Numbered from the stretch's first letter, positions 1 through 64,000 are shown. The stretch: DNA of 64,000 nt from Lama guanicoe (GCA_013239625.1 MU053645.1:1852274-1916273); one strand, 5' to 3'. Notes: generated by a model from the letters alone, not told the origin. Numbers and translations are program-made.

Positions 1-1766
1 ATTCAGTTTCACATTTTGAATTTAAGGTCTATTTAAGTTAGTGCTACACTAAAGGAGGAATGAAACAGTAAGACACTAGTGAAATCCATGGTACCTTCTA
101 GTTTTCACAATCACTACCAAATTATGTCTGTGCATTTTGTCACTTTAATCTAGTGCCTAGCACAGTGCTAATCACAGTGTTACTACTTGATAGAAGATGA
201 GGATTCCTGGGCAACGTCTGTCAGATAGCAGCTCTTCATGCATGGAAGTCCAGCCCTCACTTGGCAAGAAGGGTACACACTCTGAGTACTCTTGTTAACT
301 ATTTTTGCCTTCCTTTTCAGATTCTAATGACAGCAGCCCATAGGAGAACCTAACCCTTTGCCTTCTTGGTATGATGCATTCTAGGTTTAGTAAAGGTGAG
401 GAAATCTTTGTGACATTTATAAAATTATCCAGAAAGGAGGAAAGCAATTGATATCTAATATTTGAATATGAGGCTTAATTAGGTGGACACACTGTCCCTT
501 CTCATCAGCATCTGCATTCCTTTTAAAAGGTCTCAGGGCTCCCCATTATTGGTTGTTTAGATGCTGCCTATAGCACTTATTAGTGCTACCAGAAAGCTAA
601 ACTGTCACTCACTTTTAAAATATTAATATGAAAGAATAAACAGAGTCTAATGTCTTAAGCTATGATAACCATCCTCACAGACATATTTTATCTTGTCACA
701 TTGTCTGCCTAATTTCCTAATGATGTATTTCTTAAAGTGAAAGTGCTGAAGCCAAAAGTTTGGACCTCCTCTGTTCATTGACACTTACCACAAATTACTC
801 CAGCTTAAAATTCATACCACATTACAGTCCTTATAGGAAGTTACTGACATGCCTGTTTACTCAATCCCTCTGATTTTATGTTTCCAATAATTAAAATGAA
901 AAACCGTACCATTGTCATAGATGAAAACCAGTATGTTTCTTTCATTACATGTGAATTTAAGCATACCTTTAACATGTTAGTTGGCAATCTTTATTTCTTG
1001 TTTTGTTGCAAATCTCTTCATGCCCTTTACTCATTTTATTTTACATATCCTCATAAATTCCTTAAGATTTGTTCTTACCCCTCCTGGTTCTGAGATGGAT
1101 GCCTTGGTTGGTTAAATCCAAGCCCTGTGGTCTTCTCATGAATCACTGCAAAGCTGCCCTGGGAGGCACTTGTGCATAAGCTCCTGTCAATTACTGATCA
1201 CTAGGTAAGACAACTAACTGTGGCTAAAGCCTGAAACATAGTCCTTGACATAGTGCCCATCCTGTGAGAAATAATGTCAGAATGGCTATATTCCTCACTT
1301 CCCCAATGCCTTATTATTTTATTCCAATTTGTTTCCTATGAATTGGTATAGTTTTCTTGGTGCCACTTATGAAACTGAATTAAATTTGGGCATTCTATGT
1401 AAGTTAGCATTCCCACTTATAAAAATTTATCCTAATGAAATAGTAAAAGATGTCCAAAAATTTAATTAAAATTGTCACCCTTGAAAATCACCAGCTTGTC
1501 ATCTGTTACAGGCCAAAATTTAGAAATGACAGGGGTAAGGCAGCAATACAGTTGCAAGGGGAAAGAAAAATTCTATAGACATTCTCACACACACACACAA
1601 CCATGAATATACACATATATATATACAGTCCTGTGGGCTCTGTTGTTAAAATCATAAATTTGGGGGCAGAAGAAAGAGGGCAAATTAATTAATTCTTTGG
1701 TAGATTGATTCACATGATACACATGAAAAACATACTTTAAGAAATGAAAATAACTAAAAGGAAGTT

Positions 1767-2264
1767 AGTATTAGTTTCCTGTTGCTAGTGTAACAAATTG
1801 CCACAGACTGAGTGGCTAAGAACAACAGAAATTTATCTTCTCATAAGTCTAGAGGGGAGAGATCCAAAATCAGTATAACTAGGCTAAAATCAAGGTGTTG
1901 GTAGAACTGTGCTCCCTTCAGAGAGTCTCAGGAATGAAGAGACTCTTCCAGTATCTGGTGGCTACCAGCATTCCTTGGAATGAGCTGCATTACTCCAATC
2001 TCTGCCTCTGTAGTCACACTGCCTTCTCTTCTTCTGTGTCTGTTTCTCTTAATCTGTGTGAAATCTCCCTCTACATCCCTCTTAAAAAGACATCTGTTAC
2101 TGCATTTAGAACCCTCTCTACTAATCCAGGATAATTTCCCTATCTCGATTTCCTTAACCTACTCAAACCCCAAAATAATTTTTTGATCATATAAGATAAC
2201 ATTCACAGGTCCTATGAATTAAGACATGGATAACTTTGGCAGGGGGCAATGTTTAGTTACCACA
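1767..2264 (-). mobile_element. MaLR solo LTR (MLT1-type)
   Basis: Starts GTATTAGTTTCCTGTTGCT..GTAACAAATTGCCACAGACTGAGTGGCT..AACAACAGAAATTTAT and ends ..TTACCACA, the reverse orientation of MLT1 LTR consensus; subfamily not resolved. Confidence 0.8.
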
Positions 2265-3189
2265 ATGTTCATTGCTGTATATTTTACTATAGGGAAAAAT
2301 GATACTACATGGTCAACAATATGAGTTAGTTCAATCATGTCACAGTCAGGATAGAGTGCTATGTGAGCATGAATATTAGTTATATTGTTAACAGTGAAAT
2401 TTCTTTCTATTAAACTACATAAAAATAAAAAACACGAACAACAACCAGTGTTTGCAAAAGTGTGGGGAACTAGACACTGTAATACATTTTTGGCAGCAAT
2501 ATATATTATTTACTTGAAATAAATAATAAAATATACAATGTTCAGGCTTTCTGTTAAAAGTTTTAGGTCTAGGACATTATGTAGCTATAATCCCTTCCCA
2601 AGTGCAAATTGTATGGGAAAGACTGATTACTGTAGCTCGTTTGTAGAAGTTAAAATCGGAAAGAAGCACGTCCCAGGAACAAATGGAAAACTAGGCAATC
2701 TTTAAAAAGAAGGGATTAGATTTGTAACTGATATAGAAAGACAGGCATGATATATTAAGTGAAAACCCATGGATAGATAGCTTAGATATATTGTTAACAT
2801 AAAAATCAAGCCCCCAAACATTTTCTATAGGGAGAGAGGAGAGAAAACACAGGGGATGTATGCCTTTGTGTTATTGGAATTAATTTACAGCAAATGTTTA
2901 TCACTTTTGTAGTCAGAAAGAAGTGATGTGAGTTAAAAACCTGAAAATAGGGGGAATATTGTGATGTATCTTGACAAGGCTGGTTTTCACCCTCCTGAAG
3001 ACACAGTTACCCTGTCTACAAAATGGAAAATCTCATTAGCATTTGCCAGAAAATATGACATAATGTGTTTATTAGAGTCAACCTGATGCAAATTTAACCC
3101 CAAGATGTTAATGAACTTGTGGTAAAATGTTTATTATTGTTTGGTTGTAAACAGTTTATAAACCTCCACATCGACTTCTTCTTTACTAC

Positions 3190-5790
3190 ATAGATTATTT
3201 TCAAGTGTGCCTAAATTTCAAACCATTTTTGTTTGTTTGTTTCTAGTTTTCATTCTGCTACTGATTTCTAATTCTTTGTACTGTAGTCAAAGAGTGTAAT
3301 CCATAGAACAACTCTTTGAAATTTGTTGAGATTTGTTTTATAAAACTTTGTGTGGTTAGTTTCAGTAAATCATCCAGTTTTGTTTTAAACGGTGTGTATT
3401 TTGGCAGTTGTTAGATGCAACATTTTATATGCTTTCTTTAAATCAACCTTATTGTGTTGTTGAAATCATCTGTCATTTGTTTTCTTGTTATTGTTGTTCC
3501 GTAATATAACAATTATAGTCTTTAAATTTTCCATTATGGTGATGGACATATTTATCTCTTCACGTAATTAATTCATAGAATATTTATTTATATATTTTGA
3601 AATTTTATTATTATGTGAATACAGGATGTAATTGTTATGTATTCCTAATGAATTAGACATTTTATCATTATGAAGTTATCATTTTGATCAAGTTCTATTT
3701 TCAACGTTTAAAAAAGCTATACCAGGACAGAAATAGACTCACAGACAGAGAATACAGACTTGTGGTTACCAGGGGGGTAGAGGGTGGGAAGGGATAGACT
3801 GGGATTTCAAAATTGTAGAATAAACAAGATTACACTGTATAGCACAGGGAAATATACACAAAATGTTATGATAACTCACAGAAAAAAAAATGTGACAATG
3901 AGTGTGTATATGTCCATGAATGACTGAAAAAATTGTGCTGAACACTGGAATTTGACACAACATTGTAAAATGATTATAAATCAATAAAAAATGTTTAAAA
4001 ACACACTCAAGAAAATAGAAAAAAAAAAGCTATACCAGGAAATTTTAATTAGCTAACATGATATGTAATTTTTTTATACTCTTAATCATTCTATATCCTA
4101 GTTTTAGATGTTTCTTGCAAACAGGGTATGCTTAATTCTTTTTGTATCCAGTCTGAAAAATCTTTGTCCCTTGAGTGTTAATCTTGTTACATTTGTGTAA
4201 TAAATGACATATTTAAATGTATCTTCCATTTTATTTTGTGCTTTCTACCTTTCTAACCTCATCTACTTTTCTCTCCTGTCTTATGAATTGACTTGAGTAT
4301 TTTTCTCATTCCATATTTTAAGAATCTTTTACTTTAAAAGTTATATACACTATTTCTATGATTTTAGTGATTACCCTATACATTTTTAATAAAAAATTAA
4401 AGTGAAGAACTCTTAATGTTCCTTCCAGACTCAAAACACTTTAAACTCTAATCTCCTCCTCCTAACTCACAATCATGTATTGTCATTTATTTAATTCTTT
4501 GCTATGGTCTCATCTTGCAGGATATTCCTTTTTAAACCAATGTTTCTTTAGATTTACACATATTTAACACTTTTGTTGCTTTTCATTTCTTGTTGCATCT
4601 CAAATCATCATCCTTTCTGCCTGAAATACAATTTTAAAATTTCTTTTTGTGAATGTGCTTCTGGAAAATCTCTATTATTATTTATCTGAAATCCTTTTAT
4701 TTCAACCTCACTCTTTTCTTTAATTTTTAATGAACATTTAGAATATATATAAAAATAAAATAAGAAAACAAACACCTATATGCCAACCTGGCTTCAATAA
4801 ATATATATTTATCTTCTTTTACATATTTTTGTCTAAATAAAGTAAATTATACCATGTCAGCCTAAATACTTTACCATGCATCTTCAAAGTATAAAAACAT
4901 TCTCCTATATAACCAAAATATCATAATCACTTATAATAAGATTAACTGTAATTCCCTATATCTGATCCACTTCATATTAAAATTTACCCAGTTGTTCCAA
5001 AATGTGGTTTACAGCACTTTTACAAACCAGGTTTCGATTAAGGATCACACACAGTATTGGTTGTTGTTACAGTTCTTAAATCTCATTAATCTACAACAGT
5101 TTATCCTCTCGAAATTTTTTCATGACACTGACTTTTTGAAGAGACTGGGCTGATTGTTTTGAATACTTATGATATTATTTCACTTATTGTTTTATGACCT
5201 ATATTTGTTATTACCTATAAGTTAGCTCCAAAGCCTAACTTCATGTAACTATTTCTTCTTTCATTCTCTAGGGTTAGTACTCTAGATTGACAGTTTTGTT
5301 TCTTTCATGTTAAGGGTTTATTTTACTGTTTTCTAGCTTCCATTACTGCTGTTGACAATCAGCTGCATGTATAATTGGTATTCCTTTGTAGGCAATCTAG
5401 CTCCTATTAATGTTTTCTCTACGAGTCTGATGTATATTACTTTACTATGATGTATTTAGGTGTGCATATCTTTCTCTTAAGTTGCTTTAAATTCACTGGG
5501 GTTTCTAAAGATATGGCTTCTATGTTTTTCATCAATTCTGAAAACTTCTGAGTCACTGTCTCTTCAAATTTTGCCTCTGTCTCATTCCTTCTTACCCTTA
5601 TCCATAAGAATATTCTGTCTCTTAATGTTAACTGCAGAAAAATTAATCAAATCTAAATTCCTCTTAACCAGTTTTCTCTTCATCTAGATTTAATATGCTA
5701 TAAACTGTGTTTCATTTAGTCTACATTTTACTTTGCAGAACATCGATTTGTATTTATTTTTTAATCCATTTGAAATTTTTGTTGGCACTT
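3190..5790 (-). mobile_element. Ancient, heavily decayed LINE-1 fragments
   Basis: T-rich text resembling antisense L1 ORF2/ORF1 (e.g. TTTGAAATTTGTTGAGA, TATCCAGTCTGAAAAATCTTTG, TTCATCAATTCTGAAAA); boundaries approximate. Confidence 0.55.
3728..4022 (+). mobile_element. Young 5'-truncated LINE-1 3' end
   Basis: L1 3'UTR (ACAGAAATAGACTCACAGAC..AATAAAAA), A-rich tail, perfect 18-bp TSD AAAAAAGCTATACCAGGA (3710-3727 / 4023-4040) at a TTT/AAAA endonuclease site. Confidence 0.92.
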
Positions 5791-5829
5791 AATTAACAAT
5801 TTCATTCCTTTTCACTAGAAACCTATTAA

Positions 5830-8096
5830 ATATATAATAAGAGACCATGTATAATTATATACCAGTAAATTGGACAATCCAGAAGAAATGGATAAATTCC
5901 TAAAAACACACAACTACCAAGACTGAATCAAGGGGGAGGGTATAGCTCAAGTGGTAGAGTGCATGCTTAGCATGCAGAAGGTCCTGGGTTTAATCCCCAG
6001 CACCACCTCTAAAAATAAATAAACCTCATTATCTCCCCCACCTCTGCCAAAATAAAATAATTAAATAATACAATAATAAATAAATAAAACATTAAGAAAG
6101 ACTGAATCAAGAAGAGACAGAAAGCCTTAACATACCAATTAAAAAAAAGAGAGATTGAATCAATAATCAAAAAATTACCCAAAATGAAAAGCCCAGGACA
6201 AGAGGATATCACAGGTAATTCTACCAAATATTTTAAAAAGAATTAATATAAATTCTTATTAAATGCTTACAAAACTATAAGAAGAGGGAACATTTCTCCA
6301 CTTATTTATGAGGTCTGAATCACTGTGATAGCAAAATCAGACAAAGACATCAAAAGAGAAGAAAACTACAGGCCAACATTCCTGATGAATATGGATGCAA
6401 AATTTCTCAACAAAATATTAACAAACCAAATTCAGCACATTAAAAGGATCATACACCCTGATTAAGTGGGATTTTTCCTTAGGATGCAAGTATATTTAAT
6501 ATACACAAAGTAATTAATGTGATACATCACATTAATAGAATGAAGGATAAAAATCACATAATTATCTCAATAGTGCAGAATATTGAACTATCAAAATAAT
6601 GCAGAAAAAAGCATATGACAAAATTCATATGTATAGTTCATAGTAAAACAATTAATTAAGCATAGAAGGAACTTACCTCATCACAATAAAACACATATAT
6701 GAGAAGCCCACAAGTGACATCACACCCAATGGTGAGTGGTTGAAAGTTTCACCTCTGATCAGAAACAAGACAAGAGTTGCCTCTGATCAGAAACAAGACA
6801 AGAGTGGCCTCTACCACCATTCCTATTCAGAATAGTACTGAACACCCCTGCCACAGGATTAGGCGAGAAAAAGAAATAGATTCAAATTTGAAAATGAAGA
6901 TATGAATAGTCTCTGCAGATGACATGATCTTATATGTGGAAAACCACATAGCCTCCCTAAATAACCTGTTAAAACTAATAAATTCCACAAAGTTGCCAGT
7001 TACATACATTTTCCAACATACATTTTTCAGCATACATTTTCCAAAAATCAGTTATATTTCTATACACTAACAATGAACTATCTGAAAAGGAAATTGAGAA
7101 ACCAATTCCATTTACAATAGCATCAAAAAGAATAAAATATTTAGGAATAAACTTATCCAAGGAGGTGAAATAACTGGTATACTGAAAACTATAAAACACT
7201 GAGGAAAGAAATTAAAGCAAACACAAATAAATGACAAGACATCCTATGTTCATGGATTAGAAAATTTAATATTATTAAAATGTCTATACTATCTAAAATG
7301 ATCTACAGATTTAAAACTATTCCCATCAAAATACCAATGGCAATTTTCCTATACACAAAAAATGATAAAACAATCTTAAAATTCAAATGGAACCACAAAG
7401 GAATGCAAACAGCCAAAGCAATTTTGAGCAAGCAGAAAAAAAGCTAGAGGCATCACATGTGTTGATTTCAAAATATAATTACAAAGCTACAGTAATAAAA
7501 ACACTATGATATTGACATAAATACAAAAAGACCAATGGAAAAGAAGACAGCCCAGAATAAACATAAACATATATGGCCAATTGATCCTTGACATGGATAT
7601 CATGAATATACATTGGGGAAAGGATCTTTAATAAATGGTGTTTGGAAAACTAGATATCTACATGCAAAAGAATAAAATTGTACCCTTATCTCACACTATA
7701 CATAAACGTCAACTCAAACTAAGTTAAAGACTTAAACATAAGACCTGAAACTATAAAACTCATAGAAGAAAACAGGGGGAAAGCTTGACGCTGGCTTTGG
7801 CAATGATTTCTTGGAAATGAAACCAAGAACACAGGAACCCAAAGCAAAACACACAGTGGGATTACACGAAACCAAAAAGCTACTTCACAGCAAAGAAAAC
7901 AATTAACAAAATGAGAAGACAACTTATGGAATGGGAGAAACTATTTGCAAATAACATCTCTGACACTGGGTTAATCTTCAAAATATATAAGGAACTTCTA
8001 CAACTCAACAGCAAAAAAACCAAATAACCCAATTAAAAATTGGGCTAAGGACTTGAATAGACATTTCTCCAAAAAAGACATAGAAACAGCCAACAT
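5830..8096 (+). mobile_element. Decayed LINE-1 ORF2 (RT region to C-terminal part)
   Basis: Recognisable ORF2 text including GCAGATGACATGATC (YADD-motif region, ~6915); many stops and frameshifts. Confidence 0.88.
5933..6097 (+). mobile_element. tRNA-Ala-derived SINE (camelid Vic-1 type)
   Basis: GGGGAGGGTATAGCTCAAGTGGTAGAGTGCATGCTTAGCATGCAGAAGGTCCTGGGTTTAATCCCCAG head with pol III A/B boxes, AT-rich tail, 14-bp TSD AAGACTGAATCAAG (5919-5932 / 6098-6111). Confidence 0.88.
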
Positions 8097-9247
8097 ATTT
8101 CTGTACATTACTCTTGTATCCTGCTACCTTGCAGAATTCATTTATTCTAACAGCTTTTGTGTGGAGACTTTAGGGTTCTCTATATAGAGTATCACGTCAT
8201 CTTTCATAGTGACAGTTTTACCCCTTCCCTTCCAATGTTGATATCTTTAATTTCTTTTTCTTGTCTGACTGTTATGACTAGGACTTCTGATACTATGTTG
8301 AACACAAGTGGTGAGAGTGGGAATCCTTGTTTTGTTCCTGAATTTAATGGGAAGTCTTTCAGTTTTTCACCACTGAGTATTATGTTGGCTGTGGGTTTGT
8401 CATAAATGACTTTAATTATATTGGAGATATGTTCCCTCTATACCCTCTTTGGTTAGAGTTTTTATCATGAATTGATGTTGAATTTTACCAAATGCTTTTT
8501 CTGTGTCTACTGAAATGATCAAACAACCAAATCAAAAAATGTATAGAAGACCTAGACATTTTTCCAAAGAACATGTACAGATGGCCAATAGGCACAGGAA
8601 AAGCTGCTCAACACTGGTAATTATTAGAGAAATGCAAATCAAAACTATATGAAGTATCACCTCACACCAGGCAGAATGGCTATCATCAAATGTCTACAAA
8701 TAATAAATGCTGGAGAGGGTGGGGAGAAAAGGGAACTCTCCTACACTGTTGTTGGGAGTGTAAATTGGTGCAGCCACTATGAAAATAGTATGGAGAGTCC
8801 TTAAAAACCTAAAAATAGAGCTACCATATGATCTAGCAATCCTACTCTTGGGTGTATATCTGCAAAAAATGAAGACACTAATTTGAAAAGATACATGCAC
8901 CCCAGTGTTCACAGCAGCACTATTTACAATAGCCAAGAACAGGAAACAACCCAAATGCTCATCAACAGATGACTGGCTTAAGAAGATGTAGTATATATAT
9001 ACAATTGAATATTGCTCAGCCATAAAAAAGAATGAAATACTGTCATATGACTTTTATTCCTTTTCCTTGCCTAATTGTTTTTTTTTAACTGAAGTATAGT
9101 TAGTTAGGTTTACAATGTTGTGTTAATTTCTGGTGTACAGCTATTATGAATGCTGTAGTGAACATGAGAGAGTGCAGATATCTCTTTGAGATCCTGATTT
9201 CAGTTCCTTTGGACATGTACTCACTATACACACACACACACATATGT

Positions 9248-9285
<38 letters not shown>

Positions 9286-9751
9286 AATACTACTCAGCCA
9301 TAAAAAAGAATAAAATAATGCCATTTGCAGCAACATGGATGGACCTGAAGATTGTCACACTAAGTGAAGTAAGCCAGAAAGGGAAATAAAAATACCATGT
9401 GATATTACTTATATGTGGAATCTTAAAAAAAAAAGACATAAATGAACTTATTTACATAACAGAAACAGACTCACAAACATAGAGAATAAACTTATGGTTA
9501 CCAGAGGGGGAAGAGGGGGTTGGAGGGATAAATTGGGAGTTCGGGATTTGCAGATACTAACTACTATATATAAAATGGATGAACAGCATGGTCCTACTGT
9601 GTATCACAGGGAACCATATTCAATATCTGTAATAGCCTGTAATAGCCTGTAATGGAAAAGAATATATATATGTATAACTGAATCACTATGCTGTACACCA
9701 GAAATTAACACAACATTGTAAACCAATTAACTATACTTCAGTTAAAAAAAA
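8097..9751 (+). mobile_element. LINE-1 with inverted 5' segment and rearranged 3' part
   Basis: 8097-8520 is antisense ORF2. 8521-9045 and 9284-9751 are sense ORF2 end/3'UTR with a short poly(A) at ~9744-9751. Inverted inserts occupy 9046-9225. Confidence 0.75.
9228..9283. repeat. (CA)n-TATG-(TG)n compound microsatellite
   Basis: Directly visible; the two halves are mutually complementary. Confidence 0.95.
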
Positions 9752-10505
9752 TTAGGCAAGGAAAAGAAATAAAAGTCATACAAATTGGAAAGCAAGAAAT
9801 GAAACTATCTCTATCTGCTGATGAACAATCCTGTATATTAAAAAAAATCCAAAGAATCTACAAGAAAGCTACTAGAGCTAATACACCAATTCATCCACGT
9901 TACAGGGCATAACATCAACACAAAGAATAGTTGTGTTTCTATACGCCCACAATGAACAATCTGAAGGGAAATTAAAGAAGTAATTTCATTTACAATAGCA
10001 ACTAAATAAAATCTTTAGAAATTAATTGAAGGAAGGAGATGCTAGATTCATACTCTGGAAACTAAAAACATTACAGAAAGAAATTAAAGGAGAACTGAAT
10101 AGAAGTGAGAATCCCTATTTATGATTAGAAGACTTAATATTATTAAGATGGCAATACTTCCCATACTGATACACAGATTCAGATATCTCTAGGAAAATTC
10201 CAATGATCTTTTCTGAAGATATGGAAAAGGTAAACCTCAAAATCCCATGCAATGGCAAGGTTCCCCAAATAGCCAAAACAATCCTGAGATTGTGCTTTTC
10301 ATGTCATATCTAAGAAATCAAAATCCTGAAAAAGAACAGTTGGAAGCCTTACACTTCCCAACTTCAAAACTTACTACAAAATAACAGTAATTAAAACAGT
10401 ATGATACTAGCATAAGAATATACATATAGATTAATGGAATAGAATTGACTGTCCAGAAATAATCCTACACATCTATGGCCGATTCATTTTCCAGAATAGT
10501 GCCAA
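9752..10505 (+). mobile_element. Older LINE-1 ORF2, left half of the host of the 9.1-kb insertion
   Basis: ORF2 text ending ..GATTCATTTTCCAGAATAGTGCCAA, resuming collinearly at 19655 (GATCAGTCAATGGGGAAAGAAC). Confidence 0.85.
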
Positions 10506-11926
10506 AGAGTTACCTGTAAAAGACTGAAATTAGAACATTTTCTAACACCATACCAAAAATAAACTCAAAATGGATTAAAGACTTAAATGTAAGCCCAGAT
10601 ACCATAAAACTCCTAGAGGAAAACATAGGCAGAACACTCTTGGACATAAATCACAGCAATATATTTTTTGAACCAGCTCCTGGAGTAATGAAAATAAAAG
10701 CAAAAATAAACAAATGTGATCTAATTAAACTTAAAAGCTTTTGCACAGCTAAGGATACTATCAACAAAACGAAAAGACAACCTATAGAATGGGAGAAAAT
10801 ATTTGCCAATGATTTGACTGACAAGGGACTAACTTCCAAAATATACAAAGAGCTCATAGACCTTAATATAAAAAAAAGCAACCCTATCAAAAAATGGGCA
10901 GAAGACTCCAAAGACAGAGAGATGGCCAACAAGCACGTGAAAAGATGCTCAACACCACTAATTGTTAGAGAAATGCAAATCAAAACTACAATTGTTGTGG
11001 AGAATAGGTGCTTACCTCATGCAGGAAAGAATTCAAGAGCAAGCCATGGTAAAGTGAAAGCAAGTTTATTTAGAGAGATACACACTCCACAGACAGAGTA
11101 CAGTCTGTCTCACTCAGAAGGGAAAATGGCTTAGGAGATACACACTCCATAGGCAGAATGTGGGCCATCTCAGAAAGGTGAGAGGGAGAGAGACCAAGAA
11201 GTGTGGGCGTGTTTAGTTTAAAAGTAAAAGCAGATACACACTCCATAGAGTGCAGGCCATCTCAGAAGGCAAGAGAGAGTGACCACGAGGTGTGGAGTTG
11301 TTAGGTTTTATGGGCTCGGTAATTTCATATGCTAATGAGTAGGAGGATTATTCCAAATACTTTGGGGAAGGAGTGAAGATTTCCAGGAAATGCCCCCTCC
11401 ACCTACTTTTTGACATTTCATGGCCAGCCTAGGAACTGTCATGGTGCCTGTGGGTGTGCTTGAGACTCAAGGTCTACTGGAAGTTGAATCTGCTGCCATC
11501 TTGGTTCTGACCAGTTTGTCCTGTCCTCAATTACTGTGTCATTCCTTCAATGGTTATGCCCCCCTTCCTCCCACTTCACAATGATATATCACCTCACACC
11601 AGCTATAATGGCCATCTTTAAAAAGACTACAAATGATAAATGCTGGAGAGAGTGTGGAGAAAAAGGAACCCTCCTACACTGTTGGTGGGTATGTAAATTG
11701 GTGCAGCCACTATGGAGGACAGTATGGAGGTTACTTAAAAAATTAAAAATAGACTTACCATATGATCAGCAATCCCATTCCTGGACATATACCTGGAGAA
11801 AACTCTAATTCAAAAAGACACATGCACCCCAATGCTCATAGCAGCACTATTTACAATAGCCAAGACATGGAAACAACCCAAATGTCCATCAACAGATGAC
11901 TGGATGAAGAAGATGGGTATGTATAC
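10506..11926 (+). mobile_element. 5'-truncated younger LINE-1 ORF2 C-terminal segment (5' part of chimeric insert)
   Basis: ORF track 10640-11134 ([23 protein letters not shown]) and 11536-11808 ([22 protein letters not shown]) are L1 ORF2p C-terminal motifs; it stops abruptly at the LTR start. Confidence 0.9.
10993..11578 (-). mobile_element. Solo LTR, MER41-like (ERV1)
   Basis: TG..CA termini and 4-bp TSD CAAT (10989-10992 / 11579-11582). Minus-strand AATAAA (11065-11070) is followed by CTTGCTTTCACTTTAC..TGAATTCTTTC as in MER41. Three internal GATACACACTCCA repeats. Confidence 0.8.
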
Positions 11927-12412
11927 TATGAATGAAAAATACTGTAAGCCATACCAGTAAACAAAGAATGCTGAAGCCATCAAGCCACCAGATGCTGCTG
12001 CCACCCCCCATAGTGAGCTGTAGGTGCAAACAAGCTGGCAGCCCATCCTCTGCAGCCACTCACAGTGGTGCACTCTGAGGGGACTCAGAATCTGGAGAGA
12101 CAAGATACTGGCCCTAAATAGCTAGGTGTTTGTCAAAGGAATGATTTCAATGACCCCAGATGTTTGGTCCTTCCCATAAATAGAAAAGTGCTAAATTCTT
12201 TAACTTCAGATGTCTGGTTTTCTTTAACAGTACTCTTTAATGTTTTGACTAGCTGGTCTTTGTTGTAAAACTCCTATATATCCTGGCTCCTCCCCTACCT
12301 CTTTGGAGAAGTCCCTCAGAGCAATCTGAGAGGCTGTCATCCCAGCTCGAGTCCTCCCGCCAAATAAAACATAACTCTTAACTTTTAGGCTGCATATTTA
12401 TTTCAGTCGACA
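11927..12412 (+). mobile_element. ERV 5' LTR (complete U3-R-U5)
   Basis: Homologous to 19169-19616; TATA-like CCTATATATC (~12273), AATAAA 12363-12368, ends ..GTCGACA, followed by a PBS. Confidence 0.9.
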
Positions 12413-12416
12413 GTTT

Positions 12417-12433
12417 TGGCAACCACATGGGAC
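12417..12433 (+). promoter_or_regulatory. Primer-binding site, degenerate tRNA-Arg type
   Basis: TGGCAACCACATGGGAC starts 5 nt after the LTR end and resembles the Arg PBS TGGCGACCACGAAGGGAC used by ERV9-like class I ERVs. Confidence 0.65.
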
Positions 12434-12633
12434 CCAGAGCAGACTTCTCTCCTTCACCTGAACTCTACGAGTATCTGGAGCCTTGGTACCAGCAGAGGAC
12501 TCTTGGGCCCATCCGCCTCCTCGGAGAGTCCAGATGAATTTGGGTGAGTCTCTCCTGGTTCTAGGGTCTCCTGTTATTGGTTGATGATCCTAAGTTTTAT
12601 TTGGTGGTGTTAAAACTCCTCTCTGGAGGAGCA

Positions 12634-12870
12634 GGTTATCCTTGAAACTTAGTTTCAAGAAGAGGTACCTGGGTTACCCTCAGTGAAAGCCACTGGGAAG
12701 ATTTTTGCTCAGCTTAGACACTGAGCGGGTTATCCTCAGTAAGAACTACTGGGAAGGCGTTTGCTTAAGTAGGTTATCCTCAGTGATATTACTCAGTTTA
12801 GACACTGAGTGGTTTTATCCTCAGTTGAAAGCTGGGAAGACTTTGCTCAGTTAAAAATATATTGAGTAGG
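12634..12870 (+). repeat. Degenerate tandem repeats in the ERV leader
   Basis: About five copies of GGTTATCCTCAGT with recurring CTGGGAAG..TTTGCTCAG..TAGACACTGAG. Confidence 0.75.
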
Positions 12871-14357
12871 AAAAAAAAAAAACCACTAAATAGGGTTGGA
12901 CTGGGTAATTAGGGGGAAAACTGGCCTGTCATTTTTCCTTGAATTGGCAACCTTAATATTTTGTCAAAATAAAACTGAAATCTTATGAGAGCTGTTCGGC
13001 TCCAAAGATGGGACCCTCCTCCTGGCTGGCAAACGCTTTCTCAGGTGACTGAGAAACTTGCAGGAATGGTGGAGCAAAGACCTCATACCATGCAGCTGTC
13101 CCTGTAGGGAAACCCACTAGCGATTTTATTCTGACAAACCGACCTTAGAATGGGGAATAAAGCTTTCAAAACAAAAGAAAAAGAAATGACAGATTGCCAG
13201 CCTCCAACTAATACCCTAGCCAGGTTTATGTATGTGTAAAATTTACAAGTACTTACCTAATTGGGAATTAGAGAAAATCTTGCCCTGAAAATAACTAAGT
13301 GGAGGCTCTTTTACTGTGTATGCAGTTAAGTTAAAAAAAAAAAAAAGCCAGCCTGATAAAAACATCTTTTCAGAATTCTGACCTTTACAAAAACGAAAGG
13401 CCTTCTAGGAGGAACTTACATTTCTCTCCCTGAGGCTTTGAAATGTAAATATTTTATCTTTCTCTGGGTGTTTGTGTGTATGTGTGTCTGTATGTATTTA
13501 AAAAAAACAAACGTTTTTTTCCAATCCGAAAGGTACAAGTATGGTGTACATATGGCAGCCAAGCAAACAGATTGGGATTCTGAATGATTCTTTGATTGTA
13601 CCAATTCTCAGGCATTTTGCCATCTTAACCATTGTTGCATCAGCCTGGACCATGAAGACCTTTATTTTTTGGGGGGAGTAAACTTTTCAATCTAATTTAG
13701 GCGGCACTCCCCCCCACCCCCCGCCGTGGGAAAGCCTCTTTGTCTTATTGGTTTGCTATATATCTCACTTTAGGCCAAATCATGGATCCTTTAAATTGGA
13801 GAAACTTCTAAATTAGTAAAACTTTAGAGAGCTCTCATTATAAATAGCCGTTTTATTGGTACCTATAAGAATCAATCAATTTTAAAGGTGGAAAAAATAT
13901 ATATCTAATGGTTAAACTAAAAACACCCTTAGTTTAAAACAAGAAAAACCGGTTTGGAAAGACTTATTTGTGTTCTCCCCCTTCCCTCAATGGCTAAGTT
14001 TTAGGGATGCTAATAAAAATATTAAAATGTTAATTAGGTTGAGTAACTGGAAGAAAGACTGTAGAAAAAGTGTAAAGATTTTTTTTTTCTGAACAAGGAA
14101 AAAAAAAATTACAGGACTTATCCCAAATGGATAAACATTTTTCAGACGGTTATTTAAAATGGGATAAATAAAATGGATATTTTGGATTAAACAATGGATT
14201 AAAATACAAGGTTTTGATACTACACTATGAAAGGTTAAAAAGGCCAAAGGGACCCTCCCTACTGGTCCCCAAGTTAAAATTCAAACAACTCTGCTCTATT
14301 TACCCCAGTTTAAAATACATATATTTATAGGGCTGGAAAAAATGTACACTGAGATAC

Positions 14358-15702
14358 TGAAGGAGGATTAATAAAATGGCCGCACTTAGGCTAACAGATT
14401 GCTTATTCTTATGCTTGCCCTTAAAACAGTCAACTGACCCAACTGACCGGTTGCTACTCACAGCTCCAGGCCCGTTGTTAAAATAAAACTATTAATTTTA
14501 CTATTTCTCCTTTAATCCAGTAATTGAAAGTAATAATCATACTTGGTTTCTGAGTTGTTCTCCAGAGAGAAGGTCACAGAACTGTAACCTTGCAAAATGG
14601 CCTGAATTACCAAGAAGACCATGCCTTGGGCACTTATAAGGAAATCGAAAGAGCAACAAACACTAGCCTCTATAGAATTGGTCACCGGGCGACAGACACT
14701 ATGATGCCACTCTGAGTCTTTTTTTTAAAATATATTTTTATTGAAGTACAGTCAGTTTACAATGTTGTATCAATTTCTGGTGTACAGCATAATAGGGTGT
14801 AGAGAAAAGGGAACCCTCCTATACTGCTGGTGGGAATGTAGTTTGTTATGGAAAACAGTATGGAGATTCCTCAAAAAACTAAAAACAGACTTATCATATA
14901 ATCCAGCAATCCCACTTCCGCACATATACCTAGAGAAAACTGTAATTCAAAAAGACACATGCACCCCAATGTTCATAGCAGCATTATTTACAATAGCCAA
15001 GACATGGAAACAACCTAAATGTCCCTTGATAAAGAAGCTGTGGTATATATATATATACACTACTCAGCCATAAAAAATAATAAAATAATGCCATTTGAAG
15101 TAACATGGATGAACCTGGAAAATGTCATTCTAAGTGAAGTAAGCCAGAAAGAGAGAGAAAAATACCACAATATCACTTATATGTGGACTCTAAAAAAAAA
15201 AAAAAAATAAATGAACTTATTTACAAAACAGAAACAGACTCAAAGACATGGAAAACAAACACGGTTACCAAGGGGGAAGGGGGTGGGAAGGGATAAATTG
15301 GGAGTTTGAGATTTGCAGATACTAACTACTATATATAAAATAGATAAACAACAAGTTTCTTCTGTATAGCACAGGGAACTATATTCAATATCTTGTAGTA
15401 ACCTATGGTGAAGAATGAGAACAAATGTATGTAAGTCCCTAAGTGATTGAAGTATTATGCCACTCTGAGTCTTATGAGAAGAAAATAATTCTGCTGACGT
15501 TAGCAATGCTTTATTGTTTAAGCTATGGCTATATAATCACTCCAACCCATCCCCAAGATGAGTTCACAGTTTTGAAGGCACTAGCCTGCTGAGTCTCCTT
15601 TGCCCAGCAAAGCAATAAAGCTGCCTATTTTCTTCTAAGCTCCAAGACACTGTCTCTGAGTTACTTGGCTTGTCAGTAACAGGGACTGACCTTTTGGCAA
15701 CA
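14358..15702 (+). mobile_element. Solo LTR (~590 bp net) nested in the ERV, split by an L1
   Basis: TG..CA termini, 4-bp TSD ATAC (14354-14357 / 15703-15706), TATA-like CTATATAA (~15529) and AATAAA (~15614). Confidence 0.82.
14721..15456 (-). mobile_element. Young LINE-1 3' fragment with twin-priming inversion
   Basis: Perfect 17-bp TSD ATGCCACTCTGAGTCTT (14704-14720 / 15457-15473); poly(T) plus antisense 3' tip (14721-14792), then sense segment (14793-15456). Confidence 0.92.
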
Positions 15703-18700
15703 ATACTTGATCAACAAATGGGCAACAGCTAGACCAATTAATCAGATTTAAAGATTGACACAGGCCTGAGTCCCTTGGCTCAAACTCTTCTCTGGGGATC
15801 CCAGAGCCTTTTATATAAAATTAAATAAAATGGACAGGGAATAAAAGAAAAATGCTTCTAGGACTCCTTCTAAAATCAAAACTAAAATGAAAGGTATAAG
15901 AGTTTATAAAATTGAGATAAAAGTTTATAAAATTGGTATATTTAAATGGACTTTATATAAACTTTTGTTTAGTTATGTTGTGGGATATGTATGTTTCAAT
16001 GGGGAATGCTTCCCATGCTTGGTATTATAAGACTGGGCTCATAAATCTGCCCCTTGGGAAATATTAATTAAACACACTAAAGGAAACCAGTAGGGTTACC
16101 TGAGCTGTACAATATAAAGTAAAACTAAAAACTAATATTCAGGGGCTAATAAAAATAATGATAGAGATTTACTCTAGGCTTAACTTTAACTTAAGAAAGA
16201 GAGCCCTTGTTAATTGCCTTATGCAAGCCTTTGAAGACATGATAAATTAAACCCTAAAGTTTTAAAACATGGAACTCTTTGTTTGGAGGTCTTCTCACTG
16301 ATACAATGAAGCAAATTAAAATGATGCATTTGGACCTGGGTGACAAACCAGTTCTTTGGGGAACTGGAAGCAACTATCTTCATCTTGCAGATCAGAATGT
16401 AGATATGGCAGAGGATGACCTGAGACTGAGCCTAGTTGGCTTAATGAGGTAAAACTTAAGGCCAAAGAAATTTTTGGCATTTTAGAGCTCAAAACTCTGA
16501 CAGGTCCTTTAGACTTTGTCAAGAACAAATACAAATCTTAAAAAGTTTCTTCCATAAATAGTAAGCCTTAGTGATTTGAGCAAGCAAATTTAATTTATTC
16601 CAGCTGTTATTTATAAGCAGTAAATTTATATTGTAATACCTAATTCATAACTAAGTTTTAGAGTAAAGCTATGAGAGCTCAAGTTTTATGTTTATATGTC
16701 TGTGTACACATTATAGATTGAGATGTCTCTATTTTAAAAAATTATCAAAATTAATTTATAAAAGAGTCTATTTAATTGACTTAGAAGTAAGTGCTTACAA
16801 ATTAAATATTTCTAAAATAAAAACTGGCTAAATCGACTTTCAGGTTCACATGAACTGGGAAATATTCAATATTAAGTAAATACCTGGTATTTTTAGTTTG
16901 TTGATCTAATTAATATAGATATGTCTTTAGAGTCATCAATATTAAGTATAATAATTTTACTATACTTAGGTTTAATAAAAGTCAAATAAGATCTTGTTAT
17001 ATCTGTTGCAGATTTGTCAAAAAATAATAGGAATTTGGTGTGATAAAATTCTTATATGTAAATTAAATGCAAATGTGATAAGAGCTTTTGGGTTAACATT
17101 TTAAAAATAATTATATTTTAGGAATGTTTGCTTGAAATAATCTCTGCAAATATTTGGTATCTTAAAATTCTAGACTTGTGCTAAATTAAGTTAAGCGATG
17201 GGAGTTTATTAAATAACTAGGTCATTCCCAAGTAAAGTAAGATATTAAAACATTCATTACTAAACATTGGCTTCCTTTTACAGAGAAGCTAAAGGTATTT
17301 GGGATTATTGATAAATATGTTTGGTGCCACCCTAAGAGATTTTCTACAAGAAAGCACATGCTTTTAGAAATTATTATTGGTATTTACATTTGTCAATCTA
17401 CAAAATGCTAATGAAAAAGAGAGTTCATAATTGCTCATTTCCTAGTTTTCACTGGAAATTAAGGATTTTAAGAGTTAAGTGTTCTAATTTAAATATGTCA
17501 TTAAAGCTACCACAAATAATTTAAAAAACCATTTTGGTATACAGTAGAAAAATAGAGGGGTAAGTTTTCAGCAAAAGAAGGTATAAAAATTAAATTGCAT
17601 TTTGCTACTTAGAGTTGGTAGTTTCTAGATGGGAGAATTAAGGGATAAAATAATATGGATACAGAAAGTGATAAAAGGTTGTGGAGAAGGAATCCTGAGA
17701 AAAGAGTTTTGTGTATGGTCAGGATTGACTAAGTAAATGGATTTTTGTTTAAAAAAAAAGCTGGTACAAGACTGGGTTTTAATTCTCTATGTTAAGAAAA
17801 CAAAGTTTCTTGGAGTGCTACTTTTGATAACAGATTGTGTGAGTGTGCTTTAAGTGATTTGTGTCTGTTTTTGAAAACATTGTCACTTTGGTTGAGGAAA
17901 TAAGTATTGTTTCACAGTGACTTATGATTTTATCTGACCAAGTGTTTTGAAACTTTTTAACAAGCTTCCCAAAATATCAAATTTTGATTAAAGTTCTTTT
18001 GACCTCCAGCTAACTTTGGGATGCTTCAGAGGGCCCCTGAAACATCAAAAGAGAGATATTAAACTACTAGACTTATTTGGCATGTTAAATTACTTTAAAA
18101 AATTGTCAAGTGATTGGGGATAGAGCTTACGTTATATTGTAGAGATAAAAGCCACTAATGTAGTTATTCCAAAATTTGTATAAAATTCCTAAAAATCTAA
18201 TATGACTTGGTATGTTATAATTCTAATTATTATCTTAAAACATTGTCAGTCAGAAATATCCAAGTTGCTTGTCAATTGCATTATAATCAAATCTTTAACC
18301 ATGCAATTTTAAGTCTTGTCATTTAAATAAAGTCATTGTTTTACTCTAATGCTTTTATGAAATGAAGATCTTCATGAAGATTCATAAAAAAGAGACTTTT
18401 AAACAAAAAGTTCCTGATAACTTTTAGATCATACTACTGAACTGGGTAAATTACAAAACTAATGGAAACCTGATGACTTTATCCAGATAAACAGAAATTA
18501 ATTACATGGAACTGAATGAACTGATAAATATGATTTATTACCTTATGATTTTTGAGAAACATATTGGCCTTTACTCTATTTTCCAAAAAACCTTTCCTCT
18601 TATTCTATGACCTATAACAAGTTGATAAAGTATGCCTTTGTAAACAAGGATGAAACATTTATCATTTTCTCTCTATTTGATCCTTCCAGAATTTAACTTC

Positions 18701-19168
18701 CCCAGCTGGCTCCCTTGTGGACTTGATGGTTATTGCAACCAGATTACAAATAGTTATACTAAACATTATTTCAATTTGTTTGTGAATTGTTATACTTTTA
18801 TGACTTTATTGTTACTAACTGTATTACTTATTATATCTTATATGATTGTAACTCGGCCTCTGACAAGATGGCTAAACATCTTGAAAAAAATAGATCACAT
18901 TATAATCCTGCATAGAATAATTGTAATAGTGTGATTCTAGGGCATGAGCTATGAGGGAAAAACATTTCCTGGATCATAACAGACTAGCAAGGTGATCCAG
19001 AGAATTTTTGAGCATCAACAGAGCCTGATCCATAAATTAGCCATTTGATTGGCATGTCAACAGAATCTTCACCCAATCTAGGAATGAGCCTTCCTAGCAC
19101 CGTGAGACAAAATTGGTCGTGATATGTCTCCCAAAATATTGGTCGAATTTAGGACTAAGGGGAAGCAC

Positions 19169-19616
19169 TATGCACGAAAACTAATGCAAGCCATATCAGT
19201 AAACAAAGAATGCTGAAGCCATCAAGTCATCAGCTGCTGCTGCCACCCCCTACAGTGAAGATAAACAGGCAGTCCCTCTGCGGTCTGAAGTGACTCTGAA
19301 TGTGAAAGGACTGGATACTGGCCCTGGAGAGCTAGGTGCTTGTCAAAGGAATGATTTCAATGACCCCAGACATTTGCTCCTTCCCATACATAGAAAAGTG
19401 CTAAATTCTTTAACTTGAGATGTCTGGTTTTCTTTAGTTAACAAGTAATCTTTTAATGTTCCGACTACCTGGTCTTTGTTGTAAAAACTCCTATATATCC
19501 TGGCTCCTCCCCTAACTTTTTGGAGCTGTCCCTCAGAGCAACATGAGAGGCTATAATCCCAGGTTCAAAGGGGTTTGAGTCCTCAGAAATGTCCGCCAAA
19601 TAAAACATAACTCTCA
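19169..19616 (+). mobile_element. ERV 3' LTR lacking U5, followed by A-rich tail
   Basis: Matches the 5' LTR up to AATAAA(19599-19604)ACATAACTCTCA, then AAAAACCAAAACCAAACAAACAGAA replaces the 32-nt U5. Confidence 0.9.
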
Positions 19617-19654
19617 AAAAACCAAAACCAAACAAACAGAAAGAATAGTGCCAA

Positions 19655-20365
19655 GATCAGTCAATGGGGAAAGAACGGTCTTTTCAGAAAATTATGATAG
19701 GACAACTGAGTATCTACATGCAAAGGATGAATTTGGACCCTTAACTCATACGATACACAAAAATTAACTCAAAATGGATCAGTGACCTGAAAATCAGAGC
19801 TAAAACTATAAAACTCTTGGGAAAAAACATAGGTTGTCAATAGTTTCTTAGATATGACATGAAAAGCACAAGCTTCAAAAGAAAAAAATTAATTAGACTT
19901 CATCAAAATTAAAAATGTTTGTGCATCAAAGAACATTAACAAAAAAGTGAAATGACAACTGCAAGTCATGTATTTGATAAAGACCCAGTAACCAGGATAT
20001 ATAAAGAAATTCTACAACTCCCAAACAAATAAGCAAATCCAATTAAAAACAGGCAAAGTACTTAGACATTTCTTCAAGTAAATATACAGTGGCCAGCAAG
20101 TGTACAGGAAGATGATCAACATCAGTAGTCACTGACTAGGAAAATGCAAATGAAAACCACGAGATACCAACTAGGTATCACACCAACTAGGATGCCTTTA
20201 TCAATAATTTTTTTAAATGGAATTTAATAAGTGTTATTGAGAATATGGAGAAATTGGAAACTTTGTACATTGCTGGTGGACATGTAAAATGTTACAGTCA
20301 CTGTGGAAAACAGTTTGGCCATACCTTAGTAAGTTAAACATAGAATTACCATATGGCTCAGCATA
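19655..20365 (+). mobile_element. Older LINE-1 ORF2, right half of the host element
   Basis: Collinear continuation of 9752-10505 after the second TSD copy (19642-19654). Confidence 0.85.
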
Positions 20366-20779
20366 TGACTTTAATATATCTGAGGTATTAAAATTTCCAG
20401 AGGGGTATGGGTGATTGGGAAAAATATTATCTAAGAAGCCTCCTTAGAAGGGCAAGAAATACTAGGTATTATAATTTCAAAATGTCTTTTCAATTACACC
20501 AGTGAATGGTTAAACAATGGTATCTCACAATTTCATGCATTTATTAGCCATTAATATATTTTGGAATGGGTGATATGGCTTTTTAAATTCCTTATACATT
20601 TTTTGGAGGTGGCAGTGTTTATCGATTTATAAGAGCTTTTACATAATATATTAGAGGTATTAATAGTTTGACATATTGTCATATGGACTCTATTTTATGC
20701 AGCCAAATCTCTTAATCTCTTTTCTATTTTCCCCTCTTACTGTCATATGTAGAAAGTCCTTTACCATGCCAAAATTATG

Positions 20780-23420
20780 TGACTTTTTAAATAGACTTCA
20801 TTTTTTAAGAGCAGATTTAGATTCATAGCAAAACTGACCAAAAAGCCCAGAGATTTCCCATATGCCCCTTGCCCCCACACATTATCCTACCCCATTAACA
20901 ACATCCTCCCACAAGAATGGTACATTTGTTATAACTGAGAAACCTACATTGACATACCATTCTCACCCAAAGTCTATACTTTGCATTAAAGTTCACTACT
21001 GGCATACATTATATAGGTTTGGATAAATGTATATTGACATGTATCCACCATTATAATAGCGTACTGAATAGTTTCACTGCCTTAAAAATCCTCTGTGCTC
21101 CACCTATTAATATCTTTCTCTGCTATAACCCATGGCAATCACTGAACTTTTTATTGTCTCCATAATTTTGCCTTTTCCAGAATATCATATAGTTGGAATT
21201 ATGTATTATGAGCCTTTTCAGATTGACTTCTTTCACATAGTAATATGCATTTAAGTTTCCTCCATATCTTTTCATGTCTTGATTACTTCTTTTTAGTAAT
21301 GATAATTTTCCATTGTCTGGATTTACCAAAGTTAATTTATCCATTCACCCAATAAGGACATCTTGGTTGCTTCCAATTTTGGCAATTAGGAATAAAGTTG
21401 CTATAAACAATTTTGTGCAGGTTTTTGTGTGGACACAAGTTTTCACCTGCTTTGGATAAATTCAAAGAATATGATTGCTGGATCATATGATAAGAGTATG
21501 CTTAGTTTTGTAAGAAACTGCCAAACTGCCTTCAAAAGCGTCTATGCCATTTTGCATTTCCTCTAACAATGAGTAAGAGTTCCTGTTCCTCCACATCCTC
21601 ACCAGCATTTGGTTTTGTCAGTGTTCTGGATTTTGATCATTCTAATAGGTGTGTAGTAGAATCTCATGGTTGTTTTAAATTGCATTTCTCTAATGATACA
21701 CAATGTTAAGCATCTTTTCACATGCTTATTTGTCATGTATATCCTCTTTGGTGAGGTGAATGTAAGTGTCCCTGACCCATTTTTTTTTAAATTGGGCTGT
21801 TTACTATCTTATCATTGAGTTTTTAGAGTTATTTGTATATTTTGGATAATAGTCTTTATCAGATATGTCTTTTGCAAATATTTTCAGACAGCTGTGGCTT
21901 GTCTTCTCAGAATTTTAAAATTTCAAAAAACTCCAGCTTATCAACTATTTCTTTCATGGACTGTGCCTTTAGTGTTGTATCTGAAAAATCATCACTAAAC
22001 CCAAGGTCATCTAGATTTTATCTTATGTCAGCTTCTTGGAGTTTTAGTTTTGCATTTTACATTTAGCTCTGTGGTCCATTTTGAGTTAATTTTTGTGAAA
22101 TATGTAAGGTCTGTGTCTGGATTCAGTTTTTTGCTTGTGGATGTCCAGATATTCCAGCACCATTTGTTGAGGACACTAACTTTTCTCCATCCTATTACAT
22201 TTAGTCCTTTGTCAAAGATCACTATATTAACTATATTCATGTTGGTATGTTTCTGGATTTTCTATTCTGTTCCATTTATCTATTTGTCTATTCTTTTGCC
22301 AGTATCACACCATCTTGATTACTAAGCCTTGAAGTCAGGTAATATCAGTCCTCTGACTCTATTCTCCTTCAGTACTGAGTTGGCTATTCTAGGTCTTTTA
22401 CTTCTTCATGTAAACTTTACTATCATATGAATTTTCTGGGATATTGATTGGGATTGCATTGAACCTATAAATCAGGTTGGGAAGAGCTGATATTTTGACA
22501 GTATTGAGTCTTCCTATCCATAGACATGGAGTATTTCTGCATTCATTTAGCTCTTCTTTGAATTCTACTAGAGTTTTGTAGTTTTACTCATACAGATCTT
22601 ATACATGTTATGTTAGATTTATACACAAATGTTTTTCGGTGCTAATGTAAATGGTATTGTGTTTTTAATTTCAAATATCACTTTTTAATTGCTGCTGTTC
22701 AGGAAAACAATGGACTTTTCAATATTAACCTTGTACTCTGCAACTTTGCTTTAATCACTTACTAGTTTCAGGAGTTTTTTTGTTGATTCAGATTTTCTAT
22801 ATAGACAATGATGTCATCTGTGAACAAAGACAGTTTTTTTTTTTACATTTTTTATTGAGTTATAGTCATTTTACAATGTTGTGTCAAATTTCAGTGTAGA
22901 GCACAATTTTTCCGTTATACATGAACATACATGTATTCATTGTCACATTTTTTTTTGCTGTGAGCTACCACAAGATCTTGTATATATTTCCCTGTGCTAT
23001 ACAGTTTTTTGTTCTAAATTTGTATCCCTTTGTAAGAAACTTAAAAGTTTCCTTTTCTTGTTTAATTGCATTAGCAAGGTTGAAAAGCAGTTGTGAGTGG
23101 AAACATCTTTGCCTTGTTCCTGATCTCTGTGGAAAGGTTCAAGTTTCTCACTACTATATATGATGTTAGCTGTAGGCTTTTTTTTACATTTTTAAAAATC
23201 AAATCTAAGGAAGCTCCTCTCTTTTCATAGTTTGAAAGTTTTTATCATGAATGAGTGCTAGATTTTTATCAAATGCTTTTTTTCTGTATCTATTGATATG
23301 ATCATATGATGTTTCTTTTTTAGCCTGTTGCTATGATAGATTATGTTAATTGATTTTTGAATACTGAACCAGGCTTTCATACCTGGGAAAACACCCCACT
23401 TACTCATGGCATGTAACTTT
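20780..23420 (-). mobile_element. Old LINE-1 3'UTR plus ORF2 (L1M-type)
   Basis: Antisense L1 text throughout; ORF 22028-22240(-) contains NKWCWNIWTST..LTYFTKINSKW. Confidence 0.85.
22840..23000 (-). mobile_element. Short young LINE-1 3' tip
   Basis: Reverse complement closely resembles 3830-4000 (same subfamily); flanked by ACAGTTTTTT repeats (~22830 / 23001). Confidence 0.8.
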
Positions 23421-23699
23421 TTGTACAAAGATTATGATTTCCTTTTGTAACAAATGGGGAAAGGGTTTTTTAAAAGTTAATCCATCTAATTGTTCTAGGT
23501 ATATGTTGTAGATGGGGACCCGGCCTTATTTCCTATAAATAGTTAATCTGTTGTCACAGTTTGTCTAGATACCACCTTATCTACTATTTCTGCAGTGAGC
23601 CTGTATTTTCATAACTTCTATACTTAAATTCTTCACCTTATTTCATCTATTAGTAACAATTTTTCTAATTAATGAATTAAAAATATCAGAGCTGGTGAA

Positions 23700-25001
23700 T
23701 TTTTAAAATTTAGGTATAGTCAATTCACAATGTTGTGTTAGTTTCTAGTGTACAGCATAGTGATTCAGTTATATGTTTATATATATTCTTTTTCATATTC
23801 TTTTTCATTATAGGGTATTATAAGATATTGAATATAGTTCCCTGGGCTATACAGTAGGACCTTGTTGTTTATCTATTTTATATAAAGTAGTTTGTATCTG
23901 CAAATATCAAACTCCTAATTTATCCTTCCCCCACCTTTCCCCTTTGGTAACCATAAGTTTGTTTTCTATGCCTGTGAGTCTGTTTCTGTTTTATAATTAA
24001 GTTCATTTGTGTCATTTTTTAAAGACTCCACATGTAAGTGATATCATATGGTATTTATCTTTTTTTTTTGACTTACTTTGCTTAGTGTGGTAATCTCCAG
24101 GTCCACCCATGTTGCTGCAAGTAGCATTTCACTCTTTTTTATGGCTAAGTAGTACTCCACTGTGTATATATACTTCTTTATCCAATCATCTGTCGATGGA
24201 CATTTAGGTTGCTTCTGTGTTTTGACTATTGTAAATACTGCTGCTGTGAACACTGGGGTGCATGTATCTTTTCAAATTAGAGTTTTCTCTAGATATATGC
24301 CCAGGAGTGGAATTGCTGGATCATATGGTAAGTCTATTTTTAGTTTTTTAAGGAAACTCCATACTGTTTTCCATAGTGGCTGCATCAAATTACATTCCCA
24401 TCAACAGTGTAGGAGGGTTCCCTTTTCTCTACACCCTCTCCAACATTTATCATTTGTGGACATTTTAATGATGGCCATTATAACTAGTTTGAGGTGATAC
24501 CTCACTGTAGTTTTGATTTGCATTTCTCTGATAATCAGCAATATTGAGCATCTTTTCATGTGCCTATTGCCCACCTGTATGTCTTCAATGTCTGTTTAGA
24601 TCTTCTGTCCACTTTTTTATTGGGTTGTTATTTTTATGTTATTGAGTTGTATGAGCTGTTTGTATATTCTGGAAATTAAGCCCTTTTCAGTAGCATCACT
24701 TGAAATATTTTCTCCCATTGCATAGGCTGTCTTTTCATTTTGTTTATGGTTTCCTTTGCTGTGCAAAAGCTTATAAGCTTCATTAGGTCCCATTTGTTTA
24801 TTTTTTATTTTATTTCTATTGCCCTGGTAGACTGACCTAGGAAAACTTTGCTACATTTTATGTCAGAGAATGTTTTGCCTATGTTCTCTTCTAGGAGATT
24901 TATGGTGTCTTGTCTTATGTTTAAGTCTTTAAGCAATTTTGAGTTTATTTTTGTGTATGGTGTGAAGGAGGGTTCTAATTTCATTGATTTACATGCAGCT
25001 A
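23700..25001 (-). mobile_element. 5'-truncated LINE-1
   Basis: Antisense 3'UTR and ORF2 end (ORF 24044-24253: [14 protein letters not shown]); TSD AGAGCTGGTGAA (23688-23699 / 25002-25013). Confidence 0.9.
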
Positions 25002-25324
25002 AGAGCTGGTGAACTTCTAAATGGAGTTTTTGCTTTCCTCTGAAGGGATCAGATTTTTGTCCACATATTCCATAATGAAATATTACATGTCAATGCTCTT
25101 GCTAATATGGATTGTTTTTCAATAGGTGGCATACTGTTACCAGTTTGTAAAGACATAAGATGGCTTTCATCAAAACATAAATATGCTCATAGCTACTTTC
25201 ATCAAGAAAATCTTGCTACAAAAATAATGTGTGCTTTGATGAAGTACATTCAAATTTTGGCACAAATTCCTTTTTTTTTTCATTTCAGGCTGGCACTTTA
25301 GGTAGCATCACTGAAGAGTCATAT

Positions 25325-27539
25325 GAGAGTGATATCAGGAACATGATGGAAAAGATGGTCCCCAGATTCAGTCCTCCTCACAGAAAGACAACTAGCACTT
25401 TATCAGAGACACTTTTGTGAATATCCTAGAACCTGGGGATGAGGCTGAAGCATTCCCTTGGACCAAAATAACTGAGAAAAATCACATTAGAAAAGACTTT
25501 TCATTACACTGCCCTTCCCCTAGCCTGGCAGAATGCCAGACTGAGAATGTTCCTCTGGGCTTATGGCTACATCAGTGGGAAAAAAAGAGAGTTCAAGGTG
25601 GACATCCAGCTCCCCCAGCATTGTTAGATGATTCCTAGGAGTCCCACACTTCAGTCTTACTTCATGGGGATCACCTGGGGACCCAGTGGGGCTAGACTAC
25701 AGGGGATCTGCTAGAGATGAAAAGGGGGAGAGGCTCACAACAACCCGTGTGCAGATCTTGGTAGACTTTTCACCTACTGGCAGCAGCTCCTGTGCAGAGA
25801 GCTCAGCCATATGCAGAACCAAGCCAGTGTACTCAGCAGGCAGGAAACTTGGCTGGCAGTTCTTCTTGGTTTGGGTCCTTAGCCAACAGGCTATCCTATG
25901 GAGTCCATCCTATGACCTCACCTGGACAGAGCGGCCAGCCAGTAGCCCTGCTCAACTGCTGAGCATAGTCTCTAGAAACCAGTAAGCCTGGCTAGAAACC
26001 ACAGTCAACTGCAAAGCCCATCCTATGGCCCACTGAGTCAAGCCAGCAGCCCTGCCCAACTTTGGAGCATGGTCTCCAGCCTCTCCCTGAGCTGGAAGCC
26101 CAAACAGAAACCTCAGGCAACCTCAGAGCATAGACCACGACCCCCATACAGGCAGGGAGCCAAGCCAGTAGCCCCATCAAACTGCAGAACATAGCATCTG
26201 GTCCCTCTTGACCAGGGAACATAAGTTGTCATGCCATGGAACACAGTCTATAGCTCCACACTGGCAGAAAGCTAAGCCAAATTTCCTGCCAAATTGTTGA
26301 GCATAGCTTCCAACTCTGCCCAATCAAGAAGCCTGGCTAGAAGTCCTGGGCAACTGTGGACCACATCCTTCAGCTCCACTTGGGCAGGAAGCCAAGCAAG
26401 TAACCTCACCCAATTGTGATAGTCTCTGCCTCTCCTAACCCCCTGAGCAGGGGACCTGAATAACAACCCTGGGCAGCCACAGAGCCCAGTATACAGCCCT
26501 ACCTGAATGGGTAGTCAAACCAGCAGCCCCATCTAACTGTGGAGCAGCGCTTGCACCTTCACCCAACAAGGGTGCCCAGGTAGCAACTCTGCCCAGCTAT
26601 AAAGTCCAGCCTATGGTGCTGCCCAATTGGTGAACATAGCCTACAGCCTCGTACAGGGAGGGAGCCTAACCACCAACTCTGCCTAATCACAGAGCATACA
26701 CTGTGGCCTCATTCATCTAGGGAGGACAGAAAGAAAGCAACCCCACCCAACTGCAGAGCACATCCTACCTCCACTGCAGAGTATAACTGGTGGCCATGCT
26801 GGACCAGGGAGCCTGGGCAGCTACCTAACTGGAGAGCCTACTCTATGGCCCTGGCCAACTGTAAGGCAATGCTTGTGGCTCTTCCTGATTAAAAAGTACA
26901 GCCTTTGGCCTGGTCTAGTCATGAAACCCAGACTACTGGCCCACCTGACCATGGAGCCCAGCTGGCAAGTATATCTAACCAGGGAGCCCTGACAGCAGTC
27001 TTGTCTGAACATGGAACCCAAACAGCTGGCTTAACTGACCATGATGCACAGCCACTGGCCACCACTCCCCTGACCTCAGAGTATGGGAAGTGGCCCTGCC
27101 CAACTAGAGACCCTGATAGCAAACCCTCTCCGCACATGGACACTATAGGTGGTACATCCAGAACCCTAAACTGGACTGACTAATGAATAACTTCCCTGCT
27201 AATTGAATCTGTAAACGCTAGAAGAAGAGACCACTTCCTCAGTTAAACAGATACCAACACAAGGATACAAGGATCATGACGAATCAGGTAAATATGACAC
27301 CACCAAAGGAAACTAACAAAGCTCCAATAACTGACCCTAAAACAAACAAACAAACAAACAAACAAAACAAAACAAAACAAAAACAGATAACTAAAAACTG
27401 ACTGATGACAAATAATTCAGAATAATTATGTTAAGGAAGTTCACTTAACTATAAGAGAACACAATTGGATAACTAAACAAAATTAGAAAAATAATACATG
27501 AAAATAATTAGAAATTCCACAAAGAAATACAAACCATTA

Positions 27540-27578
<39 letters not shown>

Positions 27579-30500
27579 AAACAAAAGAAATCCTAGAGTT
27601 AAAGAATACAATTACTGAATTGAAGAATTCAATACAGAGTTTCAACGAAAGAGTTGACCATGAAGGAAAAATTAGTGAACTTGAAGACATGTTATTTGAA
27701 ACTATCAGGTTAGAGGAGCAAAAAGAAAAAAGAATGAAAAAGAGTGAAGAAACTGTACAGGACCTAAAGAACACCTTAAAGTGAAACATTATATCTGGGA
27801 TTATGGGACCCTAAGAAAAAGAGTAAGAGAAAAAGGGATAGAATGTTCATTTAAAGAAATAATGGCTGAAAGATTCCCAAACTTGGGGAGAGAAACATAC
27901 ACAAACATACAACTTACTAAGACTGAATCATGAAGAAATAGAGAATTTGAACAGACCAATAATGAGTAAAGTGGTTGAATCAGTAATCAAACACATCTCA
28001 ACCAAAAAAGCCCAGTACCAGATGGTTTCCATGGTGAATTCTACCAAATATTTAAAAGAGAATTAATACCAATCGTTCTCAAAAATTAAAGAGAGGAAAC
28101 ACTCCCAAACTCATTTGATGAGGCCAACATCACCATCATACCAAGGCCAAAGCAGGACACTGCAAGAAAAGAAAATTACAAGCCAATTTTCCTGGTAAAT
28201 ATACATTCAAACACAAATATTGTAAACAAAATGCTAGTGAACTGAATTCAATAGCACATTGAAAAGATCATACACCATGATCAAGTGGGATTTATCCCTG
28301 AGATGAAAGCATGGTTTAGCATATACAAATCAATAAATGAGGTACACCACATTAACAGAATAAAGGATAAAAAAGCATATGATCTTAATACATGCCGATA
28401 AAGTATTTGAAAAAATTCAACACCCTTTCAGGATAAACTCTCAACAACTGAGTATACGAGGATGTACCTCAACATAATAAAGGTCATAACATACATGAGA
28501 AGCTCATAGCTAACATTACACTCAATGGTGAGAAACTGAAAGCATTTCCTTTAAGGTCTGAAACAAAACAAGAGTGCCCACTCTCACTACTCCTATTCAA
28601 CATACTACTAGAAGTCCTAGTCAGAGAAATTAGGAAATAGAAAAAAATAAAAAGGCATCCCAACTGGAAAGGAATAAGTACAACCGTCTGTGTTTGCACA
28701 TGAAATAAATTTATATTTAGAAAAGCCTGAAGACTCAACAAAAAAACTGTTGGAACAAATGCAGTGAAGTTTCAGGATACACAATCAACACAGAAAAATC
28801 AGTTGTGTTTTTATACACTAACAACAAACTACCTGAAAAATAAAGAAAACAATCCCAATTGTGATAGGATCAATAACAATAAAATTCTTAAGAATAAATT
28901 TAAGGAAGTGAAAGATCTGTACACTGAAAACTGTAAGACTTTGATAAAAGAAATTGAAGAGGAAACAAATAAATGGAAATATATCCTGTGTTCATTCATC
29001 AGAATAATTAGTTTTGTTAAAATGTCCAGCTACCCAAAGTGATCTATAGATTCAAAGCAATCTCTATCAAAATTCCAATGGAATTTTTAACTGAAATGGA
29101 AAAACAATCCTAAATGTCATGTGGAATCACAAACAGCCAAAGCAGTCCTGAAAAAGAACAAAGCTTCAGGAATTACACTTTGTGATTTTAAACTTTATTA
29201 CAAAGCCATATAATCAACACACGATGGTACTGGCAAAAAAACAGACACATAGACCAATGGAATAGAATCAAGAGCCCCAAAATAAACCCAGATATATAGA
29301 GTAAACTAATATTTGACAAGAAAGCCAAGAAAAAAAAATCAATGAAAAAAAAGTCTCTTCAATACATAGTGCTGGGAAAAGTGGATATTCACAAAATGCA
29401 GAAATGAAATTGGACCCCTATCGTACACCACTCATAAAAATTGACTTGAAATGGATTAAAGACCTAAATCTTGTACCCCAAACTGTAAAACTCCTTGAAG
29501 AAAACACAGAGGAAAAGCTCCTTGACATTGATCTTGGCAATTTTTTTTTGATATGATACCAAAATCACAATGAACAAAAGCAAAAGTAAACAAGTAGGGC
29601 TACATCAAACTGAAAAGAAATGATCAACACGGCAAAAGAATGCATGGCAAAAGAAATAATCAACAAAATGAAAAGACAACCTACAGAATGGGAGGAAATA
29701 TTTGCAAACCCTGTATCTGAAAAGGGTTTAATATATAAAAATATAAGGAAATCATACAACTGAATCATAAAAATAATAATAATCCGATTTCAAAATGGGC
29801 AAAGGACCTGAACAGAGTTTTCTACAGAAGAAATACAAATGGTCAACAGTTCCATGAAAAGATGACATCACTAATGTCATGAAAAGGTGACATCAGTATT
29901 CATCAGAGTAATGCAAATCAAAACTACAATGAGGTATCACTTCAACTTGTTAGAACGGCTGTTATCAAAAAGACAAGAGATAACGCGTTGATGAGAATGT
30001 AAAGAAAAGCAAACTCTTGCACTCTGTTAGTGGTAATGTAAATTGGTGCAGCCACTGTGGAAAACAGTGTGGAGGCTTTTCAAAAAATTAAAAATAGAAC
30101 CACCATATGATCCAGTATTCCCACTATTGGGTATATAGTCAAAGGAAATGAAATCACTATCAAGACAAGACATGGATACTACCTAAGTATGCACTGACAG
30201 ATGAATAGATTTAAAAAATATTATATATATATTTATATAATAAATTACATTCTGCCATGAGAAAAAAGGAAATCCTGCCATGTGACATGGAAGAACTTTG
30301 AAGGCATTATACTAAATGAAATAAGACAAAGAAAAACAAGTATTGTACATTCTCACTTAAATGTGGAATCTAATAAAGTTGAACTCATAGAAACAGAGTA
30401 GATTGGTGGTTGCCAGGTAGTTGAAGGAATGGGGAGATGTAGGTCAAAGGATACAAACTTTCAGTTATGAGTTAGTTTGGGGGATCTAATGTATAGCCTG

Positions 30501-30730
30501 GTGACTGTAGTTAACAATATTGTATTCTAAACTGAAATATGCTAAGGAGGATAGATCTTAAATGTTCTGACCACATACACACAAAAGATAACTAAGAAAG
30601 AGATGAATGTGTTAGCTAGTCTTGTGGTAATCAGGTCACAATATATATGTATATCAAATCATCACACTGTACATCTTAAACTCACATAGTGTTTTTTGTT
30701 AATTATATCTCAGTAAAGGTAGAAAAAAAT
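25325..30730 (+). mobile_element. Old LINE-1 retaining both ends, with an internal deletion
   Basis: L1M-like 5' start, GC-richer repeated 5'UTR (~25900-27180), ORF1 coiled-coil remnant (~27290-27890), abrupt jump to post-endonuclease ORF2 (~27900), L1MA-like 3'UTR ending in an A-rich tail. Confidence 0.8.
27340..27580. repeat. (AAAC)n/(AAAAC)n and (AAC)n microsatellites
   Basis: Visible runs at ~27340-27385 and ~27540-27578 inside the L1 ORF1 remnant. Confidence 0.9.
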
Positions 30731-31694
30731 TTTTGAAAAATGTAAGAGTAATCAAATTTTCCAACTTTATAACGAAACTTTACACATAAAAATTTTTAAC
30801 TTTTCAATTTGAATTAATTGGTCTTCCAGTTTTGATTTCCTATAGGTCTATATGCAGTGAGAGAATCCAACAGATGCTATTATTTTAGTCCCTCTGATGT
30901 TGCTGTTTCCCTGTACAAATTAGTAAGCTGATACTCTGGATTCTGTAAGCTTGTGACTTTGTTAATTATGAGCTCACCCTATAAAAATGGATGTTATTTT
31001 CCTGTATGAGGATATTAAGCTTCTGAGCTGGCATGATTGAGAGACAGATATTGTGGACTCTTTAAAAAAGTCATCTAGTTAAGGAGCACCATCATGGAAG
31101 GCTTCTTGAAGACCTCCAGGCTTTGGCAACACAGAGACATATTCTTTGACCTGTCAAACACACTTCCATTTTGAAACTCCAAGAGAATTTCAAAGGAGTT
31201 ATATGAGAATATCAGTATCCCTTAGCCACAATCAATTTAATGATATAATATTAAAGATAAGATAAAATGATAAAAATTAATTAGAGTAACCATGTATGAA
31301 TTATGACTATTATATTTCAGATAATCCACAACATTTATTATAACCTGTAATAAGCAAACCTGTATGTTTCTAACACTAGAGAGAATTTACTTCAGAAACA
31401 CATTTGAAGATAACTCCATATATTACAAGAGACATCAGAAACTGTTGGAGTAGGGGCATATTATTTAATAACTGATACTGGTATTATGTGGAAACAATCC
31501 ATTTCCATTTCCCTCTACATATTAGAAGTCAAAATTCATTCTAGGTAAATGAGTGTTTATTTTTCCTTATCCTCCCACCCCTCTTGAAATATTTAAGATA
31601 TCTAATCTTCCTGGAATTTGTTCATGTGTATTGGGATATAACCTTATTTGTTTTCCCAGATGATTAGCTAATTATTCTAACACAATACACCAAA

Positions 31695-32246
31695 TGTGTA
31701 GAAAAGAGTTAACATAGCAGACATGGGACCACTAGCCTTAGAAAGGCCTTCTTGCAAGGTTAGCCTTTGGCTGGATTCTGTTAACCTGGATTTGAAGAAG
31801 GTTTCCACCATTCCCAGAACTGATAAGATTGGCTCACTATGCCTAAACTCTTTGTGCAAACAATATGCTTTATGCTAAATTCTTTCTATCTAGGAGTCTA
31901 GAATTTCAGTACATGCTAGGCAAAGGGTACCATACCCCACTCTCCCCCACATTTTGGGCACTGAGAATCTAATAAACTTTCTTGATAAATAACATTTCAC
32001 ACATGTTGTCATAAATTGTTGTTAGAGGAATTAAGTGTATTCTGTGGGACTCCACTGGGAGAGGACTCTTGGAAGCTTGCGCCTGATTTCTTTGGAACTT
32101 TGCTTCATGCACTTTTTCCCTTCGCTGATTTGGTTTTGCATCCTTTTGTAATAATTCATAGCTGTGAGTACAAATGTACATTGAGTCTTGTGAGTCCTGC
32201 TAGCAAATCACTGAACCTATCAGTGGTCTTGAGGTCCCCTGGCACA
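31695..32246 (+). mobile_element. Solo LTR, MER68/MER77-like (ERVL)
   Basis: TGTGTAGAAAAGAGTTAACATAGCAG start, ..GTGGTCTTGAGGTCCCCTGGCACA end. Flanks CCAAA / CTGAA fit a 5-bp CCGAA TSD after CpG decay on opposite strands. Confidence 0.72.
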
Positions 32247-33129
32247 CTGAATGCTTCACTTTTCTCTATGAATCTGAACTGTCACTCTAATATAAATGCC
32301 CACATATATGTGGCAATATATGGGCTCTCTATCTATATTCCATTTAACTTTTCCTGAGTAGTTCTACTCTGTTTTACCAACTATAGCCTGAAAATTTTTT
32401 AAAATCCCTGGTGAGGCAAATGCTTTCCAACTTCCAAATTATGTTTCTTTCAAAATTCTCTGGACTGTTCACAGGTTTGTGTGTATATAAAAATTGATAA
32501 GCAGTTCTTGAACCTATAAGAGTCTCTAAATTAAAACCTCTAAAAGGCAAATGGGAAAAGCTTACACATACTCTTCTCACAAAAAGAAAATCCAACTGGC
32601 TAACAAATACCTGAAAGTAGGTTTAACCTCATTAATAATATCAAACAACAATGCAATATCATGTTCCCCAATTCCATTAGCAAAAGACTTAAAAATTTTG
32701 TTGCTAGGATTATAGACGTATTAAAAACTATATCTAAAACTATTCAGCCTACAGCCTCTTCCCAAAGGAAGAAGTCCTTGCTTGACTCTTGAGTAAGGCA
32801 TGACCACTGGACCAGCACTGGATATCTGAAGGTGAGGGTTTATAGAGTTGGTTAAAGGGATCAGGAGTGTCACTCTGAAGGGGGTAGATGGCCTTCTAAA
32901 AAATCTTTGAAGAACGGATGGGCCTTTGACAGAGATTACAGGGGGCTGGGGATGACTGAAGGAAGGGACAAGTGAGTGAGAAAGTTGAACCCTCCAGTTG
33001 CAAGGAACTGTATTAACAAGCTGTGGTGCAGATGATGAGCGTGAACGCCTATTTTTTTAAAATCTATAAAATGATATATAATGTATGTTCTGCCTTAAAA
33101 GGCATTAGTTAAAAAGGGTTTAAAGGCAA

Positions 33130-34550
33130 GTTGTAAGGTATCTTCAAGTTACAGACATTCTCTATGTTATACAAACTCTTCCTGAGACTAGAAAAAGAAC
33201 AAAAGCTATCCCAACTCATTTAATGAGACTTACATAACCTTGAAACTATGATGAGAAAACTACAGCATAAAAAATAAAATTATAGGCCAATCTCACTCAT
33301 GATGAAGAAAGAAAAAACCTTGGCAAGTTGAGTCTAGCAGTGTATTAAAAAAAAACAATAACAACAAAAATGTTGTGATAGAATGTCAGAGATAGGCATA
33401 TCCACAATTACAGTCAGATTTCAGCACCTCTTAATAGTGAGTAGAAACAAAATAAGAAAAGATATACAATTGAAGACCTAAACAAGATTATTAACCAACT
33501 AGACCTAATTGACATTTATAGAACAACAGTTCACAGGACAACAGAAGGATACACATTCTTTTCAAGTGCAACTGGAATATTTACTGAGATAGACCATATT
33601 CTGGGCCATAAAGAAAGTCTCAATAAATTAAAAGGATTTTGGTCATACAAAGTGTATTCTCTGACCACAGTAGGATTGTGCTTAGCATTGTAGAACTACA
33701 TAACTAAAACATATCTGGAAAAGCCTCAAATACTTGGGAACTACATAGCATACTTCTAAATAACTCTTGAATCAAAGAAGAAACTAAAAAAGAAGTTAGT
33801 ATGTAATTTCTATTGAAGAAAAATAAAAACACAACGTCAAAATTTGTGGGATATAGCTTAAGCAGTATTAGAGGGAAATTTACAGTACTAAAACACCTAT
33901 ATTAGAAAAATAATGATCTCAAATGACCTCAGCTTCTATTTTAAGTAGATAGAAATAGAATACTAACAAACACAAAGTAAGCAGAAGAAAAATAGTAAGA
34001 GCAGAAACCAGTGAAATAGAAAACAGAAAAACAATAAAGAAAATCAATAAAATGAAACATTAGTTTGTTGAGGTCAATAAAATTGATAAGCCTCTAGCCA
34101 GAGTGATAAAGAAAAACAAAAGAGAAGACGTTAGTACTAACATCAGTAATGAGAGAGATGACATCACTAGATATTCTGCAAATATCAAAAGCATAATAAG
34201 AAATTGATTGTCAAGGCTGTAGGGAAACAGGCAACCCATACATTGCTGGTGAAAATGAAAATTTGTAATACCTCTTTGGAGGGATATTTGAGAATATCAA
34301 ATAAAATTACACATGCACTTATCATTTGACTGACTATCCCCACTTCTAGGAATCTACCCTGAAGGTATACCTCTAGCCGTAGAAAAATTACATTTGCACA
34401 AGGTTAGTCTTCCAGCACTGTTCGTAACCACAAAATATTAGAAAAAAATACCCATATATAGGAGAATGATTGAAACAAATTATGGTAGTGACACAATGGA
34501 GGATTATGCAGCTGTACAAAAAAAGCAAATTGCTATGCACTAATTGGCTT
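33130..34550 (+). mobile_element. Old LINE-1 fragments (endonuclease region and 3' part)
   Basis: GACCTAATTGACATTTATAGAAC..TACACATTCTTTTCAAGTGCA..ATAGACCATATTCTGGGCCATAAA..TCTGACCACA correspond to L1 EN motifs (DIYR, YTFFS, IDHILG, SDH). Confidence 0.8.
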
Positions 34551-35249
34551 CAAATCTGTAAAATGTGCAAATAGAGAGGGTTAATAGGATGTGTAAAATT
34601 TGTTTTTCCTGACTACATTCTCCTAAGAAGACTTAGATATCCTGTGGATGTCTCATAGAGCTGAGCTCTGACCAAAATGGATTAGCACAAATAAGGGAGT
34701 GCCACTAAGGATAGATGCAAATCACCAAGTCAAAAGCATTGGCCATAAAAAAAAACAAGGAAAAAGAGCCCAGACTGTGGAGGGGAATCTGAGATCATTC
34801 ATGAAGCAGTTTTTGTAGGTGGTTCCCAGAGGCCCAAAGCACCTAGATTCCCTCCTCCTGAGTCTATTCTCTCTTCTTCTCTAGAGCTGCCTAGATTGAG
34901 GTTTATTCCTCTCTTGCAGCTCCAGGCAGCTGGAACCTTAGAGTAAAAGTCAATCTTGTTCCCCTCTCATTCCCCCCACCCACGGCTACCTCCTGCCATT
35001 AACTTTTCTACAATATTAAACTGAGCCATCCTCACTGTCTGTAAGACAGACAGACAGGACAGTGAGCACCAACTAGGTGGGAGGAAGGTAGTGTAGCTCA
35101 CAGTTCCCATCCTCACACCTGCCTTTCCAGAGCCAGCGCCACGAGTGTACACAAATTGGGTGTTCACGAATTGCCACTTCACCGTTCCCTGTCTCTGGTC
35201 ACCCCTGAAGCCAACTCCCTCCACGTGTCCACCTCCCCCACCCACACAG

Positions 35250-35970
35250 AGAAACACAGATTCACACTGCGCTGGGCGGGGAGCCTGGGGTGAGGGCAGG
35301 GGTGTTCGGAAGGCAGGGGAGAGAGACAGAGGGTCCGAGGCACTTCCTGCACCCGGATCTAGTCTCAGCCAGCGCCCCTCACGGATGCCACTTCTCGGCC
35401 TCGAACCTACCTCCTCCAACAGCGACGGCCGTTTCCCTCCACGAAGGCCTCCCGCGGGATGACTTCCTGCGTCTGGAGCTCCTGGACAAAAACAGACCCC
35501 GGCTAAGACGCTCGCGATTGGCTGAGGGACTGTATCCTCTCCCAACAAGTGCCGTAATTCTGGGCGCCCGAGGGATTCGTTTTCAGGCTAGTGCAGCATG
35601 CAGACCCCCACCCACACACCATCACATCCTACCACTCCTCCCACGGCCGTCCGTCAATCGTCAGGTGTAAGTCCTTCCTGTCCCTTTGCAGCTGAGCGCG
35701 ACACACCTCCACGCCCGTCCAAGGGACAGCGCGGTCACGTGACCCGCCGTCAGCCCCACGTGACCGCGCAGGCCGCTTGTCTGCCGCAGCCCTGCAGCAC
35801 CGATGGCAGTCTTCTGCCTCTGGGCTCGAGCTGCTTGCTAGAACAGTCTGAAGCTCCTGACCGTGCTGAAGATACAGAGCTGGAAGGAAGGCTGGGCCGG
35901 AGCCAAGCTTCCAGCCCTAGGCTGGGCCTTGCTCTGTAGGAGCACAGGGCTGGCGACGAACGCTCGATGA
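35250..35970. promoter_or_regulatory. CpG-rich promoter-like island downstream of GPRASP1
   Basis: Local CpG enrichment in a CpG-poor background. ETS cores CACTTCCTG (35341) and GACTTCCTG (35461), CTCGCGA overlapping ATTGG (35511-35521), two CACGTG E-boxes (35736, 35757). Confidence 0.7.
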
Positions 35971-37201
35971 GGAGTTTCGAGACAACTGACTTTCAGTACT
36001 GATTCTGTATAAAACTCGGGTGACATAATAAAACACTCCCGGGATCTGTCTTGAGAAATATCGATAGGCAAAACTCGCATTTCCACCACTGGGATGATCT
36101 CTATTAACACCTGTGGTTTGTGAAGAGAGGCAAAACTGCCACTTTGCCCTACTTCCCTGAACCTTGCACCCTAGAATCAAGTAGGGAAAAAGCACTTTTC
36201 ACCCTGAGACAAATAAAAAGTAACAGGGTCACCATGGCTTGTTCCTTTCCTGAAAATAAAACTTTTGTGTATTTCCCCTTAGCCTGGACCACCCCCATGC
36301 CAACTCAACTTTATCCCTGACATTTGCGCCTACCTGAAGATATGCTATGAACCATTGTGAATTTTCTTAAAAATGTGTAGCATAAACTCTGGAACTTCGG
36401 AAAGTTTAGTTTATTCCCTTTAAATAATTATGGATTTTTACTTGGCAAGCCAGTCCTTCTGTAGTATCTCATACTTCTGTATCCCTTTGACATGTTTTAT
36501 ATTGTTACAGAATTTTCCATAATCCAATATAAATTTGTGTAAATTTGGCCCACTTACATTCATTTTTACAATGGGATCATCTTTCCATGTATACCAGTCT
36601 TTTTTATTTATAGAAATATAGAAAATATTTCTACAAATATATAAGACATCAGAGCTTTTCTTAGTCAATTAAAAAAATCTGTACTTCATCACTTTTTGTG
36701 GCTATATGGTATTACTTTAACAATTTCCATGGCACTACCATGAAGAAATGGCCTCCCTGACATTGAAATCTGTGTGCTTTCTGGTCTTATTTAACCTTTA
36801 GGTAACATCAAAGAAACAGCCATATGCTGAACTGCAAAGTGTGACTTCTCAGCTCTTCAAAATTTACCTCATCCTCTCTATCACTTAATACACACCTCCC
36901 AGCCACTCCAAGCCTACTGGATACCTCACTTGTATAGGAACACTTTTTACAACTCCAAGCTTTTCTTCACAACATTCAACCTTTTTCCTACATTTCAGAG
37001 CCCAAATTAATTGGGTCCTTTTTCTCTGAAGCACACACTGAGTAGCAGCCCATAGTAACCTTTGCAGTTAAAGCTATGAAAATAAACTTTCTCAAGGAGC
37101 ATTATTATTCATACATTATCTCTATGTGCTCATATGCTATCTTTGCATGTATACTCTAAGTTCAAGGAGAACAGTGATTTCTGCCAACTTTAACATAGAA
37201 T

Positions 37202-37207
37202 TTTATT
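37202..37207 (-). terminator. GPRASP1 polyadenylation signal AATAAA
   Basis: TTTATT on the plus strand ~310 nt after the stop codon; the first canonical hexamer I can see in the 3'UTR. Confidence 0.8.
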
Positions 37208-37518
37208 GAAAACACAACACGACTCAAATAGACATCAATACACTGGAACAACAATCAGAAGGGTAGCTTACTTATGATGGCTCAGTTCACTATAAGCTTA
37301 AATACTAAACTTACAATCTGGACAAAAACAAGTATCAACAAATGTGCTTTTAGTTCTAATATTCATTTGGCATGAGAAGATTGATCCAGCTCACACACAC
37401 AGTTGGGCAAAGTCAGTAACAGCATTAAAGATGTACATTATAACATAGAATCAAATGAAGCCAAAGCATTATTCAAGGATTATAACTCAGGAACGTAAGG
37501 ACAGTCACAGGCAAGTGA

Positions 37519-40500
37519 TTAATCATAATCATTTTTTGGGTCTACCCTGGGGTCATTTTTATCATCTGTTTTGCCTTGCAGTTTCTTAGCAAGTTCCTCA
37601 ACTTCATGGAATGCAGAAATAAGTGGCTCAAGACTGAAATCGTCATCAGTAAACAGCAATGCCTCTTTTTCAATGTTGTTACCAATATTCTCAAACATTG
37701 CTAGAACAACCTGAATATTGTCATTTGTCTCTTTCCTGTTAAAAAGGCCCATAAATTCTGACACTGCTTCAGCACTGAGCAGTTCTTTTGTCATGACAGG
37801 ATTTTCAGACAAATTCAGTAGTATTTTCAGAACATGAAACCTTGTTTTGGTATTGCCCATGGCTAATAAGAATAGAAACCCAGACATATACTTAGCAACC
37901 AGTGTGTGATAGTCAATAGTTGTAGTGAGGTGTCTAACCATCTTTATTCCAGATAACTGCTCAGGGGAATCCAAACTATACGCAAGGGTTTCTTCACATA
38001 CTTGACACACATATGTCTGAATCATGTTCAGATTTGGATAAGGTGGAGCCATGTGAATCATATTTTCCAAAAAACTTGTCCTAACACGGGAGGAGGGATA
38101 ATTGAGCAAGGTTTCAATAAGTGAGACAACACCTGAATCACGAATGAAATCGCGGGTAAATTGAGAAGCACTCCTCATACCCATTGCAATTTTAGATATT
38201 TCATGAATAAAAGGATCTCGAATTTTGTCCATTAACAGAAGGAGTTCTTCAAACTCTTCAGAACCAATTTTAAGCTCACATTGTATGCAGCTGCAGGACC
38301 AACTCTCAGGCTCTGCACTTTCTTTGGCCCTAAGATGCTCTCGAATTTCTGTGACTGACCGGTAGGATGGATCATACTGAAATGGGAACTCAGGGTCAGG
38401 CTGATCAGGCTGCAGCAAAGACTCCTGCTCTTCCCCTTCTGGGCTCGGTGCCATGTGCTTGGGCTTTCCTCCAAACATTTCAGAGAACAGAAATGCTGCT
38501 TCTTTTGGAAATCTAAAGGGGCTTGGGCATGGGAAGCCAACCCTACCCCATGGGCCAGGCTTGAACTGAACAGTAACCTCCTCCCAGCTCTGGGGCCTGC
38601 GTGAAGCATCAGGCTCCTGCTCAACCGAACACCTGGACCTGCAAATGGCCCTGTACACAGGGCTAGGATTTGATTCAAAATGGGCCTCATCTCCTGCCCA
38701 GAACCAGGACCCCACTATGGCCTCGTCCTCCTCAGCTGCTGTCCTGAACTCACAGTTGGTCCCATTACCAGTCTTGTTATTAGCCTCATTTTTAGCTCCA
38801 AACTGGGACCCAACAACTGCCCCTTCCTCATTTTTAGGCCTGGACTCAGAAGTAGCCACAGTTTTAGTGTCATCGATGGCCTTGTCTCCAGACCAGAACC
38901 AGGACTCAACAATCATCTCTTCATCTTCTCTTGGCTTAGACGCACATGTCTCAGCTTCTACACTGACTTCTTTTGCAGCCCAGAACCAGGATCCAAAAAT
39001 GGTTTCCTCTTCGGACTTCGATATGGTCTCTTCTATTGCCTGAGGTCCAACCTCTATAACATCTTCTTCAGCCCAAAACCAGGACCCAACAATGATTTCT
39101 TCCTCTCCAGGCCCATGCTTGGACTCAAAACTAGCCCCTGCCTCCAGTCTGGCCTCTTCTTCAGCCCAGAACCAGGACTCAATAGTGACTTCTTCCTCTT
39201 CAGCTTCTGGGCTGTATTTGCTGCAAATGCCAGTCTCCTTCCTAATGGCCTCTTCCCTGGTCCAGAACCAAGACCCAACAATAACTTCCTCTTCAGCTGC
39301 CAGCCTGTCTTCTTCTCTAGCTTTAGCTTCTGTTTCAAGCCTGTCCTCCTCCCTGGCCCAGAACCAAGAACCAATGTCTTCCTCTTCAGCATCTAGCCTG
39401 GATTCTTCTCTGTTTGGAGCCCCTATAATGGCTTTATCCCCTTTCCAGGACCAGGATGTGATCATGATCTCCTCCTTGCTAGGTGGCTTGGCTCCTTCAG
39501 TCCTATCATCTATACTGCCCTCTTCCACAGCCCAGAACCACGGCCCTACAATGGTCTCTGGCCTTGTGTATTTTCTGGACCAGAACCATGAATCAACAGT
39601 GTCCTGTTCCTCCTCTGGCCTAGACTTCCATCTGCATCCATTGGCAGAAAACACACAGGGATCTTCTGACCAGAAGCTAGAGTCATTATTGATCTCCTCA
39701 GCAGGTGTCATAAATTTGCATTGGGTATACTTCATACTGGCCTCTTCTGTGGTCCCAAACCAAGATGATATAATACCCTTTTCCTTGTCCTCCAGGCTAG
39801 ACTTGTTGCTGACTTCAGCCCCCACACAAGCTTCTACTCCAGCCCAGAACCATGACCCAATAATGGGCTCCTCCTCCTCAGTCCCTGGCATGGTGTCACA
39901 ACTGACTTCAGCCCCAGAATCCATCTGGGCCTGGTTTCCAGCCCAAAACCAGGACCCAAATATTGTCTCTTCTTCTGCTGCTGGCCTAGCCTCTTCTCCA
40001 AACTCAGCCTCTGTACTGATTTCTTCTCCAGCCCAGAACCAGGGACCAATCACCTCTTCTTCCTCAGACCCTGGCCTGGACCCACAGCTGGCCCCAATAC
40101 TAGCTTCCACACTGGCCTCATCGGTGACCCAAAACCAAGACCCAAAAATGGTCTCTTCCTCAGCCTCTGGATTGATTTCTTCATTAGCCCAGAAGCAGGA
40201 ACCAGCAATGACCTTTTCCTTATCATCTGTTGGCACAGATTTGGAAGTGTCCTCAGCCTCAGTTTCTACACTGGTCTTTCCTCCAGTTCCAAGCATAGAA
40301 TTGCCAATAGGCTCCTTCTCAGTCTTTGGTCTGAATTTACTTCTGGCCTCAGTCCCCATATTGGCTTCTTCATCAGTCCAGAACCAACTGCCAACAATGG
40401 ACTCATCCTCCACTTGAGAACAGGACTTGACACTGGCCCCACCCACTATGTTGGACTCTTCTGCAGCCCAGAACCAGGCCCCAGTGAGGAACTCTTCCTC

Positions 40501-41655
40501 TGACCTGGCTTCTCGCTTGGCCCTGGGTCTGGCCTTGATTTTGGCCTCTTCCTTTGCCATTGCTCTGGCCCTGACCTCTTTCTTGGACTTGGGCCTCAAT
40601 GAGTTATTAGTCTTCTCTCCAGGCCAGAACCAGGAATCTTTTTTGACTATATCTATAGACCCAGATATGAAATCAATGGAAGCTTCTCGCTTGGCCCTGT
40701 GCCTGGCCCTGACATTGGCCCCTTTCCTGGCTCTGGGTTTCGACCTGGATTTGGCCTCCTCCCCAGCCCAGAACCAGGACTTTACATTGTCCTCACATTC
40801 AGACTCAGAACTGGACTCAGAGACTTCTTTCTTGGACCTAAACCAGGACCTACTATTGGCCTCTTCCCTGGGCCTAGACCGGATACTGGACTTTTCTCTG
40901 GCCCAGTACCAGGATGTCTTAAGAGATTCATCCTCAGAACCAGAACTGGATACAATATAGAGCTCCCGACTGGTTTTGGGCCTAAACATGGCTTCTTCTT
41001 TGGCCATGTGCCTGGACCTAGTACTGGCCTTTACCCAGTCCCTAGGACGAAGCCTTGTACTGACCTCTTCTTCATTCCAGTACCAGGAACTCAAAGAGGA
41101 TCTATCCACCCATCTGAAATCACAATTTTGAGAGCTCTCTTTTCTGGATGTAGGTCTAGGATGGCACCAGGAGGCCATATTGGTCTCACCCTCTGACTCA
41201 AACAAAGGCTGAATTCCTGACTGGGACTTGACCTTGGTGCCAGGAAAGGACTCGGCATCCATATTGACCAGTTCCCTCTCCATAGACAAGGTCTTAGTGT
41301 TAGCAACTGAACCAGACTCTGTATTGACCAGTGGCCAGGCTATAGCATTGGTTTGGGATGTTCCTTCTGTCTTCAGAATTGCCTCAGCATCAAACTCAGT
41401 CCTGGCCCATAAATAGGTTTCATCCACAGACCTTGCCCCAGGTATTGCCTTAGCTTCAGTCTTAGGATGTGCCCCAGCCATAGACTTGGAGTCAGTTTTG
41501 GGCCTTGCCCCAGGCATTGCCTGGGCCTGGGTCCTAACTTTAGGTCTGACCACCATTGGGACTTCATTCTCTCTCTCAGCTCCACCCCCAACCTCTTCTC
41601 CAGGCTTCTTTTCACGCTTGGCCTGGGCGCTAGGCTCAACCTCAGCCCCAGTCAT
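37519..41655 (-). CDS. GPRASP1: G protein-coupled receptor-associated sorting protein 1 (GASP-1), 1378 aa, single coding exon
   Basis: Uninterrupted ORF starting MTGAEVEP (ATG 41655, A at -3). It has >20 acidic EEE-x-I-x-GSWFW 'GASP motif' repeats and a C-terminal armadillo-like domain ([42 protein letters not shown]). Length and repeat number distinguish it from GPRASP2. TAA at 37521-37519. Confidence 0.97.
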
Positions 41656-44040
41656 AGTACAAGTTACAAGGGAGGCCCCGTTAAACACTCCTATCCCAGT
41701 CTCAGTCTCTACCACAGATCTGTCACAGTACTGGATCTTCACACTCTAATCTTTCGATGATTCAGGTGATACAGTTGGAAACAAAAGTTAGTCAATCACC
41801 AGTCCAACAGGCAGTCAGCCTCCTTCCCAAGCCCAGCCTCAGCCAATATTGCAGACAGAGAGAAGAGGAAGCACAAGCAAGCTGGGGGAGGATGGATGGC
41901 TCCCGGGTGGGTGCAGACCTGTTGAGGGTGGTGGTCAGCCCCAAATCCCACACCACCAGAGCTGCCACTGGAGATCAATCTAGGAAGAGAGAATGACATG
42001 GGGCTTTGAGTCTCTTCCAATTGTGTCGCTCCACGCAAACACACACAGAGACTGGACCTTTAATGCTTAGTGGGACAGTTAGGTTATCAGAAGGTTTCTC
42101 TGCCACCCTCATTTTGCCCACATCCTTTACTCCCAGAGCTGCCACACTGCTTTGCCAGCTACAAAAGAGGTGTGAAAATGGTGGGAAAGTGTTTTGGTAA
42201 TGGGAGAGGCTGAGGAGCACCCAGACCAGACCCTAATCACTCCTGGACCTGTGTTGGTCTCCTCTAGACCACCCAAAGTGGTACCCACTCTCATACCAAC
42301 CTGTGCTGATGTGTCACAAGTTTTCCCTCCTTTCCTTGATTTCAGCAGTGTCTACAGCAGCCTGGAGGCTGTCCTGGGAACAAGTAAACACATAGGAGAG
42401 AATGGAACCTGACTGATAGATAGACAAACAGGAACTCTGACCACTGAGGCAAACATCTCTATTTCTGTTTAAGGCTCTAATTTGTCTAATGTTTCCTGTC
42501 TCCTGCCCTCTGCTCTCATGTCTCCCCCTCCCATTCACAGCCTAATCCACACCTACCCAGATATTCCTAATGTCTCCTGCCGGATATGAACAAGGGGTTC
42601 TGCTGCAATATGCCAATTTGGCAGAGAGCAAGAGAGGTGAAGGAGGCCTGCAATCACTTAAATCAAAGACACCTGCCATGATCTTACTCTGTAGCTGTCC
42701 CCTGCATTGTCCCTCTTCCCACAAACCTCCAGATTTGAATCAGTCTTCCTCTTTTCCTTCCTTGGAAAAGGGACCAACCTTAAAGCAGGCCTATGGAAAA
42801 ACAGACAAAAGGTAAGACAGTCAGGAAACAACCGTAGCAATTGAGCGCTTGGTGAACAGACCAACACCAGAGGTGTGTCCCAGTAATCTGTCTTTTAACA
42901 TTTAGAGTCCTGTTGGTAGAATACTCTTTTAATTGAGGCTCTCTGGATCTGGTTTCTGCGTAACTCCTCATTTTCACATCACTCTCTTCCTCTTGCTCCC
43001 TTCTCCAACTGTAAGGATTCATCACTTGGTGTTCACCTCCCTGGCCCTGCAAAACTTAAATTGAGGGAAGGGCGCCCGCATATTCTAGAAAACAGGTTGT
43101 GCAGTGGTACTTGCATTTAAGACTTAACCCTGACCCTCACCTCCCAGCCCATCTCTTCCACCCTCAATTTTGTGGAGATGAGGAAGGAAGGCAAGAGAAG
43201 TGTGTAGAAACCTGTTAGAGAAGGCAATTCTAGAAGGTATTCCCGGATGCCTTCTTGCTCTGGTCGCAGTCACCCCACCCCATTCGGGTCTCCAGTCAAT
43301 GGCTGCTGCCCACCCCCACCTCCCAACCCCACACACCTTCAGAAATACAGGCTCGTTTCCTGCTCTTCGTTTTTCTCAAGCCTCTCCACTACAGATGCAC
43401 CCCTTGGCCTGAAATCGCCAGACCTACCGCGCAGACAGGAGACTTTGGCATCAAAGAGGCGCCTGTGGGAAGGGACAGCACCCAGGACGCGGGACCCACA
43501 GGTCCCTTCCCAGAATCCGGGCCCCCGCACCCGCCCGCTCGGCCCCCAGCTCCGACCGCCACCCCAGCCCCGGCCCCGGCGGCCTCCCCGGGCGCCCCCA
43601 CCCCAGCTCCCCTCCGCCATGTCTCCCGCAGCAGCACCCCCACAGCCCTCTCCCGGCACAGACACCGTCGAGGGCGGGGCGCGGGCGCCCGGAAAGCTGA
43701 CCCGGGAGCCGCCGCGCCGTTCGCCTGCCAGGATCCCAGCCAGCGTCTGCGGCCAGACCCCGCGCCCCGGGTCCCGTCCGCGCCGGTCGCCGCCGCCTCA
43801 GCGCCAGGGGGCCCCCGGAGCTGCGCACCTCCCTCGGGGACCGGCTCCAGCCGCGTCGCCTCCCGCTCGCCAGGCTGCCGGGGTCCGCGGGGCAGGCTGT
43901 GAGCTGCTCGTCGCCCCCCACGACACCCCCACTTGCCTGCACAGGCTCAGGGCCCGGGTGGTCGGCCTGGCCCTCCGGTCGGAGCTCCTCACTCGGATTC
44001 CCACCGCTCTCCGTGCGCTCAGAATGGCAAAGAGGCGGCC
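41656..44040 (-). other. GPRASP1: GPRASP1 5'UTR region with several candidate non-coding exons
   Basis: Minus-strand splice signals give candidate exons ~44030-43937 (CAG|GCAAGT), 43211-43141 (CTAACAG| .. |GTGAGG) and 42373-42301. Further acceptors before 42790, 42158 and 41979; donor after 42557. Exact isoforms cannot be fixed from sequence. Confidence 0.5.
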
Positions 44041-44880
44041 CGCCCCCCGCGCCGCTGCGCCAAACCGGGCAGGGGCTGCGCAGGATGCGGCACCAACCGC
44101 TCGCGGCGAGGGTGTCGGGAAGGGGGGCGGAGGGATACGGCACGAATGGGCTCGACGCCCCCTCCCAGGCCCACCGTAGTTCCGACCCAGAGGGGGCGGG
44201 GCCGGGAGGAACCCCAGCCTGAGGGGCGGGGCCACGCCAGCCCGCCTCGCCCGCCCCCCGCGGCCCCCGCGCGCCGCGACCACCCCCACACTTCTGGCCC
44301 CACAGTGTGTGGGGCCGGCGAGCGGTCGGCGGTGGGGGCCGGGGTCGGGAGGTCCGGAGGGGCCGCGCTGAGGGGAGCAGCGGATGGATACAGACCGCCC
44401 CTCGGTGTGTGTGAACCCCGAGACTGCTCGGTGTCCGCCCCCCCTCCCCTCCCCTCCGCTCCGCTCCGCTCCCCTGCCCCCCCGCCCGCCATCCTTCCGG
44501 GATGCAGATGGGAGAGGGGCTGTGAGCGCGACCCTCCCCGGTTCTGCTTTCCACGTTCAGGGGCCGCGGTCGGGAGGAAGGTGGGAGGGGGCGCCCACGA
44601 AGCCCGAGCCACTGCCCCTCTTCTAAGGGAAGGCAGCCCTAGACCTCTGGTCTGAGGAGACAAACCACTTGTTTGCGCCAGCGTCGTCATTTTTTCTGCC
44701 ACACTGCTGTTTTCTCGTTCGCGGTGGTAACACGCTTTGCCATCGCGCGGTCCCCGCAGCTGCCCAGGAAAGAGGGCCCTTCCCTGTCGGGACCCGCACC
44801 GGGTCGTACAGTCCCCCCGCCTCTCACCCCACAGCCCAGTGTCAGGCACCAGGTAGGGCCTGTCCTGGCGCCTCTTCCTG
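43430..44880. promoter_or_regulatory. CpG island / GPRASP1 promoter
   Basis: Very GC- and CpG-rich ~1.4 kb block 1.8-3.2 kb upstream of the ATG; GC boxes GGGGCGGGGC at ~44193 and ~44223. Confidence 0.9.
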
Positions 44881-45239
44881 GGTTCTGTCTGTCAAGTCTT
44901 CTCCTGCAGTCACTTCCACCCTCCCATCATCTTTGGCAGTGAGGGAATGTGGCAGGGGTTCGAATCCATTTGGATCTCAGCCACTTGCATGCACACCTGT
45001 CTGGTTTCCCCAACCGTTCTTTGGAGAAGGTTCCGTCATGCACCCACTGCCCCAGGACAGAAACCTGCTGGTTCTTCAATCCCCTGGCTCCTGTACCCCT
45101 ACACCCTTCCTGTAGTCTTGAGCCCCTCTTCTCTGTGCTCCACGGGGCAAACAGCAACCCTAGTTAAGCACAACTGTGGTTGAGCACAAACCTGCTGGCA
45201 CTGTTGTCCATTTTAAAACCCAATTCAATGGCACCCTCA

Positions 45240-45757
45240 CTTGGCAGGCTGCGTAAAGGTCTCCAAAGATGTCCACGTCCTATTCTCCAGTACCTGTAAG
45301 TATGTGATGTTATATGGCGAAGGAGAATTAAGGTTGCAGATGGAATTAAGATTGCTAATGAGCTGAATGTAAAATGAAGATTACACTGGATTATCCTGAC
45401 CAATGCAATGGCAAGGGAACTTTTAAACGTGGAAGAGGCAGGCAGAAGTGTCAGTGTCACAGTGAAGTAGCATGAGAAAGACTCGACAGGTGGACAGGCC
45501 ATTGCTGGTTTTATCTTGAAGATGGAAGGAAAGCCAGCGGCCAAGGATTGCAGGCTGACCCCAGAAGCTGAAAAAGGCAAGGAGACAGATTTTTTCCTAG
45601 AACCCCTTGGAGGAATGAAGCCTTTGTATCACCATTTCAGACCAGTGAGTCCCTTTTCCTATTTTCAACCTTCAGCGTTGTAAGATATTTTATTGTTCCT
45701 TTTTTAAGTCAGCAAGATTGTGGTAATTTGTTACAGCAGCAGTGTGAACCGAATTCA
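45240..45757 (+). mobile_element. MaLR solo LTR (MLT1D-like)
   Basis: CCAAAGATGTCCACGTCCTA..GGAATTAAG..GGATTATCC..AGAAGCTGAAAAAGGCAAGGA..GGTAATTTGTTACAGCAGCA. Confidence 0.8.
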
Positions 45758-46334
45758 CTCCCCATCCTGATAAAGTCCATTCCCCCCTTGACTTTGTTTA
45801 ATTGGACTTCAACCCCTAGGAGGACCATTTTAGAGGCTCACCTCTTGACTGCTGTAACCACTATCTCCAGCAGTCCCCTTCTCCAGGTTTTCTAAAGAAC
45901 AGAGATTTTTGCAGTGGTCTTTGAGGCTTATCTTGGATGAAGTCCCTATTTGTTGAAAAACATTGATGTTTTCCAGGATGCAACGGGAACCTTATATTTA
46001 CCATAAATTTTCATATATTTCCATATGTTTGTTATTAGATACTAACTATAACTGTACAATATTTAAGTGATAGGAATGAAAAAACATCTGTAGATGATTC
46101 TATACGAATCTAGAAACAACAGTGTCAATTTTTGGAGGAAGGCCTCTTTTGCTGTGCTGCTTAAATGGCCTTCGTTGAATTGTGGATTATGTTTTCTTTG
46201 TTTCACAGTATAGTCTCTGGGTGAATGCCAGGCTTGTAGAAGGAAGGCTGTGCTCTGCTGGGATCTGTGGGTGTGTGTGAATCTCTTTGCCTTCCCTGAA
46301 CTGCTCTTTCTCTTTCTTAAAGGTATTTGTGTCT

Positions 46335-46445
46335 TTCATTCATGCAAGAAGTACATACTGAGTACCTACTTTGTCCTAAGCACTGGAGATGCAGTAGAAA
46401 CAAAACAGAAAGAAATCCCTGTTCTTGTGAGCTTACATTTACTTG
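46335..46445 (-). mobile_element. L2 3' fragment
   Basis: TTCATTCAT..TACTGAGTACCTACTTTGTCCTAAGCACTG..GAGCTTACATT is typical antisense L2 tail. Confidence 0.65.
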
Positions 46446-46716
46446 TAGTTCCTATTTTATTTAGGTTCCTATCCTAAAAGTTTATGGTCATACCAGTGCA
46501 AGCTTCTTGGGTAATTTTCCAGATGCTGGGATATGTATTCCAAGATATTTACTCAAAGGGGAGTGGATCCACCAAAAGCTGACTGATTTTATTGTGAGGT
46601 TTTGAAATATTGTTTGGACAATTTGTTCTGAATTCATTTACAGAACAGACACTATTGCTGTATAACACTGATTGAACTGAGAAAATTCCTATTTTAAGCT
46701 CTTTATGTTTTAGCTC

Positions 46717-46718
<2 letters not shown>

Positions 46719-46746
<28 letters not shown>
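46719..46746. repeat. (TG)n microsatellite
   Basis: Directly visible. Confidence 0.95.
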
Positions 46747-46752
<6 letters not shown>

Positions 46753-47077
46753 CACAGATATCAGATAGATTGTGTCATCTTTAAAATCAGAGAGCAAGTA
46801 AGAGATTGAAACAGGATGCTGACCTAGTCTGTCTGAGTGTTAAGTAATATTATATTTATTTCCTCAGAAAATGGATTCTGGTCTGATTGCAATAGCTATA
46901 GTTCCACCCTCCAGTGTCTCCACTAGAGTCTGTGTAATACTGACTAGCCTCTGATATCTAAATTTCTGTAGTGTAAGTGCCTGGCATTAAGCCTTTTGAT
47001 TGTCAGGACATCCATTTCAAAAGACATTCATCCAAAAAAAAAAAAAGACATCCAACTTGAATAAACATATTATGGGT

Positions 47078-47836
47078 TGTAAGACATAGCTACAAGCAAA
47101 AGGGCCTCACAAGGAATTAGGCCACTCCCACTGATGAGGTTCCTTCCCTCTTTCAGAAAGCCCTGTTAACCTAGATAAATGAGTCTTTCAGTGACCTTGC
47201 TTTTTTCCTTCCTATGCCTACTTTCTGCTCCTGTGCTTTAAATTAGCCAGTAAAGACAACCCAAGAAACCCTTGGCTCCCTACCCTGGGACCCTCATAAA
47301 AGCAGAGCCCAAGCTTCGTATTTCTCTTCTCTCTCCCTCTCTCATTCTCAGTCCCTCTCTCCCCTTCCTTCCCTCCATCACTCCTCATGATATTCCTAAC
47401 TGAGAGAGCTACCATCTATAGGCTCTGGACCTATAGAACAATTTCAGAAGCAAATAATTCCCAGAGTGTTAAGCCTGGGATACAGAAGCAGCTGTGCTGC
47501 TTCACCATACCCACCCCACCGCCATTATACATGCACAGGAACTTTCACACTAGCATATCCCTTGCCTGTGAAGCTTGAGTGATCCGCTCTTGTCATGGAC
47601 TAGATTTGCCTATTTACGTTCACTTGCCTCTCTTCTGTCCTTCATGTGCCTCACACAAACTTTCCTTCTGGGATTTCCCCTTTGTTCAAGGTTGATCCAA
47701 ACCCTATGCATTCTTAGAACATATCCATTCTCCTATTCCTGGGTTTCAGGAGTTTTACACAGGAACTCAAGTCTCACATATGGGACCAACCAGGCTAGGG
47801 TGAGTTCTTGTGAACTAAGGTGAAACTGGCTCAACA
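47078..47836 (+). mobile_element. Possible ancient LTR
   Basis: TGTAAG..AACA termini with an internal CATAAAAGC TATA-like motif followed by a CT-rich tract; no convincing TSD. Confidence 0.3.
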
Positions 47837-48799
47837 GATGTCTTCTTTCAGTAGAAGCTGAAGAACCTCTAGGAAAGACCTCAACTTGTGTCTACTGCTT
47901 GAGACAAGGCACATTTAAAGAACTTGTGGAGAGGCCTGATCCAAGGATATTTTCAGGTTACATTTGGGGTGGGTTCTTCTTTAAGATAATTTATTTTGAG
48001 GGAAAACAGAGCCAGGAACAATGACCTCAGCCCAGGAATGATTCCTTTTCATTAGGATGGTTTAGTTATTCTAATGGCTGCATTGAGATTAGAACTCCTA
48101 TTTTTGCCTGTTTTAACATATGCCCTCAACTGTATGTCTGTCACAACAAAGGCAGGTTCATAGGTTATCCCAAAAAGAACTGTTCACAGACAAACTCTGT
48201 AATACTCTAGTGGGCAGATCCCATTCATAAAGTGTAACCTAAAGAGAGGAAACTGTTCTCCTCTCCAACATGCCTTTAAGGTTTAGTAGTACTCAACTCT
48301 GCAATCATGAGGACTGTGGGTATGGGCAGTGGTTGGAAAAATTAGAGAGAGCAATTGGAGAGACTTAAGTGTTTGATGAGTAAAGGTTAGTTTGGCAACA
48401 ACACATGGAAAAATCATGTAAAAACCATAAAAATTCAGGACATGAGAAATACCCCTTAAGGATTTCTAGAACTAAAGGGACTGGTAAGGTGAGGTTATGG
48501 TTATTAGCTTTGAAGTGAGAAGAAACCCTGAATTTCCACAATGTCAGAAAATACTAACAGTTAATTGAATGTCAAATTAACTTTTCAAAATAGAAAAAAA
48601 ATGAAAAGTGCATAGTATGTTTTGTTATGTTTCTCATTACCTACTGCCTCACTATGATGGGGCAACACTGTGGTCTGTGTCTAGCCACCAAAATGGGAAA
48701 AAGAGTAGAGATGGTCCACCTGCTTCTTAAAATCCTTGGTAAAGAAATGCCCACATTATTTGCACTTTACATTCCACTGCCTGGAATTCAATCACTATT

Positions 48800-49990
48800 T
48801 GTTGAAAATCTTGTCCATTCACAAACTGTGCTGGGACAACTAGATATCCATATGCAAAAGAGTAAAGCTGTCTCGGCAAAGTAGGAACAGAGTGAAGCTT
48901 CCTTGACTTGATAAAGAACATTTACAAAAACCCTACAGCTAACATCATACATAATGGTTAGAAACTAGCTTTATCATTAAGATCAGGAAAAAGTCAAGGA
49001 TGTCTCCTCTTACCACTCCTTTTCAAAATTGTACTGGAATTCCTAGCTAATGCATAAAGACCAGAAAAGTATATAAAAGGGATGCAGATTCGGAAGAAGA
49101 AATAAAACTGTCTTTGTTTGCAGATGACATGATTGTCTATGTAGAAAATCTGAAAGAATATACAAAAAACTCCTGGAACTAATATGCAACTCTAGTAAGA
49201 TTACAGGATAAGGTTAACATAAAAAAGTCAATTGCTTTTCTGTATACCAGCAATGAATACATGAAGTTTGAAATTAATAACACAGTACCTTTTATATTAT
49301 CACCCCCCAAAATGAAGTACATAGGTATAAATGTAACAAATATGCACAAGATGTATATGAGGAAAACTATAAAACTCTGATGAATGAAATCATAGAAGAA
49401 CTAAATAAATGAAGACTTATTCCATGTTCATGGATAGAAAGACTCAGTATTGTCAAGATGTCAGTTCTTCCCACTAGGTCTTCTCAGTCAAAAGCCTAGC
49501 AAGTTATCTTATGGATACTGATAAACTGATACCAAAGTTCACATGAAGAGGCAAAAGGACCAGAATAGTCAACTCAATATTGAAGGAGAAGAACTGAGTC
49601 AGAGAACTGATATTACCTGACTTCAAGACTTACTATAAAGTTACAGTAATCAAGACAGTGTGATACTGGTGAAAGAATAGACAGATCAATGGAACATCAT
49701 TGGAACAGAATAGAGAGTCCAGAAATATACCAACATAAACACAGTCAATTGATCTTTGATGAAGAGGCAAAGGCAATACAATGGAGCAAAGATAGTCTCT
49801 TCAACAAAAGGTGCTGGAACAACTGGACATCCACCTGCAAAAAGCTGAATCAAGACATAGACCTTACATCCTTCACAAAAATTAACTTAAAATTGATGAT
49901 AGACCTAAATATGAAATGTAAACCTATAAAACTCCTAGAAGATAACATAAGAGAAAACCTTGATGACATTCAGCGTGATGAGGACTTTTT
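48800..49990 (+). mobile_element. Old LINE-1 ORF2 fragment
   Basis: TTTGCAGATGACATGATT (FADDM); ORF 49689-50096 WNRIESPEI..LIFDE..KDSLFNKRCWNNW. Confidence 0.88.
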
Positions 49991-50498
49991 AAAACAGATT
50001 TATTTCTCAATACTTCTCAATATAATTGATATATTAAAATTGAATATATTTAATGTAGATAATTTGGCTAGTGTGGACATATGCATACACTTGTGAATCC
50101 ATCATCATAATCAAAGTAATATACTTATCTATCACCTCTAATTTTCTTTGTGCCCATTTGTTGTTGCTGTCATTGTAAGAATAGATAACACAAGATCTAC
50201 CCTCTTAACAAAATGTAAGTGCACAATACAGTATGGTTAACTATAGGCACTATGTTGTAGAGCAGATCTCTAGAGCTTATTCATCTTGCATAACTGAAAC
50301 TTTATACTCGTTCAACAAGTCCCCATTTCTCCCTCCCCCCAACCCCTGGTAACCTCCATTCTATTTTCTTCACTACGAGTTTGACTATTTTAAATACCAC
50401 ATATATGTGGAATCATGTAGTATTTATCTTTCTATGACTGCCTTAGCTCAGTTAGTATAATGTCCTACAGCTTCATCCATGTTGTCACAATGGCAGGA
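49991..50498 (-). mobile_element. LINE-1 3'UTR fragment (L1MA-like)
   Basis: Antisense 3'UTR: GCACTATGTTGTAGAGCAGATCTCTAGA..TTCATCCATGTTGTCACAATGGCAGGAT. Confidence 0.8.
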
Positions 50499-50499
50499 T

Positions 50500-50853
50500 C
50501 CATGCCTAGAATACTTCTTCCTCAGATAGCTTCATGTTCCATTCTCTTATTTCATTCAGATATTTGCTCACAGATAACTTCGCTAACTATCCCACCTAAA
50601 ATACTATCCCCTCTTCCAATACCTTCTATATTCAAACCCTGTTTTATTTTTTTTTCTGTAGCATTTATCACTACTTAATATTATATTACATATTTTATAT
50701 ATTAACTTTCTTATTATCTGTTTCCCTTCATCCCTAAATGTGAGCTCCACAAGGATGACTATTTGTTTTATTCTATGCTATATTCCCACGACCTAGGAAC
50801 AGTGTCGGGCACATAATAGATTGCTCAGTAAACATCTGTTGAACATATAAATG
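50500..50853 (+). mobile_element. L2 3' end
   Basis: TGTGAGCTCCACAAGG..CCTAGGAACAGTGTCGGGCACATAATAGATTGCTCAGTAAACATCTGTTGAA. Confidence 0.75.
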
Positions 50854-51285
50854 CCTCCAGAACCCTGGAGTGTCTTTTTTGTTGATTATATAAATCATAT
50901 CAGTTTACACTATAATTTTAAATCTGACGAGAATTATTACACTTTTATGTGCTTCTATCACTGATCAGCCTAAGCAGCACCCCATTAAAAATCTTTAGAC
51001 TAGTTAGTTTGTTGCAGATAATGTTTTGTGTTGGTAAAGGTGAAAGTGCCTCATTCAGTGTGTTTTTATTCTGCCATCTAAAGCAGGTGGAAAGCTAACG
51101 TAGACACACTACCACACTGGAATTGGATATAATACTGAAAAAAGGGCTATTGGTTTGCTAGGATTTATAAAGTTTGGAATTTTAAAGAAATGTCCACAGA
51201 ATTCTATATATTCATCATAAATATGGGGCTTCTGTTTTTCCCAAATTGATGTAAGATGTCAAGCCAATAAATAAAAGTCTGAGGA

Positions 51286-51694
51286 TATATTAGTTTGCTC
51301 TGGCTGCCATAACAAAATACCACAGACTGGTGGCTTAAAAAACAGAAATTTATATTCTCACAGTTCTGTAGGCTACAAGCCGAAGATAAAGGTGTCAGCA
51401 GGTTTGGTTTCTCCTGAGGACTTTCCCCTTGGATTTCAAATGACCATCTTCTTGCTGTGTCCTCGTGTGGTCTTTCCTCCGTGTTCATGTATGTCTGGTG
51501 TCTCCTTGTGTGTTTAAATTTCCACTTCTTATCAGGACACAAGTCAGAATGGATTAGGGCCCACTCTAATGGCCTCATTTTAACTTGATCACCTCTTTAA
51601 ATGCCCTGTCTCCAAATATAATCACATTCTGAGGTACCAGAGATTGAAACTTCAACATATGAATTTGGGGAAGGGGAGACAATTTGGCCCATAA
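51286..51694 (-). mobile_element. MaLR solo LTR (MLT1A/B-like)
   Basis: TATATTAGTTTGCT..GCTGCCATAACAAAATACCACAGACTGG..ACTTCAACATATGAATTTGGGG. Confidence 0.82.
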
Positions 51695-52051
51695 GAGAGG
51701 ATTATCATGATAAAGAGAAAGTTAATATGAATCCCTATCATATGTACAGGAAGTCCACCAGAGGAAAGGTTTCCAAGTTGTTTTTTTTAGTTCATTGTGA
51801 AGTGAAATTTACAGAATGGTAAAATTTCACAACTCCACTTCGGTAAGGAAACTTGGGAAGTTTGATATTCATCTGTTTTCACCATATTATAACATCTCTT
51901 GTGTGAATTCGTGGATGATGACTGGATGGATGTCTGTCAAAGATATCTATATAATACTAAAAGCTCAAAATATATGAATATCCTGTTTTACCACAGCATT
52001 TACCCATCTGGAACTTGCTTCACTGTTTCTGTGACCACTGCCTTTAATATA

Positions 52052-52530
52052 AGTGGTATGTAATGTCCCTTTCCCCCAAGAGATGTCAATATCCTGATCC
52101 CTGGAACTTGTCAGCATGTTACCTTACATTCTAATGTAAATAAGTTGAGGGTCTTGAAATGGGAAGATTATCCTGGATCATGAAGATGGGTCCAGTGTAA
52201 GTACAGGGTCCTAAAAAGGGGGAGGCAAGAAGGTCAAATATAGAAGGAAGAGGTGGGTCAATGGAATCAAAGTTTGGAATGATGCAAGGAAAAGACCATG
52301 AGCCAAGGAATGCAGACAGACTCTAGAAGCTCCAAAAAAAAAAAAAAAAAAGGAAATAGATTCACCCTTCACAGCCTCGAGAAGGAACCAGCCTTGCCAA
52401 TATCTTCACTATGGCCCAGTGAGACTAGTTTTGGAGTTTTGACTTCCAGAACACTAAGATAATAAATTCATGTTGTTTTAAGCAATTATATTTGTAGTAA
52501 TTTGTCACAGGAGCAGTAGGAAACTGAGAA
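52052..52530 (+). mobile_element. MaLR solo LTR (MLT1C/D-like)
   Basis: AGATTATCCTGGAT..CCATGAGCCAAGGAATGCAG..CTCTAGAAGCT..GACTTCCAGAAC..GTAATTTGTCACAG. Confidence 0.78.
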
Positions 52531-53344
52531 AAGTGGTCTCTGATTTTAAGCAGTAGAAATATATACTAGAACTTTTCTTTAGAGAACTATGGAGGTGAAT
52601 TGTTCAGAATATTGATATTGAGCACATCACAAAGTCGCTGTCCACCCTGCCCTAACCCTACTGCTTTTGCTCCAAATCATGAGGTTCTAAAACAACAGCT
52701 GATAAGACCTTGCTGGAGTTTAAGGGGATAATTGTTAATTTAGGGAATAGCACCAAGACCTATTTTTCAAGTCTTAAAGATCCCAAGATTGTTTACTGCT
52801 CTGTGAGGAAAGGTGAACTCATAAGTATTATTTTGTGATAATAGTGGCAGATAAAAATAAAGTGGGTGAAAAAAACTCAGCATAGTGCCTACAAGTATAT
52901 GATTACTAAGTACTTTAATATGTTCCCTAATGTCTACTTAATCCTTTGGGGAGTAGCAACAGCCCTTCTTTTCCTAAGTCCTGACTATCCTCTCTATTCT
53001 AAGCAAAACGTATTCGTAATTTTTTAAAAGGTACAGAAAAGCACATATGATATTATCAGAGTTTTTAAAGAGATGCTATAATTGTTACCATCCTTTGAAT
53101 AGCAAACTACAATAACATTTCTCAAACATCTAACTTGTGATATTTCTCCCTGCAAGGATTAATGATGATGAATTATTTCTAACATATAAATATGGTGGTT
53201 GTGGATCTCTGCTACACAGTTTATGAAAGTGATGAGGTTAAAAAAATCTCCACCTTGTGTTTACCATCAAAATCTCCTATTCATTTGCATCTTTCACAAT
53301 GTAACTTGCTAAATGAAAAAGTCTCATAATCAAAATGAACAGAG

Positions 53345-54092
53345 ACTTGAGCAGAAACCACAAAACTCCTAGAGGAGAATATAGGCAGAACACTCATTGA
53401 CATAAATTGTAGCAATTTTTTTTGCATCCATCTCCTAAAGCAAGGAAATAAAAGCAAAAATAAACAAATGGGACCTAATTAAACTTAAAAGCTTTTGAAC
53501 AGTAAAGGAAATCATCAACAAAATGAAAAAACAACCTACTGAATGGGAGAAAATATTTGCAAATGATATGACCAATAAGGGGTTAATAACCAACATATAT
53601 AAACAGCTCATACAACTCAGCATCAAAAAACAACCTGATAAAAAAATGGACAGAAGAACTGAATAGACATTTTTCTAAAGAGGAAATGCAGATGGGCAAC
53701 AGGCACATGAAAAGATGCTCAACATCACTAATCATCAGGGAAATGCAAATCAAAACCACAATGAGATATTACCTCACACCTGGCAGAATGACTATTATCA
53801 AAAGGAACACAAATAAACATTGGCGAGGGTGTGGAGAAATGAGAATCCTTGTACACTGCTGGTGGGAATGTAAATTGGTGCAGTCACTGTGGAAAGCAGT
53901 ATGGAAGTTTCTCAAAAAACTGAAAATAGAACTACCACATGACCCAGTAATTCTATTCTTGGGTATATATCTGCAAAAAACAGAAACACTAATTCAAAAA
54001 GAAACATGCACCCCATGTTCATAGCAGCATTACTTAACAATTGCCAAGAAATGGAAGTAACATAAGTGTCCATCAACAGATAAAAAAGATGT

Positions 54093-54145
<53 letters not shown>

Positions 54146-54410
54146 GAATACTACTCAGCCATAAAAAAGAGAATGAAAATTTGCCATTTGCAGCAACATG
54201 GATGGACCTTGAGGGTATTACGCTAAGTGAAATAAGTCAGACAGAGGAAAACAAATACTGTATGATATCACTTATCTTACACGTGGAATCTAAGAAAAAG
54301 TAAAGCAATCTAGTGAATATCACAAAAAAGAAGCAGACTCAGAGTTATAGAGAACAAACTAGTGGTTACCGGTGGGAAGAGGGAAGAGGGGAGGGGCAAT
54401 ATAGGGGTCA
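53345..54410 (+). mobile_element. LINE-1 ORF2 C-terminus and 3'UTR with (CA)n at 54094-54143
   Basis: ORF 53686-54024 [35 protein letters not shown] 54091-54303 PFAATWMDLEGITLSEISQ. Confidence 0.9.
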
Positions 54411-55430
54411 AATCAAGGAAGACATAATAATCCTTAATGTGTATGCCCCCCTAACAAAAGAATGTCAAAATATGGGAGGCAAAAACTAATAGAACTGTGA
54501 GAAGAAATAGATGAATCAACTATGATAGGAACTTCAACACCCCTCTAACAGTAACTGACAGATCCAGCAGGCATAAAGGACGTAATTGAACTGAACAGCA
54601 CTATCAATCAATTGGATGTAACTGACATCTATAGAATACCTCACCCAACAACAGCAGAATATAGATTCTTTTCCAACTCACATGGAACACATCACCATGG
54701 ACCAATTTGGGGCCATAGAATACTCCTGAAAAAATTTAAAAGCATAGAAATCATACAGTGCATGCCCTCTGACCACAATAAAACAAAACTAGAAGTCAAT
54801 AATAGAAAAAAATGAGCTGAAAACTCTTCAAATATTGGGAGATTAAAGAACACACTTGTAAATACACATAGGTCAAAGAACTCCCAAGAGAAATTTAGAA
54901 CAATATTTTAAAATAAATCAAAATGAAAAACCAACTTTCAAAATTTGTGGGATGCAACAAAAAAGCAATGATTAAGGGGAAATTTATAGATTTTTAAAGT
55001 ATATATTAAAAAAGATAAAAGATCTAACATCAATAATCTAAACTTCCACCTTATAAAACTAGGACAAGAAGAGCATATTAAATCCAAATTGAGCAGAAGA
55101 ATGAAATTAATAAAAATTAGAGCAGACCTCAGTGAAATTGAAAGTAGGAAATCAATAGAGAAAATCAATTAAGCTCAAAGGTAGTTCTTTGAAAATATTA
55201 GTAAATTTGATAAGCATCTACTCTGGCTAACCAAGAAAAAAAGAGCAGACACAAATTATTAATATCAGAAATGAAAGATTCCAACACTACTGAACTCATG
55301 GACAATAAAAGGATAATAAAGGAATATTATGAATAAGGCTAATATAACAAAATATGAACAAGATGTATATGAGGAAAACTACAAAACATTGATGAAAGAA
55401 ATTAAAGATCAAAATAAATGGAGAGACATT
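54411..55430 (+). mobile_element. Old LINE-1 endonuclease-region fragment
   Basis: ORF 54612-54815 TDIYRIPHPTTAEYRFFS..SDHN. Confidence 0.82.
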
Positions 55431-55955
55431 ACATTAACCCTTACATTCCTAACTAGCCTCCATTAGGACTTCATCAACAGGTTTCTGCTTTACAATACTA
55501 GGTAAGGTAAGTGTTCCCCAGCCAGACATAATTTCCATTCCCAGAAAACATTCAGGTAAAATTCCAACTTTCATAATCCAATTAACTCTTACACTTTTAT
55601 GCTCTCTCAGTTGCACTGTAGCTCAAGTTAGGACTTCACCAATGGACTTAGGTACCATGGTTCGTGGAACTCCTGTATCAAGGAGTCTGGCAAACTTTTC
55701 TCTCCCCCTATTTTACCCACTCTTGTTCAAAATCTTTGGATCCTCAGCGAGGATTAGAGCCAAGGGACTCCATAAGCCTTATATATAAAGTCATATATAA
55801 GACTTACATAAAGTCAATAAATAAAGTCTTATATATGACTTACATAAAGTCTTATAGATGTCTTAAATCTTATATAAGATTTGTCCATCCTATATTGATT
55901 AAATGGCTTGCCCATTGTCCTAAGTGATTGGTCAGATTTCTCACTGTAATTTCTG

Positions 55956-58091
55956 TTTTATTATTATTGAAGTACAGTCAGTTACAATGTGTCAATTTCT
56001 GGTGTACAGCACAATGTCCCAGTCGTGCATATATTTACATATATTCATTTTTATATTCTTTTTCATTAAAGGTTATTATGAGATATTGAACACAGTTCCC
56101 TGTGCTATATAGAAGAAGCAAAGAAATATTTTAAAATCTATTTTTATATATAGTGGCTAACATTTGTAAATCTCAAACTCCCAAATTTATCCCTTCCCAC
56201 ACCCTTTCACCAGTAACCATAAGACTGTTTACTATGTCTGCGAGTCTGTTTCTGTTTTGTAGATGAGTTCATAATGTCCTTTTTTTCTTTTTTAGATTAC
56301 ACATGTAAGTGATATCATACGGTATTTTTCTTTCTCTTTCTGGCTTACTTCACTTAGAATGACGATCTCTAGGTCCATGCATGTTGCTACAAATGGCATT
56401 GTTTTATTCTTTTTTATGGCTGAGTAGTATTCCATTGTATAAATGTACCATGACTTCTTTATCCAGTCATCTGTCGATGGACATTTAGGTTGTTTCCATG
56501 TCTTGGCTATTCCATATAGTGCTGCTATGAACATTGGGGTGCATGTATCTTTTACAAGTTAGAGTTTCCTCCAGATAAATGTCCAGTAGTGGGATTGCTG
56601 GATCACGTGGTAGGTCTATTTTTAGTTTTTTTGAGGACTCTCCATACTGTTTTCCATAATGGCTGCACCAAACTACATTCCCACCAGCAGTGTAGGAGGG
56701 TTCCCTTTTCTCCTCCACACCCTTTCCAGCATTTTCTGTTCACGGACTTTGGAATGATGGCCATTCTGACTGGTGTGAGGTGATACCTCATTGTTGTTTT
56801 GATTTGCATTTCTCTGATAATTAGCGATACTGAGCATTTTTCATGTGCCTATTGGCCATTTGTATGTCTTCATTGGAGAATTGCTTGTTTAGGTCATCTG
56901 CCCATTTCTGGATTGGATTGTTTCTTTTTGGTATTAAGTTGGATGAGCTGTCCTAGCACAGCAATCAAGCAAGAAAAAGAAATAAAAGGGATCCAAATTG
57001 GAAGAGAAGAGGTAAAATTGTCACTATATGCAGATGACATGATACTATATGTAGAAAGCCCTAAAAGCTCCACACAAAAACTACTAGAGCTGATAAAAGA
57101 ATTCAGCAAGGTAGCAGGATACAATATTGACATACAAAAACCAGTTGCTTTTCCTTACACTAACAATGAATTAGCAGGAAAAACCAAAGTAAAGAAACAA
57201 TTCCTTTTAAAATTGCACCCAAAACAATAAAACATTTAGGAATAAATCTGACCAAGGAGGTGAAAGACTTATAAATGGAGAACTACAAAACACTGATTAA
57301 GGAAATTAAAGATAACTTAAAGAAATGGAAAGATACCCCATGCTCCTGGATTGAAAGAATCAGTATCATTAAAATGGCCATACTGCCCAAGGCAATCTAC
57401 AGAATTAATGTGATCCCTATCAAATTACCCAAGACATTTTTTTAACAGAACTAGAACAAACAATCTTAAAATTTATATGGAATCACAGAAGGCCCAGAAT
57501 TGCCAAAGCATTATTGAAGAAAAAGAATGAGCTGGAGGAATAACCCTCTCAGACTTCAGACAATACTACAGAGCTACAGTAATCAAAACAGCATGGTATT
57601 GGCATAAAAACAGACATATGGATCAATGGAACAGAATAGAGAGGCCAGCAATACATCCACAGACCTATGGTCAATTAATCTTCGACAAAGGAGGCAAGAA
57701 TATACAATGGAGAAAAGACAGTCTCTTCAGCAAGTGGTTTTGGGAAAACTGTAAGCAGCATGTGAATTAATGAAGTCAGAACACTCCCTCACTCCATACA
57801 CAAAAATAAACTCCAAATGGCTTAAAGACTTAAATATTAAGACAAGAAACGATAATTCTCCCAGAAGAAAACATAGGCAAAACATTGTCTGATGTAAATC
57901 TTAGCAATGTTCTCCTAGGGTGGTCTACCCAGGCAATAGAAATAAGAGCAAAAATAAACAAATGGGGCCTAATTAAACTTGCAAGCTTTTGTACAGCAAA
58001 GGAAGCCATAAGCAAAACAAAACAACAACCTACGGAATGGGAGAAAATATTTGCACATGAGACGACTGACAAAGGCTTAATTTCCAGAATA
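55956..58091 (-). mobile_element. Young LINE-1 with twin-priming inversion
   Basis: Antisense 3' part 55956-~56950 fused to sense ORF2 ~56951-58091 ([12 protein letters not shown]); TSD TAATTTCTG (55947-55955 / 58092-58100). Confidence 0.88.
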
Positions 58092-58109
58092 TAATTTCTG
58101 CTTTTTGGC

Positions 58110-59945
58110 CTTCAAAATTTCTCCAAACTGTGGTCAAATAGAGCTGACTTATTTGGGGCCCTTTAATGTTGGGGGACCACCAGATCCTTTTGTGCCACCC
58201 AACCTTTGGTAGTGCTGAGTTAAAATCTTTGTTTTAACCCCACCAATATCTATTTTATTTACTCCATTTCTTAATTACCATCTAAAGATTTCCATCCTGC
58301 TGGGACAAGTCCCATGACTCTCCCCTTTCTTTTATTCCACTGCTATCAATATTTGTTTTATTCATCTTATTCCTTAATAATTGTTTAAAAATTTCTACCT
58401 TGCTAAAACCATTCTCGATTATTTCTTCTGCCTTTCCCCATTCTCTTGTTAATAACCTAATATTTTTATTAGCATATGTAAGACCTATGAGGAGCAGCCG
58501 AGACAGCAAATTTGATAAGGCTTCTTGAACTGTCCCTCGGTTTTGCAGCAGTAAGGCTATAATGGGGTGTCCATGTAAAAGGAGCCCTTTAACCACGGCA
58601 TTTACCAGGAGCTGGGTAACAAGCATACACACTGGGTGAATATGCTAGTCATCATAAAGCCGGTCCCACATGGCTTGCGTTCAAAGCACGTCAGCTGCTC
58701 CATCTATAGTGTTGCGCTTGGCATTCATAAGGGAAGATGGGCAGTCCCCTTCTCAGGATAAATTGATCTCCCAGTGGTTTTTATGCTTTTCACCAGGCTA
58801 GTTGTTCCTTAAGGAATAACCAACCTCCTGTGTGTCTGGATCACATAAAACCATCTGTGATTGTTCTATAGCGACCTGTGGATCCTGTATCAATTCAAAC
58901 ATGCTCTTCCGTTCTGAAGCATTCAAAACCAAAGACACAGCTGCTAAATTAGTCACTCTCACAATCCATTTCAGTAAAGGTTCCTCAGCAAACTGATGAT
59001 ACGGATCTACAAAATAAAACAACTCCTTCACACTATGCTCTCTGGTTTAAATAGTTTCCCACTTCTGCCTTCCCCATACAATGACTACCTTCTTAATGAC
59101 CAGAGATCTTGGAGGTACCCCTGCATAATTTTTACCTTGGGGTGGGGCAACTTTGAGGCTAGTGGCTGGCTGAAGCTCAGATTCACTGAAATCTGAGCTT
59201 GGTCTAGCATCAGGGTCTGGTCCAGCACTCTCTTCTACTTTCAGATTAACTATTAACAGATAACAATTACCAAGGGATTGCATATCTTATCTTTTCCTTA
59301 TTATTCTGCATTCCCTTATGCATCCAGTCACATAAGTCCTCAGGAGTTGGATATGATAAAATTAAATTTATATTTTACGGGAAGACAAGAAAAATTTAAA
59401 TGTAAAATTTTTCTCTGCCTGTTTGGGCCTCCTTCCTCTCCTTTAGTGTTCATTATGTATCTGCATTAACTAGACCTCCCGAGGAGATAACATTCCTTCT
59501 TAATCTTGTAAGAGCTCATGATGACCCACTACTCACTTTGCATACGCAGATCTGGATTGTGTAAACTGTCAATACATCACTTGATGTACAATCCTTTTTC
59601 TCAATAACGTATCTAACTGTGCTTTGACCTCTAACAGGTGGGAGAGTCTTCAGAGCTTTCTGAAAGACTGCCTCCCTGGTTATAATCCTCAGGTCAGCTT
59701 GAATAAAATTTTCTTTTTTTTCTTAGATTGTATTAATTAACTTTTTGTTGACAGATCCATCCCTAAATTCCATTGGTAACGTTAACCCTTAGTAACTGAT
59801 TATAGCATAGCTGTTGTCCCATACCACAGATGACTATGAATCAGAGGTTCCTCATCCCCTACCCTTTCATCCTTTCTCTTCCCAAACCACATGTTTATGT
59901 GAGCCAGGGCTGTTCTAGCAAGTCTCCCTTCTCTGACACCAACTA
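58110..59945 (-). mobile_element. ERVL-like (class III) internal region with gag remnant
   Basis: Minus-strand ORF 58798-59031 KELFYFVDPYHQFAEEPLLKWIVRV resembles the ERV-L gag KEL..F...Y.Q..GE...EWILRV block. A Leu-PBS-like TGGTGTCAGA lies at 59941-59932 next to the LTR. Confidence 0.6.
59354..59753 (+). mobile_element. Solo LTR nested in the ERVL-like internal region
   Basis: TG..GTTGACA termini, AATAAA at 59702, near-TSD GATA/GATC. Confidence 0.55.
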
Positions 59946-59959
59946 AAGTGGTTCTGAAC

Positions 59960-61001
59960 CCAATTTCAATGTGTGTGTATCGGGGCGGGGGGGGTTCCCA
60001 CACGTATAAGCAATTCTCAAATGCCAGCAGGGTGTCCTACAATTTCAACTTAATTCTGACACTATCTACCCAGAGAGAGCATCAGATTCCACAGGTAGGG
60101 GCTCAGCCCCACAAGACTGTCTTCCGTGTCAGATGTCAATCTCAAGCTCAGGTTGTTACTTGTGCTTCTGACCGACCAGCTACAAACTGGAGGTTTCCAT
60201 GACCCCCTCCTTGGACTTCAGATGCCAACTGCAAATCTAGGTTGTTACCTGTACTTATGACAAACTGGCTATAAATTAGAGGTTCCTATGGTCTCCTTGG
60301 AGTCAAGTAATTTGCTAGAGTGGCTTACAGAATTCAGAAAAACATTTTACCTACTAGATTTACTGGTTTATTATCAAAGGATATAACTCAGAAATAGTCA
60401 GATGGAAGAGATGCATAGAGCAAGGCATAGGGAATGGGGGCAGAACTTCTATGCTCTCTCCAAGCGCTCCATTCTCCCAGAATCTACATGTGTTCACCAA
60501 CTCAGAAGCTCTCCAAACCCCACCCTTTTGCGTGTTTATGGAGGCCTCACTACAAAGGTATGATTGATTAAATCGTTGGCCACTGGTGATTGATTCAACT
60601 TCCATCCCCTCTCCCCTCCCAGGAGGTAATGGGGATGGGTGTTGGACTAAATATTCCAACCTTCTAATCACATTGTTTGTTCCCCTGGCAACAGGACACC
60701 ATCTTTGGTACTTTCTAAAAGTCACCTTATTAACCTAAACCCAGTTGTGGTGGAAAAGGGCTTGTTATGAGTAACAAAACACCCATTTCACCATAATGGT
60801 TCTGAAGTGGATTTCCGGAACTGAAGACAGGAGATCAAATATTGTGACAAAAGGTGCTCCCATTGCTCTTATCATTCAGGGAAGTTCATGGGTTTTGGGA
60901 GCTGTGAGTCAGGAACTGTGGACAAAGACCACAAATATATGAAAAATACATTTTGGTTATCTGAATGACCAATTATATTTCTTATAAATCACAGCATCAC
61001 A
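59960..61001 (-). mobile_element. MER21-like LTR
   Basis: Minus strand begins TGTGATGCTGTGATTTATAAGAAATATA; internal AATTCTGACACTATCTACC..GCATCAGATTCCACAGG and a duplicated GGTTGTTAC..TGTGCTTCTGAC unit typical of MER21. Confidence 0.75.
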
Positions 61002-62440
61002 CAAAGCTTACTACAATAACTACAACAATCTAAACAATATGGTACTGGCATAAAGATAGACATATAAACCAGTGAAACAGAATAGAGTCCAGAAATAAAC
61101 CTTTGCATATGCGGCCAAATGATTTTTGACAAGGGTACCAAGGCCATTCAGTGGGGAATGGACATTCTTTTCAAGAAATGGTGTTGGGAAAACTGGATAT
61201 CCAGATGCAAAAGAATGGATTTGGACCTCTACCTTATACCATATACTAAAATTCACTCAGAATGGATCAATGACAAACTTTAAAAAAGATAAATTGGACT
61301 TTGTCAAAATCAAAAACTTTGTGCATCAAAAGACTCTTTCAAGACGGTGAAAAGGCAAGCCATAGAATGGAAGAAAATATTTGCAAATCATATATATAAT
61401 AAGGAGTTAGTATCAAGAATATATAAAGAACTCCTAAAACTCAACAACAACAACAAAGACCAAATAATCCTATTTTTAAGGATTTATTTTTAAGGGCAAA
61501 TGCTTCAAATAGATTTTTTTTTCAAAGAAGAGATATAAATTGCCACTAAGTCCATGAAAAGATGAACAACATCACTGGTCATTAGGGAAATACAAAGCAA
61601 AACCACGAGATACCACTCCACACACATTAATATGGGTATTATCAAAACAAAGAAAATAACAAATGCTGGCATGGATATGGAGAAATTTGTGTCCGTGTGC
61701 TCTGCTGGTAGGAATGTAAAATGGTGCAGCCACTGTGGAAAATAGTATGGCAGTTCCTTTAAAAAAATTCAACACAAAATTGTCATACGATGTAACAATT
61801 CCACTTCTAGTTATATACCCCAAATAACTGAAAGCAAGGACTTGAACAGATATTTGTACAACTAATGTTCTTAGCAGAATTATTCATAATAGCCAAAAAG
61901 TGGAAACAACCAAAATGTCTATTGACAGGTGAAAGGATAAACCGAAACAACAGTGAAATACTATTATCTTAAAAAGAAATAAAATTGTGATACGTGCTAC
62001 AAGGATGAACTTTGAAAATATTATGCTATATTAAACAGCCAGACACAAAATAACAAATATTGTATGATTTCACTTATATATCTAGAGTTGTCACATTTGT
62101 AGAGATAGAAAATAGAATAGTGCTCATAAGGGCCTGACCAGAGTAGATAGTGAGTAGTGGGAAGTTACTGTTTAATTTTATGGCAAATTTTATGTTATGT
62201 ATATTTTACCACAATTAAAAAAAATGCAAAGGGTGAACCCTAATAAATACTAGAGACTTTAGTTAATAACAACCTATCAATATTCATATGTCAATTGTAA
62301 CAAGTGTATTACGCTAATGCAAGATGCTAATAATATGGAAAACTGTGGAGGGGTGTGGGAAGGGAGTGGTGGGGAGAAAGAAGTAGTACAGAGGAACTCT
62401 CCATACTTTCTGTTCTAAAACATATTAAAGTCAAGTAATT
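61002..62440 (+). mobile_element. Old LINE-1 ORF2 end and 3'UTR pieces
   Basis: TGGTACTGGCATAAAGATAGAC..ATATTTGCAAATCAT..AATGGTGCAGCCACTGTGGAAAA. Confidence 0.82.
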
Positions 62441-62503
62441 TTTTAAATGCCAGTATTATTGCATTTTTGGCTGGTTATTCCTTGTTTTTTCCAGTGTATT
62501 TTA

Positions 62504-63616
62504 TTCATTCATTAATTTTTATTATAGTTGATATACAATATTATGTTAGTGTTGGATAACTACAACATAGTTATCCAACAATCAAATACTTTATGAAATG
62601 ATCACAAGTCCAGTAACTACCTGTCACCATACAAAATTATTACAGTATTATTGACTATATTCCTAATGATGTATATTACAGCCTCATGACATTTATTTTA
62701 TAACTGGAAGTTTGTATCTCTTAATCCTCTTCACCTATTTCTCCCGATATCCTGCCCTTTCCCCTCTGGCAATCACAAGTTTGCTCTCTGTATGTGTAAG
62801 TCTGTTTCCATTTTGTTTTGTTTTTTAGATTCCATATATAAGTGAGCTCATACAGTACTTGTCTTTCTTTGTCTGACTTATTTCACTTAGCAAACCATCA
62901 ACAAAATGAAAAGACAACCTACCAAATGGAAGCAAATAGTTGCAAATGATATTTCTGATAAGGGGTTAATATCCAAATTATAAAGAAATCACACAACTCA
63001 ATATTAAAAAATCCAAATAGAATATGGGAAGAGAACCCGAACAGACATTTCTCCAAAGAAGACACAATGATGGCCAACAGACACATGAAAAGATGCTCAA
63101 CATCACTAACAGGGAAATGCAAATTGAAACCACATTGAGATATTACCTGACACCTGTTAGAATGGCTATTATCAAAAAGGCAAGAAGTAAGGTGTTGGCG
63201 AGGATGTGGAGAAGAGGGGATCTTCATGTACTGTTGGTGGGAATGTAAATTGGTGCAGCCACTATGGAAAATATATGGAGTTTCCTCAAAAAATTAAAAA
63301 CAGAACTACCACACGATCCAGCAATTCCACTCCTGAGTATTTACCTGAAGAAAACAAAAACATTAATTTGAAAAGATATATGCAACCCTATGTTCACTGA
63401 AGCATTATTTACAAGAACTATGATGTGGAAGCAACTGACATGTCCATTAATAGACCGACCAATGGATAAAGAAGACACACACACACACACGCACACACAC
63501 ACGGAGTATTACTCAGCCATAAAAAGAAAGAAATTGTGCCATCTGTGACAACATGGATGGACCTAGATGGCATTATGCTAAGTGAAATTAAGTCAAATAG
63601 AGAAAAACAAATTTAT
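62504..63616 (-). mobile_element. LINE-1 3' fragment with inversion
   Basis: Antisense 3'UTR to ~62891, then sense ORF2 end; near-TSD AGTGTATTTTA (62493) / AGTGTGTTTTA (63617). Confidence 0.72.
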
Positions 63617-64000
63617 AGTGTGTTTTAAAACCCAAATGCATAAAACTGTAATTATAAATCTGTTAATAGACATGATGTATAAAATCTAATTTGTGACAAT
63701 AACAACATAAAGAGGGAAATGGAGTTGTAAATTGGGCAGTTTTGTATACTTTTGAAACTAGGTTGATATTAATTCAAACTTGGGTATAATATACTTAAGA
63801 TATTAATTATATAAAAAATATTATGATCTACAGAGTAGCCACCAAGAAAGAAAGAAGTGAATCAAAATGGTACACTAGAGAAAGTGCCAAATTGTTTTGT
63901 ATGTTGGCTGTACCTTTTTACATTTCCACCATCAATGTACAAGGATTCCAATTTTTCTACATCCTTGCCAACACTTGCTATTATGTTTTTAAGGAATTAT

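Follow-up and report, generated by a model that had tools for sequence, protein, structure and literature searches.

A two-LTR ERV1-type element in the guanaco genome, probably copied by L1 from a read-through RNA together with upstream L1 sequence

The stretch of DNA analysed here (the window) comprises 64,000 nucleotides of one strand of the Lama guanicoe assembly GCA_013239625.1 (MU053645.1:1852274-1916273). GPRASP1 is present as a 1,378-aa open reading frame at 37522–41655 on the minus strand, 98% identical to the dromedary protein over residues 1–450; at full length it differs at 3 residues from two alpaca entries and at 20–24 from four named Camelus entries, with 27 differences from one further entry. 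GPRASP1 being an X-linked gene, the window belongs to the X chromosome of a South American camelid. Elsewhere in the window, an older L1 is interrupted by a 9,136-nt insert lying between two 13-bp duplications (TSD), the parts of which are listed in Table 1. An earlier reading of the locus, made from the DNA without database searches (the sequence-only reading), had given the order of the insert as ORF2 of a younger L1, a full 5′ LTR, an internal region and a 3′ LTR. Comparisons within the window bear out this order, and all coordinates of that reading hold. The structure is real and neatly preserved.

Table 1. Parts of the insert, its flanks and the later elements nested in it (positions in the window)
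Feature	Position	Strand	Remarks
Older host L1 (ORF2 region), left half	9750–10492	+	BLAST 66–74% to other old L1 copies; colinear with right half
Left TSD, 13 bp	10493–10505	+	Exact repeat in window
5′-truncated younger L1 ORF2 fragment, part 1	10506–10992	+	Open frame from 10520; sequence comparison
Nested solo LTR, antisense	10993–11578	-	TG...CA, 4-bp TSD CAAT, AATAAA near 3′ end
Younger L1 ORF2 fragment, part 2	11583–11926	+	Cysteine-rich motif; ends ~45 codons before ORF2 end
Complete 5′ LTR	11927–12412	+	U3, TATA-like box ~12272, AATAAA 12363, 32-nt U5, ends CA
Primer-binding-site-like TGG stretch	12417–12434	+	3′ of 5′ LTR CA + GTTT
AT-rich internal region	12417–19168	+	No gag/pol/env detected; purine tract 19157–19165, just before 3′ LTR start (~19169)
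Nested solo LTR, sense	14358–15702	+	4-bp TSD ATAC, own AATAAA at 15614
Nested L1, 5′-inverted (twin-primed)	14721–15456	-	In sense solo LTR; 17-bp TSD 14704–14720 / 15457–15473
3′ LTR, U3-R only	19169–19616	+	AATAAA 19599; ends CA 12 nt after hexamer; no U5
Decayed poly(A) tail	19617–19641	+	18/25 A
Right TSD, 13 bp	19642–19654	+	Exact repeat in window
Older host L1, right half	19655–20360	+	Sequence matches; colinear with left half

The 13-mer AGAATAGTGCCAA has only two exact copies in the 64-kb window, the two that bracket the insert, and in a search of the window the match grew neither to the left nor to the right; the chance of meeting it at any one given site is about 3 × 10−8. The insert and one TSD copy were then taken out in silico and the host L1 was aligned to other L1 copies. 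The restored element gave a single site-spanning alignment with 4 of 4 L1 copies tested, at 70–74% identity, and its alignment with the L1 copy at 60.9–61.4 kb was free of gaps across the site. A chance origin of the duplication is ruled out by this colinear host L1, and the claim that an older L1 had been split by an insert with a perfect 13-bp TSD stood up on both counts, the repeat being exact and the L1 halves rejoining colinearly. Further, a 13-bp TSD falls within the 5–20 bp expected of an L1-made (TPRT) insertion, and it brackets the whole unit. On the top strand the target site reads CC/AGAA, a pyrimidine/purine step that differs from the canonical TT/AAAA; off-target nicks at pyrimidine-purine steps have been described for L1 (PMC10830416). 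This target site does not separate a retrocopy model from models in which the insert was built up in situ. Recomputed without the two nested solo LTRs and the nested L1 (9136 − 590 − 1349), the core of the insert measures ~7.2 kb, in line with the ~7.2 kb or more first proposed for the unit without its nested LTRs.

We also observed that the insert, placed in L1 coordinates by means of five reference copies, begins 50–57 nt further downstream than the point at which the host L1 is broken, with all five. This offset hints that homology to the host L1 may have helped to end the cDNA, and it suits TPRT and in-situ models equally.

The L1 fragment at the left of the insert (10506–11926) is 82–88% identical to five younger L1 copies in the window and only 70% identical to the right half of the host L1, which rules out that it is a duplicate of the latter. 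Its junction with the LTR lies at 11926/11927, at the first bases of the LTR, as expected after integration. LTR-LTR homology begins at 11925/19167, so the first base of the LTR is uncertain by 2–4 nt, and the 5′ LTR U3 is homologous to the 3′ LTR U3 from its first bases. Past the junction, a further ~460 nt of L1 sequence, up to its 3′ end, would be due; they were not found in the insert, and no leftover of them lies between the 3′ LTR and the A-tail. The remainder of the younger L1 (ORF2 end, 3′UTR) is thus missing, as had been claimed. All long matches to the L1 3′ end within the insert come from the separate nested L1 at 14.7–15.5 kb, which we rejected as the missing 3′ end because it has its own 17-bp TSD and an inverted tail and sits inside a solo LTR.

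Both ends of the ERV show some likeness to the L1 sequence that they replace. When a 50-nt stretch from the start of the 3′ LTR was compared with the L1 sequence past the junction in two L1 copies, 5 and 28 of the 630 control windows, respectively, were as good, as were 50 and 166 of the 2000 shuffles (P ~0.01–0.08); among seven L1 pieces, two matched this LTR start best at the junction. At the right end, TCAA is common to the LTR end and to young-L1 3′ ends, and ATAACTC occurs in one of the six L1 ends examined. Such likeness at both ends is predicted by repair models and, weak as it is, keeps repair-type and template-switch models alive.

The 3′ LTR ends as a polyadenylated transcript might. 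As the sequence-only reading had it, this LTR stops at the CA at 19616, short of the U5, and is followed by a decayed A-tail, with no short TSD behind the LTR; each of these points was confirmed. The 32 nt missing from it correspond to 12381–12412 of the 5′ LTR, which reads TA at the position equivalent to the terminal CA. The end fits a poly(A) site, lying 12 nt after AATAAA at a point where the T/G-rich U5 follows in the 5′ LTR. Over 421 aligned sites the two LTRs show 47 differences (K2P 0.122, or 12%) and 11 gaps, five of which fall within ~60 nt of U3. One 50-nt U3 window holds 12 mismatches vs. 2–6 in the other windows, and the R regions differ by gaps of 11 and 8 nt. Given these 11 gaps and the cluster of five in U3, the element may be a mosaic; the pattern of gaps and mismatches can be put down either to age with later conversion or to a mosaic donor.

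The insert had been described as carrying a nearly whole provirus. Its layout is indeed that of a provirus; its retroviral content is not. No Pfam family was found in the internal region in any of the six frames, each translated across its stops (written as X), a search whose sensitivity is limited in that the nested L1 piece was likewise unmatched. Only three weak sub-threshold Pfam matches were obtained for ten chosen ORFs, Rfam gave one chance match and the tRNA scan none. We take the TGG primer site at 12417 to be of the tRNA-Arg type, the MG-starting stub near 13150 to be gag-end-like and the hydrophobic stub at 18644–18934 to be env-end-like; the element itself is presumably of the ERV1 type. 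With no gag, pol or env detected, an incomplete 3′ LTR and no 4–6 bp TSD after it, the features of a coding provirus are lacking. This is a non-coding element and not a whole provirus, for which the label non-autonomous ERV1-type element is the most fitting. A survey of Camelus TEs mentions that the alpaca has non-coding ERV1 elements in large clusters (PMC8605555).

A second copy of the L1-ERV composite was not found by BLAST in the 64-kb window. Scans with LTR motifs returned 1 and 0 matches in viral contigs, 0 and 7 in metagenomes and 1 in prokaryote genomes; none of these nine loci had BLAST similarity to the window, and all were dismissed as chance. When the antisense ORF spanning the LTR-L1 junction was used as a protein probe, 0 of 52 candidates passed, and the best 150 of 10,086 HMMER matches were all L1 antisense ORFs, none of them covering the LTR-coded part; with the ORF spanning L1 and the nested LTR, 0 of 9 passed. 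These junction-ORF and motif-scan blanks carry no information on orthologues. As far as tested, the insert is a dead, ancient, single copy, and none of these searches lends support to the composite L1-ERV family in camelids that the sequence-only reading had suggested. We consider it improbable that its donor was an active SVA-like composite, that is, an L1-embedded ERV1 copied repeatedly in early camelids via its own 5′ LTR and free of integrase. Were this so, each copy could be transcribed from the LTR, end at the kept poly(A) signal and be copied again.

At a typical mammalian rate of ~2 × 10−9 per year, the LTR K2P of 0.122 corresponds to ~30 My. The rate of 2.5 × 10−8 per 5-year generation, given as the one used in PMC8605555, yields ~12 My for the same distance. 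The young L1 copies differ by 12–18%, similar to the LTR pair, and age alone can therefore explain most of the LTR divergence. The TSD copies are identical at 13 of 13 sites, against 47 differences at 421 sites in the LTRs (P = 0.21 if equally old), which gives weak timing support for a retrocopy, with a TSD younger than the LTR pair. A 30-nt inverted duplication gave one mismatch in 44 pooled sites (P = 0.036); having been picked out as near-identical, it was not used for dating.

Cumulatively, we interpret the anatomy of the locus to be most consistent with a read-through RNA of an ERV1-type element, residing in a donor L1, having been copied by the L1 machinery, probably in trans, in one event. 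We put the probability of this reading at roughly 0.75. The ERV1-type element would have integrated normally into a young L1, ~460 nt from the L1 3′ end; transcription starting upstream, from the L1's own or any other promoter, would have run past the poly(A) signal of the 5′ LTR, and the resulting RNA would have been cut at the poly(A) site of the 3′ LTR. The L1 proteins, in all likelihood supplied by a different L1, would then have nicked the old L1 on the X and copied at least 7.2 kb of the read-through RNA. The product of such an event is the anatomy seen here: TSD, A-tail, 5′-truncated L1, no U5 and no L1 3′ end. Two solo LTRs and another L1 are nested in the copy, in an order that is in part deduced. 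The sense solo LTR, which interrupts the internal region and brings its own AATAAA, probably arrived after the retrocopy, and the antisense one, which interrupts the younger L1 of the insert, could be earlier or later than it.

That a single RNA was copied is suggested by an LTR that ends where the poly(A) signal would dictate and by the loss of both U5 and the entire L1 3′ end. On this reading, since U3 and upstream L1 sequence are kept, transcription must have begun upstream of the 5′ LTR. Mobilisation in trans would be the likelier because ORF2 is without its last ~45 codons, which lie inside the C-terminal segment; removal of this whole 209-aa segment lowers TPRT (PMC10830416), compared with ~45 codons lost in the present case. 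Moreover, with ORF2 cut ~45 codons early by the ERV and without its 5′ end, the L1 may have been the source of neither promoter nor enzyme, and its piece may be a passive donor flank carried along as in 5′ transduction. Of the original proposal of one-event TPRT, the event itself remains the best fit and has a close mouse precedent (PMC6466679), while the L1 as a source of promoter or enzyme is not required. The TSD, the tail and the target site point to L1 TPRT; a young L1 alone would also yield these. Against the read-through retrocopy stands the fact that the RNA must bypass the poly(A) site of the 5′ LTR, where the mouse precedent stopped.

The same layers might have accumulated at the site one by one, the young L1 inserting, the ERV integrating into it, and a later deletion of ~500 nt taking out U5 along with the 4-bp TSD and the 3′ end of the L1 so as to join R to the young L1's own tail. 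Every part of this sequence of events is common, the locus has taken several nested insertions, the young L1 by itself would account for the TSD and tail, and the LTR end shares the 4-nt TCAA with young-L1 3′ ends. We nevertheless regard stepwise assembly as unlikely. One breakpoint of the deletion must fall in the window of poly(A) cleavage and the other within a ~25-nt tail, leaving no L1 3′ remnant, whereas CA followed by As is the normal product of cleavage and polyadenylation; it further implies a TSD older than the 12%-diverged LTR pair and yet perfect, although at P = 0.21 this last argument is weak. More doubtful than stepwise assembly is a chimera of two RNAs, in which the reverse transcriptase, working on ERV RNA, switched template within one TPRT, either to L1 RNA where the homology patch lies or from one ERV RNA to another of a different LTR subfamily, so that no donor junction ever existed. 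L1 chimeric retrocopies are a known class, and the patch at the junction, together with the clustered LTR gaps and the mismatch-rich 50-nt window of U3, would fit such a switch. However, ERV genomic RNA is without the 5′ U3, a switch within 4 nt of the first base of the LTR is a large coincidence, and the 11- and 8-nt gaps in R are not expected from a simple R-to-R jump; the LTR K2P also lies within the young-L1 spread, where age can explain most of the divergence.

Least probable of the three, in our view, is a one-ended or repair capture, in which an ERV cDNA entered a young L1 already resident at the site. One of its ends would have been joined normally, while the other, shortened by 32 nt, would have been attached through short homology to the L1 tail, with simultaneous deletion of the L1 3′ end. 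PMC2857682 describes retroviral integration that is uncoordinated and accompanied by loss of ends and by host deletions, the cDNA would have to lose 32 nt only, and the resemblance of both ERV ends to the replaced L1 sequence points the same way. Such events are rare, however, the left patch is weak, with the junction as best site in only two of seven L1 pieces, and the right end must still happen to fall at the poly(A) position and at the tail. As a rough estimate, which is a matter of judgement, the read-through retrocopy is 10–100 times more likely than a deletion or aberrant integration striking poly(A) window and tail alike.

If confirmed, the read-through retrocopy would mean that L1 can move a whole ERV with its 5′ promoter, which is lost in classical processed ERV copies. 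Such copies would pass for proviruses whose 3′ LTR is damaged, and dating by the LTR pair would give the age of the donor and not that of the locus. It would also extend L1 mobilisation of ERV RNA past HERV-W, which a review calls the sole HERV group mobilised by L1 (PMC5537654), to an ERV1-type element of camelids. Being one dead and ancient copy, and having a precedent in the mouse, the insert makes a good fossil example, and no new system unless siblings appear.

Processed pseudogenes of HERV-W have a 3′ LTR of U3-R, a poly(A) and a TSD of 5–15 bp (Pavlicek 2002, as cited in PMC5016936 and PMC5537654), and they start at R, without the 5′ U3 (PMC5016936, PMC5537654). About 25% of catalogued HERV-W elements, with proviruses and processed copies pooled, exceed 6.5 kb (PMC5016936), which suggests that long L1-made ERV copies are feasible. 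The guanaco insert resembles these processed copies in its U3-R 3′ LTR, poly(A) tail, TSD and multi-kb length; unlike them, it retains the 5′ U3 and ~0.83 kb of upstream L1, belongs to a camelid element, has no detectable genes and sits at a target site other than TT/AAAA. It is therefore not a classical HERV-W-type member, yet it works like one at its 3′ end. For the ERV-W of New World monkeys, PMC6995185 reports no such processed copies. Upstream-initiated RNA that takes flanking sequence along is familiar from 5′ transductions, and in SVA, a composite mobilised by L1, the 3′ portion derives from HERV-K env and LTR (PMC12593883, PMC12350158). SVA is a multi-copy family of fixed structure, whereas the guanaco insert is one known copy in which a whole two-LTR unit was transcribed. 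Within the literature searched in full text, where subscription papers are thinly covered, we found no report of an L1-moved ERV with both 5′ U3 and internal region, nor of one in camelids.

The closest parallel is the mouse Lama2dy-Pas allele, for which the source is known: an L1MdTf into which an IAP had inserted ~700 bp before the L1 3′ end, the new insertion being polyadenylated in the IAP 5′ LTR (Gagnier et al. 2019, PMC6466679). Both cases would have an ERV near the L1 3′ end and a copy made up of L1 and LTR sequence that ends at a poly(A) site of an LTR, with the L1's own 3′ end absent from the new copy. The mouse RNA stopped in the 5′ LTR and moved LTR sequence alone, from an L1 of nearly full length, whereas the guanaco copy adds the whole internal region and a second U3-R, and its L1 is 5′-truncated with ORF2 cut before its end. 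What is new here is most likely that the Lama2-type route would have been extended as far as the 3′ LTR.

The older host L1 is broken at window position 10505/19655, and the younger, 5'-truncated L1 fragment that opens the insert starts at 10506. Relative to the position homologous to the host L1 break, the 5' end of the insert L1 lies just 50-57 nt downstream in each of five reference copies (5/5), an offset from which it is possible that the 5' joining of the insert was helped by homology. Within the ERV1-type element, the central U3 of the 5' LTR (12017-12128) differs from that of the 3' LTR (19259-19340) by clustered gaps and one stretch with 24% mismatch, and this pattern suggests either two LTR subfamilies or gene conversion.

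Nesting reaches four levels at the twin-primed L1, which lies in a solo LTR, within the ERV, within the L1s. Immediately 5' of the host L1, further young L1 fragments, apparently stacked and with inverted pieces among them, occupy 8095-9760.

Features within and beyond the insert
Feature	Position	Strand	Details
Twin-primed (5'-inverted) L1	14704-15473		perfect 17-bp TSD
GPRASP1 ORF	37519-41745	(-)	intact, 1,378 aa

GPRASP1 differs from the alpaca entries at 3 residues, and its SWFW repeats account for repeat families D3 and D5.

The host L1 also contains a 31-nt inverted duplication (10287-10317 and 19844-19874; 30/31 identical), with arms ~380 nt apart once the insert is removed, which resembles a templated repair insertion.
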